Shown here piece after piece: positions 1 through 64,000 of a stretch of 64,000 nucleotides of DNA. Position numbers and translations under genes: made by a program. Each line of letters starts with the position of its first letter. The stretch's first letter is position 1. The notes under the pieces are model-generated. The model did no database searches, had not been told where the DNA came from, and saw only the letters and a program-made list of their open reading frames with translations. The stretch lies in the NCBI GenBank assembly GCA_048884965.1, contig JBHLQH010000007.1:93996-157995 (forward strand), written 5' to 3'. This DNA comes from Candidatus Thorarchaeota archaeon. GTDB lineage: Archaea > Asgardarchaeota > Thorarchaeia > Thorarchaeales > Thorarchaeaceae.

Positions 1-952
1 CTAGTCCAGGAGCAATCTCATCTAACACATCATGTTGTAATACAGATAATACACTCTCTGATGAGATTGAGTCTAGCATTCTCTTTCGTACTAGAACGAT
101 TGGTCTTTTCCAAGAAATGAGTAGCTTGCGTTCAGCTTCAGATAAGATGAAGTTCCTTTCCAGAGTTTCCAAATCTCTTACCATTATCGCAAATGGTCTT
201 TGGAGTCTTTGCTTCCTTTGCCTTAGCTTTGTGATTGGATCAACACTGGACGTGATTGTTACTAGATGAGTTCCTGAAATCCCTTGGACTGCAAGCACTT
301 CCCCTTGCTTGAGATATTCAGCTGAAGTCAAGATAGGATTAGGTGTGACTACATTGTTTCCTTTTCCATCCCTCAAATGATATGTAGGACCACATATCGC
401 ACAGGCTGTAGTTTGAGCATGATATCGTCTATCCATGGGATTTGTATAACCTGTATTACATGTATCACATAATGGAAAATCCTTCATTGTAGTATTCGGT
501 CTGTCATATGGAAGATCTGTAATAGTTGAGAACCGAGGTCCACATGCAGCACAAGAAGTGAATGGGTAATCCTTCCATCGAGATGATTGACTAGAAAGAT
601 CATCCTCACAACACTCACACATTGCAATATCAGGAGGTATAACCGGCTCTGACTCTTCGCTTTTCGTGATAGATGATTTCTCGATGACGAAATCATCATA
701 CTGTCCTTGGGTATCCTCCCAATCCAACTTAAACGAGTCAATACGTGCAATTGATGGAGGATCAGTCTTCAGGATATCAAGAAACTCTTGGATAGCTTCT
801 CTTTTTCCTTCAACAACAATTCGCACACCCGCATCACCTAGGTTTAGGACATACCCTGTGAGAGAGAATTCCTTTGCGATTCTATATACAAAGGGCCTGA
901 ATCCTACTCCTTGGACTATACCATTGATCTGAATTGTAGCTCGTATATTCAA
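1..952 (-). CDS. hypF: Hydrogenase maturation carbamoyltransferase HypF (N-terminal part; runs off the window edge)
   Basis: Not in the ORF track. Manual translation from TTG at 952 gives MNIRATIQINGIVQGVGFRPFVYRIA (acylphosphatase-like domain), then zinc fingers including FPLCDTCNTGYTNPMDRRYHAQ and KGIGG. Confidence 0.93.
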   Translation of the reverse strand, partial: MNIRATIQINGIVQGVGFRPFVYRIAKEFSLTGYVLNLGDAGVRIVVEGKREAIQEFLDILKTDPPSIARIDSFKLDWEDTQGQYDDFVIEKSSITKSEESEPVIPPDIAMCECCEDDLSSQSSRWKDYPFTSCAACGPRFSTITDLPYDRPNTTMKDFPLCDTCNTGYTNPMDRRYHAQTTACAICGPTYHLRDGKGNNVVTPNPILTSAEYLKQGEVLAVQGISGTHLVTITSSVDPITKLRQRKQRLQRPFAIMVRDLETLERNFILSEAERKLLISWKRPIVLVRKRMLDSISSESVLSVLQHDVLDEIAPGL

Positions 953-1055
953 CCGGAAGGAACCTCTATATCTGGCATAATCTGTCAGAGATATTAATCC
1001 AGTGAAGTGGCAATTTCCCTTTATACATGTATTACAAGAATTACAAACTTTGTAG

Positions 1056-1508
1056 GTGCTCTTAAAGCTCTCTAAGCACTATAATATGATTGAAGTGCGG
1101 TCGACATCGGATAGGACGGGACCTATGTTCATTGAACCTGAAACAACTCCCTCCATACTAGCCAATATTCCCGAGTGCCTGAGAAGAGTTCTCAAAGAAA
1201 CCTCTGAAGCAAGCACGAAAAAGAAAAGAGCTACATTAATCTCCAGTAATAGCTTGGCAAACAGATTTATTCTGGAACGATGGGGGATTCGTCCCTCACA
1301 AAGAAGACGGTTCAAGAATCTATTTGCATCAGTGCGAAAGCAATGTAGGAACATCTTTCAACATCTACTATCCAGGGGGAGACTGGAATGGAATATCGGC
1401 ACAACTAGATTCGTGTATGGAGTTTACAAATTCGATGAGATTCGTGGAAACCTGATCTTGGGCTTTGTTGACGTTCCGCCTGAAGAGGAGTGGACTCTTC
1501 CTATCTAA
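1056..1508 (+). CDS. Hypothetical basic protein (start may be a later ATG)
   Basis: 150-aa ORF divergent from hypF, K/R-rich centre, flanked on both sides by TGTATTACA arrays. No family recognised. Confidence 0.7.
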   Translation: MLLKLSKHYNMIEVRSTSDRTGPMFIEPETTPSILANIPECLRRVLKETSEASTKKKRATLISSNSLANRFILERWGIRPSQRRRFKNLFASVRKQCRNIFQHLLSRGRLEWNIGTTRFVYGVYKFDEIRGNLILGFVDVPPEEEWTLPI

Positions 1509-1696
1509 TGAAACACACGTATTATCTGTATTACAATAGCAATAGTGAACCTTAAGAGATAGCAGATTCTACTTGTATACAATGTTGTATCCGCTCAAAC
1601 AACAATTAGAAACGTTTGTTAGACCACTCCTAGAGCAGCAAATTTCAATGTTTCTGACGATTTCAAGAAATCTTCCTAATCCAATGAGGTGCTGAA

Positions 1697-2248
1697 TTGA
1701 ACGAAAGAAAACCCGAAACGCCGAATCAGGAAATTAGATCTGCAGCACAAAAGGCAAGACGAGCTCTTCGCGAACCCATGTTGAAAATTCTATTGGAGAG
1801 GTCCCTTCTTACCGATATACAGATGGAAACTCTACTAATCGATCTTGCGATAGAAGATCAAGTAGGAGATCATATCCCTTATGAAGACAAAGCCAGCATT
1901 CGCAGAAAATCAACAAGTAAATCGTCAGGTGTTTCTCGAGGCGCATTCAACCGAAGTCTAAGTCAGGCTCGTCGGAATGTCACACGGTGCCTCTATACCA
2001 TGTTACTATTAGCATATCTGGGACTATTTGACTATACTATATTTCGTCCATTTGAAGAATTATCCTCCAAGATTGGCGGGTACCAGAATATCCGAGAAGT
2101 ACTTTCAGGTAGAGAAAATCTAACTACCGAGGATTTAGAAAGTTACAGAGCGGCAGAGCAGACAATAATGGAAGCACTTGAAGAATTGGCTTCACCTCTT
2201 ATCCTTAAGTCAGAACTCTCTCGAAAGAAGCAGAACACTGATGAATAA
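1697..2248 (+). CDS. Hypothetical protein with putative HTH (sigma-70 region 4 / Tfx-like)
   Basis: 183 aa. GAGGTG RBS upstream. The segment LTDIQMETL...GVSRGAFNRSLSQARRNV resembles an HTH recognition helix. Confidence 0.7.
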   Translation: MNERKPETPNQEIRSAAQKARRALREPMLKILLERSLLTDIQMETLLIDLAIEDQVGDHIPYEDKASIRRKSTSKSSGVSRGAFNRSLSQARRNVTRCLYTMLLLAYLGLFDYTIFRPFEELSSKIGGYQNIREVLSGRENLTTEDLESYRAAEQTIMEALEELASPLILKSELSRKKQNTDE

Positions 2249-2267
2249 TACTTGTAATACAAGTATT
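2247..2267. promoter_or_regulatory. Perfect 21-bp palindrome built on the TGTAWTACA box
   Basis: AATACTTGTA-A-TACAAGTATT, overlapping the stop codon of the 1697-2248 gene. Confidence 0.7.
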
Positions 2268-2578
2268 CTATTAGAAAAAACGGCACGAATGTGTCGTACT
2301 CATAGGCACGGGGAACTGGACAAAGACTAGGATCCAAGCCGAATCGAATCGTCGCCCTATCTTCTGGAGGTTTATTGCTATGAGGAGATAGAGATAGAAC
2401 CGAAGACTCATTTCAGTTATATTCGATACCAATCTCTGTATAGTCGTATTCCTAAGATACGACACACTCATACTTTTCAGTACAACAATGATACATAGTT
2501 CTAATCCTAGAACGAGCTGTTTTCAGATGATAAAGTGCGCAAAATCAATAATATATACATGTAATACAAGCAATACAA

Positions 2579-3883
2579 TTGAGGAAGAAGTCTTATTCCT
2601 CCTTGGATGGATATTTGTCCAAATCAAAGAGTCTTGTGATCATATTGGATGAGGAAAGTCCCTTTGAACGGATAATGAAAGCTAGTAAGAAGCACATTCA
2701 AAATTCTGAGAAAGAAGAGAACGTTCAAGCAATCACCAGTGCAATTGGCGAAAGACGCATGAGAGATCTTTTGGATAGTCTCGGAAAAACAGAAAGCTCG
2801 TTTGGATGGCCTACTGCAGTTGAATACTTGATAGAATCATCAAACAAAGAATATCCAGTTCCTGTAGGATATGAAACTTCGAGCAAACCTCTTGAGTCTC
2901 TGAAATTCAGGGAAGTGATATTCGATCTCTTCGATTGTCCTGGAATGGAACCAGTTTGTCTGGCTACGAATGCTCTACTAGAGGAGCTTTCGAACTCTGA
3001 TTCATATATCTCAGCCAAATCAAAGTTCAGGGAACTTATCCACACTGCCACTGGCGAAAGTTTGGAAAATGGTGACACTCTTTTCTTCGAAACCGAGTTT
3101 CCCTCTACACTCTACTCAGATCATGAAATATTGAAAAAGGTAGAAGCATCTCAACTGAATGCCATCAAAGAAGTTAACCTTTCGTTTCAAGATGAGAGAA
3201 TTCATCTTCGGCCTCTCTGGTACTTGGAGCATAGTAGGAAGGCCTTAGCAGAACTTGGAATTCAGGATTCTTCGATTGACCCTGAATTATTCGCTATTGT
3301 AATATCTGTATTACAAGTACCGCTTGAAATCAAGCAGCAAATCAAACAGTCATTAGGTGCTACATCTATCATGAACGAACCTGTGCAGCCTATGAATCCA
3401 GAATACCAGTATCTGTTGGAATCTATCATCAATTGCGATGTTGAAAATCTAAGGAAACTTGGAAGTCGCCATGCATTTCCGACTTTTAGCTATCTTTTGA
3501 AGACATATGCTGACAGATATAGATCATCAGAGAGTAGTACAGATTATCGGAACCTCCTATTGGCAATACGGGATCACATTTCTATCAGATGGAATGACTC
3601 TATTATTGCTATTGCAGACCTAACTCAGATTTCGGACAATCGAATAACTACAGATGCGATTAGTGCACTTGGAAACTTCTATCATGAGTCAGCAGCATCT
3701 ACATTAACAGAGATATTCTGTAAATCAACAGACAAGAGCAATCGCCGCTTGATATTGAAAACCATTGCTCATCTTGCAACAAGATGCCCGGAAACCAAGG
3801 AATCGGTTCGCCATGCACTCTCACAAGATTGCATGAACGATGGAGAACTTCGAAAGTTCTATGGGAAGACTTGGAAGATATGA
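2579..3883 (+). CDS. Hypothetical protein with C-terminal HEAT-like repeats
   Basis: 434-aa ORF. C-terminal DNRITTDAISALGNFYHESAASTLTEIF matches a HEAT/PBS-lyase pattern. Confidence 0.75.
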   Translation: MRKKSYSSLDGYLSKSKSLVIILDEESPFERIMKASKKHIQNSEKEENVQAITSAIGERRMRDLLDSLGKTESSFGWPTAVEYLIESSNKEYPVPVGYETSSKPLESLKFREVIFDLFDCPGMEPVCLATNALLEELSNSDSYISAKSKFRELIHTATGESLENGDTLFFETEFPSTLYSDHEILKKVEASQLNAIKEVNLSFQDERIHLRPLWYLEHSRKALAELGIQDSSIDPELFAIVISVLQVPLEIKQQIKQSLGATSIMNEPVQPMNPEYQYLLESIINCDVENLRKLGSRHAFPTFSYLLKTYADRYRSSESSTDYRNLLLAIRDHISIRWNDSIIAIADLTQISDNRITTDAISALGNFYHESAASTLTEIFCKSTDKSNRRLILKTIAHLATRCPETKESVRHALSQDCMNDGELRKFYGKTWKI

Positions 3884-3953
3884 TACTATACATATAATAC
3901 TTGTAATACAACCACTCGACAAACATAAATCAGGAGTCGAATTCGCACAGTAC

Positions 3954-5351
3954 ATGAATAGTCTACAGGCTGGCAAGACCGCTGATATTGATCCTTTCTT
4001 CAATCCGAAACGAGTCGCCTTGGTAGGAGCCTCTTCTGATTATAGGAAATTGGGGAATTCTATACTAATGAATCTCCTAGCATCAGAAATTGAAATCTAC
4101 CCAATTAGTAGGTCTAGCGATTATATTCTTGGAGCCAAAGTCTATCCAAGCCTGGAAGACTTGCCTGTTCCAGTAGATCTTGCAATAATAGTTGTAGCTG
4201 CTAAATATTGCTCGAGTCTAATGACCGAAGTGAAGAAAGCTGGAGCGAGTCATGCGGTTGTAATCTCAGGAGGATTCAGCGAAACAGGACCTGAAGGACT
4301 TGAGCTAGAGCAGGAACTTGTTTCTGCAGCAAACAAAGCTGATGTCAGAATCATTGGACCAAATTGCGTAGGAGTATCAAACAGTAGACTATTCAACGGG
4401 ACCTTTACCATGATGCCAGAACGCGGCAATATCGCACTACTATCCCAAAGTGGGGCACTAGGTGGAATGATTATCTATACTACTCGCGCCAAGAGGATTG
4501 GAGTAAGCAAGTTCGCAAGTATCGGCAATGCTGCTGACGTTGGATTTGTTGAGGTGCTAGATTATTTCCGGGAAGATATACGTACTAAAGTGATAGCTGT
4601 CTATGTAGAAGGTGTGGACGACGGAAGAGGATTCTTTGAGTCCCTTAGATATGCCGCAAAAGCGAAACCTACTGTTGTTCTCAAAGGTGGGCAGAGCGAG
4701 GCTGGAAGTAAAGCAACACAGAGCCATACTGGATCCCTAGCAGGATCTAGTAAGATATTCGATGGAATGGTAAAGCAAGCAGGTTGTGTGTCTGCTCCCA
4801 CCCTTGACTCACTTCTTGAGATTTGCAAGCTTTTCGATTACCAGCCACTTCCTAAGGGGCGTAATATCGGTATTATCAGTAATACAGGTGGCGCGGGAGT
4901 GTTAGCCACTGATGCAGCCTCGAGCCTAGGATTGAATATCCCCTCTCTTGGCCATGAAACAACACATGAGCTCCGGCAAGTTCTTTCTCCCATGGCATCT
5001 GTCAATAATCCCATTGATGTAGTAGCATCCGGTGGAAGGCGGGAGTATCGTGTAGCAACTGAGCTCCTTCTCAAAGATCCTTCCGTGGATATGCTTCTAG
5101 TAGTCTGTGCAGTTCCTACTTTCGCAGGGATGACCCAAACAGAACATGCTGCAGGAACTCTCGAAGGAGTTCGATCTGCTGGAACTGAGAAACCTGTAGT
5201 TGGAGTATGGCTATCGGCGGATGTTGGAAAACCTGGGAAGGATCTTCTTGAGATGAATCGAATTCCATGTTACGATGATCCTGCATTGGCAGCTCTTTGC
5301 ATGTCTAAAACTGCAGAGTATGCTTACTACTTAGATCGCAACAAATGGTGA
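3954..5351 (+). CDS. acdA: Acyl-CoA synthetase (ADP-forming), alpha subunit
   Basis: FFNPKRVALVGAS CoA-binding motif, RIIGPNCVG, SQSGALG, and phospho-His motif SHTGSLAG. Start moved to ATG 3954 after an AGGAG RBS. Confidence 0.9.
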   Translation: MNSLQAGKTADIDPFFNPKRVALVGASSDYRKLGNSILMNLLASEIEIYPISRSSDYILGAKVYPSLEDLPVPVDLAIIVVAAKYCSSLMTEVKKAGASHAVVISGGFSETGPEGLELEQELVSAANKADVRIIGPNCVGVSNSRLFNGTFTMMPERGNIALLSQSGALGGMIIYTTRAKRIGVSKFASIGNAADVGFVEVLDYFREDIRTKVIAVYVEGVDDGRGFFESLRYAAKAKPTVVLKGGQSEAGSKATQSHTGSLAGSSKIFDGMVKQAGCVSAPTLDSLLEICKLFDYQPLPKGRNIGIISNTGGAGVLATDAASSLGLNIPSLGHETTHELRQVLSPMASVNNPIDVVASGGRREYRVATELLLKDPSVDMLLVVCAVPTFAGMTQTEHAAGTLEGVRSAGTEKPVVGVWLSADVGKPGKDLLEMNRIPCYDDPALAALCMSKTAEYAYYLDRNKW

Positions 5352-5375
5352 GATGTATTATTCGTATTACAGTTA

Positions 5376-5684
5376 TCAATTAAGGAACTCATGTGCGATT
5401 GACGGGAACTCATCCACCAAGGCATCTCTAAGCTTCTTTTCAACCCATAAACTCAGATTGATAGCCTTCTCATTTCTGACTGCTTGAAGACAAGATCTCA
5501 GTTCAGTAGTTACACTAAACGACATTATAGGACTCTTTCTTTCCTTATTTGGAACTGCAACTGGAGCTGAGTCTTCTTGTGTCGATACAACCCTTGTTGC
5601 TGTTGAGGCCGCAGAACTAACTGTAGTCTTTTCTTCTTCATCACGTCGTTCTTCTTCTTTCCGGTATTTTCCTAGTAGGCTCAT
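5376..5684 (-). CDS. Small protein: basic/acidic N-terminus, Ser/Thr/Ala-rich linker, C-terminal ribbon-helix-helix (putative centromere-binding protein)
   Basis: IMSFSV (strand), TELRSCLQAVRNEK (helix), AIN turn, LSLWVEKKLRDAL (helix) fits the RHH pattern. The ATG overlaps the upstream stop (TAATG) and has a GGAGGTG RBS. Confidence 0.75.
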   Translation of the reverse strand: MSLLGKYRKEEERRDEEEKTTVSSAASTATRVVSTQEDSAPVAVPNKERKSPIMSFSVTTELRSCLQAVRNEKAINLSLWVEKKLRDALVDEFPSIAHEFLN

Positions 5685-6661
5685 TAGCCCACCTCCTTCA
5701 GGATTGATTCGTAAGCACTTGCCACAAGCGAGGCAATCTCAACATCAACATCAGGCTTGCCCGCTCTCTTGAGATTCTCTGCTGCAACTTGTTGGCATCC
5801 TCTTGCTAGCATTCGAATGTCACGAGGATTGCCTTTTGCAGCACCATTGAGTACAGCAATCGACTCTTCGTGGAATGGATAGATACTGAACTCATCAGGG
5901 TCGAATACGTCGATTTGTCCTTTCGCATAGGCAATTCTCCTACCGATGAATTCCTTCGCTTTCGCGTCGTTCAAAGGCGGGACATCCAATGGTTCTGTCC
6001 TATCTGCAATCTGCGGCAAGAATGATAGCATTGCGTTCCAGTACAAGACCGTACCAGACATTACCAGTGTTACAATGGGCTCATCAAGAGCTGTGCCACC
6101 ATATTCATCCTTCATCTCTTCAGTTGGAAGATCTGCAAGGAAACGTAGCTTGTGAAATGCAGCTTCCTGATTGTCAGCAACATCTTCAATGAACAGCGCA
6201 GTACGACTTTTTTCCTCGATGTATCTTCTCACACTCTCTTGAGCTACAGCATCAATGATTTGACTAGATTCCCATGACCTTCGATACTTGATACGCAGCG
6301 AATCTGCAATAGCAGCGCTCATCTGTTTCTCATAGAGCCCGGTCATACCGACATAGCCGGTGATGAACTTGTTCCCTCTTCTATCCGCAAGCGTGGGGAG
6401 ATCTCTAAGTGCAAGTAGCATCAATGTGCTTTTTCCGCTACCTACTGGACCTCTAAGAAAGATGTGTCTTTCATTCGTAATTATGAGATCCACGATGGAA
6501 TCTAAGAAGTCCGGATGCTCAACATAGAGTCTGCTATCAGGCATTTTGAAACCTCTGAAGGGGCTAAAGCGAGCTCCAATCTTCTCTTCCCAAGCTCTCA
6601 GGGTTTCCTTTCGCGTGTTGAAATGGCGTATCAATGCGGATTCGTGGATGGCTATGGTCAT
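5684..6661 (-). CDS. ExeA/MshM-like AAA+ ATPase
   Basis: N-terminal SPF..P..LY..H, Walker A GPVGSGKST, Walker B-like LFIEDVA, sensor-1 LVMSGT, Arg finger IADR, PPLN..EFIGRRI and sensor-2 KGNPRDI. Start set at ATG 6661 (GAGGT RBS). Confidence 0.85.
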   Translation of the reverse strand: MTIAIHESALIRHFNTRKETLRAWEEKIGARFSPFRGFKMPDSRLYVEHPDFLDSIVDLIITNERHIFLRGPVGSGKSTLMLLALRDLPTLADRRGNKFITGYVGMTGLYEKQMSAAIADSLRIKYRRSWESSQIIDAVAQESVRRYIEEKSRTALFIEDVADNQEAAFHKLRFLADLPTEEMKDEYGGTALDEPIVTLVMSGTVLYWNAMLSFLPQIADRTEPLDVPPLNDAKAKEFIGRRIAYAKGQIDVFDPDEFSIYPFHEESIAVLNGAAKGNPRDIRMLARGCQQVAAENLKRAGKPDVDVEIASLVASAYESILKEVG

Positions 6662-6671
6662 CGTCAAACCT

Positions 6672-6698
6672 CGTATCACATGTACTTATTGTAATACA
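6672..6698. promoter_or_regulatory. Triple 9-bp box directly upstream of the ATPase-RHH operon (putative autoregulatory operator)
   Basis: CGTATCACA TGTACTTAT TGTAATACA abuts the RBS of the 5684-6661 gene. Confidence 0.65.
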
Positions 6699-6839
6699 AT
6701 TATCAATTGCCTTTCACTGATAAAGGTTGTGAGAAATATATCGGACTGGCGCCATACATTTTCATACACAACCTTTTTGAACTGAAAACATTCGTGTTGG
6801 TATCGGACACTTTGTCCTAATTTCAGGAGAACCCCAATT

Positions 6840-7118
6840 ATGGATGTCAGCCGGATTCAAAGAATCTTGACCTCGCTAATGATACTCAGCTTCCTAATCT
6901 TTGGCCTATTAGCTGGAGTTATACTGATCACTGATGCACCTGTGGATAGTTCAACAGCATCACTTCCCTTCGCATTTCTTTTCATCTCAGCCATGTCTCT
7001 CATCACAACAGGACAAATCAACGAGAATCCAAAAAGAGTGGAAAAACACCTCCGAGATTGGCTACTTTTGTGTGTCATAGCTGTGGTTATCAGTGCACTG
7101 GCCTTCGGGTTTGCATAA
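6840..7118 (+). CDS. Small membrane protein (about 3 TM helices)
   Basis: 92 aa, three hydrophobic segments, AGGAG RBS. Confidence 0.75.
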   Translation: MDVSRIQRILTSLMILSFLIFGLLAGVILITDAPVDSSTASLPFAFLFISAMSLITTGQINENPKRVEKHLRDWLLLCVIAVVISALAFGFA

Positions 7119-7204
7119 TACGCATCAAAACAGTTTTAGGAACTCATTGAGTGTCTGTGCTACTGCATATCTTTGCAATAAGTTTCTCTGAAGATGTGAC
7201 CAAC

Positions 7205-7834
7205 ATGAGTAAAATTCTTGCAGGTACCAAGACTACCCGAATGGAGTTATTACGGCTCAAGAACAGAATGCGTTTAGCTGAACGTGGTCACAATCTACTG
7301 AAGGAGAAACGTGATTCCCTCATTATGGAGTTCTTCAACGCTATTTCTGAGATTAAGGAAGCAAGGCAATCCGTTGAAGGTACTCTATCTGAAGCTTTCT
7401 CAAGCCTTACCCAAGCAAAAATGGTAATGGGACCTGCTCGAGTCATTGAGTTTGCATACGCGAGCAAGGTACAGACTGACATTAGCATAGCAACACGGTC
7501 GATGATGGGTGTGAGAGTGCCTGTGATGAGCGTTGAGCAACACGTCCCAGAGCTTCCTTATTCGCTTCCCGATTCTAGCGCTCGCTTGGATACCATGAGC
7601 ATCAAATTCAGAGAAGCACTAAAATCACTTACTCGGCTTGCTGAAATCGAGTCCACTGTCAAAAGACTAGCTCTTGAAATCGAACGAACCAAGAGAAGAG
7701 TATCCGCTCTTGAAACAATCGTGATTCCACGTCTTGATGCGTCTGCTCGATTTGTTAGACTTGCGCTTGAGGAACGAGAACGAGAAGACTTCATACGCTT
7801 GAAGATGATTCGTGATCGAATGGATGTATCCTAG
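7205..7834 (+). CDS. atpD: A/V-type ATP synthase subunit D
   Basis: TRMELLRLKNRMRLAERGHNLLKEKRDSL and EIERTKRRVSALE...LEEREREDFIRLK signatures. Confidence 0.95.
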   Translation: MSKILAGTKTTRMELLRLKNRMRLAERGHNLLKEKRDSLIMEFFNAISEIKEARQSVEGTLSEAFSSLTQAKMVMGPARVIEFAYASKVQTDISIATRSMMGVRVPVMSVEQHVPELPYSLPDSSARLDTMSIKFREALKSLTRLAEIESTVKRLALEIERTKRRVSALETIVIPRLDASARFVRLALEEREREDFIRLKMIRDRMDVS

Positions 7835-7907
7835 CATTTCAATCTCAGAGGGCATATTGTTTTCCTTACGGCGGATCATAGACCTAGAGCCTCTTCGATT
7901 GAAATGC
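7834..7907. terminator. Long inverted repeat between convergent atpD and nac
   Basis: GCATTTCAATC (7834-7844) and GATTGAAATGC (7897-7907) are perfect 11-bp arms, with further inner pairing. Confidence 0.5.
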
Positions 7908-7942
7908 CAGAGAGTTGTGATACTTGTAATACAATCTCTACT

Positions 7943-8335
7943 CTAACGTTTCAGTTTGAGTATGGCGGCAGCAAGATCTCCATCAGTTTCCTTGAGAGCC
8001 TCAGTAGCCTCTTCTATACTAACGCCTGTCTGCGCAGCAACGAGAGCAGCATCTTCGACAGGAATCTCGATCTCCTTTGGTCCGGGATAGTTGTCTGCAC
8101 CATCTGCAGCTGCTTCTACAGCGGCAGTCAACCCACGTTCAGTCTTGGCGCCAGATACTTGGTATGACTCACTCCCTGCCTGCTTGATCACGCCTACCTG
8201 CGGGTTCGATATGAGCCACTCCTTGTCCTGGAAGCGGATGATCACTTCCTTGACGCCCTTCAGGTCGTTCTGCTCTATACCCATCTTCTTCATCATTCTG
8301 GCCATTTGCTTTGGAGACATACCTCGGAATCCCAT
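7943..8335 (-). CDS. nac: Nascent polypeptide-associated complex protein (archaeal NAC)
   Basis: PKQMARMMKKMGI N-terminus and C-terminal UBA-like EDAALVAAQTGVSIEEATEALKETDGDLAAAILKL. Confidence 0.95.
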   Translation of the reverse strand: MGFRGMSPKQMARMMKKMGIEQNDLKGVKEVIIRFQDKEWLISNPQVGVIKQAGSESYQVSGAKTERGLTAAVEAAADGADNYPGPKEIEIPVEDAALVAAQTGVSIEEATEALKETDGDLAAAILKLKR

Positions 8336-8388
8336 GTTGTTTCTTCCTCACCAGTCCTAGCTTGAATAGTGGATAAAACGATTATGCT

Positions 8389-9228
8389 TCAGACGTTGTG
8401 CTGGGAAGGTCGTAGCTCGATGTCGAAGACATAATGTACGATGCCTGGGGAGTAATGTTTCACCTCTCGGTAGGTAGGTCTCGCTTGGAAGTCGTGGACC
8501 TGAGCTATTGTACTAATTGTATTACAATATGCATTAGCCTCGGCCGCAGGAATCGCAGTATGGAGATGGACCCATCCACCCTTGGGAGAGAGGGTCTCTA
8601 AAGCAGCGGGAAGGAAATCGATGGTATCGTGGAGGTACCCCATCACGACCCGATCAGCGATACCGACTGGATGCACTTCCCTACAATCACCAAGAACTGC
8701 TCTCATTCTATCCTGAACATTGTTGAGCATGATGTTCTCCTGAAGGAACCTGAAAGCTTCGGGATTGATCTCGATGGCGGTGACATGGGCATTGGTCCTA
8801 GCAGCGATATGTAGCCCGAACTGTCCTACACATGCGAACATATCAACGACGTGCTCATGCGCTGCTACTCTCTTGGGAAGAGATATCCGCTCTCCACGGT
8901 TCCCTCTTGAGAAGGTAAGGCGAAGGGGATCGACACGAAACCTCACCCCATTCTCTGTGTGGGTCGTTAGGGTATCCAAATCCCCTGCGACAAGAGCGAA
9001 GGATGGGAGCCGGGTTTCTCCCTCGGTGGGTCCCGTTCGAACAGCGACGGACCTGATCCTGGAATCATAGTCCAAGGTCAGCTTACCTATCCTTGACGCA
9101 AGCTTTGGGTCATCGAAGGGGAGGGTAAGGAGAGCGACATGGCCGACGACATCATATCCTCTAGGAAGGATCAAGTTCTCTGGGATGCTATCTGCAAGGT
9201 TTGACTTGAGATATTCTCGGTATCGCAT
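8389..9228 (-). CDS. Trm5/Taw2 (Met-10+) family SAM-dependent tRNA modification enzyme
   Basis: TTHTENGVRFRVD, FSRGNRGER, VVDMFACVGQFG, AIEINPEAF..L.ENI.LN and ADRVVMGY. Confidence 0.88.
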   Translation of the reverse strand: MRYREYLKSNLADSIPENLILPRGYDVVGHVALLTLPFDDPKLASRIGKLTLDYDSRIRSVAVRTGPTEGETRLPSFALVAGDLDTLTTHTENGVRFRVDPLRLTFSRGNRGERISLPKRVAAHEHVVDMFACVGQFGLHIAARTNAHVTAIEINPEAFRFLQENIMLNNVQDRMRAVLGDCREVHPVGIADRVVMGYLHDTIDFLPAALETLSPKGGWVHLHTAIPAAEANAYCNTISTIAQVHDFQARPTYREVKHYSPGIVHYVFDIELRPSQHNV

Positions 9229-9459
9229 GACAGAGGCAGTACAGACTCCTTACCTAGAAAATCCTTCGTTTCTAGGACAACATATCCTAAGAGGTCACTT
9301 TTTTCTTGAACATATTGTAATACAAGTAATAGAGCAAGATCCGGGCCAATGCACCCCGCTCCGCATCTCCAGAGCATCCTTGGAATTTGGAACACGTGTT
9401 CTAAACTCATAGAAGGTCACATAGAAAATGGGGGGCTCTGAAGTAATATGCTATGACTA

Positions 9460-10671
9460 CTAGCAGTAGATGTTACTTGGAGCAGTACCTTCACTACTTC
9501 GCTCTTTGACCTTCTGAACTGCCTTGCGGAAGTGATCATGCGTCACACAGGTCTGCCCATCTCTGATAGCGAACATACCCGCCTCTGTGCAGATGGCCTT
9601 GATATCCGCACCAGTCAACTTCATCCTGTCTGATACTAATGTATCAAAGTTCACAGTGTCCTGGATGTTCATGCCGCGAGTGTGGATCTTGAATATCTCC
9701 TTCTGGCTTGTTGAGTCCGGGAATGGGAACTCGATGATACGATCGAATCGACCAGGTCTTAGAAGTGCAGGGTCTAGAATGTCTGGTCGGTTAGTAGCCC
9801 CAATAATCGCAACCTGCCCGCGTGTCTCGAATCCGTCTAGCTCGCTCAAGAGCTGCATGAGGGTTCGCTGGACCTCTCGGTCTCCAGATGTCGCGATATC
9901 AAGTCGATGGGAACCGACAGCATCAAGCTCGTCAACGAAGACGATAGCCGGTGCTTTCTCCTTGGCCATCATGAAGATCTCCCTGACCAATCGTGCGCCT
10001 TCACCAATGAACTTCTGAACTAGCTCTGAACCGATGACTCGAATGAAGGTGGCCTTAGTCTCATGAGCCACTGCTCGTGCGCTCAAAGTCTTACCCGTAC
10101 CTGGAGGTCCAGTCAAAAGCACACCCTTTGGTGGCTCGATGCCTACCTGCTCGAAGAGCTCGGGACTGTTAAGGGGTAGTTCCACGGTCTCTCGAATCTC
10201 CCGGAGCTGATCATGTAAACCGCCGATGTCTGAGTAGCTGACTTGTGGTGCTTCCTCTATCTCCATGGCGCGAATCATTGGGTCTCGCGATGGAGGTAGC
10301 TCCTGCGTGACTGCAAAAGAGCGTTGATTGAGTGCTACTCGGGCTCCAGGCTGTAGCTTATCCCGTGGTATGCTTGATGAAACATGAGTGACGAAGGTTG
10401 GCCCAGTAGATGACTTGACTATTGCGCGCCCATCTTCCAAGATCTCAGAAATCGTCGCTGTGATGAGAGGACTCTGACGGAGCTTCTCAAGCTCGGTTCG
10501 CAGTGTCTGGGTTTCCTTCTCTAGTCGGCCTCGTTCTGCCTGAAGGATCTGGCGCTCTGTTTCCAGCGCTCGTAGCCTGCGTTCCAGATGGCGAGTATAG
10601 CTCTGCGAGTAGGTCTCGTCTTCGCTTTCGACTTCGCCTTCCTTCTTTGATTCGGTTCCACCAGGCATCAT
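9460..10671 (-). CDS. pan: Proteasome-activating nucleotidase
   Basis: N-terminal coiled coil and OB fold, GPPGTGKT, VFVDELDA, ATNRPDILDPALLRPGRFDR, and C-terminal HbYX motif (IYC). Confidence 0.96.
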   Translation of the reverse strand: MMPGGTESKKEGEVESEDETYSQSYTRHLERRLRALETERQILQAERGRLEKETQTLRTELEKLRQSPLITATISEILEDGRAIVKSSTGPTFVTHVSSSIPRDKLQPGARVALNQRSFAVTQELPPSRDPMIRAMEIEEAPQVSYSDIGGLHDQLREIRETVELPLNSPELFEQVGIEPPKGVLLTGPPGTGKTLSARAVAHETKATFIRVIGSELVQKFIGEGARLVREIFMMAKEKAPAIVFVDELDAVGSHRLDIATSGDREVQRTLMQLLSELDGFETRGQVAIIGATNRPDILDPALLRPGRFDRIIEFPFPDSTSQKEIFKIHTRGMNIQDTVNFDTLVSDRMKLTGADIKAICTEAGMFAIRDGQTCVTHDHFRKAVQKVKERSSEGTAPSNIYC

Positions 10672-11324
10672 TAGGCACCTCAGCTTCTAATCCGTTGTTA
10701 GTTACTTAAGCATATCTTTAATGGTCATTCTTAGATTGTACTATGTAAGTAAATAATACTTGTAATACAATGGCGTACGTTCAGAATCATCAAAATCTCT
10801 ATTGTATCTCCATACATTTGGCTTTCCGAAATCGATTATTCTCGGACATGTTCAGTTTCTCCTCTCTGAATCAGTAAAGACGCCATAGAGATACAGATTC
10901 TTGAAAGTAACCCTTCAACGTTTATGTAAAATGCAGATGCATCTAACGCCATTCTAACAGATCAATATAGTTACTTAGAGTCACACTGAAACTTTCCTAC
11001 GTGCGAGAAGCAGAGATTTCGCTTATACCTTTGATCTTAGTCAAGCAGCCCTAACCGCTATTTACCATTATATTATCTTTGAATATCAAATACTATTTCA
11101 TGAAACGGAGTCAGATTCTATCGTGGTTTGTTCTTATTTTGCTATTTAAACCACTTCGACAATTGACTTGCGTTTTCTCGCTATTTTGCTAGTTGTGTAC
11201 ACTTTCAGCTCGTCTTTCTGACAAGGGAAAATCCGCGAAACTAACAGCTCGAAACATGTACTATGATTCAGAAAAACCGGATGAAAACCTCCGGAATTGA
11301 CATTTGAAAGGAGAAAGAACGACA

Positions 11325-11438
11325 ATGATTTCAAATCTATTGATACCCCCATTCCGTGATGAACCAGAACAAGAACCAGAGCCTTTTATCTTCACTATTC
11401 CTCCTGGTGGATCCAATCCCCCGGATGAGCCATTCTAA
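11325..11438 (+). CDS. Putative 37-aa Pro/acidic-rich small peptide
   Basis: Below the ORF-track cutoff: MISNLLIPPFRDEPEQEPEPFIFTIPPGGSNPPDEPF. AAGGAG RBS upstream and a perfect hairpin downstream. Confidence 0.5.
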   Translation: MISNLLIPPFRDEPEQEPEPFIFTIPPGGSNPPDEPF

Positions 11439-11453
11439 ACAAGAATCCCTGTG

Positions 11454-11483
11454 TAGAATTCTGGAAATTTCTCCAGAATTCTA
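11454..11483. terminator. Perfect 12-bp hairpin / palindromic site
   Basis: TAGAATTCTGGA-AATTTC-TCCAGAATTCTA between the small ORF and the 683-aa gene. Confidence 0.55.
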
Positions 11484-11553
11484 TCCCCACTTATTTTCAT
11501 ATCCTACCATCGTTTGAAACGATAACTCCATTTAGGTGCATTCAATTCTATAG

Positions 11554-13605
11554 ATGGGTGCTACATTGAACCATCTACGAAACATTAGGAAGATTTGGCT
11601 ACCTGATGGATCATGTCAAAGTGGAGATTTGGCTTATGATGATGGAAGAATAGTAGTATCATTGGATGGACTTGATGGTATATTTAGCCAAGAAGAAAAT
11701 CTGATCCTAGAGATGGATACGATTATTGTTATCGGTGATAATGGTATTTCAAGAGAAACATCTCTGAGAAGACCAATTCGTGTGAAGCTAGCTCCAAAAT
11801 TCTTAGGGAAGAAAACCTATTCCAAGGAGGCAAAAGAGGATGAGTTCGACATATATCCAGAGTCAAGCTATCGGTTTTATGGCAAGCTTGTTCGAGGAAA
11901 ACAGATAGCGATTTTTCTTGTGCAGGAAATCCTTGATGATAACCGCCTATGGCTGACGATATTCGATCCACAAACATATGAAATTCACCAAAGTCACCCA
12001 ATCCACTTGTATGAGTTTGATGTAATACGATTGAAGACATTCTACGAACTGTACTCCGAATACACCTCAGCTTTCAAACCAAAGAACCCTCAGAAAGCTA
12101 AATCAGAGATTTGTAATCTCATAGATATCTCTCAGATATCTTGGTCTGAAATTACAAACATGACACAAGGAATAATCCCATCAACATTTCTGATGACACA
12201 CAATGCCAAGGGTCTATTTGGTCAACTATTTCCAATACAAATCTTTCAAGATGAAGTTAGGGATCAACTCCTTGCCTTTCTTACTTGGGTCGCAAAAGAT
12301 TTACTTCCTAAGGATGACATTGTAGAATTCATTGAACGCACGATGGCCGTACCTTTATTCAGGGATTTGTATATTGCACATCTTCGCTTCGTATTGAATG
12401 ACATAACTCCTCCAAACTATATTGATATTATTAATGACTCAATTGAGAGATTCACGACCAGTTCGAAATCAGTCGAAGAAAGAGTTCGGTGGAATCCAGA
12501 TTTTATCTTGAGAGATCGAATTGAGAGTCTGTCACCAAACAACCAAGATGAAATAACCAGCATTATCAGATCGCTAAATAGATCGAACACCATTCACACA
12601 ACATTGCCTATACAAAAAGAAAAGGGGATGGACTATGAAGCAACACGCAAGCGTTTGATAATGTATGATATGTATATACGTCTAAGAACACATGTGAGAA
12701 CTAGGGCTCTTGGTCTCAGAGAGCTCATATATATCGGATCTGCATATAGATGGCCTACGCTACATACAGCATCATCAATCCGATTAGGAGCTTCTGATTC
12801 TCCTGCTCCATATATGCAATCCATGATAATGCCAGTTTCAGCAGCAGAACAAGTAAAAAGAGTTCTACCAAAAGTTTTGGATATTGAATGGGCTTCACAT
12901 TCGATAAACATGCAATTGTATAATCAATCAGAAAGCAAATGGACAATTAATCCAAATAGAATTAGCGAGTCTTTTTCCAGAAAGAAATCACTAAAAGATT
13001 TGATGGATGAATTTGGCGTTTGGAAGGGCGATACCACTTATTTTCCAGATGAAAAAGAGGTTAGAATTCTAGATATGACAAGCAATATGTTCTATCTGTC
13101 TGACTTGGAGTCAGAAACAGGACGAGAGTATTGGCAGACTGACGAAAATGAGAGCAAGGCAATTCTTTCTAAATTGAGAAACAATGGCATAATCGACATC
13201 TCATATTGGTACGATTTCAAGCAATCACTATCACCAGTTTATGTTTCACTTAGAGGGCCCGAGAACATAGTATGTTCAATTACATACAGTCTCTTGAAAG
13301 ATGTTCCCACATCATTGGTGCGAATTACTGACAGGGGCAAAGTGGCCTTGATAGCTTCCAGAGTACCCCCCGAATACAAATCGGTATTCTTTGATACTAT
13401 TCAAGAAAACTCAAAAAACACCGATTTGGTGATGCAATGCTCAGAAGTATCAGGCCATCGAAACTATACAACAGATTTGTATCAACGTCTCAGATGCAGT
13501 GACGATACTTGGAACTCCGATATTACAGGACTTCTTTCACAAATAAGGTCATTACCGAAGACCCTCTTGGATGAGATTACAGCTGAAATTAGCCAATCTA
13601 GATAG
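11554..13605 (+). CDS. Large hypothetical protein, possible C-terminal winged helix
   Basis: 683-aa ORF, visibly AT-richer than its neighbours. ESKAILSKLRNNGIIDISY resembles a wHTH helix plus wing. Confidence 0.8.
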   Translation: MGATLNHLRNIRKIWLPDGSCQSGDLAYDDGRIVVSLDGLDGIFSQEENLILEMDTIIVIGDNGISRETSLRRPIRVKLAPKFLGKKTYSKEAKEDEFDIYPESSYRFYGKLVRGKQIAIFLVQEILDDNRLWLTIFDPQTYEIHQSHPIHLYEFDVIRLKTFYELYSEYTSAFKPKNPQKAKSEICNLIDISQISWSEITNMTQGIIPSTFLMTHNAKGLFGQLFPIQIFQDEVRDQLLAFLTWVAKDLLPKDDIVEFIERTMAVPLFRDLYIAHLRFVLNDITPPNYIDIINDSIERFTTSSKSVEERVRWNPDFILRDRIESLSPNNQDEITSIIRSLNRSNTIHTTLPIQKEKGMDYEATRKRLIMYDMYIRLRTHVRTRALGLRELIYIGSAYRWPTLHTASSIRLGASDSPAPYMQSMIMPVSAAEQVKRVLPKVLDIEWASHSINMQLYNQSESKWTINPNRISESFSRKKSLKDLMDEFGVWKGDTTYFPDEKEVRILDMTSNMFYLSDLESETGREYWQTDENESKAILSKLRNNGIIDISYWYDFKQSLSPVYVSLRGPENIVCSITYSLLKDVPTSLVRITDRGKVALIASRVPPEYKSVFFDTIQENSKNTDLVMQCSEVSGHRNYTTDLYQRLRCSDDTWNSDITGLLSQIRSLPKTLLDEITAEISQSR

Positions 13606-13609
13606 GGTT

Positions 13610-14290
13610 TCATTTCAACATGTATGACCCGTTTTCGGTTCCAATATGCACCTCATCCGTCATTCCAATAAATAGACCCGTTTCGACCACACCAGGAATC
13701 ATCTTCAGATCCACTGCGACCTTCGCAGGGTCCTTGATAGGCGCTGGAAACTTGAGATCGAGTAGAAAATTCCCATTGTCAGTCACCACTGGTCCCATCT
13801 TCTTCTGTGCCATCCTGACTGTCGGTGTGATTCCCATCTCTGTGATCTTTCGCTTCACGACGCCAAGCGCGAAGGGCAACACCTCGATAGGAATCTCGAA
13901 CCTTGTCGCAAGATGCTCCACCAACTTCGACTCGTCCACGATGATAATGAGCTTTTCCGAGGCAGAGGCTACTACCTTCTCCTGAAAGAGTGCACCACCA
14001 CCGCCCTTGGTAAGATTCAGGTCCTTGTCAACCTCATCCGCGCCATCCACTGTCATGAGCAAGGATGGGTTGATGTCAAGGTTGGTCAGGGGTATCTCAT
14101 ACTCGACAGCGAGCTGGTATGCTTGATAGGAACTTGGTACCACACTGACATCCACCTCACCTTCAGCGATCTGTCGTCCAAGCTCCTTGGCGAAGATGGC
14201 GACGGTGGATCCACTACCCAACCCGATTGCCCCACTCTTGGGAATCAACGGGATGACACTCTTGGCTGCATTCAGTTTTGCGTTCGACAT
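13610..14290 (-). CDS. rpiA: Ribose-5-phosphate isomerase A
   Basis: IGLGSGST, DGADEVD, KGGGGALFQEKVVA, TDNGN and IPGVVETGLF. Confidence 0.96.
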   Translation of the reverse strand: MSNAKLNAAKSVIPLIPKSGAIGLGSGSTVAIFAKELGRQIAEGEVDVSVVPSSYQAYQLAVEYEIPLTNLDINPSLLMTVDGADEVDKDLNLTKGGGGALFQEKVVASASEKLIIIVDESKLVEHLATRFEIPIEVLPFALGVVKRKITEMGITPTVRMAQKKMGPVVTDNGNFLLDLKFPAPIKDPAKVAVDLKMIPGVVETGLFIGMTDEVHIGTENGSYMLK

Positions 14291-14391
14291 GATGAAAGGT
14301 CTCACAGAGCTGCTATGTCAAGAGAGTCTGACTCACTCAAAAATCCTTTCCAAGGAGAGCGAGGCGAAAAAACAGGTGGGGTGGGAGGTCT

Positions 14392-14604
14392 CTAAGCAGT
14401 GGTGTAGGGTAATTCATCTCGTGTGGGGATTGTCGCTCTCGCTCTCCAATAGACAGCCCATCTACTATCAGGCGTCTTTGAGATAACAACACAACGGGTT
14501 TCTTTCATAGTCCTTGCAAGAAGTACGGCGTCATGTCCATTCACGAATACCTCTGCGAGTCGATAGAGGTGTCCACCGATGTAACGCCACTTCTTGACGG
14601 TCAT
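14392..14604 (-). CDS. Small hypothetical protein
   Basis: 70-aa ORF with a protein-like composition (RWAVYWR) and a TTAATAA TATA-like element upstream. Confidence 0.55.
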   Translation of the reverse strand: MTVKKWRYIGGHLYRLAEVFVNGHDAVLLARTMKETRCVVISKTPDSRWAVYWRARATIPTRDELPYTTA

Positions 14605-14723
14605 ACTAGTACGTTATGTTCTTTCACTTATTAACCCCGAAAAGAAAGTACTGTGTAAAACTGCGATGCACAATCGAACATAATCTGTCAAAGAATGCAA
14701 AAAAGAAGGAAGGAGGGACTTAC

Positions 14724-15788
14724 TTAGTCCCCACTCATGAGTGCCTTGAGACGCTCCATCTCTGCGAGCATCTCTGACTGAAGGGAGCTTTTTCCGCCTG
14801 CAGCGGGTGCTCCACCTGGCGCTCCGCCGCTGGGAGCTGCACCTCCAGGGGGTCCTCCACTTGGCGCTCCGCCTGGAGGTCCACCACCAGGAGCTGTGCC
14901 TCCAGGAGGTCCTCCACCTGGTGCTCCACCTGAGGGTATGGATCCTCCGGGAGGTCCGCCGCCAGGAGCTGCTCCGCCAGGAGGTCCACCGCCTGGGGGT
15001 CCGCCACCAGGTGGCCCGCCGCCGGGAGCTGCCCCTCCAGGTGGACCACCACCAGGTGGCCCGCCGCCGGGAGGTCCTCCACTAGGAACGGCTCCACCAG
15101 GGGGTCCGCCACCAGGAGCCGCCCCTCCGGGCGGTCCACCCGAAGGCGCAACAGCTGCAGTAGTAGCAGCAGGTCCAGTGCCAGTCGCACTAGGCATGCC
15201 AACACTGCTTGGGCCAGCGGCCTCAGTATCAGCTTCTACTTCAGTGCCTGACATGGCTGCCAATTTCTTTAGATAATCAGAACGAGCTCTATCAATACCC
15301 TCATCTACAGCAACAATCTCCTTTAGCTCATCATCTTTCGCGACTGCTCCACGAACAGATTCGAGTCGTACTTGATAGGTAGCGATGAGCTTGTCCTTCA
15401 TTGACTCATCGATCTCACCCTGTTGAGCATAGTAATCGATAGCAGATATTGCCTGTTGAATTGCATTCTCTTCGACCTTGAGGAAGACAAGGGCATCTCC
15501 AGCTTTCTTGAGATACTTTAGCTTCTTAGCGCCGGCTACCCCGCCAGAAACATCTCCTGTAGATGCGATAATCCTCTGAATAGCCTCAGTGACACTTGCA
15601 CTACCGCCGCCTCCGGAACGACGGGCTCGGACTACTAAAACAAGAATTATGACTACCAAGGGTGTAGTGATTGTGATAACAAACCAAGCCATCCATCCAA
15701 AAGGGATTCCTAGTGGATAGAAGAAGTTCTGAAGGGGCATGAATATACTTTCTATGAATCGTACGAAGTCAAGATAGGGGCTTTGCAA
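14724..15788 (-). CDS. Single-pass membrane protein with helical domain, long Gly/Pro (GGPPGG) repeat region and short C-terminal amphipathic helix
   Basis: N-terminal TM followed by RARR, about a dozen GPPG units, ending SSLQSEMLAEMERLKALMSGD. AGGTGA RBS before the TTG start. Confidence 0.85.
   Translation of the reverse strand: MQSPYLDFVRFIESIFMPLQNFFYPLGIPFGWMAWFVITITTPLVVIILVLVVRARRSGGGGSASVTEAIQRIIASTGDVSGGVAGAKKLKYLKKAGDALVFLKVEENAIQQAISAIDYYAQQGEIDESMKDKLIATYQVRLESVRGAVAKDDELKEIVAVDEGIDRARSDYLKKLAAMSGTEVEADTEAAGPSSVGMPSATGTGPAATTAAVAPSGGPPGGAAPGGGPPGGAVPSGGPPGGGPPGGGPPGGAAPGGGPPGGGPPGGGPPGGAAPGGGPPGGSIPSGGAPGGGPPGGTAPGGGPPGGAPSGGPPGGAAPSGGAPGGAPAAGGKSSLQSEMLAEMERLKALMSGD
14808..15147 (-). 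repeat. GC-rich coding tandem repeat (GGPPG / GGAAP units)
   Basis: Degenerate 15/30-bp units with synonymous variation encoding the Gly/Pro region. Confidence 0.85.
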
Positions 15789-16040
15789 TTTGTTTCACCT
15801 ACTAATATGTCACCTTGGTATATAGGTTCAGTCCTGTCTACGCTATTTTAGCTTTCTCGTAGGCATTAGGAGTTTGTATTACACGTGCAAGCGTAATGCG
15901 GCTAATACCTTCGGCTATTTTCTTCAAGCATTATTGGACACAACACCTCTTAAACGTGTTCTCCCATGACCAAGCCTTTCCTTACACGCTAGGTTTGCTT
16001 AAATCATCTTGTTAGTACGTGGCTATGAAGGTGAGAATAA

Positions 16041-16583
16041 GTGACTCTACTAGACCCATCTCTTGAATTCTATGTCATGCATGAGAAGTCATGGAAATTC
16101 GGTGGTGGAGACATCTACGATCCACAAGGTCAGAAAATTGGCGCTATGAAGAGGAAGTTGATCTCCATGCGCGCCGAGATCCTACTGGAGGACGCAGATG
16201 GAACCCCGCTATGTATAATCAATAAGAAGCTGGTGAGCGCTCGTCCAATCTATGATGTGAAGACTCCAGATGGCGAGCTCATTGGCAGAGGAAAACGACC
16301 AATGGTCGCCCTTCGAGGCTCAGTAGATATGTACGATGCTGATGATAAGATGATCTACAAGGCACAGGGCGGAGTGACCAAGTGGAACTTCACAATCACA
16401 GATCCCGATGATAAGAAGAAGGTCTATGCTGAGATCAAGAAGGGCGATAAGTGGAGGGACGTGTTCGCGAAGGCGTTCAGTTTCAAGGACAGGTATGTCA
16501 TCCATATCCAGTCTCCAGATGCTCCCCGTCTGATGCTATTGGCATATGCAGTCATAATCGATAATGTATACCACGATAAGTAA
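16041..16583 (+). CDS. LURP-one-related / scramblase (Tubby C-terminal-like) family protein
   Basis: Repeated D.YD..G..IG beta-hairpin pattern, DRYVIHI, and C-terminal LLAYAVIID helix. Confidence 0.8.
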   Translation: MTLLDPSLEFYVMHEKSWKFGGGDIYDPQGQKIGAMKRKLISMRAEILLEDADGTPLCIINKKLVSARPIYDVKTPDGELIGRGKRPMVALRGSVDMYDADDKMIYKAQGGVTKWNFTITDPDDKKKVYAEIKKGDKWRDVFAKAFSFKDRYVIHIQSPDAPRLMLLAYAVIIDNVYHDK

Positions 16584-16600
16584 GATTCGTGATTCAAGAA

Positions 16601-16638
16601 GAGTACGATGAGTTGTCGTACTCACTTCTTCTTTTTCT
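16601..16638 (+). terminator. Hairpin plus pyrimidine tract after the LURP-like gene
   Basis: GAGTACGA (16601-16608) / TCGTACTC (16616-16623) followed by CTTCTTCTTTTTCT. Confidence 0.55.
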
Positions 16639-16713
16639 GAGTTTAAATAACTTCACGATGATTGAATCTTGATATAGATTTCAATTTGGTATCGTTGACG
16701 GAGAGATAAGTAG

Positions 16714-17394
16714 ATGCAATTCACCACCCTTGAGATTACCTTTTGGTCCGGTATTATCGCTGGAATAATCGCGATAATAGGAGGACTGTATCTTGTCAGT
16801 CTATGGAAGAATCAGAATACACGAATGTTGATGGATCTACCACTTGTCTTTGGGATCTCATTTGTAGTGCAGGGTGTGAACTTCTTCATACTCTCATCTA
16901 TGAATTATGGATATCTTCCTGATACCTTAGAGCTCTTCAGACTCAGGACCTTTGTGATTGCAGGCTCTATGTTCCCCTTTGTAGCGGTCATATTGGATAT
17001 CTGGCTATCGAAATACAGGAGATACTTCAAGTACATCATGAGTGTTGCGATAGGATACTGGGTTGTAGTAACTCTCTTGGGAGAATCCTCCTCAATGATT
17101 ATGATCTTGGTAATGCCAATTCTTCTATTCGTGCTTCTGGGACTTGTGATAACTTTTGCAATCACATGGAGGACAAACCGCCTCAAGGAAGTAAGAAGCG
17201 GTCTCATGGTCATAGCACTCGCATTTATCTTCACTAGCCAGATGACCAAGGTATCCCTCATGGCTATTGGTTTTAGCTTCATCGCAGATATGTTGACTGT
17301 GGTTGGGTCCGTGCTAGCTATCCTGGCTCTTACAAACCCCTGGAAGGAAAAGCAAAAGGAAACAAGATCAGAGATTCCAGAGATCTACGCGTGA
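16714..17394 (+). CDS. Multi-pass membrane protein (about 7 TM)
   Basis: 226 aa with about seven hydrophobic segments. Confidence 0.8.
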   Translation: MQFTTLEITFWSGIIAGIIAIIGGLYLVSLWKNQNTRMLMDLPLVFGISFVVQGVNFFILSSMNYGYLPDTLELFRLRTFVIAGSMFPFVAVILDIWLSKYRRYFKYIMSVAIGYWVVVTLLGESSSMIMILVMPILLFVLLGLVITFAITWRTNRLKEVRSGLMVIALAFIFTSQMTKVSLMAIGFSFIADMLTVVGSVLAILALTNPWKEKQKETRSEIPEIYA

Positions 17395-17486
17395 ACAAGC
17401 CTTCGGAGTGGCATCAAGTATGTAAAGGAAGTGCTTGATACTACTACGAAAACTCTATAATATGTTCAGTGTGTTCCAGCGGCCAA

Positions 17487-17627
17487 GCCTCGGTAGCTAA
17501 GTGGTCTAAGAGGTTGTGACTATTCTGAGTCACATCCTAGGAAGCGCCTGACTTGTACGTCAGATGACTACTGTCTCTTGATCAAGATATCAGGAGATCC
17601 CGAGTTCAAATCTCGGCCGGGGCTCCA
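17487..17627 (+). tRNA. tRNA-Thr(UGU) with two introns (D-arm and 37/38)
   Basis: Acceptor GCCTCGG/CCGGGGC, anticodon arm CCTGA-CT-TGT-A[intron]A-TCAGG, GTTCAAATC T-loop, encoded CCA. An extra hairpin insert lies in the D-arm. Confidence 0.88.
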
Positions 17628-17666
17628 ATTTGTTCTAAAGACTGCCATATGACAAATCTATCCTAA

Positions 17667-17960
17667 TCAGATGTACATCTGAGCTATTATCCAGTAGATT
17701 ATCAGAGACACTATCAGCCCGATGACTGCAATCGCTTGAAATGACTTCTTCTGGGTCTTGTGACGGAAACGATACATTCCTGCAAAGATTCCTACCGCCC
17801 CGCCGATAATCCCAATCATATGCAAGGTTGCCTCTGCAACACGCCATTCTTGCTTCGATGCCTTCCACTTGTCCCACCACATAGCGATGAACGCGATGAG
17901 ATTGATTGAGAGTACGTATATAATTGGTATCCAATAGATGATCGTTTCGATTGTTTGCAT
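17667..17960 (-). CDS. DUF1294 family membrane protein
   Basis: INLIAFIAMWWDKWKA...WRVAEATL...GGAVG....MYRFRHKTQK.SF signature. Confidence 0.88.
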   Translation of the reverse strand: MQTIETIIYWIPIIYVLSINLIAFIAMWWDKWKASKQEWRVAEATLHMIGIIGGAVGIFAGMYRFRHKTQKKSFQAIAVIGLIVSLIIYWIIAQMYI

Positions 17961-17965
17961 TAGTT

Positions 17966-19174
17966 CTACATCCTTTTCGCGGCATCTTCCAAAGCATCGA
18001 CTAAGACCAGTTGCTTTCCGGTGAGAAACTTCATGGTCGCTCCGCCACCTGTTGAAATGTGAGTGATATTATCTAATAGTCCTATTCGCTCTGCCATTGC
18101 ACTTACATGTCCTCCACCAACAACAGTGATACAGTCACAATCAGCAATGGCTTGTAGTACTTCTACAGTCCCATGAGTGAAGTCTTCTTTTTCAAAGAAG
18201 CCCATAGGACCGTTTGCGAATGCCACCTTGGATTCTCTAACAATTTTTGCGAATTTCTTTGCAGTTCTTGGACCTATATCAAAGAAAGGATCTCCATTGA
18301 GCTCATCAAGCTCGCATTCAACGCGCTTTCCATCTCTTTCTACTGCGGCATCTTCTGGAAGCAAAATGATATCAGAATATTTGTCAAGCAGCTCTTTTGC
18401 AGTAGAGATGACCTCATCATATTCTTTGATTGCTTTGCCATAGGATTCAGGGATGATACCCTTAGCTACAAGGAATAGATTTCCAATGAGTCCACCAAGA
18501 AGGACATTATCGGCGCGTCCGATTTCTAGAAGTTGTTCGATGATTTTTATCTTGTCTGGGACCTTGCTACCTCCTAGGACTAAGTTCCATGGGTGGAGTT
18601 CCCTTGCTGTTACTTTGCTCAGCTCTCGAATCTCCTTCTCCATAACACGTCCTGCAACTGAAGGTAATACTGCAGTAAATCCAACAATCGAAGCTTGCGC
18701 ACGATGAGCGGCTCCAAAAGCGTCATTGACGAATAGATCAAATAATGGATAGAGCTCTTGGACGATGGCTTCCTTTGATACTTCTTCTATCGATCCTGTC
18801 TTGTTCTCGCCATCAAACATCCTGACATTCTGTAGAACAAGAATCTCACCCACCTGCACATTTTTGATAGCTTCTTTGGCTTTCTCTCCGAAGATGTCAT
18901 CCACAAAATGTGCATTGAATCCCAATTTCCTGAGAATCTCTGTATGTTGTTCTAATGAGATGAAGTCATCACTACCAGGTCTTCCCTGATGTGCCATTAG
19001 GACCACTTTGCTCTTTGAGAGCTCATTTAGTGTGGGAGTCATGGCAATAATCCTAGAATCATTGGTAATCACCTTAGTATCAGGATCTAATGAGCAGTTT
19101 ATATCAACCCGAATTAGAATACGTTTTCCTTCAAATTCAACATCATCTAGTGTCTTGAAAGGTAATGCCACCAT
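17966..19174 (-). CDS. pgk: Phosphoglycerate kinase
   Basis: RVDIN, AHQGRPG, VNDAFGAAHRAQAS, LGGSKV, NGPMGFFE and HISTGGGA. Confidence 0.96.
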   Translation of the reverse strand: MVALPFKTLDDVEFEGKRILIRVDINCSLDPDTKVITNDSRIIAMTPTLNELSKSKVVLMAHQGRPGSDDFISLEQHTEILRKLGFNAHFVDDIFGEKAKEAIKNVQVGEILVLQNVRMFDGENKTGSIEEVSKEAIVQELYPLFDLFVNDAFGAAHRAQASIVGFTAVLPSVAGRVMEKEIRELSKVTARELHPWNLVLGGSKVPDKIKIIEQLLEIGRADNVLLGGLIGNLFLVAKGIIPESYGKAIKEYDEVISTAKELLDKYSDIILLPEDAAVERDGKRVECELDELNGDPFFDIGPRTAKKFAKIVRESKVAFANGPMGFFEKEDFTHGTVEVLQAIADCDCITVVGGGHVSAMAERIGLLDNITHISTGGGATMKFLTGKQLVLVDALEDAAKRM

Positions 19175-19278
19175 CCATCACCATCCTTGGCAAGAAACTC
19201 ACTGAGTGAGGAGTCGTCGTGGATATAGCTCCCTCAAAAATGTGCCTACTCAAGACCAAATATTTCGGACCTTAAATT

Positions 19279-20232
19279 ATGCAAGTCGGACTAGTCTATA
19301 TGAAAAAGGTGCCACAGTTCGCGTTGAAGGTCGAGGGGAAGACCGTTCTGCGGTCTGATGATGCCGAGTCCATTCTCAGGGAAATGGCTCGACGTATCGA
19401 TTCCGAGAATGAGGTGTCTTCCGAAGCTGAGATACCATCTGCTGGTCAAAGATTGTTCTCGGATGTAGTATACATCGCAGGACAAATCGTTGACTGGATG
19501 TATCAAGAGATTCCATCAGTCCATAGAACAGAAATGCATCTGGAGGGAGCGACAATTGATGACGAATACGACTATCCAGTTAGGAATGTCATTATCAAGA
19601 TTGAAGGAGGCTCTCTTCAAAAGCTCCGGACTCATATAGAGCAAGAGATAGAGATTCGTGAATTCATGTATCATGACATCCTGTTTGAAATCCTAGATAT
19701 CATCCACAATGACACTCCTTGTCTGGTATTACAAATAATACCACGACCCAAGGTACCACTGGCTCCTGTAGGGGAGCACAAAGGTGGAATGCCCTTCAAT
19801 CTACGAGAAGCCATAACTGATGAGCTAAGGAAGAACTCGCAACATACCTATACAAAGACAGTCATTCAAAGAATCTTGAATCGACATTGCAAATGTGAGC
19901 AAATTAGACACGGAATAAACCTGGTCGAGTTATCCTTGACCCAGAAGGAATTCTCTACCAACGAGATTCGAGCCGCAGAGATGTGTCTTGAATATCTCAG
20001 TGATACACGGGAAGGGAAGAGCTTGCTTGGTATGTGGAATAATCGTGAAGCCATTCGAGGGAAATGGGATCAACGGGACATACCAAGCCGAGCGTTCATC
20101 TCGCAGGTCTACGAGTGGTTTGGGGACATACGAACGAGACAGTGTCATGAACTATCGCAATCCTACCGAGAACTCAGTCGTGTGAGTCAATTGGATGATG
20201 AAGTACTAGAGCAAGCTAGTGCTCCAAAATAA
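19279..20232 (+). CDS. Hypothetical protein
   Basis: 317-aa ORF; no family recognised. Confidence 0.7.
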   Translation: MQVGLVYMKKVPQFALKVEGKTVLRSDDAESILREMARRIDSENEVSSEAEIPSAGQRLFSDVVYIAGQIVDWMYQEIPSVHRTEMHLEGATIDDEYDYPVRNVIIKIEGGSLQKLRTHIEQEIEIREFMYHDILFEILDIIHNDTPCLVLQIIPRPKVPLAPVGEHKGGMPFNLREAITDELRKNSQHTYTKTVIQRILNRHCKCEQIRHGINLVELSLTQKEFSTNEIRAAEMCLEYLSDTREGKSLLGMWNNREAIRGKWDQRDIPSRAFISQVYEWFGDIRTRQCHELSQSYRELSRVSQLDDEVLEQASAPK

Positions 20233-20252
20233 TAGAGGTTGTGCTGCAGGAG

Positions 20253-20834
20253 TCATTGTTCTTTCTCATCGGCTCCTATTTGTATGACTTCAAGGAGTGC
20301 TGCCTCAGCATGAGAATCGGCGATTTCATTTAGCGTGTTCAAGTCTGGAGAAGGAACATCAAGAGCATCTGAATACTTATCCAAATAGACCTCTATGTGA
20401 TTCTTGATGAGCCCAAGCAATGGCAGTATCTTGCTGATTGTTATTGCAATTCTTTCAGATGTGGTCTTATCTTGGACCAGCTGTATGGCATCAAGTATCT
20501 GAATGGTATTAATGACCAGCTGACGAGAATTGATATCACGCATATACACAAAGGCTTCTCCAGCCTTCTGGTGAAATTCCTGTGAATCAAGCCCCAAATC
20601 CTTATACTGGATAGATTTGTACATCATCATGAACAGATTGATCTTACTCAGTCCTTCCAGAACCAAGCTATAGAAAGGAAGAAGCCTGTTGGCAATCGCA
20701 TCCATCGCAGTTTTTCTTCGATTGTTTCTGCTTTCAGATATCCAAGCAACAATCATTCCAAGAATCGCGATAGCTACTGAAGCAATGGAAATAACTGTCC
20801 CTATATCAATCAAGGTAAGCTCGGTCTGCAACAA
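20253..20834 (-). CDS. Hypothetical membrane-anchored helical protein
   Basis: N-terminal TM followed by RNNRRK. Starts 12 bp downstream of the GTPase gene. Confidence 0.7.
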   Translation of the reverse strand: MLQTELTLIDIGTVISIASVAIAILGMIVAWISESRNNRRKTAMDAIANRLLPFYSLVLEGLSKINLFMMMYKSIQYKDLGLDSQEFHQKAGEAFVYMRDINSRQLVINTIQILDAIQLVQDKTTSERIAITISKILPLLGLIKNHIEVYLDKYSDALDVPSPDLNTLNEIADSHAEAALLEVIQIGADEKEQ

Positions 20835-20846
20835 ATCAAGTCACCT

Positions 20847-21383
20847 CTATGCCAAAGCATTCAGGCTACATCGTACAAGAGATGTGAACATATGCTCTAT
20901 ACTGTGAGTATCCTTTGCACTGGTCTGAAAGCATAATGTCTTGATATTCATTTGATTCTCTACCTCACTTGCCAAGCTCTGTAGTTGATCCTCAGAGATC
21001 TTCACCTCATCTGCCATATCTGATTTGTTGCCAACTACTGCAACACAACCAATCTTGGCACCTTTTGTACACGGGATTATCTCGTCGTGTAGATAATGCT
21101 TTGCGATTTCCAGTGTTTCAGAACGCGTCAGATCAATCATCAAAATAAGCGCGCTTAGACCAACATAGTACATGGAGCGAACTGATCCAAAATGTTCCTG
21201 TCCTGCAAGATCCCAAAGTTGAAGCTTGACCTCCTTTTCACCGATATTCAGTTGTCGTAATGAAAAGTCAGCTCCGATCGTCATCATCAGGTTCTTTGGA
21301 AACCCCTTTCCTATGAAAACATGACATGCCGCTGTCTTTCCTACTGCACCTGGGCCAACAATAACGAGTTTCATGGGGTTCAT
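20847..21383 (-). CDS. Rab/Ras-like small GTPase (eukaryotic signature protein)
   Basis: G1 GPGAVGKT, G2 MTIGADF, G3 LQLWDLAGQE, G4 GNKSD, G5 TSAK. Confidence 0.93.
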   Translation of the reverse strand: MNPMKLVIVGPGAVGKTAACHVFIGKGFPKNLMMTIGADFSLRQLNIGEKEVKLQLWDLAGQEHFGSVRSMYYVGLSALILMIDLTRSETLEIAKHYLHDEIIPCTKGAKIGCVAVVGNKSDMADEVKISEDQLQSLASEVENQMNIKTLCFQTSAKDTHSIEHMFTSLVRCSLNALA

Positions 21384-21454
21384 CTTGCTTCATCTCACAG
21401 GACTAAACCGGATATGGTAGATTGCTGCATGATATAGTTACCGTCTGAGAGAAA

Positions 21455-21624
21455 TGGTGCCGCAGGGGGGAAGCCGTGGTTAGATGGAATTCATCTAACC
21501 TTTCGAGCCCCCGACTTCGAGATTTCTCATCTCGGGCCTTCGAGACGTTGACCCCATAGTTTAGGTCGATTGAGTCGACCAAGATTATGAGTCTCGCGCC
21601 CTAACCAGGCTAGGCCACTGCGGC
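21455..21624 (-). tRNA. tRNA-Met(CAU), elongator type, with two introns (37/38 and T-loop 59/60)
   Basis: GCCGCAG/CTGCGGC acceptor, CGAGA-CT-CAT-A[intron]A-TCTCG anticodon arm with BHB, T-arm GGGGG-CTCGAA[30-nt hairpin]T-CCCCC, encoded CCA. Confidence 0.87.
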
Positions 21625-21722
21625 AGTTGACTCAGCATATCCGACAAATGTCAGAATATCTGCTCGCAGGTCACACATTGAAGCGTCTATAAAAGTTGTC
21701 CTTCAGCCACATCAAATCCTAT

Positions 21723-23636
21723 CTACCCTAAGATCTTCTTCACTTCAGCGGCAATGAGGTCCCTGACAATCTTCCCATCAGCCTTACCTCGAAGTTCATT
21801 CATTATAAGACCCATAAGCCCCCCGATAGCCCTCTCGCCTTGTTCCCGAATGAACTCCTCACGTTCGGCAACTACCCTCTTGATAACACTCACAATCTCA
21901 CTTTGATCCACTTTGCCAAGACCAGTTCCATTCAAAGCATCATCCATCGACGCCTCAGGATTCTTCGATAGGAACGTCAATATCTCAGGAATCGCATCAG
22001 TAGATACCTTGTCCTCGGCCACAGTAAGAAAGAGCTCCTCAAAGTGGTCATCAGTAAGAGAGTCTACAGGGATTCCATCACGTGATAGGCTTACTAGTGT
22101 ATTCTCCAAAGTCACTGCTACCAGAGTGGGGTCGACCTTGACCTCTCGTACGATGAACTCATACAGGTCAAGATTCTGAGATCGGATTATCTGCGAGGCA
22201 AGCTCAGTGCTCAAACCATGGTCCTTGATGAATCGCTGCTCTCGTTTCTCCAAGGTTTCGGGCATACTTCTTTCGATTGACTTCAATCGGGCTACAGTGA
22301 TTTTCTCAGGCCGGACATCAGTTTCAGGATACATCCGTTGCGCCCCGGGCCTTGGTCGCGCATACTTTGTCGTGCCCTCTGGAAGTGGCATACGAGTTTC
22401 AGCTGGCACTCCGATGGCCGCTTCTCTAGCTCGCTTTACAACGGCATCAAGGGCATCTTGACAGTTCTCGGACTGTGCAGCGACGATTACTATTGCATCT
22501 TGGTCTGATGCATTGAAATGCTTTCGAAGGTTGGATACATCATTCTCAGTTATCCCATACTTTGGTAGCTCATCAGTATGGAAGATACCTCCCACATTTC
22601 CCCAGAACTTGGCATAGTCTGAGAGCTCTGTGCCCAAACGTCGATCTGGTTGCACCTCACGGCCTACGAGTCCAGCAAACCCGGGCAGCTTCACTCCATA
22701 AACTGCGCCTCCAGACTTGATGGCTCCTTTGATTACCTTTGACTCACTGTTAGCGAATAGAGTGGTGATATCGTGAATGTCTTCCTCAATGCACTCAGGC
22801 GTAATTCCTCTTGTTACTAACTCATCACGAATCCTAAGCAAATTTTCCTGCCGAAGTGCTTCATACTCCACGACCATAGCAAGCATATCGAGCTGCTGCA
22901 ATCCCTTGATTTCTGTGATCGCTCCACCCTTTATAGAAACATTGACATCTTGGCGTATGGTCCCGATTCCTCTTTTCACCTTTCCAGTGGCTCGAAGAAG
23001 CAGTCCTATCGCGAGTGCGACCTCTTGAGCCTCAGAAGGAGAGCGTATGTCTGGTGCTGTCGCGATCTCGATGAGGGGAATTCCCAAGCGATCCAAACGA
23101 TAGATACGAGTATTGTTCTTGTCATCATCAGCTATCTTTCGTGCTGCATCTTCCTCTACTGCAATGGTCTGAATTCCGATTTCCTTTCCTCCCACAACCA
23201 ATTTGCCACCAAGAGCGACAATGACAGTACGTTGGAATCCAGTTGTATTCGAACCATCGATCACAACCTTTCGCATCGAATGAACTTCATCAACTGGCTC
23301 AGAGCCCAGAAAGTTAGCAAGGGTAAGACAGATGTCGATGGATTCACTAGATATATCGTGAGGTGGCTCCTCATCTGCTTCCACCAAGCATGTCGAATCA
23401 TTATAGTATTCATAGCAGAATCTTTTCTTTCGCTGGAACTCAAAGAGAGCTGCTGGATCTATCTCTCCCATCTCGCTCTTGGTCGGTCGAAGCCGTCGGA
23501 TGAAGGTTCCATGGGGTGCATCTTCACGAATGGTTGTTGGGCAATGACAGAAGAGCTTACGTTTCGTGTCCAGCTGCTGATGTAGTTCTAACCCCACCAT
23601 CAATCCAAGTTCCTCATACCTTGAGTCATCCCTCAC
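21723..23636 (-). CDS. gatE: Glu-tRNA(Gln) amidotransferase subunit E
   Basis: GLELHQQLDT.RKLFC, MRKVVIDGSNTTGFQRT, LDRLGIPLIEIAT and RPGAQRMYPETD. Confidence 0.97.
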   Translation of the reverse strand: MRDDSRYEELGLMVGLELHQQLDTKRKLFCHCPTTIREDAPHGTFIRRLRPTKSEMGEIDPAALFEFQRKKRFCYEYYNDSTCLVEADEEPPHDISSESIDICLTLANFLGSEPVDEVHSMRKVVIDGSNTTGFQRTVIVALGGKLVVGGKEIGIQTIAVEEDAARKIADDDKNNTRIYRLDRLGIPLIEIATAPDIRSPSEAQEVALAIGLLLRATGKVKRGIGTIRQDVNVSIKGGAITEIKGLQQLDMLAMVVEYEALRQENLLRIRDELVTRGITPECIEEDIHDITTLFANSESKVIKGAIKSGGAVYGVKLPGFAGLVGREVQPDRRLGTELSDYAKFWGNVGGIFHTDELPKYGITENDVSNLRKHFNASDQDAIVIVAAQSENCQDALDAVVKRAREAAIGVPAETRMPLPEGTTKYARPRPGAQRMYPETDVRPEKITVARLKSIERSMPETLEKREQRFIKDHGLSTELASQIIRSQNLDLYEFIVREVKVDPTLVAVTLENTLVSLSRDGIPVDSLTDDHFEELFLTVAEDKVSTDAIPEILTFLSKNPEASMDDALNGTGLGKVDQSEIVSVIKRVVAEREEFIREQGERAIGGLMGLIMNELRGKADGKIVRDLIAAEVKKILG

Positions 23637-23639
23637 CTA

Positions 23640-24989
23640 TTACACCCCCATACCAGTATCATATTCAGCAACTTCACTCCGCATATCGAGCTCTCCTGCA
23701 AGGGACACTGCCATCAGTGCCTTGGCATCCTCAGTTGTCTTAGTATTAGCTAGCAACCACATGAGCTTGACAAGTGCAGTTTCTGATATTGTATTCTCAC
23801 AGGATACTACTCCAATATCGAGTAATTGCACTCCTGATCGGTATACATTCATATCCACCCGTCCGTTGATGCATTGTGTTGTCATTGCTACGACCATTCC
23901 TGCATCAATGGCACGCTTTAGCGAGGGTTGAAGCGAATCTGGGGTATGTCCCAGTCCAGTTCCTTCAATGACAACCCCACGATATCCATTGTCCACAAAG
24001 CTATCAATGAGTAACCCATCCATTCCAGGATAGGTCTTCACTAGGGCTACCTTGCTCTCGAACTTTGGTTTGACCTGGAGAGATCTTGTACTATCTCTTC
24101 TCAGTAATGGCTCAGAGATCTCCTCAATTCTATCATCTAGGATCCGAAATAGGGGATAGCTATTGATGGATTGGAACGCATCACGACGACTAGAATGGAG
24201 CTTGCGCACACGAGTACCTCTATGTGCATAGAGAAATGAATCATCGGTTTCACCATGCATTGCCACCATGACCTCTGCAACATCAGCTCTACCCGCGAGT
24301 CTGGTAGCTCCAATCAGATTCGAAGCGGCATCCGAGGATGGTCTGTCAGAGGAACGTTGAGAGCCAACGAGTACAATTGGAATCGGAAGATTATGCAGTG
24401 CAAATGAGAGGGCAGCTGCCGTATAGCCCATAGTATCTGTTCCATGAGCTATGACAAGACCATCAACATCACTTCTAATCTCAGTCGCTATTCTCTTAGC
24501 TATCTGGCTCCAGTCAGCAGGGGTGATATTCTCTGAGAGGATACTCATGAGAATCTTGGCATGGACATTGGCATACTCCTTTAGCTCTGGAACAGCATCA
24601 TAGAGATCTTGGGCACTAAGTGCGGGATTCACAGCTCCAGTTCTATAGTCTACTCTGCTGGCTATCGTCCCCCCTGTGCTCAAGACCGATACAGAAGGAA
24701 GATTCGGGTCAGATCCCGCTTCAACCAATGACACTTCCGGTCTGATGCTCCTAGGCGACTTCCCTTTCTTAATCACGGTATCTTGGGCTACTCGAATGCC
24801 CAAATTATATCCATTCTCAAGTTTGATGACAATATGATTTGGGTCCGATCCCACTTGGCTTCTTGGCATCAATATCCCTACATACTTCTTCTCACCCTGC
24901 TCTATCAGGATAGTATTCCCTATCTTAGCAGCAATAGAGTCGAGCTTCTCATACACCAATCCGCTATAGCCCGAGCCTTCCAGACTCAC
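23640..24989 (-). CDS. gatD: Glu-tRNA(Gln) amidotransferase subunit D
   Basis: IKLENGYNLG, STGGTIASRVDYRTGAV, HGTDTM and GSQRSSDRPSSDA. Confidence 0.97.
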   Translation of the reverse strand: MSLEGSGYSGLVYEKLDSIAAKIGNTILIEQGEKKYVGILMPRSQVGSDPNHIVIKLENGYNLGIRVAQDTVIKKGKSPRSIRPEVSLVEAGSDPNLPSVSVLSTGGTIASRVDYRTGAVNPALSAQDLYDAVPELKEYANVHAKILMSILSENITPADWSQIAKRIATEIRSDVDGLVIAHGTDTMGYTAAALSFALHNLPIPIVLVGSQRSSDRPSSDAASNLIGATRLAGRADVAEVMVAMHGETDDSFLYAHRGTRVRKLHSSRRDAFQSINSYPLFRILDDRIEEISEPLLRRDSTRSLQVKPKFESKVALVKTYPGMDGLLIDSFVDNGYRGVVIEGTGLGHTPDSLQPSLKRAIDAGMVVAMTTQCINGRVDMNVYRSGVQLLDIGVVSCENTISETALVKLMWLLANTKTTEDAKALMAVSLAGELDMRSEVAEYDTGMGV

Positions 24990-25052
24990 TCTTCAACACC
25001 TCAATGTTCCTAGAACAACGCTTGCCGGCTCAGACATAAAGTCTTCGAATCA

Positions 25053-25616
25053 TCAGATTATTCCAAAGATGACAAGAACCCCAAACGCGATGAACACTAC
25101 ACCAGCGACTCTCTTGACAGTCTTCATAGACACCCTACATGCAACCCATTCACCTGCATAGACTCCAAGTAGATTCACGATGAGGAATCCGATGACTGCA
25201 CCAATGAGTACCAGAATTGGAAACAGCGATTGGACAGACAATGCAAGTATCGCTAGCTGGCTCTTATCCCCCAACTCAGAGAACAAGATTAGCGATACCA
25301 TACTCATGAACGTTCCGGGACTATCACAGACCTCAGCCTCTTCAGACCCACTTCTTACAATGCTATAGATGCCCAGTCCAATGAAAAGAAGGCCAGATAT
25401 GTAGACAATGAAATCTATTGGAAGTGTAGCTGAAAGCACCACTCCTACGATTACAGCTATCAGTGTCGAGGTCGCAAGAGCAATCATGGTCGCAGCGAGA
25501 ACGATCCATGGCCTTCTATATTGAGCGCTCAGACACATAGCTGTTAGCATGGTCTTGTCTCCTAGTTCTGTTATCAGAATAAGACCAACAGAGGAAAGAA
25601 GTGTTTCAAAAGGCAT
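25053..25616 (-). CDS. TMEM165/GDT1 (UPF0016) cation antiporter
   Basis: Two ELGDK(T/S) motifs. Confidence 0.92.
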   Translation of the reverse strand: MPFETLLSSVGLILITELGDKTMLTAMCLSAQYRRPWIVLAATMIALATSTLIAVIVGVVLSATLPIDFIVYISGLLFIGLGIYSIVRSGSEEAEVCDSPGTFMSMVSLILFSELGDKSQLAILALSVQSLFPILVLIGAVIGFLIVNLLGVYAGEWVACRVSMKTVKRVAGVVFIAFGVLVIFGII

Positions 25617-25668
25617 AAGTTCGCTTGCCTTTCATACCTCCTTTAGAAGGTATCCATAGGTGTAATTT

Positions 25669-26979
25669 CTATCCTTTGAGGTATCTCTCCTGAAGTACCC
25701 GAGTCATCCCATTGTTCTGAATGATATCCTTGAACATGAACGCGCTCTCGCGAGGCTGTCGATTCAGCGTTTGATGTTCCATGCCAACCAGACCAAAATC
25801 ACTGCCAAATCCCTCCGCCCACTCGAAGTTCGTGACCCAAGTCCAGATCAGGTACCCCCGGATGTCTATCCCATCCTGTATCGCTCTATGGACTTGCTGC
25901 AAATGTTTCATGATGTATTTACGCTTGAGAGAGTCATCTGTCGTCCCGATTCCGTTCTCTGTCATCCAAAGGGGCTTTTGATACTTCTCCCAGTATGATT
26001 TGATGAGTGGATAGTATCCTTCAGGATACACCTCCCAGTCAAGGCCATCACATCTTTCTGCAATAGTCTTTTCCGGGGCTTCTCCTGCCAAGAAGTCCAT
26101 CTCTGAGGAAACAACCTGTCGACTGTAGTAGTTCATACCAATGAAATCAACAGAGTTCTCTAGTTGCTTGTACCGGAACTCATTACCATCTGCATCTGGT
26201 ACCTTAGCCGTCACAGCTCCTCGTACCCAGGCTTGATTGTATAGATCATCAAGATAGTTCGCCAGTTCGATGTCCTCAGGACTTTCAGCATTCTGAGGCA
26301 TGAAGTAGGAAACACTGAGGACTGGTGCGATCAATGGCTGTTCCTTTCCCTGTTCCGTATAGACCTCTCGAACAGATGTAGCAGCCTGACCATGTGCCAT
26401 AAGCATGTGCTGGGTGACAGTCATAGCCTTTCCAAAGTCCTTCTCTTGAGGGGGAAAGTCCCCGAAAAGATACCCCGCGGCCGCGATGACCATGGGCTCA
26501 TTTATCGTATTCCAGATTATATCCAAATCCGAAAGGGCTTCTGCAACCTTTCGGGCATAGATGCCAAATATCTCAGGCGCCTCAGGATTCAACCATGATC
26601 CCATGTCACGGAACCAAAGCGGGATGGTGAAATGATGAAGGGTGAGCATTGGCTGTATCCCGCGTTCAAGCAAGGAACTAACGACCTTTCTGTAGTGGCC
26701 AAGTTCCTTCTCGTTCCATCTACCTTGAACTGGCTCAATTCGGCTCCATTCCACAGAGAAACGATGCACATGATGGCCAAACTCCTTCATCAGATCAAAA
26801 TCATCTTCGAACCGAGCATAGTGGTCACATGCGACGCTCGCATTCTTTCCATCCTTGATATTACCTGGAATCTTCTCCCATTCACTCCAATCATTATGAG
26901 TTCCTCCTTCGCTCTGATGAGCAGAAGAAGCAGTGCCCCATCTGAAGCCATCTGGGAAAATGAGGTCCTTGTAGTCCAT
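25669..26979 (-). CDS. Glycoside hydrolase family 1 (beta-glucosidase)
   Basis: FPDGFRWGTASSAHQSEG, catalytic TINEP and TENG, NFEWAEG. Start moved to ATG 26979 because the longer ORF overlaps tRNA-Leu. Confidence 0.93.
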   Translation of the reverse strand: MDYKDLIFPDGFRWGTASSAHQSEGGTHNDWSEWEKIPGNIKDGKNASVACDHYARFEDDFDLMKEFGHHVHRFSVEWSRIEPVQGRWNEKELGHYRKVVSSLLERGIQPMLTLHHFTIPLWFRDMGSWLNPEAPEIFGIYARKVAEALSDLDIIWNTINEPMVIAAAGYLFGDFPPQEKDFGKAMTVTQHMLMAHGQAATSVREVYTEQGKEQPLIAPVLSVSYFMPQNAESPEDIELANYLDDLYNQAWVRGAVTAKVPDADGNEFRYKQLENSVDFIGMNYYSRQVVSSEMDFLAGEAPEKTIAERCDGLDWEVYPEGYYPLIKSYWEKYQKPLWMTENGIGTTDDSLKRKYIMKHLQQVHRAIQDGIDIRGYLIWTWVTNFEWAEGFGSDFGLVGMEHQTLNRQPRESAFMFKDIIQNNGMTRVLQERYLKG

Positions 26980-27034
26980 TGTAATCCTGTTTGAAACACC
27001 TTTCGACTCAATAAGGGTATCTCTTGGAATATTG

Positions 27035-27152
27035 TGGTGCGGGAGGAGGGACATCCTACCCATATGGCAACCAGATGGGTGTTCGAACCCTCGAACTCCT
27101 ACGAGAGAGGATCTTAAGTCCTCCGCCTTTGACCTGGCTGGGCGACTCCCGC
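27035..27152 (-). tRNA. tRNA-Leu(UAA) with T-loop (59/60) intron
   Basis: GCGGGAG/CTCCCGC acceptor, GAGGA-CT-TAA-GA-TCCTC anticodon arm, long variable arm, GAGGG-TTCGAA[30 nt]T-CCCTC, CCA. Confidence 0.9.
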
Positions 27153-27257
27153 TTTGATCAAAGTCTGACCCCACGTCTTACCTTCATAGGAACTCACCGC
27201 ATGTGTTCCCACCATTGTATTACAAGTAATAACAATTGATGTTGAGGAATGCAAAGA

Positions 27258-27365
27258 TGGTGGGCCGCGCCGGATTTTTTGGCCACAAGCTCGTATGGAG
27301 CCCATGTGAACCAGCGACCTCCTCGGTGTAAACGAGGCATCATAGCCGGGCTAGACTAGCGGCCC
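27258..27365 (-). tRNA. tRNA-Val(UAC) with T-loop (56/57) intron
   Basis: GGGCCGC/GCGGCCC acceptor, CCTCG-TT-TAC-AC-CGAGG anticodon arm, GCTGG-TTC[intron]AAAT-CCGGC, CCA. Confidence 0.9.
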
Positions 27366-27393
27366 ATGATTGCGTTTGCGTTCTAGTTCTCAG

Positions 27394-28083
27394 TCAATTA
27401 AAAACGTACCGTCGCGACGCTATGACATGGAACTCCTGCAATGAATCATCCATCTCGACAGTATGAAGGATATCAAAATCAGTACCCAGTTCTGTAGTTA
27501 CCTGAGTTCTCATCTCCTCATTGAGCCGCGACTTCATAGCACAAACGAGTATTCCTGAGTCTTTCAACAAAGGCGTGTATCTTTCGACCAGCTTTAGTGT
27601 GCCATCCGGGTCAGTCGTGACATCTATCAGCAATAAATCAAGTGCTCCTTTTGCACAGACAATCTCTGGGTCAATCTCGAACGCATCTGCTATGAGCACA
27701 GACACATTCTCATATCGGCGGACAATCTCTGTCAGGTGTGGTCGAAATTCGTCTGAAACCTCAATCCCAGTAACCATGACCTGTCGTGTGGCAAGATATG
27801 ACAGGAATCCCCCAGCTGAACTACCGATATCGAGAGCAATTCCACCTTGCGATATGAGGTCCCTTCCAAGTATAAGCTCAATCCTTTCCAACTTCCTGTA
27901 GCCATGAGGTAGATCAATCGCATCCTCGGAAACCACGATATCCTCAGTGCCATCCACGTACTTGGAAGGCTTTGCCACTCTTCCATCCACAGTGACATGT
28001 CCTTCTTTAATCGCTCTTTTTGCTGCCTGTCTTGATGAGAACCTTCCATCTTCAACAAGCCAGATATCAAGCCTTGGCACCAT
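27394..28083 (-). CDS. TlyA/FtsJ-like RNA methyltransferase with S4 domain
   Basis: RLDIWLVE.G.FSSRQAAKRAIKEG.V.VDG (S4 domain) and LDIGSSAGGF (SAM motif). Confidence 0.88.
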   Translation of the reverse strand: MVPRLDIWLVEDGRFSSRQAAKRAIKEGHVTVDGRVAKPSKYVDGTEDIVVSEDAIDLPHGYRKLERIELILGRDLISQGGIALDIGSSAGGFLSYLATRQVMVTGIEVSDEFRPHLTEIVRRYENVSVLIADAFEIDPEIVCAKGALDLLLIDVTTDPDGTLKLVERYTPLLKDSGILVCAMKSRLNEEMRTQVTTELGTDFDILHTVEMDDSLQEFHVIASRRYVFN

Positions 28084-28840
28084 GTTTCGCCGCCTGTATC
28101 TCTCGAGGTATGAATAGATGCATTGGGACACCGCGAAGGCGAGGACCTATCGCTGCTAGTATCCCAGAAGCACGAGTACTCCGCTTGCATTGTAAGGCGA
28201 ACTCAAAGATTCCCAGCTTCTCAATCTTGTAGATATCATCAGTATGTCCGGCCTTTTCCAGAGTGGCCTCAAGCATTTCCTGATTGGCGCCAAATACTAG
28301 GAGGCGCTCATGGTCATCTGTCACCCATTCATTATAGCGTTCCAAGAAACTCTGTGAGAACTCCGCACCGATTTGCTCATTCTCGAAATTCACCTCTGAG
28401 ACTTGGATTTCAACGGGTAGATAGTCCACGAGGACCAAGCTACGAGCGAGTCTTCGTAAGGGTACACCTTCCATGCCCATTTGCTCCCGCAGTCGGTGTA
28501 GAGGAAGAAGCGCATCTATTTTCGACTCTGACAGTCCGACATCGACATAGATACCATACCCCACCTTTCCAACATCTGTCAACTGACCTGAGTATACACG
28601 TTCAGGCAGTATCTCATGAGATGCAGGTGCCTTTCCATACTCTTGTGACAGAAGATTGATCACAAACTCCGAATCAGGTCCTTCAACTGAGAGGAATACA
28701 TGTTCTCTCTTATCAACGTCCAGAATTACAGACGACAGGTCCAACTCACTGATTATAGTCTCTATCTCAGACTGCAGAGTGGTCAATAGCCTGTTCCGAT
28801 ATTGCCCATATACCTTGGGCACAAGAGTGATGGTTTTCAA
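28067..28840 (-). CDS. DUF2110-like archaeal protein (S1/OB-fold)
   Basis: GKVGYGIYVDVG motif, in its typical position downstream of tfe. Confidence 0.75.
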   Translation of the reverse strand: MKTITLVPKVYGQYRNRLLTTLQSEIETIISELDLSSVILDVDKREHVFLSVEGPDSEFVINLLSQEYGKAPASHEILPERVYSGQLTDVGKVGYGIYVDVGLSESKIDALLPLHRLREQMGMEGVPLRRLARSLVLVDYLPVEIQVSEVNFENEQIGAEFSQSFLERYNEWVTDDHERLLVFGANQEMLEATLEKAGHTDDIYKIEKLGIFEFALQCKRSTRASGILAAIGPRLRGVPMHLFIPREIQAAKHGAKA

Positions 28841-28907
28841 TTAGAGCTACCCATTGCAATCTGAAAAGATGTGTTCCTAAGTAGTTTTGGAAGTGTTTAA
28901 AGAAAGG

Positions 28908-29435
28908 CTAGCTTACGGACGTGGCCTTCAAATCTGCCTTTAGTTCCTCTACACGCTTCTTCAGGAACGAAACAGCCCTCTTATTGTCTACAAACTCCAA
29001 GGCGCCATTGCAGGTGGGGCATCGAAATGAGAGATTCATAGCTTCCTCAAAAGGAACTGGTGAGGAGTCTCTGTTAACGCAGGCATACAGGTCATTATTG
29101 CTCTCATGCTCAAGTCGTTGTTCCAACAGGTTCAGCACCATTCGCTTCTTGCGATTCACAAGTGCCTGTGCTTTCTTTGGATCAATCTTCCAATAATAGA
29201 GGAACCATCCTGTGTTCGTGTCCCTGATCCTACGATATGATGCTAGATGGTTATCATGAAGTTTGTATAGAATACGACGAACAACATTCAGCTTAAGGTC
29301 GGTCTTTGTGGCAATCTCTTCATCAGTGGTTTCGTCCGCATTGACCAAGACCGTTGCAACATCAACTCCTTCTTTCCCTGCTATTTCTTCGACGACTAGA
29401 CGGAAGAGATCACTGTTGAAGTTAGGATGTGCCAT
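28908..29435 (-). CDS. tfe: Transcription factor E (TFIIE alpha)
   Basis: TDEEIA...LN.VRRILYKL, RD..TGWFLYYW, FEEAM..SFRCPTCNG.LEFVDN. Confidence 0.95.
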   Translation of the reverse strand: MAHPNFNSDLFRLVVEEIAGKEGVDVATVLVNADETTDEEIATKTDLKLNVVRRILYKLHDNHLASYRRIRDTNTGWFLYYWKIDPKKAQALVNRKKRMVLNLLEQRLEHESNNDLYACVNRDSSPVPFEEAMNLSFRCPTCNGALEFVDNKRAVSFLKKRVEELKADLKATSVS

Positions 29436-29603
29436 TGTTATGATTTCACCTGAATGCTATGTGGATAGTTGAATGAACCCGCTGATAGTCAAAAGACCAA
29501 AGCCGAGAAGTGTATGCTATTAATAATATATACTCATATACTATTTAAGCTGACCTGTTACACCATATTATTTTCTCGAGCACTCTACCTACTATCGATG
29601 CCC

Positions 29604-30185
29604 TTACTCGCTCTTTTGCGATTTCTTCTTCTTTACCTTGACAATGTCTCCGAGGGTCGGACCCGCTGCATCCTTTTCGCGTGTGATCTTTAGTGGGACA
29701 GCATCGATTGGTTCTAGTAGCGAAACATCCAGCTCGCGCTCTAACCCGCGAATTGTCTTTCTCGTAGGTTTTAGTCTTCCAGACTCTATAGATTGGAGAG
29801 TAGAAATTCTCTCTCCGACCTTTTGTGCCAATTCATCCTGACTGAGATTCTTCTTCTGCCTAGCTTTTCTGATGGTTTCTGCATAATCCTCAATTAGGAC
29901 CATATCATCAAGAAGTGGCGCCGACTCTGGTCTCGGTCTTGATTTCTTTGGAGCCGCTGGCGTTGAAAACGTCTGCGGACGGGTTGGTGCCGCTGGTCTG
30001 GGGCTGGAACTCCCAGTCCAAGATGGCTGGCTTGGTCGATCATATCTAGGTCTACCAGATGACTCAGAGGATTGTCCTCCAAATTTATCCGCACATTGAG
30101 GACATACTTGCATCTCTGCGCCTTCAATGGTAACATTTCTACCTCTTCCTTTCATGTTCCTGCCGCATAGTTCACAACTAGGCAT
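29604..30185 (-). CDS. mbf1: Archaeal multiprotein-bridging factor 1 (aMBF1)
   Basis: CELCG...IEGAEMQVCPQC zinc ribbon, Cro-type HTH and the TLGDIV motif. Confidence 0.92.
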   Translation of the reverse strand: MPSCELCGRNMKGRGRNVTIEGAEMQVCPQCADKFGGQSSESSGRPRYDRPSQPSWTGSSSPRPAAPTRPQTFSTPAAPKKSRPRPESAPLLDDMVLIEDYAETIRKARQKKNLSQDELAQKVGERISTLQSIESGRLKPTRKTIRGLERELDVSLLEPIDAVPLKITREKDAAGPTLGDIVKVKKKKSQKSE

Positions 30186-30378
30186 AGTGTTTCCCTCTCA
30201 CTCATACCTCGGAGTGTGAGATAGATAAACGTTGACTTTGCTCCATATAATCTAAAATCTCAGATTCTTGATTCATTATTGCTAAAAAGATAAGGTTTCC
30301 CCAATTATTACGATAGAACTAATGAGATTTTCTCCGTACCTTCCAATTTTGCAGCATGCTATGCTATTGTATCCACAA

Positions 30379-31416
30379 TCATCCATAGTACAATTTGCGC
30401 ATTTTCTTTTCATTTGGCCGCTCGACAATACCCTTGTCAGTTATGATTGCTGTAACAAGCTCGGGAGGAGTGGTATCAAAAGCTGGGTTGTAAACCTTCG
30501 CAGTTGGAACTGTAACAGGAATCCCGTTAATGACTCGGATCTCATCGGGACTTCGCTCTTCTATCTCGATATCATCGGGATTCGTTTCCATATCGATAGT
30601 AGACATAGGAGCCGCAACATAGAATGGGATATTATGATATTTTGCGGTTATTGCCATGGTGTATGTCCCAATCTTGTTAGTGACATGTCCAGTGCGAAGT
30701 ATCCTGTCCGCTCCCACAACACAACAATCAATTCTCCCGTCTCTGAAAACAGTCCCAATCATGCCATCTGTAATGAGAGTAGTATCGATATCATCTTCCA
30801 TCATCTCAAAGACAGTCAGCCTTGCACCCTGCTGCCGAGGACGAGTTTCAGCTGCATAGACTTTGATATCACCTTTGTACTTCTCATGTGCGACTCTGAT
30901 GACCGCACCGACCGTACCTAGATGTACGGTTGCAAGAGACCCCGCATTGCAGATCGTTTGAATCGTGAAACCTGGTCTGATGTATTGAAGAGCGTGCTCA
31001 CCTATGCTCCGGCACATTCGAACATCCTCTTCAGCGATTTCCTTCGCCTCTGCAATCAGAATCTGGACTATCCTCTCGACATCGTCTTCTGCTGTTCTAG
31101 CCACCTCAAGTATCCGTCTAGTGGCCCAAGTAAGATTAACAGCTGTAGGCCGAGTATTCAGTGTAATTGCAGCTTTCTCAAGGAATTCTATCAATGAATC
31201 CTTTGTCTTTGCCTTACTCTCAATCGCCGCCAATGCCATACCCATTCCGGCCGCCGCGCCAATTGCAGGAGCTCCACGCACTTCCATGATCTCAATAGCT
31301 TGAGCCATTCTCTCATGACTATCAGTGATGATGTGCTCTACCTGCAAAGGCAGTTTCGTTTGATCAACAAGTCGTACTTGGTTCGTATCATCAAGCCACT
31401 CAATAGTCCTAAACAT
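30379..31416 (-). CDS. mtnA: S-methyl-5-thioribose-1-phosphate isomerase (eIF2B-like family)
   Basis: VRGAPAIG, TRPTAVNL, CNAGSLAT, ETRP..QGARLT, NKIGTY and NPAFDTTP. Confidence 0.9.
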   Translation of the reverse strand: MFRTIEWLDDTNQVRLVDQTKLPLQVEHIITDSHERMAQAIEIMEVRGAPAIGAAAGMGMALAAIESKAKTKDSLIEFLEKAAITLNTRPTAVNLTWATRRILEVARTAEDDVERIVQILIAEAKEIAEEDVRMCRSIGEHALQYIRPGFTIQTICNAGSLATVHLGTVGAVIRVAHEKYKGDIKVYAAETRPRQQGARLTVFEMMEDDIDTTLITDGMIGTVFRDGRIDCCVVGADRILRTGHVTNKIGTYTMAITAKYHNIPFYVAAPMSTIDMETNPDDIEIEERSPDEIRVINGIPVTVPTAKVYNPAFDTTPPELVTAIITDKGIVERPNEKKMRKLYYG

Positions 31417-31918
31417 GGTCCTTTCCTCGTAAGTGGGTTTCCAAGAGAGAGTCAATCGCACTAATAAGCTTCCTAGCTATCTCGTCGATGACTGGAGTCA
31501 ATCCCTCTCCAAATAGTATACTTTGTGGTTGAACTCCTAACAGGATGGTCTTTCCATTTGTGGAGTCTTCCAAGTATTGCATCAAGAACGAAAGAGGCAT
31601 GCTATGAGTACTAATTGCGATGCCACCAATCCTGTCCTTTGTGACCAACTCGATGTGTCCCACGGGTTTTCGCATATCTGCAGCATCTACCATGATGACA
31701 CGTTCTGCTCCAAACTCAGCTAGTGGCCTTGCGAATGCTTCTGGTACAGAGCCAACATTCTCTATGAGCACATGAGGATGCCTTGTATGAAGACTATTCA
31801 CGATGAATGGACCAAGTCCATCATCTGTACGTAGATCGTTCCCTATGCCAAGAATCGCAATACGTTCTGCTCCTCGAATGAATTCTTCTAGATGACGGAT
31901 AATTTCAGAGTCGATCAC
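31409..31918 (-). CDS. hycI: Hydrogenase maturation endopeptidase (HycI-type)
   Basis: LGIGNDLRTDDGLG, VDAA, STHSMPL and LLGVQP. Confidence 0.9.
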   Translation of the reverse strand: MIDSEIIRHLEEFIRGAERIAILGIGNDLRTDDGLGPFIVNSLHTRHPHVLIENVGSVPEAFARPLAEFGAERVIMVDAADMRKPVGHIELVTKDRIGGIAISTHSMPLSFLMQYLEDSTNGKTILLGVQPQSILFGEGLTPVIDEIARKLISAIDSLLETHLRGKDHV

Positions 31919-32019
31919 AGTTCTCGACCACTACTATCCTGCTTTAGTTCTTTTTATTGGACACGTCGAAGCCTTTTTCACAATACAACACCGCGACATC
32001 ACTTGTAGGCGAATGAAAA

Positions 32020-32655
32020 TTGTCAGACCCTGATGAGAATAGTCCATTTGACCCCGTAGAAGAGATAGAAGAGGTCATCGAGGAAGAGCTTGAGGAGGAA
32101 GAAGAGCCTTCAGATGCACTATTCGAGAATAACAAGGGATACGTCAATAACAGTGACTCTGACAGAATCGCACAACAAGGCTTCTATGGAACACGTCTTG
32201 AAGATGGACGGCTTGAATTGGAGCCCGTTGAGATACTTCACCTACTTGAAAGAAAGAGAATAACCCTTGCCAAGTCTGATGGTACTACGATAGATGCAGC
32301 TTATGTCATCAATTCTCTCATATCTGAGGATTCAGATCTTTGGGTCAAGTATCTTGTCTTTCGCGACTTACGAAGCAGAGGCTATGCAGTCCGCCAAGGT
32401 TTTGGTGGGGGAATCGGCTTCAGGGTCTATGCCCGAGGTGATAAGCCTGGCACAGCCACCGCAAAACAGCTAATCTATGTCCTAAAGGAAGGAGATCCCA
32501 TATCACTGCATGATCTGAATATGGTGACTGATACTGCTGTGGCTGCAAGAAAGAACCTACTATTCGCACTTGTCGATCAGAATGGTGAAGTCAACTATTA
32601 CAAAGTCGCCCAAGCCAAACTACGCGAAGTTGGAGGGAAATCGAACAATGACTGA
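32020..32655 (+). CDS. endA: tRNA-splicing endonuclease subunit (probably the structural, non-catalytic type)
   Basis: LEPVEILHLLE, YLVFRDLRSRGY, FRVY and RKNLLFALVD.NGEVNYY. The catalytic His position reads T/A. Confidence 0.85.
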   Translation: MSDPDENSPFDPVEEIEEVIEEELEEEEEPSDALFENNKGYVNNSDSDRIAQQGFYGTRLEDGRLELEPVEILHLLERKRITLAKSDGTTIDAAYVINSLISEDSDLWVKYLVFRDLRSRGYAVRQGFGGGIGFRVYARGDKPGTATAKQLIYVLKEGDPISLHDLNMVTDTAVAARKNLLFALVDQNGEVNYYKVAQAKLREVGGKSNND

Positions 32656-33919
32656 TGACGATTGGATTGAAAATGACGAAGAGATTGTGAAGCTTGATGC
32701 TTTCTTTGATGAACATACCATGAGCGTGCACCTGATAGAGAATAACCCTCCACGCGCAAAGAGAGGAATGCCAGGAGATTGGTCCTTAGTTGAGCTATCA
32801 GAGAGGATTCTAACACATGAGGAACTTGATATCTTGGCTGAGGCGATCATTGAAACGGCAAGGAATGACCGACAGTCCTTCATTGAGATAGAAGAAGAGG
32901 GTGCTGCTGTTGTCCAGCTTAGAAATCTGCGTATTGCAATAGCAACACCTCCCTTTTCTGACAAGTATGAGATTTCAGCCATTCGGCCAATCAAGAAGCT
33001 GACGCTAGATGATTATGGGCTAAGTCCGAAGCTAACAAACCGTCTTGAAACCCGCGCAGAGGGTATCTTAGTTACGGGATCCCCTGGGTCAGGAAAATCA
33101 ACATTTTCCGCTGCACTTGCCGAATTCTACAGTAGGAAGGGGAATATTGTCAAGACCTTGGAACAGCCTCGTGACCTACAAGTTTCTGAGGATATTGTAC
33201 AGTATTCGCCTCTTGATGGTAGCATGGAAAAAGCAGCTGACATCCTTTTGCTTGTCCGACCTGACTATGTAATCTATGATGAGCTAAGAAAGTCAAGCGA
33301 TTTTTCAGCATATGCTGATCTTAGATCTGCTGGCGTAGGAATGGTAGGTGTGGTCCATGCAGGCTCTTCAATTGATGCAATTCAGAGATTGACCCTTGGA
33401 GGCCGAGTTGAGCTTGGTCAGCTTCCAAGCACCGTTGATACTGTTATTCATATTGAAGCAGGCCGTGTCGCTAAGGTTTCCTCTCTTTCATTGAAGGTGA
33501 AAATGCCCACAGGAATGAGCAGTTCTCAGAGAGATCTTGCTCGACCTGTAGTTGAAGTACGTGACTTCGAATTGGGCGTCCTTGAATATGAGATGTTCAC
33601 ATTTGGTGGTGAGAAGGTCGTTGTACCTGTAAGAGGCGGGCCTCGAGCTACAATGCCTAGAGATCAAGAGTCTCGACGAGGTAGACCCGGCGACACCATA
33701 CCAGTGAAAGTCAGCTATTCCAAGAAGAAAGTGACAATCTATGCCGGACCGAAGCATGCCAAACAGAGAATGGAGCTTTTTGCTGATGATAGTTATCTCA
33801 CAACAACAATGATTGGGCGAAATGGAGAAAGCTCGATTCGTATTAAGACACGCCAAGGGAGTATGATCGTCGATGCGATGGAAGAAGGTGCGACCATAAC
33901 TGCCAAGGTAGCTGAGTAG
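32648..33919 (+). CDS. PINA-family (VirB11/PilT-like) ATPase lacking the N-terminal PIN domain
   Basis: FFDEHTMSVHL, AEGILVTGSPGSGKSTF, LLLVRPDY.IYDELRK, GMVGVVHA and DLARPVVEVRDF. Confidence 0.88.
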   Translation: MTDDDWIENDEEIVKLDAFFDEHTMSVHLIENNPPRAKRGMPGDWSLVELSERILTHEELDILAEAIIETARNDRQSFIEIEEEGAAVVQLRNLRIAIATPPFSDKYEISAIRPIKKLTLDDYGLSPKLTNRLETRAEGILVTGSPGSGKSTFSAALAEFYSRKGNIVKTLEQPRDLQVSEDIVQYSPLDGSMEKAADILLLVRPDYVIYDELRKSSDFSAYADLRSAGVGMVGVVHAGSSIDAIQRLTLGGRVELGQLPSTVDTVIHIEAGRVAKVSSLSLKVKMPTGMSSSQRDLARPVVEVRDFELGVLEYEMFTFGGEKVVVPVRGGPRATMPRDQESRRGRPGDTIPVKVSYSKKKVTIYAGPKHAKQRMELFADDSYLTTTMIGRNGESSIRIKTRQGSMIVDAMEEGATITAKVAE

Positions 33920-33967
33920 GCTTCGGCAAAAGCTTTAACAAGAAAATAGCGATGTCGGCTGGTTTGT

Positions 33968-34045
33968 GGGACCGTTGCCTAGTATGGATAGGGCACTTGC
34001 CTCCTAAGCAAGGGGTCGCAGGTTCAAATCCTGCCGGTCCCGCCA
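33968..34045 (+). tRNA. tRNA-Arg(CCU)
   Basis: GGGACCG/CGGTCCC acceptor, CTTGC-CT-CCT-AA-GCAAG anticodon arm, CCA. Confidence 0.95.
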
Positions 34046-34102
34046 CTTTCTGATGGCTAGACAGAAGTCCTTAAGAACCGATGGAAAGAGAGTCACAATC
34101 AC

Positions 34103-34180
34103 GGGCGCGTAGTCTAGACTGGATAGGGCGCCAGCCTTCGAAGTTGGATGTCCCAGGTTCAAATCCTGGCGCGCCCGCCA
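34103..34180 (+). tRNA. tRNA-Arg(UCG)
   Basis: GGGCGCG/CGCGCCC acceptor, CCAGC-CT-TCG-AA-GTTGG anticodon arm, CCA. Confidence 0.95.
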
Positions 34181-34182
34181 CT

Positions 34183-34401
34183 CTATTTCTTTCCGAGTTT
34201 CTCACTCCAGACCTTCAAGAAATTCTCCAGAGACCTGTCGAACGTCTTCTCGGCATCCTTAGGAAATAGACATCCGGGTAGCTCTTGATGTTTCCAATGA
34301 TAGTCTAGGCAATCGCAACAGTATCCTTTACGAGAACAGCCCGGATACGAGCAAGTACATCGTTCAAGGTTTCGTTTCGTATTACATCTTCGTTCTGACA
34401 T
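34183..34401 (-). CDS. Small Cys-rich protein (DUF6485-like)
   Basis: CTCSYPGCSRKGYCCDCLDYH....ELPGCLF...EKTFDRS. Confidence 0.8.
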   Translation of the reverse strand: MSERRCNTKRNLERCTCSYPGCSRKGYCCDCLDYHWKHQELPGCLFPKDAEKTFDRSLENFLKVWSEKLGKK

Positions 34402-34478
34402 CGCTAGCCTCACATGACGCTAGGTACGAATCGTTAAAACCTGTGTGGTTCGTAGCGTAGATACAGTGTGAAAACAAA

Positions 34479-35267
34479 ATGACTGCTGGCACTGAAATCC
34501 TCTGGACTATCAAAGATCAGGAAGGAATTGAGGGACGCACGCTTGCCCCATCCAGAATCGAGGTCCTAGATAGGTTGCTCAAAGCCAACTACGGGTTTGA
34601 GGTTTCAGTAGAATCACTTGAGCGTCTACGAAGCAAGAAGAACATCGTACTTCATCTTGTTTTGAAGCAAGATCTAGAAGAATTTGATGTGGTAGCCAAG
34701 CTTTTCATCGAGAAGAGCTTCGAGATCGAAGTCGATGTCCTAGACCTTGGAGCAAGAACATCCTTGATGGTGCCCTCCAAAATAGCATCTCAAGATGAAG
34801 TGCTTCTCATGGGATATATTGATGGTTCTCTCCTTGTCGACACTCTAAATGAGAGCTTTGATATCTCGCTTATTGAAGGATTGGCGCAGTGGTATCATGA
34901 ATTCCATCAGAAGACAAGACATGTCAAGGGAGACCCTCGACTAAGAAATTTCCTTGTCAGCAATGGCATTATCTATGGTTTCGACTTCGAGGAGTACAGA
35001 GAGGCTCACTGGATGGAAGACATTGGTGGAATTGCTGCAAGTATCCTTGATACACGTCCTGTATTTGATGCGAGGAAGGTGAAGCTTGCATGGCACCTCC
35101 TTGAAACTTATCTTTCTCTATCTGGAATGGAGCGCAATGTATCCATTGACTCACATTTTACCAGAGTCATTGCGGATACCCTTGAGCAGACCGCCAAGTG
35201 GCGCGATGATAACCAGATTCTGGCACACTCAAGACGAGTGCGCCAGTACGGTCTATCTGTCGAATGA
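34479..35267 (+). CDS. Protein-kinase-like (APH/RIO/Bud32-like) phosphotransferase
   Basis: VVAKLF, KGDPRLRNFL catalytic loop and FDFE Mg-binding motif. Confidence 0.75.
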   Translation: MTAGTEILWTIKDQEGIEGRTLAPSRIEVLDRLLKANYGFEVSVESLERLRSKKNIVLHLVLKQDLEEFDVVAKLFIEKSFEIEVDVLDLGARTSLMVPSKIASQDEVLLMGYIDGSLLVDTLNESFDISLIEGLAQWYHEFHQKTRHVKGDPRLRNFLVSNGIIYGFDFEEYREAHWMEDIGGIAASILDTRPVFDARKVKLAWHLLETYLSLSGMERNVSIDSHFTRVIADTLEQTAKWRDDNQILAHSRRVRQYGLSVE

Positions 35268-35275
35268 GCTTTTGT

Positions 35276-36277
35276 CTATACAGTCCTGATTAGGACCTTT
35301 TCCATGAAGAAACCTGGAATAGCGAATCCAAAATCTTGTAGATTCTGTTGAGAGATATCATCTTGTACATGAAGTAGATAGTATAGTATCGATAGACCAT
35401 TCAGTGAGCACCAAGATGCAGCCTGAGAAATCAGCGCTCTGGCGATGATTACATTTTCGTGCTCAGGTGCTATCGCAGCATCATAGATCAATCCAACTTT
35501 CTCGCTGAACTCTGGGATTCCTATGAAGATATAGCCTGCGATCGACCCATCCGAGCCCTCAACTACAAAAACACTGTGTTTTCTTTCCATTTTCTCTATT
35601 TTTTCGAGATACTCGTCATATTTCTCCCGAATTTGCTCATCTGTGATATCCTTTGACAGTCTTACCATCCTGTTGAACGATTTCAGCCCAATTTCGTGAA
35701 TGGGTACATTATCTGCTTTGATTCGTTCGCGAATCATATACCCTTCAATCTCAGGTTCGGGAAGATTCTCTGCGATTTTCATCGACATTGGAATGTTTTT
35801 GATGAAATATCCTTCAGTTTTGTACAGATTGATTGCTGATGTGTTGTCTTCATGAACGAACAATCCGATGTTCTGGTCCATCTCAAGTGCGAACTGCTCA
35901 GCTTGCTTCATTAGTAGCTTTCCAAGGCCATTTCCACGGAATTTCGAGTCAACTACGATGTCATAGATCCATTGAGGTCTCTGAAAGTCCCAGTGGTCCA
36001 TACTATTCCTTTCTCCCATCCATAGATAGCCACAGTACTCGCCAGCATCATTCTCAACTATGAAGACCCTCGATTTTGGATTAGAGAAGTCAGTGTACTC
36101 TTCCATCTCTTTTCTATTAGCTTCCATCAGTTCAGTATCAGATTTCCCTGGATTTGCCTCTACTATTTGGTCATACATGGATCTCCTGTTTGTCATTGAT
36201 TTCAGAGTTTCAAAGCTTAGTTTGAAGAAAAAGTTCCATTCAGCATCAGTTTCCGCTTGTCTAATAGAGAATTCCAT
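35276..36277 (-). CDS. Tandem GNAT acetyltransferase
   Basis: VDSKFRGNGLGKLLM and NTSAINLYKTEGY, plus a second degenerate GNAT domain. Confidence 0.85.
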   Translation of the reverse strand: MEFSIRQAETDAEWNFFFKLSFETLKSMTNRRSMYDQIVEANPGKSDTELMEANRKEMEEYTDFSNPKSRVFIVENDAGEYCGYLWMGERNSMDHWDFQRPQWIYDIVVDSKFRGNGLGKLLMKQAEQFALEMDQNIGLFVHEDNTSAINLYKTEGYFIKNIPMSMKIAENLPEPEIEGYMIRERIKADNVPIHEIGLKSFNRMVRLSKDITDEQIREKYDEYLEKIEKMERKHSVFVVEGSDGSIAGYIFIGIPEFSEKVGLIYDAAIAPEHENVIIARALISQAASWCSLNGLSILYYLLHVQDDISQQNLQDFGFAIPGFFMEKVLIRTV

Positions 36278-36288
36278 CTTTGATTACC

Positions 36289-37068
36289 TCACATCTCTGA
36301 AGGAACCTTGCCAACTGGCGAGATATAGACGGTCATCTCATCCTGCCCGTCTACCCGAATGAGTTCATCAATCGTAGTCTGTTCATATGCCGCAATGGCA
36401 CATGTACCTGCACCTATGCCCTCACAGGCAAGGTATAGATTCTGGCATATATGACCTGCCTCAATCAGGATGTCCTTGTAGCTTATGAGACTGTACCGCC
36501 ATTCTGTCTTGTATGGTATAGCCGCCCAGACAAAGACCACCGCTGACTTACCAATGAAGTTCTGGTACCAAGCCTTTTCCATGAGTTCTTCTGCCGCCGG
36601 AAGCTCATTGCTAACCACTACCAACTTGTGCTCTATTGGCAGATAACGATACACTCCACAAGCAAGTCCTTCGATGTTATTGACGAGGAGATAGGTTTCG
36701 AAGGGTTGTCTTCCCCCTCCCGATGGGGCTGCACGTTTTGTCCATACCTTATTCTTGTCAACTTCACGAACACCTTGTGTTGACCAGAGTAGGAATGACA
36801 GCTCTTCTAGGGTCAATGCTTCTTCAGTAAATACCCTGTGACTCTTACGTCTTGCAATTGCATCAATAAGGGGAATCCTTCCAATCTGGAACTGCTTAGG
36901 TTCTATCAAATCTATCAGTTCAGCAGTAGGATCATACGGTTTCTCAAGTGGAGGTGGTGCTTTTCCTTTTCGCTGGTCTGGCTCCCACCAAGGCTCAGGA
37001 GGGAATGAATCGTAGTCATGCGCTTTCAATAGTTCTCTTCTTTCTTTGATAATCTTATCATAATCCAT
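36289..37068 (-). CDS. SagB/ThcOx-family nitroreductase-like dehydrogenase
   Basis: RRKSHR.F, RAAPSGG, GVYRY.P.EH.L and EAGHICQNLYL. Confidence 0.88.
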   Translation of the reverse strand: MDYDKIIKERRELLKAHDYDSFPPEPWWEPDQRKGKAPPPLEKPYDPTAELIDLIEPKQFQIGRIPLIDAIARRKSHRVFTEEALTLEELSFLLWSTQGVREVDKNKVWTKRAAPSGGGRQPFETYLLVNNIEGLACGVYRYLPIEHKLVVVSNELPAAEELMEKAWYQNFIGKSAVVFVWAAIPYKTEWRYSLISYKDILIEAGHICQNLYLACEGIGAGTCAIAAYEQTTIDELIRVDGQDEMTVYISPVGKVPSEM

Positions 37069-37273
37069 TTGTTATTCCTCAATTGAATACTATATTCGTA
37101 CTTACAATCCCACTACAACAATAATCATGTCCAAGCCTTGGTATAAGGCTTGATAAGAAAGCAAACTTTGTTTCCCTATACCCGCCTAACAAGCCAACAT
37201 GTCTTCTTTTATTTGCTCTAATATTAACTGCAGAGCAATCCTTTTATTCGATTTAGGAAGGAGAACGGAGCAT

Positions 37274-37350
37274 CGGGATGTAGCTCAACTTGGCAGAGCT
37301 ATGGACTGTAGATCCATCGGTTGCCGGTTCAAATCCGGCCATCCCGACCA
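37274..37350 (+). tRNA. tRNA-Tyr(GUA), intron-less
   Basis: C1-G72 acceptor CGGGATG/CATCCCG, ATGGA-CT-GTA-GA-TCCAT anticodon arm, CCA. Confidence 0.93.
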
Positions 37351-37438
37351 CTTCTTTTCTACAGGTTGATCAAATCCTGCTTTCAAGAGTAGCCTATTAA
37401 GCCGAGTGGGCCCCCTCCAAACAAAGTAGGTGTGTGAG

Positions 37439-38014
37439 ATGAACAACGAGAAAATAGAGGTCAACCCAGGTATTTCTCCCTACCCAATGTCCGTAGTAAT
37501 TATAGGTGCAATGGTAAATGACAATCCCAATTACATGACCGTTGCATGGTTTGCAAAGCTTCATGGACGACCTAATATCTGGGGTTTTTCCATTGGAAAG
37601 GAACAATACACTCTGGAAGGAATACAAAGGAACCGCGAATTTAGCATTAATATTCCCAATCAAGAACTGATTGAGAAAACAGACTACGCTGGAATAGTAT
37701 CAGGTAGAAATGAGAACAAGTCCGAGCTCTTTCATACATTCTATGGGAGCTCTGATTCTATCCCGATGATTAGGGAATGTCCGCTCACTGCCGAATGCAA
37801 AGTATATGAGATTGTTGATCTTCCGAGGGTGTCACTGGTCTTAGGTGAAATCGTATCTGCCTATACTGAAGATCGCTTCTTGACAAATGGAATTCTAGAT
37901 CCAGTGAAGATTAACGCTTTCACATTCACACAGCCTGACAACCACTACTGGTCTATTGGTGATGTTGTAGGCAATGCATTTTCAGATGGTAAGAAACTCT
38001 CGACGAGTGAATGA
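37439..38014 (+). CDS. Flavin reductase-like (flavoredoxin) protein
   Basis: YPMSVVIIG, PNYMTVAW, REFSINIP, DYAGIVSGR and PMIRECP...EC. Confidence 0.87.
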   Translation: MNNEKIEVNPGISPYPMSVVIIGAMVNDNPNYMTVAWFAKLHGRPNIWGFSIGKEQYTLEGIQRNREFSINIPNQELIEKTDYAGIVSGRNENKSELFHTFYGSSDSIPMIRECPLTAECKVYEIVDLPRVSLVLGEIVSAYTEDRFLTNGILDPVKINAFTFTQPDNHYWSIGDVVGNAFSDGKKLSTSE

Positions 38015-38051
38015 TATATAGGATATAATAGCTGTACTCCAAATCAGATTT

Positions 38052-39044
38052 TTAGTCATCCACTTTCTCAAGTACTTCCTTGGGAATAGGTATCTTGAAC
38101 GTACATCTGATATCACCTTGTAATGCAGACTCAAGCATCTCATACTCAAGTGGCTGATCAAATGCAATCTCCCAAGGCTTGACTGTAAAACCGCCGCTAC
38201 AATAACAGAACGTTGATGAAACCTCGCTTGCTCCGGTCCTGATTGCTTCCCTTGCCCATCCACAATGACAGGCATAGTAACGTTTCATTCTCTCATCAGT
38301 TTCAGCAAGATACTCCTTTGCCAAGAAGGGAATCTTCGTATGGATGAGGAAATCACCTTCGCGTTTCGCACTGCCAATACCGGGGTTATCACGAATCCAT
38401 TGGACCACCTCGTCTGTGATCTCTTGGTTGAAGAAGGGGGTTCTCTCATCCCGATGCTTCTCAAGCTGAGCCAAAAAAGCATCCTGCTTCTCCTTGAGAT
38501 ACTCATCGATATTCTTGGCTGCAAGTAACTTCTCTCTCTGTCCACTGTTATAGAATTCCGTGGGAAGTCCATGCGCCACCTCGGTCAGGACCTTTTGACA
38601 GGTCTTTGAATCAATCTTGGCTTCCATCCGCTCCATAACAGCCTGTGTAATCTTCGGTTTCTCAGAAGGCGGAGTGCCTAAGGGAGGCATAGCAATGCCT
38701 TTGAACACCTCATCTCGCAGATTTTCTCCTACTTCTTCACCAAGTTTCCTATGTAGGACCTCCATCACCTTGCCGCCATCTATAGGTTCCAAGAATGAGA
38801 TGTAAAGGTCATTATTCTCAATGAAGTATCCATACCTAAGTAGATGAACGAAATTATCGTAGGTATTGATATCCTCTTTAAGCATGACCTGAATGAAGGC
38901 TTCAGCATCACTTGAAGTAGCAGACGATAACGCTGTATCTTTCAAGAATGATTCGAATCTCTCAACAATCGATACTGCATCGTTAATCTTCTCCTCTGGT
39001 ACCTTTTGTTCCTCTAGAAATCTCTGAAAACCTTCCTTATCCAT
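38052..39044 (-). CDS. Hypothetical protein with C-terminal Cys-rich metal-binding domain (DUF6144/V4R-like)
   Basis: YACHCGWAR, FCYCSGG and LESALQGD.RCTF.I. Confidence 0.7.
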   Translation of the reverse strand: MDKEGFQRFLEEQKVPEEKINDAVSIVERFESFLKDTALSSATSSDAEAFIQVMLKEDINTYDNFVHLLRYGYFIENNDLYISFLEPIDGGKVMEVLHRKLGEEVGENLRDEVFKGIAMPPLGTPPSEKPKITQAVMERMEAKIDSKTCQKVLTEVAHGLPTEFYNSGQREKLLAAKNIDEYLKEKQDAFLAQLEKHRDERTPFFNQEITDEVVQWIRDNPGIGSAKREGDFLIHTKIPFLAKEYLAETDERMKRYYACHCGWAREAIRTGASEVSSTFCYCSGGFTVKPWEIAFDQPLEYEMLESALQGDIRCTFKIPIPKEVLEKVDD

Positions 39045-39149
39045 AATGGGTCACCAAATCCGATTAGTTAGAAACTTGTAGGATTTCTATATCAACCGAC
39101 GGAAGAAAGCAAGATTTAGTCAAACCTCTCAATAGGAATGAGTGATACA

Positions 39150-39662
39150 CTATTCAGTATCCAATGATGAAACAAAACGCTCAATCTCATTCTGTCCCTT
39201 TAGAATGATCACACTCTTAGTTGATTCAAGCTTCCTCAGAAGTCCCAATATTACTGGTCGATGTGTCATAGGATAATACCAAATCCACTCAAGAAAGTCC
39301 CTGTCGATCTTTTCAGGACACCCCTCTGTAAGGTCCGGTCTTGGGCGCCCCCTGAATTTGAGGAATCTAAGAAAGACCCGAAGATAGGATGTCCTCCGTG
39401 GCATGTCTATGAAAATGATAGAATCTGCAGCCCGTGAACGCATAGCTAAGGTGGACTTATAGTTGCCATCCATGACCCAGCAATCCCCAGAAATCAGGTC
39501 TCTAATCTTTTGGGTCCATTCATCTGGCGGTGTTTCTTGCCAGCCTGGATTCCAGTAGTATCGATCAAGATGTATGATTGGGAGGTTGAGCTTTTTTCCT
39601 AATCTCTCACACAATGTAGACTTGCCAGACCCACTTGGTCCAAGGATTAGGATTCTTTTCAT
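39150..39662 (-). CDS. FlaR / topology-modulation adenylate-kinase-like P-loop protein
   Basis: MKRILILGPSGSGKST, HLDRYYW.PGW, WVMDGNY and RPDLTEGCPEK.D.DFLEWIW. Confidence 0.88.
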   Translation of the reverse strand: MKRILILGPSGSGKSTLCERLGKKLNLPIIHLDRYYWNPGWQETPPDEWTQKIRDLISGDCWVMDGNYKSTLAMRSRAADSIIFIDMPRRTSYLRVFLRFLKFRGRPRPDLTEGCPEKIDRDFLEWIWYYPMTHRPVILGLLRKLESTKSVIILKGQNEIERFVSSLDTE

Positions 39663-39774
39663 AATCTCTACGAATGGCAATGATACGAATAAATGAACCG
39701 GGCTATTTGGCGCCACTCTACCGGTAATACTCGGGTAATATCGTGGTTAAAGTATCCTAAACGGATACAGGACA

Positions 39775-40074
39775 TTGGTGGAAACGATGAAACAAATCGA
39801 GGCAATGATACGGGAGAATCTGAACGCACGCGGTATCAAATGTCAATCAGTCTACCGAATGCCTGATCCTGATGAACTACGAGTTCTAATCGCGTTCGAC
39901 TCCCAGAAGAACCCCCGTTTGACAACTAAGAAGATTAGGAGTGTTCTCAACGAGATGGGGACTGGTGAATTCGACGTTCCTAATGAATTTCAACGCTTGA
40001 GTGCGGCGTTTCTGCATCTTGAGGTGCGGATGGGAACGCGAACAGAGCAAAGGATCTCCGCAACAGCACAATAG
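39775..40074 (+). CDS. Hypothetical protein
   Basis: 99-aa ORF co-oriented with the downstream SDR gene. Confidence 0.65.
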   Translation: MVETMKQIEAMIRENLNARGIKCQSVYRMPDPDELRVLIAFDSQKNPRLTTKKIRSVLNEMGTGEFDVPNEFQRLSAAFLHLEVRMGTRTEQRISATAQ

Positions 40075-40127
40075 CATTCTTCGCAGAAGTCATATAGAAC
40101 GATTTGAGGATTCTACAGGGTGCTTTA

Positions 40128-40892
40128 ATGGATTTACAACTAAGAAGCAAAACGATCTTGGTGACCGCTGCATCACGTGGACTAGGTTTTGGGACTGCAA
40201 AAGTGTTGGTCGATGAGGGAGCTAACGTCATCATCTGTGGAAGGAATGAAGAATCCCTGAAGATAGCGATCCAGAAGCTCGGAGAACGGGCCCGCTACGT
40301 CGTAGCAGATGTTTCGACAGTAAATAATGTCAAATCACTAATCGATAACATAACAGAAGAAGAAGGAGTCCTTGATGGCCTCTTTGTGAATGCAGGGGGT
40401 CCGCCTCCTGGGAAATTTGCAGGATTGTCTGAGGAGGACTGGGAAAAAAGCTTCCAGCTCACACTTATGAGCGCAGTACGCCTCACAAAGGAAGCACTGC
40501 CTCTTTTATCAAAATCTAACACACCGGCAATCCTCTACAGCACTTCGATTTCCGTGAAACAACCAATCGGAAACCTGCTGCTTTCAAATGCAATGCGCCC
40601 AGCTGTCATTGGAATGATGCGAACCCTCTCAGAAGAGATTGGACCCAAAGGCATTCGAGTGAATGCAGTATGTCCTGGCTATATCAACACCGAGCGGGTG
40701 GAAGAGCTAATGAACGCCTCAGGAGAACCAGAACGGGCGACTAAGGGAATAACATCGAGTATCCCCCTTGGTAGGATGGGAGAACCAAACGAGTTCGGTA
40801 ATGTCTGTGCCTTCTTACTCAGCCCGGTGTCAAGTTATGTACATGGAGCTCTTCTGCTGGTGGATGGTGGTATGTACAAAGGTATGATATAA
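40128..40892 (+). CDS. Short-chain dehydrogenase/reductase (FabG-like)
   Basis: VTAASRGLG, NAGGPPPG, GIRVNAVCPG and IPLGRMG.P.EFG. Confidence 0.92.
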   Translation: MDLQLRSKTILVTAASRGLGFGTAKVLVDEGANVIICGRNEESLKIAIQKLGERARYVVADVSTVNNVKSLIDNITEEEGVLDGLFVNAGGPPPGKFAGLSEEDWEKSFQLTLMSAVRLTKEALPLLSKSNTPAILYSTSISVKQPIGNLLLSNAMRPAVIGMMRTLSEEIGPKGIRVNAVCPGYINTERVEELMNASGEPERATKGITSSIPLGRMGEPNEFGNVCAFLLSPVSSYVHGALLLVDGGMYKGMI

Positions 40893-40894
40893 TC

Positions 40895-41881
40895 CTACAA
40901 CATCAGTCCAAAATCAGTAGGATCCAGATGGCCTAATCGCTCCAATGCTTTCCTGGCATATACTCTCACTTGCTCATCTTGATCATCAAGCAGTTTCTCT
41001 AGTTCTCCTGCTGCTGGTGGGTACGGTGAAACTCCCATTGCCCAAGCTGCAAGCCTTCGTACTTCTACATCTGTGGCCTCTAATAGTTCAACTATAGCTC
41101 TGAGTATGATTTCCGAACGTTTTTCAACAACAAGGCGAATCAGTTGTCGTTGATACAGTGGCTCAACAGATGTCATTGCATCAGCAAGACCTTGTAAGGC
41201 TCGAGCGTTGTCAGAATCCCTGAGTCCACGAATCGCCCAATCTCTTACAGACTCATCCTCGTCCTCCAGAGCTGCAAGCAGGCAATTGATCGCATCATCC
41301 GATTCGACCTTGCCTAAAGCCCATGCTCCTGCTTGTCTGATATCCACATCCGAATCACCCAAAAGCATGCAAAGAGCACCAATTGTCGGATTGGATGGAC
41401 TGTTCGTTAATGCAAAGATAGCTTCCTTCCGAATCTCGATATCTTCCTTCGAATCTCTTACTATCTTCCGCAAATATCTACCAAAGCTAACAGGGTCAGT
41501 GCCACCCAAGATATGGACCGCCCATTTTCTCACTTCAAATGGTTCATCCGAATTCTGAAGAATATCAAGTACTTTGCCATTCAATGAGTTGAACTGTCCT
41601 CGATATGTAGCTTGAAGCCCTCGCACCCTTACTCGATCGTCAGAATCAGTAACTGCTCTTTCAACAACTAGAACTGCCAGACGAGGAATTAGAAAATCAA
41701 CGAAATCCAGAACCTGTTTCTTCTCCCTAGAATATCCCTTTTCAGACGGACTGAAAATCTCATCAAGCAGTGATTCAAATTCGTTGGGTCTAGAATTCAA
41801 GATGTCTGTGATTTCCCGTCTTCTACTGATGTCACTGGATTCCAGGAGTAATTCTCGCACTCTGCTCACACCCTGTATCAT
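40895..41881 (-). CDS. HEAT-repeat protein
   Basis: Multiple D.D..VR..A..ALG repeats. Confidence 0.9.
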   Translation of the reverse strand: MIQGVSRVRELLLESSDISRRREITDILNSRPNEFESLLDEIFSPSEKGYSREKKQVLDFVDFLIPRLAVLVVERAVTDSDDRVRVRGLQATYRGQFNSLNGKVLDILQNSDEPFEVRKWAVHILGGTDPVSFGRYLRKIVRDSKEDIEIRKEAIFALTNSPSNPTIGALCMLLGDSDVDIRQAGAWALGKVESDDAINCLLAALEDEDESVRDWAIRGLRDSDNARALQGLADAMTSVEPLYQRQLIRLVVEKRSEIILRAIVELLEATDVEVRRLAAWAMGVSPYPPAAGELEKLLDDQDEQVRVYARKALERLGHLDPTDFGLML

Positions 41882-41921
41882 TTGGGGAGAGCTTGTTACC
41901 TTTTTCTATTGCGCAAGGAAG

Positions 41922-42920
41922 TCAGTAGATTCTGAAAGCTTCAGCATGTGGAAGCTTGAACCACTTCTTTTCTGGATCATGGGTAACTGCAAAGTGATAT
42001 GATGCCATCTGCAGAGCAATGCTGTTGGCAATTGTCTGTCCCAAGGGGCTCTCAAGATATAATGCTTCAGGGCAGTAGAGATGATAGCTTCGCATCTTTA
42101 AAGTGTCAGTAAGCACACTCATGTACGCAGAATCCAGTTCGCTTGTCGGAGCATCCGTTATCAAGAGTACCGGGTCATCGTCCTTCACTGAGAGGTTGTA
42201 ATGATGACGAAACTCCTCTCGTAGTGCGCTTGTACCCTTCATGATAGAGTACTCATTGAATTTCATCATGCCTAGCTGCGCTGCGACATGGTTAGGGCCT
42301 TCAGATATCAGATAGACGAGGTCGCCTGGTTTGAGCAGATGAGCAATCTCCTTCCCTCTTTGCTCTGCCCATGTGACGATAGCATTCCCAGCGTTCTCAA
42401 GCCTTACAGAATCTTGATGTATCTTGGTCCGTGGCATCGCTTCATACAGGACTGCAAGTTTCAATAGATAAGCCATAGCACTTGTCGTCGGAGCCGAGGG
42501 GCTCGTATTATAGGTAGAGACACCTGATTTGGTTTCCCAGATATAATCTGCATGCTCAGCAGCTTTTCCTTCCCTGTCGTCTGTGAGAACCACGGTTGCT
42601 GCACCATGACTCTGAGCATGCTCTAATGCAGCTATGGTTTCCAAGCTTCGTCCAGATGCAGTAATCCCAATCACCATAACATCATCAAGAGGCAATCTGG
42701 GCAGCTCAGAGGGCGATACTGCAATGGCATCCACCCCAAGAGGTCGAAATGCCCACCTGCCATACTCTGCAACCGCATAGGAATCTCCACAGCCTGTGAA
42801 AATCATTTGCTTTCCTTTGATGAGATGCCTGTCCCTCTCTCTCACATTTCTCAATGTATCTGGAATTGCCTGTGCTTGATGATTGATGGCATTGTAAATC
42901 ACATCATAGAAGTCCGTCAC
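41922..42920 (-). CDS. SIS-domain sugar-phosphate isomerase/deaminase (GlmS/FrlB-like)
   Basis: FTGCGDSY, GITASGRSLET, MKFNE and EEFRH. Confidence 0.85.
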   Translation of the reverse strand: MTDFYDVIYNAINHQAQAIPDTLRNVRERDRHLIKGKQMIFTGCGDSYAVAEYGRWAFRPLGVDAIAVSPSELPRLPLDDVMVIGITASGRSLETIAALEHAQSHGAATVVLTDDREGKAAEHADYIWETKSGVSTYNTSPSAPTTSAMAYLLKLAVLYEAMPRTKIHQDSVRLENAGNAIVTWAEQRGKEIAHLLKPGDLVYLISEGPNHVAAQLGMMKFNEYSIMKGTSALREEFRHHYNLSVKDDDPVLLITDAPTSELDSAYMSVLTDTLKMRSYHLYCPEALYLESPLGQTIANSIALQMASYHFAVTHDPEKKWFKLPHAEAFRIY

Positions 42921-43398
42921 CTTGAGTCAGCTCCCTTAGCATGTTCACATTCGGTGGGTCATAGCCCATCTGTCTGAGTAATCCTACAATGAACCCACGA
43001 TGATGTCCTTCATGGGTAACCATATGCAGAAACGCTCGCGCAATCGTAAAGCTGATGGTATCATTGCCCAAGCGAACTCTCTTCACATATTGCAGACTAG
43101 CATCTGTCTGATTTGCGATGATATCCCGCATCTCTATCTCGATTCGTTTCCACGACTGTGCAATATCATCAACAGTCTGGAATTGCTCTGCATCCAATGC
43201 CGGTGTGTCCTCTTCAGCAATCACATTGATCCAGTAGATATCTGTATTCATAAGATGAACCAAAGTGTTACGAATAGATCCTTTTCCAATCCCTAAGTTC
43301 CTGATGAAATCATCATTGTCCAACTTTCGCAGTGTTTCTAGCAGCGGTCCTCTCACTGAAAAATTGTGCTCAAGGAGCATCTCGATACAGGAAATCAT
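42904..43398 (-). CDS. DinB/DUF664 family protein
   Basis: GSIRNTLVHL and HMVTHEGHHRG....LLRQMG..PP. Confidence 0.88.
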   Translation of the reverse strand: MISCIEMLLEHNFSVRGPLLETLRKLDNDDFIRNLGIGKGSIRNTLVHLMNTDIYWINVIAEEDTPALDAEQFQTVDDIAQSWKRIEIEMRDIIANQTDASLQYVKRVRLGNDTISFTIARAFLHMVTHEGHHRGFIVGLLRQMGYDPPNVNMLRELTQGDGLL

Positions 43399-43450
43399 GT
43401 TATCTCTTGGAAATCAATTCCCTTATCAGAGTCACGCATAGCTTCTTCTA

Positions 43451-43660
43451 TCACTTACCGCGTAAGGCACTTCCAGAAAGAGCCACATCATATTCCTCCA
43501 CTTCTAGAGGGAAGAATCCATTATCGCATACCTTTGATCGATAGAGTGACTTGCTGAAGGATCTGTCAGTAGCACAATGCCTCCTTTCAGTATGTCCTAT
43601 CATGTAGCTAGCTACTGATAGCACAACGAAGATGCCTGCAATCAGGATTCCTAACCACAT
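43451..43660 (-). CDS. Small membrane-anchored hypothetical protein
   Basis: 69 aa with an N-terminal hydrophobic helix. Confidence 0.4.
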   Translation of the reverse strand: MWLGILIAGIFVVLSVASYMIGHTERRHCATDRSFSKSLYRSKVCDNGFFPLEVEEYDVALSGSALRGK

Positions 43661-43827
43661 CGTTACTCACAAGTAGATATGCTATAATTATCATATAACT
43701 TTTGATAATTTGAAACAAAAGTCTCTCTTAACGTGGGTTGTATTCGTACACTATTGGCAATGCTAGGGTCCCAATTGATCAGTAGCGCTACCAAGTAAGA
43801 TGCTTTAAATCTGTAGCATAGAAGAAG

Positions 43828-43936
43828 TGGCGCCCCCGCCGGGATTCGAACCCGGGTCTCAAGAGATCAGCTTGCACATCAAGACGATGTCGCAATTGAC
43901 AGTCTTGAATGCTAGACCGGACTACACTACAGGGGC
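43828..43936 (-). tRNA. tRNA-Asp(GUC) with canonical 37/38 intron
   Basis: GCCCCTG/CGGGGGC acceptor, CAAGA-CT-GTC-A[intron]C-TCTTG anticodon arm, GGTTCGAATCC, CCA. Confidence 0.9.
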
Positions 43937-44098
43937 CCCGTTGCCCTAATGCCAAGCATCAGGTAGTCCGCTCCGACTCTCGGTTTTCTATTAAACTTGT
44001 CGTTGCGAAACAGGAATGCAAATTGGAATTTAGCCACGTGTTCGAATAGTTTCTCCACTATTCATTGAAACCCTGTCTATGATAACCAAAGAAATGAA

Positions 44099-44347
44099 TC
44101 ACTCTTCAGGAATCTGAATCCAGAGAATATTGTTCCCTCTCAGGAGAATCTCGCCATACTTTGCTATGGTATTCGTTGTGCCATCATCACCAGGCACGAG
44201 TTCCTCTGCATCCTCTAGAGTGAGGTTCATGTAAACGTCACATCGGGATAGACGCCCTCTGAAGATTCTCTGATCTTTTAGCTTGATTGACACAATTTCA
44301 TGGATATTCTGCTCAAGAGCTTTGATGGGCATTCTTTCTTGTGACAT
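44099..44347 (-). CDS. Sm/Lsm-like archaeal protein (SmAP)
   Basis: Sm1 GRL...D.YMNLTLEDAEE and Sm2 YGEILLRGNNILWI. Confidence 0.93.
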   Translation of the reverse strand: MSQERMPIKALEQNIHEIVSIKLKDQRIFRGRLSRCDVYMNLTLEDAEELVPGDDGTTNTIAKYGEILLRGNNILWIQIPEE

Positions 44348-44457
44348 CGTGAAGTAACCTCTCCAATGTGCCTCTTTGTGTGTATTATAAAGGCTTTGCT
44401 ACGGAGCGCGTCAATGTTAAGAACACATCGGTATTGAACTTAGATGAGTGTGATAAT

Positions 44458-45444
44458 GTGACTATTTGCCTAGGACTCGAAGGGACTGCTCACTCATTTG
44501 GTGCAGGAATCGTGACCAGTGATGGTGAGGTCCTTTCCAATGTCTGGGATATGCTTCAACCTGAGGAAGGAGGCATTCATCCGAGGGAGGCAAGTCAACA
44601 TCACGCCAATCTCGGTCCTGATCTGATACGCAAATCCATGCAAGATGCTGGGATAGCACCCCATCAGATTGACATGATCGCCTTCTCCCAAGGACCTGGA
44701 CTTGGTCCTTGTCTGCGTACAACAGCTACCATGGCTCGTTCCCTTGCACTTCGATTGAATGTGCCTCTCATCGGCGTCAATCATTGTGTTGCACATATAG
44801 AGATAGGAAGTCTTGAATCAGGATTCGAAGATCCGGTAACTGTCTATGTGTCAGGGGGCAACTCGCAAGTCATTGCTTTTGCTGGCGGAAGGTATCGCAC
44901 CTTCGGCGAAACCCTTGATATCGCGATTGGAAACATGCTTGATGTATTTGGCCGTCATGCAGGAATGCAATTTCCGGCAGGACCTAAGGTTGAGAAGCTG
45001 GCCAAGAGTGGGTCTGAATACCATTCACTGCCGTATTCAGTGAAGGGAATGGATGTGAGCTACTCGGGAATGTTGACCTCTGCGAAGCGTCTTTTTGACG
45101 AGGGAGTTCCTCTGCCAGATATCTGCTATAGTATTCAAGAAACCTCATTCGGGATGCTAGCAGAGATTGCAGAAAGGGCGATTGCGCATACGAAGAAGCA
45201 GGAGATGCTTCTTACTGGTGGAGTTGCTCGAAACAACCGACTGACAGAGATTCTCGAAGGTGTTGCTGCTCGTCACAGTGCCAAGTTTCACCGTGTGTCG
45301 CCACCACTGGCTGGAGATCAGGGTGCCATGATCGCTTGGACTGGAATCCTCCAGTATCAATCAGACGATATCTTGGATATCGACTCTTCTCAAGTGCTAC
45401 CAAAATGGCGGACTGATGAACAGGATATTGGGTGGAAGACATGA
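44458..45444 (+). CDS. kae1: tRNA N6-adenosine threonylcarbamoyltransferase Kae1 (KEOPS)
   Basis: LGLEGTAH, GGIHPREA, GPGLGPCLR, VNHCVAHIE, SGGNSQV and GETLDIAIGN. GTG start at 44458. Confidence 0.96.
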   Translation: MTICLGLEGTAHSFGAGIVTSDGEVLSNVWDMLQPEEGGIHPREASQHHANLGPDLIRKSMQDAGIAPHQIDMIAFSQGPGLGPCLRTTATMARSLALRLNVPLIGVNHCVAHIEIGSLESGFEDPVTVYVSGGNSQVIAFAGGRYRTFGETLDIAIGNMLDVFGRHAGMQFPAGPKVEKLAKSGSEYHSLPYSVKGMDVSYSGMLTSAKRLFDEGVPLPDICYSIQETSFGMLAEIAERAIAHTKKQEMLLTGGVARNNRLTEILEGVAARHSAKFHRVSPPLAGDQGAMIAWTGILQYQSDDILDIDSSQVLPKWRTDEQDIGWKT

Positions 45445-46076
45445 AACTAGAAGGAGAACCAATTGCCATCGGAGCCGAGTCGACCATCACGAAGATCGAG
45501 ATGTGGGGAAAATCCTTTGCTTTGAAGTATCGACCCAGCAAGGCATATCTTATCCCGGACATTGATCAAATGCTAAGGGGGAGTCGTACGAGTCGTGAAT
45601 GCAAAGGCCTTACAATGGCTAGGTCTCTAGGGATACCAACTCCAGCGATTCATACAGTGGATCTCAATGACTTTAGCATCTTGATGGACTATATACCTGG
45701 GAAACAACTGAAACAGATTGCTGGAGACTTAGACAAGGCGCATCTTGGCAAATTATGTCACAGATTTGGAGGAATCATTGCCTGTCTGCATAGAGGTGGA
45801 ATCGTTCATGGAGATCCCACAACGAGCAATCTCCTTGTAACGCCAGATGATAAGGTCTGGATGATTGATTTTGGGCTATCAGAGATGAATGCGACCGTTG
45901 AAATGAAGGGCGTTGACCTCCACTTGATCAAACGTGCACTCGAAACAACGCACTGGGATATCCAAGATGAGATGCTTTCAAGGACGCTTGAGGGGTATAG
46001 CGAAACCCTAGGTGAGGATGCTGAACCTATTCTTAGTCGAATGGAAGAGATACGCGAACGAGGAAGATACCATTGA
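45441..46076 (+). CDS. bud32: KEOPS kinase Bud32
   Basis: GAES, HGDPTTSN, IDFGL, VDLHL and I.ERGRY. Overlaps the kae1 stop. Confidence 0.95.
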   Translation: MKLEGEPIAIGAESTITKIEMWGKSFALKYRPSKAYLIPDIDQMLRGSRTSRECKGLTMARSLGIPTPAIHTVDLNDFSILMDYIPGKQLKQIAGDLDKAHLGKLCHRFGGIIACLHRGGIVHGDPTTSNLLVTPDDKVWMIDFGLSEMNATVEMKGVDLHLIKRALETTHWDIQDEMLSRTLEGYSETLGEDAEPILSRMEEIRERGRYH

Positions 46077-46177
46077 AATAGAAATCACCGTACAGACGAT
46101 AATGTTTATATCCACACTCCTAAGCCCATCGAGATTAGCCGGTTTCTATTGAACCTGTTTTCCAAGAGGTAAATACA

Positions 46178-46636
46178 ATGGCACGAATGCACACACGACG
46201 AAAAGGCCAATCCGGAAGCAAGCGTCCGTCTACGTTACAGGTTCCTGAATGGATGGACAAGGACGCATCCTGGGTGGAAGAGAAAGTCATCGAACTTGCC
46301 AAGGCAGGTAACACACCAAGTATGATAGGACTAATTCTTCGTGATCAATATGGAATTCCTCTTGTGAGAGTCATCACCGGCAAAAGAATCAATGATATCA
46401 TCATTGAGAACGACTTACAACGTAGGGTTCCTGAGGACTTACGTAATATGATTGCCAAGGCCCTCAAGCTCAGGCGTCACCTTGAAGAGCATGGTAAGAA
46501 AGACTTTGTTTCCAAGCGCGGTCTTCAGCTTGTTGAAAGCAAGATACACAGACTTTCAAAGTACTATAGAAAGAACAAGGTCCTCCCTGCTGATTGGAAA
46601 TACTCTCCAGCTGAAGCAGCACAGATGCTCAGATAG
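46178..46636 (+). CDS. rps15: 30S ribosomal protein S15 (uS15/S13e)
   Basis: MARMHTRRKGQSGSKRP, IGLILRDQYGIP and ESKIHRL.KYY. Confidence 0.97.
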   Translation: MARMHTRRKGQSGSKRPSTLQVPEWMDKDASWVEEKVIELAKAGNTPSMIGLILRDQYGIPLVRVITGKRINDIIIENDLQRRVPEDLRNMIAKALKLRRHLEEHGKKDFVSKRGLQLVESKIHRLSKYYRKNKVLPADWKYSPAEAAQMLR

Positions 46637-46671
46637 TTTTATCATAGAGGGGCTTCTGTTATCTCTCTGAG

Positions 46672-48000
46672 ATGACTGATACGGCTCCAACTATCCCTCT
46701 TCTAGAAGAACCTAGGAAGAGATTCTCCAAAATCAAACTAAAAGATATCAGGAAGATACAGATTTTCAGCTCAAGTCACCCACATGCGATAGCGGCTTCG
46801 TCCATTCTATGCAGAGCTATTCTCAGAGCAAATGTGCTGTTCCATGTCAAGTTCATCGATAATATTGTGCCAGTTGACTATCTGGAAGCGCATATGGGTA
46901 CTACATCCAGTACTCTGGTTCTAGCTATAGGACTTGATATCATCGGAGCTACATCCAGCCATCAAAAACATCTTCTAGGAATCGGGAGTCGATTCCATGC
47001 CAAGATTGAGGATCTTACAGAATCATCATCTGATATTCCAGTCGCAGCTGAGGCTATTGAATTTGCAAAAGAAACGATGGGGGTCTTGCCTGAGGACCTC
47101 GGACTTGCTGCAATTAGCATGCTTCTTGAGAGTCCTACGAATGAGATTACAAAGGCAATCATCGCTGCTTCCCTCAAAGAAGGAATAATCGCTTCACGAA
47201 AAGGATTCAAAATCCCTGGCTTCAATTTCTTCTTAATGGACGAGGTTTTTTCAAATAACATTCATCCATATCTAGATTCACTAAGTGGCGCACCGGAATC
47301 CTGTCAACGGATCTTCGAAGATGCCGAGATATCATATAGTAGATGGAGCACTCCTCTGAACAAGCTAAATCCTAAAGAAACACGTCAGCTCAATGCAGTA
47401 CTACTTCTCTCGTTGTCAAAGGCAGCTGTCCCTTATGTGCTCGGGAGTGATTACGAATTCCAATACGAGAAGGAATCGAGTCCGCTGCGTCATTTTTCAA
47501 GCATATCATCAATGTCCCAAGTTATCTGGAGCAGGCATGAAATGGGTCTCTTGTTGGGTGTGCTCATTGGGGACCGTGCACGACTGTTGGACAGTTTCGT
47601 CAAAACATACCGAAAATACTGCCAGGAAGCAATCTCTATAGTCGCAGAAGTAAATGCGCTATTGGATGATAGCGAAACGACGAAATTCGCTGATACTCAT
47701 ATCCTCATGAGAACCTCTACCCTGCCTGATACAACCTTTCCCGATGTAGGCCGTATTACACTTGAGTCAAATGCAGCAAAGGATGTAAAATTCCTTCTAT
47801 TAGTTTCAGAAAAATCGCTATATGTAATATGGAAGAAACAACTTTCCTTGCTAGCAGTTTCTGCAGAGCTATTCAAGAAGAAAATCCAGTTCATATCTAC
47901 TTCCAAGCAATCAGTCAGAATATCTGATACATCTGATGCTACATGTAGTAAGATTGTGGATATAATGAAAGTCCTCACAAAGGATGTCCAGAAATCATGA
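46672..48000 (+). CDS. Degenerate RecJ/DHH-family (Cdc45-related) protein
   Basis: Occupies the conserved rps15-DHH-pcc1 position. The N-terminus IQIFSSSHPHAIAASSILCRAI aligns with DHH motif I but lacks DxDG. PYLDSLSG motif present. Confidence 0.65.
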   Translation: MTDTAPTIPLLEEPRKRFSKIKLKDIRKIQIFSSSHPHAIAASSILCRAILRANVLFHVKFIDNIVPVDYLEAHMGTTSSTLVLAIGLDIIGATSSHQKHLLGIGSRFHAKIEDLTESSSDIPVAAEAIEFAKETMGVLPEDLGLAAISMLLESPTNEITKAIIAASLKEGIIASRKGFKIPGFNFFLMDEVFSNNIHPYLDSLSGAPESCQRIFEDAEISYSRWSTPLNKLNPKETRQLNAVLLLSLSKAAVPYVLGSDYEFQYEKESSPLRHFSSISSMSQVIWSRHEMGLLLGVLIGDRARLLDSFVKTYRKYCQEAISIVAEVNALLDDSETTKFADTHILMRTSTLPDTTFPDVGRITLESNAAKDVKFLLLVSEKSLYVIWKKQLSLLAVSAELFKKKIQFISTSKQSVRISDTSDATCSKIVDIMKVLTKDVQKS

Positions 48001-48236
48001 GAGCTAATATTGACATCGAATTCGATTCGACCGATGATGCAGAGCAGATAAGAAAGACCATTACCCCGGACAATACACCAGTTCCTGAGGGGATTGAAAT
48101 CGACACCAAGGTCATAGGGGCAACATTGAAGGTCGTAATCAAGTGCAATCGGGGTATTGACAGCTTCAGGGCTACGATAGAGGACATTATGAGCGCAATT
48201 GATCTATCCATCCGCACTCAAAAAACAGTAGAATAG
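47997..48236 (+). CDS. pcc1: KEOPS subunit Pcc1
   Basis: IEF...AE.I..TITPDN and SFRATIEDIM pattern; 79 aa; conserved context. Confidence 0.85.
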   Translation: MRANIDIEFDSTDDAEQIRKTITPDNTPVPEGIEIDTKVIGATLKVVIKCNRGIDSFRATIEDIMSAIDLSIRTQKTVE

Positions 48237-48240
48237 GCTA

Positions 48241-49695
48241 TCAATTGTCCTTATATTTCAAGACAAGCCGTTGATACTCAGATTTGGCCTTTGATCGTGC
48301 GATATCTGCCATATCCTCAGTTATGAATCCTCTTTGAACAGCGCGTTTTAGAAGATGTTGATCAATAATCCTAATCTGTCCCTTCTTGGGAGCGACGACA
48401 TCTATCTCCAGATCCACATACCTTACAGTTCCTGGAGACGCTCCATTACTGGGATAGACTTCTATTCCTGTGTTAATATTCACATACGTTCCTTTGTGCT
48501 GATCATCCTTTGAGTAGTAATCCGTCAACAGAATCATGGATCCAGGGACTACCTTTGTTATCGAATAGTCGCCATCATCTCGTGGTACTTCGACATCGTC
48601 AATGCTCTCAGGGGTCATCTTGAGCTTACGTGTAGTATACTTGAATTGTCGTCTGATGGAAATGCTGCTATTATTGACATCAGTCACTCTTCCTTTAGAA
48701 AGAACGATGCATCGACCATCTAGTTTCGTATGGACAATATTGATTGGGTCATCGACCTTTGGCATATCCCAGCTTATGACCTTGTCAAGCTTGCTCTTTA
48801 CATACTCATGCTCACTTGGTCTATCTTCAACCATCATTTCTGCGAAATCCACCAGAGATGCATATCCAGCACTCTTGTAGAAATGATGATGGTCTATTGT
48901 TGGCCTAATCTTAGCGCGCGTTTTGTCTAACGAATCCTTTACCTCGGCAGGGAACTCGATATCCGCATTGCTTGTCCCCTCAAAAAGAAGACCAGTTTCT
49001 GCAAGGATATTGAAGCTATCCTCTATCTTCTGTGCAGTATCTAGAAGGCTCTCAATCTCGTTGTATAGCTCTTCCTCTGTCAGTTTGATTGCTGCAGTTC
49101 TCCAAAGAATGCCCCACGGTTCAGTATGGACTCTCAGCTTCTTACCCAATCCAGAAAGGTCACTACGAGTTTCTTGTCCCTTGATCTTTGTACTGAGACG
49201 TACCACAGGATCTGGTAATAATACAGCAGCCCGTCCAGGGATAGTGATGCTAGATGATAGTACAGGTGCTTTCCTACCATAATCATGAGCTCGGACTTGG
49301 ACCATGATAGACTTGCCTTTCTCTAGGGACCTATCTGGAAGAAGCCCTGAGATTGGGCCAAGATTGACACGTGTGTGTCCGGTCTTCTCATCCTTTCCCA
49401 TCACTACACCCTTGTAGATTGAACTCTTGGCAACCCTTGGTGTACGTGTGATTACCCATCCAAGCCTTCTACGGAGAACATCTGTAAGCTTCTTCAATAC
49501 AGACTCATATGCTATCGCTACGATACCTTGCAGGTCGCTTCTGTCCCAGATATCCACATCGGGAATGTCTGCACGATATGGGAGCCCGAATCTTCTAGCC
49601 ACTTCCGGAGTTGGTTGAACCATTTCGAAATGATTCTGTAGCATGATTTGCGTCAGTGACTGTGAATAGATTCCTCTTATCCGTGCCTTAATCAA
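48241..49695 (-). CDS. fau-1: FAU-1 RNA-binding protein / ribonuclease (RNase E/G-like with DUF402)
   Basis: ARIRGIYS..LT, WGILWRTAA, HHFYK and YVNINT.IE.YP....YVDLEIDVV. Confidence 0.88.
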   Translation of the reverse strand: MIKARIRGIYSQSLTQIMLQNHFEMVQPTPEVARRFGLPYRADIPDVDIWDRSDLQGIVAIAYESVLKKLTDVLRRRLGWVITRTPRVAKSSIYKGVVMGKDEKTGHTRVNLGPISGLLPDRSLEKGKSIMVQVRAHDYGRKAPVLSSSITIPGRAAVLLPDPVVRLSTKIKGQETRSDLSGLGKKLRVHTEPWGILWRTAAIKLTEEELYNEIESLLDTAQKIEDSFNILAETGLLFEGTSNADIEFPAEVKDSLDKTRAKIRPTIDHHHFYKSAGYASLVDFAEMMVEDRPSEHEYVKSKLDKVISWDMPKVDDPINIVHTKLDGRCIVLSKGRVTDVNNSSISIRRQFKYTTRKLKMTPESIDDVEVPRDDGDYSITKVVPGSMILLTDYYSKDDQHKGTYVNINTGIEVYPSNGASPGTVRYVDLEIDVVAPKKGQIRIIDQHLLKRAVQRGFITEDMADIARSKAKSEYQRLVLKYKDN

Positions 49696-49783
49696 ACACT
49701 TTCCATCCGTGCTATCTATGCCAACGAACCCTGCTCCCTTTGAAGAGGATCGTGATATTACTCGTTAATGGTCCGCACAGGAG

Positions 49784-50065
49784 CTAGTCACGGATTGGCT
49801 CCAGCAAGCTGGAAACATGCCAGATCTTAGTTCTAGCATGATTAGGACAGTTGGGGTCCTGACTAGGCTCGTCTAGAATTGCAATGGCGTTCTGCGCTCT
49901 GACTGCTGGCGAATCGGTGTCATTCTCAAGAACTGCAATTGCCTCATTGGCTGCACGTCTGATATTTCGGGGGACTGATGAGTCATTCCCTATTTGCGTA
50001 AGCAGATGTTTAGATTGGTCTATGCTTCTTTGTGTTTCTGGATCTAGGGGCATATTATCAACCAC
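49784..50065 (-). CDS. UPF0147 family protein
   Basis: D.SVPRNIRRAA, RA..AI.ILDE.SQDPN.P.HART.IW...S.LE. Confidence 0.93.
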   Translation of the reverse strand: MVDNMPLDPETQRSIDQSKHLLTQIGNDSSVPRNIRRAANEAIAVLENDTDSPAVRAQNAIAILDEPSQDPNCPNHARTKIWHVSSLLEPIRD

Positions 50066-50221
50066 CTATGAAATTATCTCAGCGCACCAAAGTTAGATGT
50101 GCGGATTAACAACATAATGCGGTTGTTATCCTCATATCATTCTTTCGGCAGAGCAACAAAATTTGTACATTTCCTAACAACTCTCATATAGCAATAAGAA
50201 CCACGTAGAATCAGAATAAAA

Positions 50222-50575
50222 ATGGACGATAAGAAAGACGCCTCGGTCAAGCGAATGGCACAGCTTCTTCAGCAAGGTGCCACCATGCTAGCAGATGGCT
50301 GCCCCCAGTGTGGTTCTCCCCTGCTAAAGGTCGAAGATGACATCTATTGTGCGATGTGCGATAGGCGAATTGTCTATGCCTCATCAGAAGAGGAAGTCGA
50401 ATCATTCACTGTCAAGGAGCTACTTCCAGAGCTGAAAGATACACTACTTTTGAAACTCAAGACCCTGAATGACCTTATTGAGAGAGAGAATGATACAGAA
50501 ACCCTAACCAAGCTAGCGAATCTGATGGTCCTTCTTCTTCAAGCTCTTGATAGTCTGAGAAAGATGAACAAATAG
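50222..50575 (+). CDS. UPF0148 / Sjogren syndrome autoantigen-1 family zinc-ribbon protein
   Basis: KRMAQLL.QGATML...CPQCGSPL......YC..C. Confidence 0.9.
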   Translation: MDDKKDASVKRMAQLLQQGATMLADGCPQCGSPLLKVEDDIYCAMCDRRIVYASSEEEVESFTVKELLPELKDTLLLKLKTLNDLIERENDTETLTKLANLMVLLLQALDSLRKMNK

Positions 50576-50620
50576 CATCCACTGCTATTGCTAAGCCCAA
50601 AAGAAAGAAACAAGGAGCGC

Positions 50621-51280
50621 TTATTCAGCGCCCTCTTTCTTCTTCTCTGTGCCCCTCCGGAGTCTTGCACGTCGTGCCTTGACTTCCTCAGGACCCTTGA
50701 GTACCTTGCTCTTTCGGATCTCGCATTCACGAAGTGGAACAATCTTCTTGACTGCTTCGCGAACCTCAGTCGCTAGTTCACCAAGAACGACCTTTGTGAC
50801 AAGCTCATCGAATACATGCCTCTTTGCATGAGTTCGGATGACCTTCTCTATTGCCTTTCGAACAGAGTGCTCTTGGCTTGTCTTAGCTCGTGAAGTTGTG
50901 AAGACAATAACAGAGATACGCATGAGATAGTCGTCCTTTGTGAGGATGGGACCTATCCAATCGATTCTTGAAGTGCCTCTTCTAACGAGACCTCTAAGAT
51001 AGTCAGAGCTCCATTCATGACCATGGAACACGGTCTTGGCCTCTTGACCTATTACTTCTAGAATCTTGAATCTCAGCTTTACATGAATTTGGTCGAAATT
51101 ACCTGTTAGATCATAGAGCGTGGGTTGTACTGTACGGCCAATCAATAACTCAGGGTTTCCTGATGGAGTGGTTCCAATATCCTTCTCCTCAAAATACTCT
51201 GGAGATTTGATCTGGTACCAAATTTTCTCTCTCCACTTATCCCTCGTTCTGGCCGCTGCTTGTCGACTTCTTGATGACAT
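50621..51280 (-). CDS. rps3ae: 30S ribosomal protein S3Ae (eS1)
   Basis: DKW..K.WY....P..F, TLYDLTG, DYLRGLVRRGTSRID and PLR.CEIRKSKVL. Confidence 0.96.
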   Translation of the reverse strand: MSSRSRQAAARTRDKWREKIWYQIKSPEYFEEKDIGTTPSGNPELLIGRTVQPTLYDLTGNFDQIHVKLRFKILEVIGQEAKTVFHGHEWSSDYLRGLVRRGTSRIDWIGPILTKDDYLMRISVIVFTTSRAKTSQEHSVRKAIEKVIRTHAKRHVFDELVTKVVLGELATEVREAVKKIVPLRECEIRKSKVLKGPEEVKARRARLRRGTEKKKEGAE

Positions 51281-51677
51281 ATCTTATCACGCTCTTAATC
51301 TGGACGTCTATAGTCCTTAGAACATATGGTTCCTCCGGTTGTACCAGTGGAGCCTCGCCGACATCCAATGGTCCGAATAAAAAGATTGTGACGTGTAATA
51401 AAGCGGAGAAAATAGCCCGCCATCATACAGCGTACCATCCTACGACCAACAAAATCCTTTTTACCTTTGGATGCATCATCTTACGTAACTCATCGGCCGA
51501 AATGCCCCTGCTAGACCAGACTCTAAATTTCGTTTTAAGGAAAACCTTTTATTTCCACAAAAGTGGTTTCCAATGCTCAGCAGAACCGCTTCCCAATCAT
51601 GCATGACCATACGTTTCGTTTGATACAGCACAACTATGTGTATGTATTGTGCGGCACACAGGGTCTTATCACAGTAG

Positions 51678-51786
51678 GGGCTCGTGGCGCAGCTAGGTAG
51701 CGCAGCAGGCTTTTAACCTGAAGATCAGGAGAGTCATCTCTTGTATCGGGGACGGGCCGCGGGTTCAAATCCCGCCGAGCCCGCCA
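51678..51786 (+). tRNA. tRNA-Lys(UUU) with non-canonical intron at the anticodon-stem / variable-loop junction
   Basis: GGGCTCG/CGAGCCC acceptor, CAGG-CT-TTT-AA-CCTG then a ~32-nt hairpin insert, GCGGG-TTCAAAT-CCCGC, CCA. Confidence 0.88.
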
Positions 51787-51833
51787 CAACTACTTTGATG
51801 CGTGTTCTAGGAATCGGCTATGCGGGTGAGATA

Positions 51834-51918
51834 GCGGGGCGGCTATTGCGGCAGATGAGCATACTCGGATTTTCTGGGAATGCTTTGGGAAGCGAACGAA
51901 CTGCAGTAGTTACCCCGT
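51834..51918 (+). ncRNA. Putative structured RNA / 5' leader upstream of rpoB
   Basis: 18-bp outer stem (51834-51851 with 51901-51918; one mismatch, several G-U pairs) enclosing a 12-bp inner hairpin AGCATACTCGGA-TTT-TCTGGGAATGCT. Confidence 0.45.
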
Positions 51919-51941
51919 CCCATATTCAAGGGTGTAGCTCT

Positions 51942-54900
51942 ATGTCGGAACTAAAAGAGAGGCAGAAGTATTGGCCTGTAATTGAATCATACTTCGCAGA
52001 AAAAGGACTTGTAGGCCAGCATCTTGACTCGTTCAACAGATTTGTACGAGAAGAACTGCAACAAGTCGTAAACAGTGTCGGTCGGCTCAATCCAAAGGTC
52101 GAAGGCTATTTTGTAGATCTTGGTGAGATCACGGTAATGCCACCATCAGTACGCGAAGCAGATGGAAGTGAACATCCTCTATATCCAAACGAGGCACGAA
52201 TTCGTAACCTTACATACGCAAGCAAGCTATTCCTCGATATGACCCCTGTCCGTCAGGAAGGGTCTGTATCCACACGGCTTGAAACCATGCGTATCTACAT
52301 AGGCGACCTTCCAATCATGCTCCGTAGTGAAACATGTCTTCTACATGAATTGTCAGATGAAGACCTCATCAAGCATGGTGAGGATCCAAACGATCCAGGT
52401 GGCTATTTCATTATCAATGGATCAGAACGGGTTTTAGTTACACAGGAGGATTTGGCGCCTAATAGAATCCTTATCGAAGAAGCTAGCAAAAGTTCCAGCT
52501 ACACCCATATTGGCAAAGTCTTCTCGACAAGTCGTGGATTCCGTGCGCCAGTCACCATTGAAAGAAAACGTACCGGTGAACTGAGAGTATCCTTCCCGTC
52601 AGTACCCGGTAAGATTCCCCTTGCAATCCTTATGAAATCCCTCGGGCTTGAATCAGATAGGGATATTGCAGAGGTCATCTCAGATGACGATGAGATTAGA
52701 AACGAACTCATTGTCACAATTGAGCAAGCTGCACCAATCAATGTCATGAAGGATGAAGAGGACGAAGACACCACGACCATGAACAACGCTCTGGACTTCA
52801 TCGGAAAGAGAGTTGCAGTAGGACAGACAAAGGAATATCGTCTAGCCCGTGCAGAGAAAGTACTGGATAGATATCTTCTACCGCATATCGGAACGGAGGA
52901 GAACCACAGACTTCCGAAGGCCTACTACCTGGGTCAGATGGTCGAACGACTTCTCGAGTTGGTGCTCAGCAAGCGCTCTCAGGATGACAAAGACCACTAT
53001 GCAAACAAGCGGCTAAAGTTATCTGGGGACCTCCTTATGTCCCTCTTCAGAGTAGCACTCTACTCACTTACACGCGATATCAAATATCAGCTTGAACGGA
53101 CTGCCGTTAGAGGTAGAAAGCCCAACATCCGAACTGCAGTACGTGCAGATGTCATTACCCAACGCTTGAAGCATGCTTTGGCAACTGGTAACTGGGTAGG
53201 CGGAAAGGCTGGTGTATCACAGCTTCTAGACAGAACGAACTTCATCTCATCCCTTTCCCACCTTAGACGAGTCGTTTCGCCGCTCTCACGATCACAGCCA
53301 CACTTTGAGGCACGAGACCTTCACTCCACTCACTGGGGCAAAATCTGTCCGAACGAAACGCCAGAAGGTCCCAATTGTGGCCTTGTGAAGAACATCGCGA
53401 TGATGGCATATATCTCAGTAGGCACGGAGGAAGATGCAGTAGAGAATGCACTCTACAAGGCTGAAGTCGAATCCATCGAGAAACTCAGAGGAAAGCGAGG
53501 TACAAAGTGGGCTGACGTATTCCTTAATGGTCGATTAGTCGGTGTCCATCCTGCACCCCAAGTACTTGCAAAGACGATTCGCCAGAAGCGTCGAGCAGGA
53601 GAAATTGATTCAGAAACCAACATCGCATACTATGAGGATACGAACGAGATTCAAGTCAACTGTGATGCAGGTAGAGTCAGGCGTCCAGTCATCGTGGTAG
53701 AGAACGGCAAGAGCCGTCTTACAGATGAGCATCTACGAATGGTCACAGATGGCGAATGGACATTCACTGATCTGCTAAGAAATGGCATTGTCGAGTACGT
53801 TGATGCAGAAGAAGAAGAGAACACGCTCATTGCGATGACTCCCGGGGAAATAGGTGCAAAGACTACTCATCTTGAGATAGTCCCATCCACCATCCTAGGC
53901 ATTTCTGCAGCACTTATCCCATTCCCAGAGCGGAACCAATCACCTCGTAATGTGTACATGGCAGGCATGGCAAAACAAAGCGTCGGTGTCCCAGCAGCCA
54001 ATTTCAAGTTCCGTGCTGATACCCGCTCTCACTTCTTCCACTATCCACAGGTACCCCTCGTAAAGACCCGTGCTATGGACTCGATTGGGTTCGAGAAGCG
54101 TCCTGCAGGACAGAACTTTGTCGTCGGGATCCTGTCCTTTGAAGGATATAACATTGAAGACGCGCTTATCATGAACAAAGCCTCGATTGAACGAGGCCTA
54201 GGACGAAGCACCTTCGCTCGAGTATATGAGAGTGAGGAGCGCAAGTATCCTGGTGGTCAAGAAGACCGCTTTGAGATACCTGACAGAAGTGTCCGCGGGT
54301 ATCGCGCATCTGAATCTTACAGGAACCTTGGTGAAGATGGAATCATCGAAACCGAGGTAGAGGTTCAGGGCGGAGATGTCCTTATTGGTAGGACCTCACC
54401 ACCACGATTCCTCGAAGAATATTCAGAGTTCGAGATTGCATCCCCGAACCGACGTGAAACCTCTGTGGCCGTACGCCATGGAGAGGCTGGAGTAGTTGAC
54501 AGCGTTATCCTGACAGAAACAATTGATGGTAACAGACTAGTCAAGGTCAAAGTACGAGACCTTAGAATTCCCGAGCTTGGTGACAAGTACGCTTCACGAC
54601 ACGGTCAGAAAGGAGTCATTGGCTACATCGTCCCACAACAGGATGTGCCCTTCACTGAGGATGGAGTCGTACCCGACCTCATTATCAATCCCCACGCTAT
54701 CCCTAGCCGAATGACCATCGGTCAGATTCTAGAGATGGTTGCTGGAAAGGCTGGCTCCATGGCTGGCAAGCAACAGGATGCCACGCCATTCTGTGGTGTG
54801 ACCGAGAACGAACTGTTCACTATCATGCGGAAGCACGGCCTAAAGCACAATGGCCGAGAGGTCATGTACTCTGGCATTACCGGTCAGAAGCTCAAGACGG

Positions 54901-55316
54901 ACATCTTCATTGGTGTCATCTACTATCAGAAGCTACATCACATGGTCGCGGACAAGATTCATGCCCGTGCTAGAGGCCCCGTCCAGATTCTTACCCGCCA
55001 ACCTACTGAGGGTCGTGCCCGAGAAGGTGGTCTTAGGTTCGGAGAGATGGAACGTGATGTACTCATTGGACACGGAGCTGCGATACTGCTGAAAGGCAGA
55101 CTACTCGACGAGTCAGACAAGAGCAACATGCTGGTCTGTGAGGAGTGTGGCCTCATTGGTGTCTATGATAGGAACAGGGACGCCTACTATTGTCCCATTT
55201 GTGGTACAGGCGCGAAGATCAGTAGCGTCGTAGTATCATACGCATTCAAACTTCTCATACAAGAAATGATGTCACTTGGCCTAGCCACTAGGCTGCGCCT
55301 CAAGGAGATGATCTAA
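51942..55316 (+). CDS. rpoB: RNA polymerase subunit Rpo2 (B), unsplit
   Basis: HLDSFN.F, DPGGYFIINGSERV, GDKYASRHGQKG and GGLRFGEMERD. True start ATG 51942, since the longer ORF overlaps tRNA-Lys. Confidence 0.98.
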   Translation: MSELKERQKYWPVIESYFAEKGLVGQHLDSFNRFVREELQQVVNSVGRLNPKVEGYFVDLGEITVMPPSVREADGSEHPLYPNEARIRNLTYASKLFLDMTPVRQEGSVSTRLETMRIYIGDLPIMLRSETCLLHELSDEDLIKHGEDPNDPGGYFIINGSERVLVTQEDLAPNRILIEEASKSSSYTHIGKVFSTSRGFRAPVTIERKRTGELRVSFPSVPGKIPLAILMKSLGLESDRDIAEVISDDDEIRNELIVTIEQAAPINVMKDEEDEDTTTMNNALDFIGKRVAVGQTKEYRLARAEKVLDRYLLPHIGTEENHRLPKAYYLGQMVERLLELVLSKRSQDDKDHYANKRLKLSGDLLMSLFRVALYSLTRDIKYQLERTAVRGRKPNIRTAVRADVITQRLKHALATGNWVGGKAGVSQLLDRTNFISSLSHLRRVVSPLSRSQPHFEARDLHSTHWGKICPNETPEGPNCGLVKNIAMMAYISVGTEEDAVENALYKAEVESIEKLRGKRGTKWADVFLNGRLVGVHPAPQVLAKTIRQKRRAGEIDSETNIAYYEDTNEIQVNCDAGRVRRPVIVVENGKSRLTDEHLRMVTDGEWTFTDLLRNGIVEYVDAEEEENTLIAMTPGEIGAKTTHLEIVPSTILGISAALIPFPERNQSPRNVYMAGMAKQSVGVPAANFKFRADTRSHFFHYPQVPLVKTRAMDSIGFEKRPAGQNFVVGILSFEGYNIEDALIMNKASIERGLGRSTFARVYESEERKYPGGQEDRFEIPDRSVRGYRASESYRNLGEDGIIETEVEVQGGDVLIGRTSPPRFLEEYSEFEIASPNRRETSVAVRHGEAGVVDSVILTETIDGNRLVKVKVRDLRIPELGDKYASRHGQKGVIGYIVPQQDVPFTEDGVVPDLIINPHAIPSRMTIGQILEMVAGKAGSMAGKQQDATPFCGVTENELFTIMRKHGLKHNGREVMYSGITGQKLKTDIFIGVIYYQKLHHMVADKIHARARGPVQILTRQPTEGRAREGGLRFGEMERDVLIGHGAAILLKGRLLDESDKSNMLVCEECGLIGVYDRNRDAYYCPICGTGAKISSVVVSYAFKLLIQEMMSLGLATRLRLKEMI

Positions 55317-55317
55317 G

Positions 55318-57972
55318 ATGATGGCAAGCACTACCAAGAAGATTGACGAGATCGAATTCGGTCTCCTAAGCCCTGAAGACGTCCGAAAGATGTCTGTCGC
55401 ACAGATTGTCGTGGCTGATACCTATGACGAGGACGGCTACCCAATCGAATCAGGCATCATGGACCCACGACTAGGAGTCATAGACCCTGGTCAGCGGTGT
55501 AGGACGTGCGGGAATCGAGTGGGGAACTGCCCCGGTCACTTCGGTCATATCGAGCTTGCCCGTCCAGTCATGCATGCTGGATATGCAAAGGTCATCCACA
55601 AGGTGTTGAGAGCGATATGCAGGTCCTGCAATCAGATACTTCTCTCCGAGGAAGAGGTCGATCACTTCAAGCGACTTTTCAGGAGATATCCTGAGATAGG
55701 ACAGAAGACCGCCAACCTCTCAAAGGAGATCCTTAAGCGAGCTGCCAAGGCAAAGACCTGCCCTCACTGTGAGGCAGAACAGCTCAAGCTCAAACTTGAG
55801 AAGCCTACTTCAATCTATGAGGTAAGTGATGCAGGCTCTGTCAGGCTTACTCCCATTGACATCAGAGCTCGACTTGAGAACGTCACTGACGAGGACTATG
55901 GTCTGCTCGGCATCAACGCGAACGCCGCAAGACTGGAATGGTCTATCCTGACTGTGCTCGCTGTACCACCAGTCACAGTCCGACCATCTATCACACTAGA
56001 ATCAGGTGTCCGCTCTGAGGACGATCTCTCCCACAAACTCATTGACATCATCCGTATCAATCAACGACTACGGGAGAACCTTGAGGCAGGAGCGCCACAG
56101 CTCATCGTAGAAGACCTCTGGGAACTATTGCAATATCACACGACAACATACTTTGACAACGGTGTGAGTGGTATCCCACCAGCTCGGCATAGGTCCGGAA
56201 GGGCACTGCGAACACTATCCCAGCGTCTGAAGGGCAAGGAAGGACGATTCCGTTCGAATCTGTCTGGAAAGCGTGTGGACTTCTCTGCACGTACCGTCAT
56301 CTCTCCAGATCCCAACCTCAGCATGAACGAGGTCGGTGTGCCGGAACAGATTGCTACAATCCTTACGATACCTGAGCGTGTAACAGAATGGAACCTTGAG
56401 AAGATGAAGGACTTGGTCATCCGTGGACCTGATAGACACCCTGGATGTAACTACCTCATCCGAACTGATGGTCGAAGAGTGGACCTACGGTTCGTCAAGG
56501 ACCGTACAATCATTGCTGATACCATCGAAGCTGGTTTCGTTGTGGAACGGCACCTCGATACAGGAGATATTGTCCTATTCAACCGGCAGCCATCACTACA
56601 CAGGATGTCAATTATGGCCCATGAGGTCAGAGTAATGCCCTACAGGACATTCAGGCTTGCACTCTACGTCTGCCCACCCTATAACGCAGACTTCGATGGT
56701 GATGAAATGAACCTTCACGTGCCTCAATCTGAGGAAGCCCGTGCAGAAGCACGAGTTCTCATGCGTGTACAGGAACAGATACTCTCACCACGATACGGTG
56801 GTCCAATCATTGGAGCACTCCAAGACTACATCTCATCAGCCTTTCTCCTTACCCGGAAGTCAAGCCTCTACACACTCAATCAGGTGAACCAGCTTACGGC
56901 TGTCACAGGCTTTGATGGAGAGCTTCCGCAGCCTGCGATTAAGGCTCCCATCCCACTCTGGACTGGAAAGCAGATCTTCAGCCTATTCATTCCCGATGAT
57001 ATCAACATCTCCTTCAAGGCGAATGTCTGTAGGAAATGTGCGAAGTGTGATTTGGAGGACTGTCCCTATGACTCATACGTGGTCGTTCGGAATGGAGAAT
57101 TGATGTTTGGTGTCGTCGACGAGAAGGCCTTTGGTGCAGGCGAGCCCGACTCACTCTTCCACCGAATCATCAAGGAGCGAGGTCCCACAACTGCTAGGAA
57201 GTTCCTAGACTCCGTTGGCAGACTCCTTGTTCGTCTTATTACTGACCGAGGATTCTCGATGGGCCTGAATGATGTCACACTCCCACGTGAGGCATCTGAG
57301 CGTATCAGAGTTATTCTCGAGGAAGCAGATGCCAAGGTCAATCAATTGATCGAAACCTACAAGCGAGGGGAACTAGACCCTAACCCTGGTCAGACCCTTC
57401 TAGAAACCCTTGAGCAGAGGATACAGGCAACCCTGGCAGAGGCACGTGACTCAGCTGGTGCTGTTGCAGGAGAGCATCTTGGTCTTGAGAACTCTGCAGT
57501 TATCATGGCACAGACTGGTGCCCGAGGCTCACGACTGAACCTATCCCAGATGGCAGCTGTCGTAGGACAGCAATCAGTCCGTGGTGGGCGTATCAGCAGA
57601 GGATACATTGGTAGGACACTTCCTCACTTTGAGCGAGGTGACCTAGGTGCCAGAGCAAGGGGATTCGTCAGTTCAAGCTACAAGAGTGGACTGGATCCCA
57701 TCGAATACTGGTTCCATGCAGCTGGAGGGCGAGAAGGACTCGTTGACACTGCAGTACGAACATCCACATCAGGTTACATGCAGCGCAGGCTAATGACCGC
57801 TTTGCAGGACCTGAAGGTCGAAACTGATGGTACAGTCAGGACATCACCAGGGACCATTGTCCAATTCAAGTTCGGTGATGATGGGGTGGACCCAAGCAAG
57901 TCCGACCATGGGCGTTCGGTGAACATAGATATTGCTATCGAGAAAGTCCTAGGAAAGGGCAGGATAAAGTAG
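55318..57972 (+). CDS. rpoA1: RNA polymerase subunit Rpo1N (A')
   Basis: CPGHFGHIELARPV, catalytic YNADFDGDEMNLH and GGREGLVDTAVRT. Confidence 0.98.
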   Translation: MMASTTKKIDEIEFGLLSPEDVRKMSVAQIVVADTYDEDGYPIESGIMDPRLGVIDPGQRCRTCGNRVGNCPGHFGHIELARPVMHAGYAKVIHKVLRAICRSCNQILLSEEEVDHFKRLFRRYPEIGQKTANLSKEILKRAAKAKTCPHCEAEQLKLKLEKPTSIYEVSDAGSVRLTPIDIRARLENVTDEDYGLLGINANAARLEWSILTVLAVPPVTVRPSITLESGVRSEDDLSHKLIDIIRINQRLRENLEAGAPQLIVEDLWELLQYHTTTYFDNGVSGIPPARHRSGRALRTLSQRLKGKEGRFRSNLSGKRVDFSARTVISPDPNLSMNEVGVPEQIATILTIPERVTEWNLEKMKDLVIRGPDRHPGCNYLIRTDGRRVDLRFVKDRTIIADTIEAGFVVERHLDTGDIVLFNRQPSLHRMSIMAHEVRVMPYRTFRLALYVCPPYNADFDGDEMNLHVPQSEEARAEARVLMRVQEQILSPRYGGPIIGALQDYISSAFLLTRKSSLYTLNQVNQLTAVTGFDGELPQPAIKAPIPLWTGKQIFSLFIPDDINISFKANVCRKCAKCDLEDCPYDSYVVVRNGELMFGVVDEKAFGAGEPDSLFHRIIKERGPTTARKFLDSVGRLLVRLITDRGFSMGLNDVTLPREASERIRVILEEADAKVNQLIETYKRGELDPNPGQTLLETLEQRIQATLAEARDSAGAVAGEHLGLENSAVIMAQTGARGSRLNLSQMAAVVGQQSVRGGRISRGYIGRTLPHFERGDLGARARGFVSSSYKSGLDPIEYWFHAAGGREGLVDTAVRTSTSGYMQRRLMTALQDLKVETDGTVRTSPGTIVQFKFGDDGVDPSKSDHGRSVNIDIAIEKVLGKGRIK

Positions 57973-59220
<1,248 letters not shown>

Positions 59221-59321
59221 ATGCTTGCTAGAGCGGAATCGTTAAAACAAAACTCCCAAAGAAGCAGCCCAGTTTCTGGGCTTATCATAAGTCACAGTTG
59301 AATGAAAAAGAGGTTAGATAA

Positions 59322-59615
59322 TTGAGCCTAAATCAGCAGATCGCTAGCGCAGTAGGCACTGGTAAGTGCAAGATTGGCGCCAAGTCCTCCATTGACGCTA
59401 TCAAGAAGGGTGAGGCCAAGTTAGTCGTGGTCGCAGCCAACTGCCCAAGGGATGAACGCGATGATATCAATCGATATGCCCAGCTTGGAGGAATAAAGGT
59501 ACAAGTCTTCGAAGGCACCTCATGGGACCTTGGAGAAACTGTCGGAAAACCATTCATGATCTCTGCTATTGCAGTCATTGAACCTGGCGACTCAAAGATC
59601 CTGAAGATGGGATGA
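59322..59615 (+). CDS. rpl30e: 50S ribosomal protein L30e
   Basis: TGK..IG, AKLVVVAANCP and LG..VGKPF.ISAIAVIEPGDSKIL. Confidence 0.96.
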   Translation: MSLNQQIASAVGTGKCKIGAKSSIDAIKKGEAKLVVVAANCPRDERDDINRYAQLGGIKVQVFEGTSWDLGETVGKPFMISAIAVIEPGDSKILKMG

Positions 59616-59626
59616 GGTCGATACGC

Positions 59627-60061
59627 TTGACCAACATCAAACTATCCATGGACGAGATGCAGCTCATCGCAACCTTTGAGCGCATAACGGGGGCAGCAGC
59701 CGTCGATGTCGTCCGTGATGACCAGGGTAATAGACTCATCTTTGTCGTACGCCAGAAGCAGCTTGGACGTGCCATCGGTAGAGGTGGCGAGAAGGTCAAG
59801 GCTGCAGCAGACGCATTTGGTAGACAGGTCGATGTCGTCGAGATGGCCGAAACTGCCGAGGACTTTGTCAAAAGCGCCCTCGCTCCGGCACGTGTCGAGA
59901 AGATCAAGATCTCAGAGAACCGTGAAGGTAATCTCATCGCCTATGTCACCGTAAAGAAAGAGGACCGAGGTATCGCTATCGGACAGGGCGGTCGCAATGT
60001 CGCACGGGCACGAATCCTTGTGCGCCGTCACTTTGAGCTCGAGAATGTCATGATAGCATGA
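59627..60061 (+). CDS. nusA: Archaeal NusA (KH-domain) transcription factor
   Basis: IKL...E...I..FE..TGA, GRAIGRGG and GIAIGQGGRNV..AR.L..RHF. Confidence 0.95.
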   Translation: MTNIKLSMDEMQLIATFERITGAAAVDVVRDDQGNRLIFVVRQKQLGRAIGRGGEKVKAAADAFGRQVDVVEMAETAEDFVKSALAPARVEKIKISENREGNLIAYVTVKKEDRGIAIGQGGRNVARARILVRRHFELENVMIA

Positions 60062-60215
60062 GCTTCTTTCACCACTCCTGCATAGACTAGAGCTATTGCA
60101 TGAGTGGTGGAATATTCCTCAAATTGCTCATTCTAATGCGAATATATGTCAGTTCATTCGGAAGGAATTTATCCGATAGTACGAATATTCCGAGTATCAG
60201 CAGTGGTGGGTGACA

Positions 60216-61685
60216 ATGGAAGAGGAGGTATTTACCAACGAACAGGATGGACCGGTTTTCGACGAAGAACGCACTCAGATTTCTCGACTGCACATATCCA
60301 AGAGGGAGTTCATCATATGGATTACTTCCTGCATTATTGCTACCATTTGGGGATATACTCAACGTTTTAGTAATTGGGGAGGACCCGACATTGCGGTTGT
60401 CATCAATTCCATGAACGTCATATCTCATGTCATTGCATTGGGACTACCTATATTCCTTTGTGCAGGTATCTTCTTCGCACGACCACATTCACGTTCATAC
60501 ATGATGGATCTATCAACAGAGAAACATTCGCCTTTCTACATCATCATGCGAAGATTCTTGGAAGCGCTCTCACTGATGGTACTATTTGCATTCGTGCTCG
60601 TCTTGACGAACTTTATTGAGCCGATTGTCAAGGATCTCACATTCAACAGAGATGTTGAGCTCATTCATTTCATACTCTTTCCTGCAGCTTTTATCGCGAC
60701 TTGTGTTGTGATGGCTCTTCTTCTGGCACTAGGTGTCGGAATCATCCTTGCTGTTGACAGTATGCGATATGGTGTTCCATTAGGCTGTGCAGTGACACTT
60801 TCCTTGGCCGCTCTTGCAGGATGGAACTCCATTTTGATAGATTCTTGGCCAACTCGTCTTTTTGTCTTGATGAGTCCCCATAACATTGCGAAAGGTCTCA
60901 CAGTACTACTCTCCCTTCTTTCAGGATTTCAGTTCGTTGATGAGTACCGCGAAGTAATGTATCTTGGCTTTGAAACCTCATGGCCAGCAATGAGTATCGC
61001 ACTAGGTCTGTTTGGCATACTCGCTGTCCTATCTTTGAGCATTGGGTCTCAACTACTTGAAACTAACATGAAACGGTGGCCATATCTACCCAATATGATA
61101 TGGGAACAAAATATCTGGGAACGGACCTCAAAAAGCGATGATACACGGACCAAGTCAAAGTTCGAGAAACAACTTCACACTCAGAAGCTTATTGCAGTGT
61201 TCACACTTATCATTATACTGCTTAGCTTCGCATCTGGGAGTATGGTAGTGAAGAGCAACATCGAAACTGATGCTAATCTTACCTACTATGTGAGTCCTGA
61301 AGGTGGCGAGATTCTGTACATCGACAAATGGCTGATTATCCAGTTCTCTACGTATCATCCCAACGGGATTGGGATTGGTGTAGTTGTTGACTTGGACATA
61401 CTGGGATTCATAGATTTTCCCAATACTTTCCAATGGTGGCATATGTACCTAGAAATGTCTCAGAACGAATTCGTTTCACTGAACGAAGCAGAACAATTCA
61501 CGCTCTGCGGCATGCCTCGGAATGAAACGGTCGATTCCTTCAATGGGCTCCGCTCAAGTATTGATATCAGTGCTGAGAATCAGGGGGTGCGTATCTTTGT
61601 ATTCAGCATAACATCCTTGGAAGATTACTACTCGAATGCAACGATTCGATATTACATTCAGGCCTTTCAAGAGGCCGATGGATAA
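60216..61685 (+). CDS. Multi-pass membrane protein (ABC-2 permease-like N-terminus plus extracytoplasmic C-terminal domain)
   Basis: About 7 TM segments and an AT-richer codon style; lies between nusA and rps12. Confidence 0.75.
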   Translation: MEEEVFTNEQDGPVFDEERTQISRLHISKREFIIWITSCIIATIWGYTQRFSNWGGPDIAVVINSMNVISHVIALGLPIFLCAGIFFARPHSRSYMMDLSTEKHSPFYIIMRRFLEALSLMVLFAFVLVLTNFIEPIVKDLTFNRDVELIHFILFPAAFIATCVVMALLLALGVGIILAVDSMRYGVPLGCAVTLSLAALAGWNSILIDSWPTRLFVLMSPHNIAKGLTVLLSLLSGFQFVDEYREVMYLGFETSWPAMSIALGLFGILAVLSLSIGSQLLETNMKRWPYLPNMIWEQNIWERTSKSDDTRTKSKFEKQLHTQKLIAVFTLIIILLSFASGSMVVKSNIETDANLTYYVSPEGGEILYIDKWLIIQFSTYHPNGIGIGVVVDLDILGFIDFPNTFQWWHMYLEMSQNEFVSLNEAEQFTLCGMPRNETVDSFNGLRSSIDISAENQGVRIFVFSITSLEDYYSNATIRYYIQAFQEADG

Positions 61686-61842
61686 AAACTCATAGTGGGC
61701 CGAATGAAACCCTATTGAACGGTCCGAGAGGAGCTAGACCGTGAGGCTTTTAAGCATACAAAAGTGGAGAGCTTCTAACCACTCGCAGAGCGTGCCATGT
61801 CAGGTACGTTCAGCACAATTCCCCCGAAAGAGGTAACACACA

Positions 61843-62286
61843 TTGTCACCAACGAAAAGTCCACTGGGTGAGTTCGCCGCGAGGCCACTCAGCCGAAAGC
61901 GAAGGAAGTTCCGCTGGAAGAAGTCCAGCTACAAGAGCCGAACTTTGAAGCTCAAGAAGAAGACTGACCCCCTAGAGGGTGCTCCACAGGCTCGTGGCAT
62001 TGTTCTAGAGAAGGTCGGTATCGAGTCCAAGCAGCCCAACTCAGCTATTCGTAAGGCTGTCAGGATGCAACTCTCAAAGAACGGTAAGCAGATTACTGCC
62101 TTCCTGCCTGGTGACGGCGCGCTCAAGTACATTGACGAGCACGATAGGGTGACAGTAGAAGGAATTGGTGGTGCTATGGGTGGTGCTATGGGCGACTTGC
62201 CTGGAGTAAGATGGAAGGTCACGAAGGTCAATGGTGTAAGCCTAGAGTCATTGATCTACGGCAAGAAGGAGAAGCCGATTAGATAG
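61843..62286 (+). CDS. rps12: 30S ribosomal protein S12 (uS12)
   Basis: [30 protein letters not shown] and [10 protein letters not shown]. Confidence 0.97.
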
Positions 62287-62295
62287 GTGGTTGAC

Positions 62296-62964
62296 ATGTC
62301 AGAAGAAGAGAAAGTTACTGCTGGCGAAAGTAGAGCCGAAGAGGGACCCGTCAAGGTTCCACATGTTACCCCTGATCTATTGCTGTTTGGCAAGTGGGAT
62401 TCCACCGAGGTCGAGATAAAGGACCCTGGACTGGTCAGATACATCTCACTAAAACCAACACTTATCCCCCATACTTCTGGTAGACACGCTCACCGAAGAT
62501 TCAGGAAGTCCCGTATCCCTATTGTCGAGCGATACGTCAACAAGCTCCTGAACGCCGGAAAGCGAAAGGACAAGAAGACCCGAACCGGCCGCAACGCTGG
62601 TAAGAAGATTAAGGCAATCAATGTGCTTCACAGGGCCTTTGAGATGATTCACTACAGGACTGGAATGAACCCTATCCAGGTCCTAGTTACAGCGATTGAG
62701 AACGCAGCTCCCGCTGAGGAAACCACTCGTATCTCCTACGGTGGTATGGCCTACCCACGTTCAGTTGACGTAGCTCCACAGCGCAGGATTGACCTCGCGC
62801 TCAGGTATCTCTCCGTCGGTGCAGTCAGAAATGCCCACAAGAATGCCAAGAGCCTTGAGGAATGCGTTGTAGACGAGCTCCTCCTTGCATACAAGGGCGA
62901 TGCAGCAAGCTTCGCAGTGTCAAGGAAGGAAGAACGCGAACGTGTAGCACGTTCTGCAAGATAA
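62296..62964 (+). CDS. rps7: 30S ribosomal protein S7 (uS7)
   Basis: LLFGKW, DPGL.RYI.L, NPIQVLV.AIEN.AP.EETTR and KEERERVARSAR. Confidence 0.97.
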   Translation: MSEEEKVTAGESRAEEGPVKVPHVTPDLLLFGKWDSTEVEIKDPGLVRYISLKPTLIPHTSGRHAHRRFRKSRIPIVERYVNKLLNAGKRKDKKTRTGRNAGKKIKAINVLHRAFEMIHYRTGMNPIQVLVTAIENAAPAEETTRISYGGMAYPRSVDVAPQRRIDLALRYLSVGAVRNAHKNAKSLEECVVDELLLAYKGDAASFAVSRKEERERVARSAR

Positions 62965-63104
62965 TCACTATCAACTGGCACGGATTCGTCCGTACCAGTC
63001 TTATTCTCTTTTCATTCATATCTCCTAGAGGACACAATCGCATCTAGAGTCCATAATACGAAGGCACTTAGGCACATACTGCTAGATATTGACGGGCATG
63101 AGCG

Positions 63105-63398
63105 ATGTTCGACCCTGATATGAGTGATTTCCAAGCAGATGACACTTCAGTCAGAGCTGAGTATCGAACTGACCGTTATCATATTCGTATTCTCCGACTG
63201 GACTCTGGCATCTATATCCTCCAGCACAGGGAACGAGACTATCGTCCCGAGATCGACCTCTACACTCCTTGGTCCGGATGGGTCATAGGGATAGAGAGTC
63301 CGAACTTCGCGAAGGCGATGTGGGCGTTCGCAAGGGAGGTTCTTGAGCGATCCGCAGTGGAAGAATATAAGTGGGGAGCAGAAGCCAGAAACTTCTGA
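63105..63398 (+). CDS. Hypothetical protein
   Basis: 97-aa ORF; no family recognised. Confidence 0.6.
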   Translation: MFDPDMSDFQADDTSVRAEYRTDRYHIRILRLDSGIYILQHRERDYRPEIDLYTPWSGWVIGIESPNFAKAMWAFAREVLERSAVEEYKWGAEARNF

Positions 63399-63443
63399 TT
63401 TAGTTCTGCAGTGACATTCTGAAAGTGAGGATGAGGATGCATC

Positions 63444-64000
63444 ATGGTCAACTATGATGAACTACATAGAAGAGCTCGTGAGGACATTGAGATTGCTATC
63501 TCGATTTGGACAGATATACTAGGCGAAGAGTCTCGGAAGGTGAAAGCAGCCTATGTCAAGGGCTCTACCATCAAGGTCTGGGAATCACCTATCGACTATG
63601 TGCCCTTCGTTAGTGACTTAGACATTCATGTGCATCTACCTGAAGGAGCATCACTTTTCCACCCACCTGATGCTTTTCATGATGCAATGGATATTTCTGA
63701 AATATACGAACTAAGGTTCATCGAAAACCATCCTGACCATCTCCACATCCCAAGACCCCAGGTCCTGCCAGTGAATCGTCTGAAGCTGCATGTCAACTAT
63801 GTCCCTCCTCGTCCTGGCGATGTGCGGATGCTACTTGGTGAGTTCGAGGCAGAGCCATTCCCAGATATCGATACCATCAGGCGTATAGACCGAGAGAACT
63901 TGCAGCAGATACCTGAATTTCTCGAATCCCTTCCTCTTACGGTAATTGATAGGCTAGGCATCGAATTCTGGTCTGTCATTCGATCGATGACATGGAGGGT
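63444..64000 (+). CDS. Pol-beta-superfamily nucleotidyltransferase-like protein (runs off the window edge)
   Basis: Not in the ORF track. Manual translation MVNYDELHRRAREDI...AAYVKGSTIK...DYVPFVSDLDIHV shows the hG[S]...SDxD motif. Confidence 0.65.
   Translation, partial: MVNYDELHRRAREDIEIAISIWTDILGEESRKVKAAYVKGSTIKVWESPIDYVPFVSDLDIHVHLPEGASLFHPPDAFHDAMDISEIYELRFIENHPDHLHIPRPQVLPVNRLKLHVNYVPPRPGDVRMLLGEFEAEPFPDIDTIRRIDRENLQQIPEFLESLPLTVIDRLGIEFWSVIRSMTWR

Follow-up and report, generated by a model that had tools for sequence, protein, structure and literature searches.

The window analysed here, a 64-kb stretch of a Thorarchaeota genome, carries a small operon surrounded by copies of the palindrome TGTAWTACA, and the question is what such a field of sites might serve. 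A preliminary description had placed it in a probable Asgard archaeon, among housekeeping genes, and had proposed a new type of chromosome-partition locus. The Asgard host is borne out, as are the surroundings: the neighbours (hypF, an oxidoreductase, a synthetase, V-ATPase D, NAC, Trm5 and PAN) are functionally unrelated housekeeping genes, among which the synteny of the operon is kept.

The window contains 15 exact copies of TGTAWTACA, against 0.29 expected from shuffles (maximum in any shuffle, 2). All 13 copies listed earlier at positions 36-10769 were recovered, and the phased arrays reported upstream and downstream of the operon are both real. The whole 4,089,206-bp assembly holds just 21 exact copies; 17 are on the same contig (C7), and 14 fall within C7:93,355-104,756 (window -640 to 10769), giving the single density peak at the operon that had been suggested. 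The GTAWTAC core occurs 230 times genome-wide, with 21 of these inside 16 kb (0.39% of the genome), while palindromes of the same composition number 401-1152; GTAWTAC is depleted outside the field. A site matrix trained on other genera only was then applied to the genome, and all 13 of its best matches (cut-off of at least 20 bits) were in the field. The entire field proved larger than first described, with 21 sites over 15.5 kb (window -4704 to 10778, C7:89,291-104,773), and extends left beyond the window start. Every site consists of three phased 9-bp palindromic units, nGTAWTACn. Gaps between sites are 0.3-1.4 kb and are more even than random (coefficient of variation 0.39; none of 20,000 simulations was as even). 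This array is one cluster, found nowhere else in the genome. The features inside the window are collected in Table 1.

Table 1. Genes and palindromic sites of the field within the window
Feature	Position	Strand	Sequence or basis
Site field, in-window part	1..10778		Matrix scan, ORB elements, AT-rich core
Site within hypF coding sequence	27..53		Exact 9-mer 36-44
Site within hypF; CDT-CNT-GYT codons form the three phased units	443..469		Exact 9-mer 452-460
Site 20 nt upstream of conserved 150-aa ORF	1019..1045		Exact 9-mer 1028-1036
Intergenic site	1518..1544		Exact 9-mer 1527-1535
183-aa HTH-like protein (UPF0251 / sigma-70 region 4-like)	1697..2248	+	Co-conserved with ATPase
Site directly after stop of 183-aa gene	2244..2270		Exact 9-mer 2253-2261
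Site 11 nt upstream of 434-aa HEAT-like gene	2551..2577		Exact 9-mer 2560-2568
Site within 434-aa HEAT-like gene	3298..3324		Exact 9-mer 3307-3315
Site at 5' end of ADP-forming acyl-CoA synthetase-like gene	3893..3919		Exact 9-mer 3902-3910
Site within acyl-CoA synthetase-like gene	4869..4895		AGTAATACA at 4878-4886, core exact
Two phased 9-bp units directly 3' of the small gene's stop	5354..5371		TGTATTATT / CGTATTACA
102-aa small tailed protein, RHH-like C-terminal domain	5376..5684	-	Coupling, alignment, model, look-alikes
AAA+ ATPase, 324-325 aa, ORC/Cdc6-like fold, without winged-helix domain	5684..6661	-	AlphaFold model, structure matches, alignment
Operator-like triple 9-bp array, 11-37 nt upstream of ATPase ATG (6661)	6672..6698		CGTATCACA / TGTACTTAT / TGTAATACA
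Site between convergent V-ATPase D and NAC genes	7916..7942		Exact 9-mer 7925-7933
Site within Trm5/TYW2 gene	8509..8535		Exact 9-mer 8518-8526
Intergenic site upstream of Trm5/TYW2 gene	9307..9333		Exact 9-mer 9316-9324
Final site of the field, ~90 nt upstream of PAN gene	10752..10778		Exact 9-mer 10761-10769

Conservation of the sites was examined across related genomes. GTAWTAC was the top or near-top 7-mer found de novo around the orthologous operon in 17 of 17 loci of family f1, which span at least 16 Thorarchaeota genera, so that flanking repeats accompany homologous operons as had been anticipated. In these loci the sites occupy orthologous positions, including positions within hypF codons. 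Each f1 locus has a core 7-58 nt upstream of its ATPase start, and an orthologous site is found at about +1260 to +1410 from that start in all f1 loci holding the position. Similar cores precede the ATPase start in other families, at -41/-47 (f27), -56 to -83 (f21) and -120 (f7). Dense arrays were seen in f1 and f27 only, with one to three sites in other families; f27, whose operon encodes a Thor-type tailed small protein, has a dense array of its own. Within hypF, the site codons for C-I-T always read TGT ATT ACn, while adjoining synonymous positions vary, and hypF of an array-less genome (G030) reads CDYCMEEY where the CDT-CNT-GYT site stands. This codon pattern indicates that the DNA word itself is under selection within hypF.

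The operon sits mid-field, with one site over its own promoter region and another at its 3' end. Its two genes are coupled by TAATG with GGAGGTG just before, in agreement with the coupling described earlier. The ATPase gene is single copy in the genome, its start (MTIAIHE...) is the one conserved in relatives, and its product is 77-92% identical among at least 16 genera, a conservation equal to or above that of the neighbouring proteasome ATPase PAN. No variation is seen at Walker A residues G74/G76/K77 or sensor-2 residues G277/R280/R283. In profile searches the first proteins reached are of ExeA/AAA_22 type (E ~1e-16), with the Pfam AAA_22 match under the cut-off, and no match was found to Orc1/Cdc6 family models, TIGR02928 and Cdc6_C matching other loci only. 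The AlphaFold model (pLDDT 88.7) gave Cdc6 and archaeal Orc1/Cdc6 as the best solved-structure matches (Z 18.2-19.2), then TnsC (17.5) and MuB (17.3). The earlier label 'ExeA-like' understates the relationship, the fold being closest to archaeal Orc1/Cdc6 and Cdc6. These fold neighbours are AAA+ proteins that encircle DNA or form filaments. A ParA/MinD-like, actin-like or tubulin-like motor is ruled out, as the preliminary description had it. The ATPase lies outside every known partition family, which counts against a role in segregation.

In the 102-aa protein a conserved N-terminal peptide, MSLLGKYRKEEE, is joined by a variable linker of low complexity to a strand-helix-helix region at residues 48-102, modelled with helices at 58-73 and 77-92. 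Its ten best named look-alikes in the Atlas are all members of the RHH clan; structure comparisons gave TM 0.54-0.70 over residues 44-102, six of ten being to RHH-type or unnamed small proteins. Secondary structure and language-model or structural look-alikes favour the RHH assignment made earlier, but the protein has no Pfam or PDB sequence match, and we treat the fold as a fold-level lead. The three-part layout of NTPase gene, coupled small tailed putative DNA-binding protein and phased repeats was borne out. A 7-bp palindrome every 9 bp suits dimers of RHH proteins (MetJ, Arc, omega, aCcr1), not HTH dimers, and the triple 9-bp architecture agrees with RHH binding of tandem short palindromes.

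Three features had escaped the preliminary description: an ORB pair at the end of the field, a co-conserved 183-aa HTH-like protein, and the identity of the 9-bp unit with the aCcr1 box (PMC9976878). The HTH-like protein, named 'predicted DNA-binding protein (UPF0251 family)' in some sources, is present in 20 of 20 related loci, distant ones included. In seven families (f1, f2, f3, f7, f19, f21 and f27) its gene is located 1-4.5 kb from that of the ATPase, and is a third gene travelling with the ATPase in all seven. The stretch GVSRGAFNR.L.QA..N is invariant.

At its left end the field meets an oriC-like element in which two ORB sequences in inverted orientation, at window -4263 and -4137, bracket an AT-rich core; the element is outside the window, about 4.1 kb to the left of its start. 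The field starts no more than 50 bp from this ORB/palindrome cluster, and the field end has an ORB pair likewise in at least 10 other genera. From its canonical oriC-like sequence, the pair is a predicted replication origin. The ATPase gene is near orc1/cdc6 in six further Asgard families, at 3-4 kb from the best-scoring copy in f3, f7, f19 and f21 and at about 10 kb in f2 and f27; both this proximity and the ORB pair at the field end are new, as is the third gene. In Odin the ATPase gene adjoins the PolD small-subunit gene, and G030 has GTAWTAC sites at 0.5-0.8 kb from ORB elements.

Comparison with known systems showed partial likeness to several. SegAB/segS of Sulfolobales resembles the Thor locus in its overlapping chromosomal pair of NTPase and small RHH-type DNA-binding genes (PMC12139799, PMC8682754). 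SegB is an RHH protein whose triple-repeat segS adjoins its operon and, like the operator array here, lies directly upstream as the preferred site (PMC12139799); in both systems the origin is within a few percent of the chromosome, and further weaker sites are present elsewhere (PMC12139799, PMC8682754). The full segS, however, occurs once, 166 kb from oriC2, whereas the Thor locus has ~21 full sites in a 15-kb array touching ORB elements, and no sequence relationship between the Thor small protein and SegB could be detected. Plasmid type Ib/II cassettes (ParF-ParG-parH, delta-omega, ParM-ParR-parC) share the gene order, with the NTPase ahead of a small RHH protein that has a flexible tail at its N terminus, and a centromere whose phased short repeats lie before the operon or on either side of it and would be expected to mediate autoregulation. 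They differ in motor class, in the chromosomal setting among housekeeping genes and the third, HTH-like gene of the Thor locus, and in having a single ~100-bp block where the Thor sites are dispersed over 15 kb. Bacterial ParABS likewise has a genome-unique palindrome cluster, within ~15 kb on one side of the origin, partly intragenic and around the system genes, but ParB is a sliding and spreading HTH CTPase and ParA a Walker ATPase, and neither family occurs in the Thor system. Orc1/Cdc6 proteins, archaeal and eukaryotic, match the AAA+ base and lid of the ATPase best (Z 17-19, 228-270 residues aligned), and their loci are likewise at or near an ORB-type origin; the Thor ATPase, unlike them, has no C-terminal winged-helix domain, and DNA recognition would presumably come from a separate small protein. 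MuB and TnsC resemble the ATPase in fold (Z 16.8-17.5). Neither recognises a specific DNA sequence by itself, and both assemble on DNA in an ATP-dependent manner controlled by a partner's short peptide; in contrast, the Thor system has no transposase or transposon ends and a fixed, conserved chromosomal locus. Finally, the aCcr1 box of Sulfolobales and their viruses has a core identical to nGTAWTACn (PMC9976878). This box, AGTAATACN, also written AGTATTA or TGTATTAT, is read by the RHH protein aCcr1 and is often paired near start codons; aCcr1 differs in being a 58-aa stand-alone repressor with genome-scattered targets, without ATPase partner or array (PMC9976878, PMC9976892).

With rather less than even confidence, we tentatively read the locus as a nucleoprotein array that flanks the origin and is of the partition-cassette type. 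Each 9-bp palindrome would be bound by a dimer of the small protein, with three adjacent dimers at every site; these dimers would repress their own operon and coat the origin-proximal 15 kb. The tail peptide may touch the ATPase, which, like its structural neighbours, would oligomerise on duplex DNA in an ATP-dependent way; repeated rounds of such assembly and of tail-stimulated release could then hold together, position or separate the newly replicated origin region. Such a role would be akin to that of ParB-parS/ParA or SegB-segS/SegA, with a different motor class, and the HTH-like protein would probably be an extra subunit or second DNA reader. Speaking for this reading are the genome-unique clustering, the conserved site positions, the selection on the word in hypF, the even spacing, the triple architecture, the conservation and fold neighbours of the ATPase, the origin linkage and the separate dense array of f27; the restriction of dense arrays to f1 and f27 and the retention of the word in f7 and f21 speak against it. 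It is unlikely, though a serious alternative, that the module instead controls the origin, the ATPase being an Orc/Cdc6 paralogue without winged helix that the small or HTH-like protein brings to the origin flank, where initiation would be modulated (helicase loading, origin sequestration or competition with Orc1/Cdc6). Since the closest relatives of the ATPase work in initiating replication and in choosing transposition targets, a location beside the origin is just as compatible with replication control, and the top fold matches, the linkage to orc1/cdc6 and PolD genes, and the short distances to ORB elements in G030 and at the field start all favour it. Against it, initiators and their regulators act within ~1 kb of the origin, and we know of no origin feature in which 21 sites form an even array extending 15 kb to one side; the ATPase reaches no Orc1/Cdc6 family model, and bacterial and Sulfolobus partition loci are also origin-proximal.

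An origin-flank array could also be read by the HTH-like protein, or by both proteins, with the small RHH-like protein acting only as autoregulator or adaptor. The HTH-like protein could be the reader because f7 and f21 retain GTAWTAC beside the operon with a small partner that has no detectable homology to the Thor protein, while the HTH-like protein, with its invariant putative recognition stretch, is conserved. We consider this unlikely: the 9-bp phasing suits RHH dimers, dense arrays occur only with the Thor-type tailed protein, and the HTH-like family also has members in f12 and f13, two families in which the query used did not retrieve the ATPase. It is improbable that the array has no structural role and that an aCcr1-like RHH repressor, from the operon or one of three stand-alone small RHH proteins elsewhere in the genome, represses the neighbouring genes in time with the cell cycle. 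The shared box argues for such a regulon, as do about 8 of the 21 sites, which are operator-like, 10-90 nt upstream of starts, and count against a partition-type array; the stand-alone proteins are also closer to SIRV2 gp21 (E = 0.0014) than is the Thor protein. Promoter control nevertheless fits poorly because 13 of the 21 sites fall within genes or between the ends of convergent genes, held by selection on codons; hhalign gives the Thor protein a probability of 4.9% against gp21, the genes of the field are functionally unrelated, and a cell-cycle regulon should scatter genome-wide, whereas the strong sites are confined to one 15-kb field. An integrated plasmid or virus that left its partition cassette behind would account for the likeness to type Ib/II loci, and archaeal mobile elements often carry RHH proteins and AAA+ ATPases. 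This origin is very improbable for a single-copy operon so conserved in sequence and synteny, with no integrase, tRNA target or mobile-element gene nearby and no match in the phage collection. Taken as an origin-flanking array of the partition-cassette type, the Thor locus looks like a putative, undescribed origin-handling or centromere-like system.

The 64-kb window holds 15 exact copies of TGTAWTACA, where dinucleotide-preserving shuffles predict 0.29, and a recount returned the same 13 copies that the preliminary description had placed at 36-10769. Across the whole assembly (4,089,206 bp in 99 contigs) there are 21 exact copies, of which 17 are on C7, the contig that carries the window at positions 93,996-157,995, and 14 are within C7:93,355-104,756. 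The genome has 230 copies of the 7-bp core GTAWTAC, 21 of them inside 16 kb (0.39% of the genome), whereas palindromes of equal composition number 401-1152, suggesting that the word is avoided outside this field of sites. The motif is therefore neither spread evenly over the genome nor clustered independently of the operon formed by the AAA+ ATPase and small protein genes; it is depleted elsewhere and forms a single cluster, with 14 of the 21 exact copies, at that operon.

The anatomy of the site was derived from 318 cores aligned from 18 family-level loci. Weaker copies (G-T-A-W-T-A-c) flank each core at -9 and +9, indicating that a full site spans 27 bp, as three palindromic 9-bp units in phase. 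A 27-bp matrix was trained only on genera other than that of the window and used to scan the genome. All 13 matches of at least 20 bits fell within C7:88-107 kb, as did 15 of the 16 at 18 bits or more and 20 of the 26 at 14 bits or more. The phased arrays described earlier on the two sides of the operon were both as reported; these triple 9-bp units are accompanied by 19 other sites, their phasing being seen directly and their binding predicted only.

The 21 sites of the field are separated by gaps of 307-1445 bp with a coefficient of variation of 0.39, and none of 20,000 random placements was as even. About eight lie 10-90 nt upstream of gene starts, four between convergent gene ends and nine within genes, with 13 of the 21 away from promoters. 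A 434-aa protein encoded inside the field gives a weak HEAT-repeat signal and, at 26-45% identity against 55-90% for its neighbours, is evolving much faster than they are; the conserved 150-aa ORF that adjoins its gene has no family match. Exactly at the end of the field the sequence becomes variable, and the 683-aa ORF that follows the non-coding gap there has no Pfam match and no homologue in 20 related loci.

Positions of the sites, genes and origin-like elements (window coordinates unless a contig or locus is named; negative values lie left of the window start; C, contigs of the assembly; L, loci; f27, an Asgard family)
Feature	Position	Strand	Remarks
Site field	-4704 to 10762		about 15.5 kb; 21 sites
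27-bp site	2244-2270		example of a full site
Phased array	6672-6698		upstream of operon
Phased array	5354-5371		downstream of operon
AAA+ ATPase gene	5684-6661	-	start at 6661 (MTIAIHE) common to relatives
Small protein gene	5376-5684	-	102 aa
HTH-like protein gene	1697-2248	+	183 aa
150-aa ORF	1056-1508		
434-aa protein gene	2579-3883		
Non-coding gap	10672-11553		880 bp
Variable region with 683-aa ORF	10672-13605		
2-oxoacid:ferredoxin oxidoreductase gene pair	left of window		
oriC-like element	C7:89,637-89,926 = L041:11637-11926 = window -4359 to -4070		predicted
ORB pair	C7:89,732 and 89,858		inverted, TTCCAGTGGAAAT-N3-GGGG, around about 105 bp of AT-rich DNA
Palindrome GAACACGTGTTC	beside ORB pair		three copies
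105-aa protein gene	L041:11320-11637 = window -4676 to -4359		adjoins ORB pair
Further ORB	C7:85,624		
Tandem mini-ORB repeats TTCCAGTGGAAAT	C7:12,044-12,064		two copies and a partial one; outside window
Best-scoring orc1/cdc6 gene	C7:10,823-11,938		
Stand-alone CopG/CdrS-like RHH genes	C16:1172-1471; C25:36439-36639; C21:24446-24586		
Array in f27	L058:14130-16700 (genome G240); L059 (genome G204)		9-10 cores, about 150-700 bp apart over 2.5 kb

The ATPase and small protein genes are coupled in one operon, overlapping by TAATG with GGAGGTG upstream; sites lie over the operon's promoter as well as at its end. The pair is kept in 18 of 20 loci by tblastn. The ATPase gene is single-copy in the genome, and its product shows 77-92% identity in 22 of 24 family genomes and 68% at order level, equal to or above the conservation of the adjacent proteasome ATPase PAN. 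For the small protein, identity within the family is 46-72% by tblastn and 48-75% in an alignment of the protein (A1), which shows M-S-L-L-G-K-Y-R-K as an invariant N-terminal peptide, followed by a variable linker and 55 conserved C-terminal residues. The surroundings are ordinary genes (hypF, an ADP-forming acyl-CoA synthetase-like gene, V-ATPase subunit D, NAC, Trm5/TYW2 and PAN), in keeping with the housekeeping setting noted earlier, and the source names of close homologues place the organism in Thorarchaeota, in agreement with the Asgard archaeon that had been thought probable.

The array is conserved with the operon. By plain counting, GTAWTAC was the top or near-top 7-mer in 17 of 17 family loci, at 11-26 copies per 12-20 kb locus against about 0.5-2 per 20 kb implied by the genome-wide rates of four family genomes, and thus homologous operons, like that of the window, are flanked by dense repeats in all 17 loci. 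Relative to the ATPase start, orthologous sites recur at about -40, +1300, +1760, +2750, +3330, +4080, +5150, +5650, +6240, +7310, +8110, +8750 and +9550. Within hypF, every genome encodes C-I-T as TGT ATT ACn while nearby synonymous positions vary, and the codons for CDT-CNT-GYT spell three phased units; the hypF of an array-less relative encodes CDYCMEEY at the latter position. Fixed codons amid synonymous variation, together with the differing array-less hypF, indicate that the DNA word is selected in its own right and has shaped a protein sequence.

Just left of the window, an inverted ORB pair surrounds AT-rich DNA, the canonical layout of an archaeal oriC, and the element is predicted to be an origin. 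A GTAWTAC site begins within 50 bp of it and just one site lies beyond. At least 10 other genera have the same cluster of ORBs and palindromes, at +10.8 to +11.6 kb relative to the ATPase start, and there too the array becomes sparse on reaching it. The array is thus conserved, unique in the genome, evenly spaced and beside a predicted ORB-type origin. Both bona fide orc1/cdc6 genes are also on C7, 34 and 88 kb from the ATPase gene, and the corresponding distances in four other genera are about 35 and 75 kb. GTAWTAC cores near these two genes were considered as sites and discarded, as they lack flanking units and look like chance occurrences. The non-coding gap, at the other end of the field from the ORB pair, was likewise discarded as an origin: it lacks an ORB and a clear AT-rich core, and relatives do not conserve it. 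The GC skew of the 158-kb contig has a peak at the field, yet fluctuates to a similar extent elsewhere, and was given no weight.

Several further elements were seen around ORBs. The palindrome GAACACGTGTTC recurs beside the ORBs of other Thorarchaeota genera and of G030, a genome of family f7, and on that ground probably represents a second protein-binding site associated with the origin. The 105-aa gene beside the ORB pair has no Pfam match; its homologues, too, are neighbours of ORBs, one of 118 aa lying between two of them in G030 and others in the loci of genome G025 and of an f3 genome ("Odin"), making its product a candidate origin-associated small protein. The mini-ORB repeats precede the best-scoring orc1/cdc6 gene by about 100 bp and probably mark a second origin on the same contig.

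The structural model of the ATPase (pLDDT 88.7) gave its best fold matches to Drosophila Cdc6, Pyrobaculum Cdc6, Aeropyrum ORC1/ORC2 and Sulfolobus Orc1 (VIA Z 18.2-19.2 over 251-270 residues), followed by Orc1 subunits, TnsC (Z 17.5) and MuB filaments (17.3). ClpA and NLR proteins scored lower, at about 15-16, and on these scores the protein has an initiator-type AAA+ module. Two helices between strands 98-104 and 152-158 of the model are at the position of the initiator insert, which we infer to be present. The chain stops after the lid, at 324 aa, and has no C-terminal winged helix. PF09079 (Cdc6_C) and TIGR02928 match other loci of the genome and not the ATPase gene. The likeness to MuB and TnsC is at the level of fold only; no transposase was found in the conserved neighbourhood of the operon, unlike transposition ATPases, which are encoded with a transposase and transposon ends.

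Pfam matches to AAA_22, AAA_16 and NB-ARC were all sub-threshold (AAA_22, 21.3 bits against a gathering cut-off of 27). An exhaustive profile search recovered a small family of the protein's own, about six full-length clusters at 50% identity with E values of 1e-72 or better; the ten matches below 1e-30 include four fragments. Fragments and proteins of about 300 aa followed at about 1e-25 to 1e-17, and long ExeA-type proteins entered at about 1e-17 to 1e-16. This late entry makes the "ExeA-like" proteins of the preliminary description a distant sequence neighbour. Assignment to ExeA/AAA_22 (COG3267) is supported neither by the sub-cut-off score nor by partner genes of that type: none for type II secretion or pilus assembly, and no peptidoglycan-binding domain, was found from -6 to +16 kb of the window. 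The model instead points to an ORC/Cdc6-TnsC/MuB-like fold that lacks a DNA-recognition domain. This upholds the accompanying proposal of an AAA+ motor rather than a ParA/MinD, actin-like or tubulin-like one.

The small protein is likely to have an RHH fold. In its model, an extended stretch precedes helices 58-73 and 77-92, giving a strand-helix-helix pattern. The best ten named Atlas look-alikes all belong to the RHH clan (RHH_1, RHH_3, RHH_10, Arc, HicB and ParG), and the Atlas structure matches had TM scores of 0.54-0.70 over residues 44-102, with six of ten RHH-type or unnamed small proteins. A PDB sequence search found nothing beyond the protein's own family (one chance match, E = 0.49), Pfam including its RHH families gave no match, and Thorarchaeota-type hypothetical proteins alone were found among the 120 matches listed from a large protein collection. 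Foldseek with the monomer model returned non-significant matches only (E at least 1.9), among them Arc, Reg576 and StnY, and phage records searched by tblastn with the RHH-like domain yielded none. In hhalign, A1 and SIRV2 gp21 (ORF59b) aligned in the RHH register (IMSFSV with IITFKI), at a probability of only 4.9%. Elsewhere in the genome, three stand-alone RHH proteins share LYPNRSE(A/V)IRIAIRDLL and are the nearest relatives there of gp21, a viral aCcr1 homologue (best E = 0.0014).

The ATPase family was found in seven of 28 sampled Asgard families: the Thorarchaeota family f1 (54 of 59), f2, f3 (1.4-Mb genomes, which we take to be probably Odinarchaeia), f7, f19, f21 and f27. With this query it was not found in, for example, f5 (0 of 26) or f9 (0 of 54). 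The best-scoring orc1/cdc6 gene lies 3-4 kb from the ATPase gene in f3, f7, f19 and f21, and an orc1/cdc6 gene lies about 10 kb away in f2 and f27; in G030, ORBs are 0.9-1.7 kb upstream of the ATPase gene, with GTAWTAC cores between them. The 183-aa HTH-like protein, with its invariant GVSRGAFNR.L.QA..N (UPF0251/sigma-70 region 4-like), is encoded within 1-4.5 kb of the ATPase in all seven. The ATPase is thus linked to orc1/cdc6 and to the HTH-like gene in seven families. One in-frame TAG was seen within the 183-aa homologues of genomes G026, G037 and G047 and the ATPase homologues of G066 and G081; such matches occur in several genomes of f3 and f21, and may mean either that the search ran through an upstream stop or that the codon is recoded.

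The small protein and its sites vary among these families. A clear Thor-type tailed protein (MSLLQKYRK..., ...EFPDIA) is present in f27, with nine cores within 2.5 kb and one at -41; this second, independent dense array lies just downstream of the operon. A different small protein occurs in f21 (1-3 cores) and f3 (near-matches with one mismatch only), and a third type in f7 and f19, which have GATATC arrays, f7 mostly with one GTAWTAC at about -120 and f19 with none near the operon. At four f7/f19 loci (L054, L056, L060 and L036), three or four GATATC, 12-20 nt apart, are directly upstream of the ATPase start, and the downstream protein of 143-160 aa has no detectable relation to the Thor one; adaptor and site may both have been swapped here. 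With hhalign, the Thor profile showed no relation to the small proteins of G030 and Odin, the two compared, so that outside f1, f2 and f27 the "pair" is positional only.

The locus shares with SegAB-like and type Ib/II partition cassettes an NTPase gene followed by a co-transcribed small protein gene, and phased short repeats adjoining the operon. SegB is an RHH protein, and its full site is a triple repeat adjoining segAB (PMC12139799). The motor differs: those cassettes use a ParA/Walker-type, ParM or TubZ protein, classes that are ruled out here by the Orc1/Cdc6, TnsC and MuB-like fold. ParA/MinD-type genes in the genome were uninformative on SegAB and were set aside. We tentatively regard the array as a partition-type, origin-handling one, a reading that we hold at somewhat less than even chances. 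The binder of the sites, the contact of the tail with the ATPase and the role of the complex are inferred; the RHH-type and HTH-like proteins are both candidates for the site reader, and a complex prediction of ATPase and small protein (score 0.00, run without controls) weighs neither for nor against contact. A broader proposal is at present rather unlikely: that a partition machine of a new class segregates or positions the origin region in Thorarchaeota and in several further Asgard lineages, in which the ORC/Cdc6-derived ATPase would be the motor or matrix, the tailed RHH protein the centromere-binding adaptor, and the 15-kb array of triple 9-bp palindromes beside oriC the centromere.

Control of genes or of replication would account for parts of the same evidence. 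In Sulfolobales, the aCcr1 box spans 9 bp and reads A(T/G)G(A)TA(G)A(T/G)TACN, or alternatively AGTATTA, TGTATTAT (PMC9976878), and its core GTA(A/T)TAC is that of the Thor sites. This match indicates that an RHH protein is able to read the word, and equally raises the possibility of a regulon. The aCcr1 boxes, however, are dispersed in promoters and 5' UTRs, whereas the strong Thor sites are all in one 15.5-kb field and most sites are not promoter-proximal, which does not fit a dispersed regulon of that type. The intragenic and convergent-end sites, their even spacing, the depletion elsewhere and the cassette layout together favour a structural landing pad over gene control. The serious rival is a role of the module in replication control, for which the ORC/Cdc6-like fold and the origin-side position both speak; we consider it possible but doubtful. 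No RNA run is listed among public sequencing runs as holding the operon, the DNA runs that hold it being sediment metagenomes, two of them maybe the source sample. No description of the module was met in the literature searched.

To our knowledge, no mechanism of chromosome organisation and separation has been described for Asgard archaea, the lineage closest to eukaryotes, and SegAB, with its bacterial-type ParA ATPase, is the only archaeal segregation system studied so far. The locus is a tangible candidate, highly conserved and defined in sequence, that comprises a genome-unique site array, a predicted DNA-binding adaptor and an initiator-fold ATPase. Its parts are small and soluble-looking, making binding, ATPase and structural tests feasible without culture, and the array can serve as a computational marker for the origin region in Thorarchaeota genomes. 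Should origin handling prove true, the module would represent a new motor class for DNA partition, or a new layer of archaeal origin control, and would tie initiator-type AAA+ proteins to chromosome organisation near the eukaryotes.
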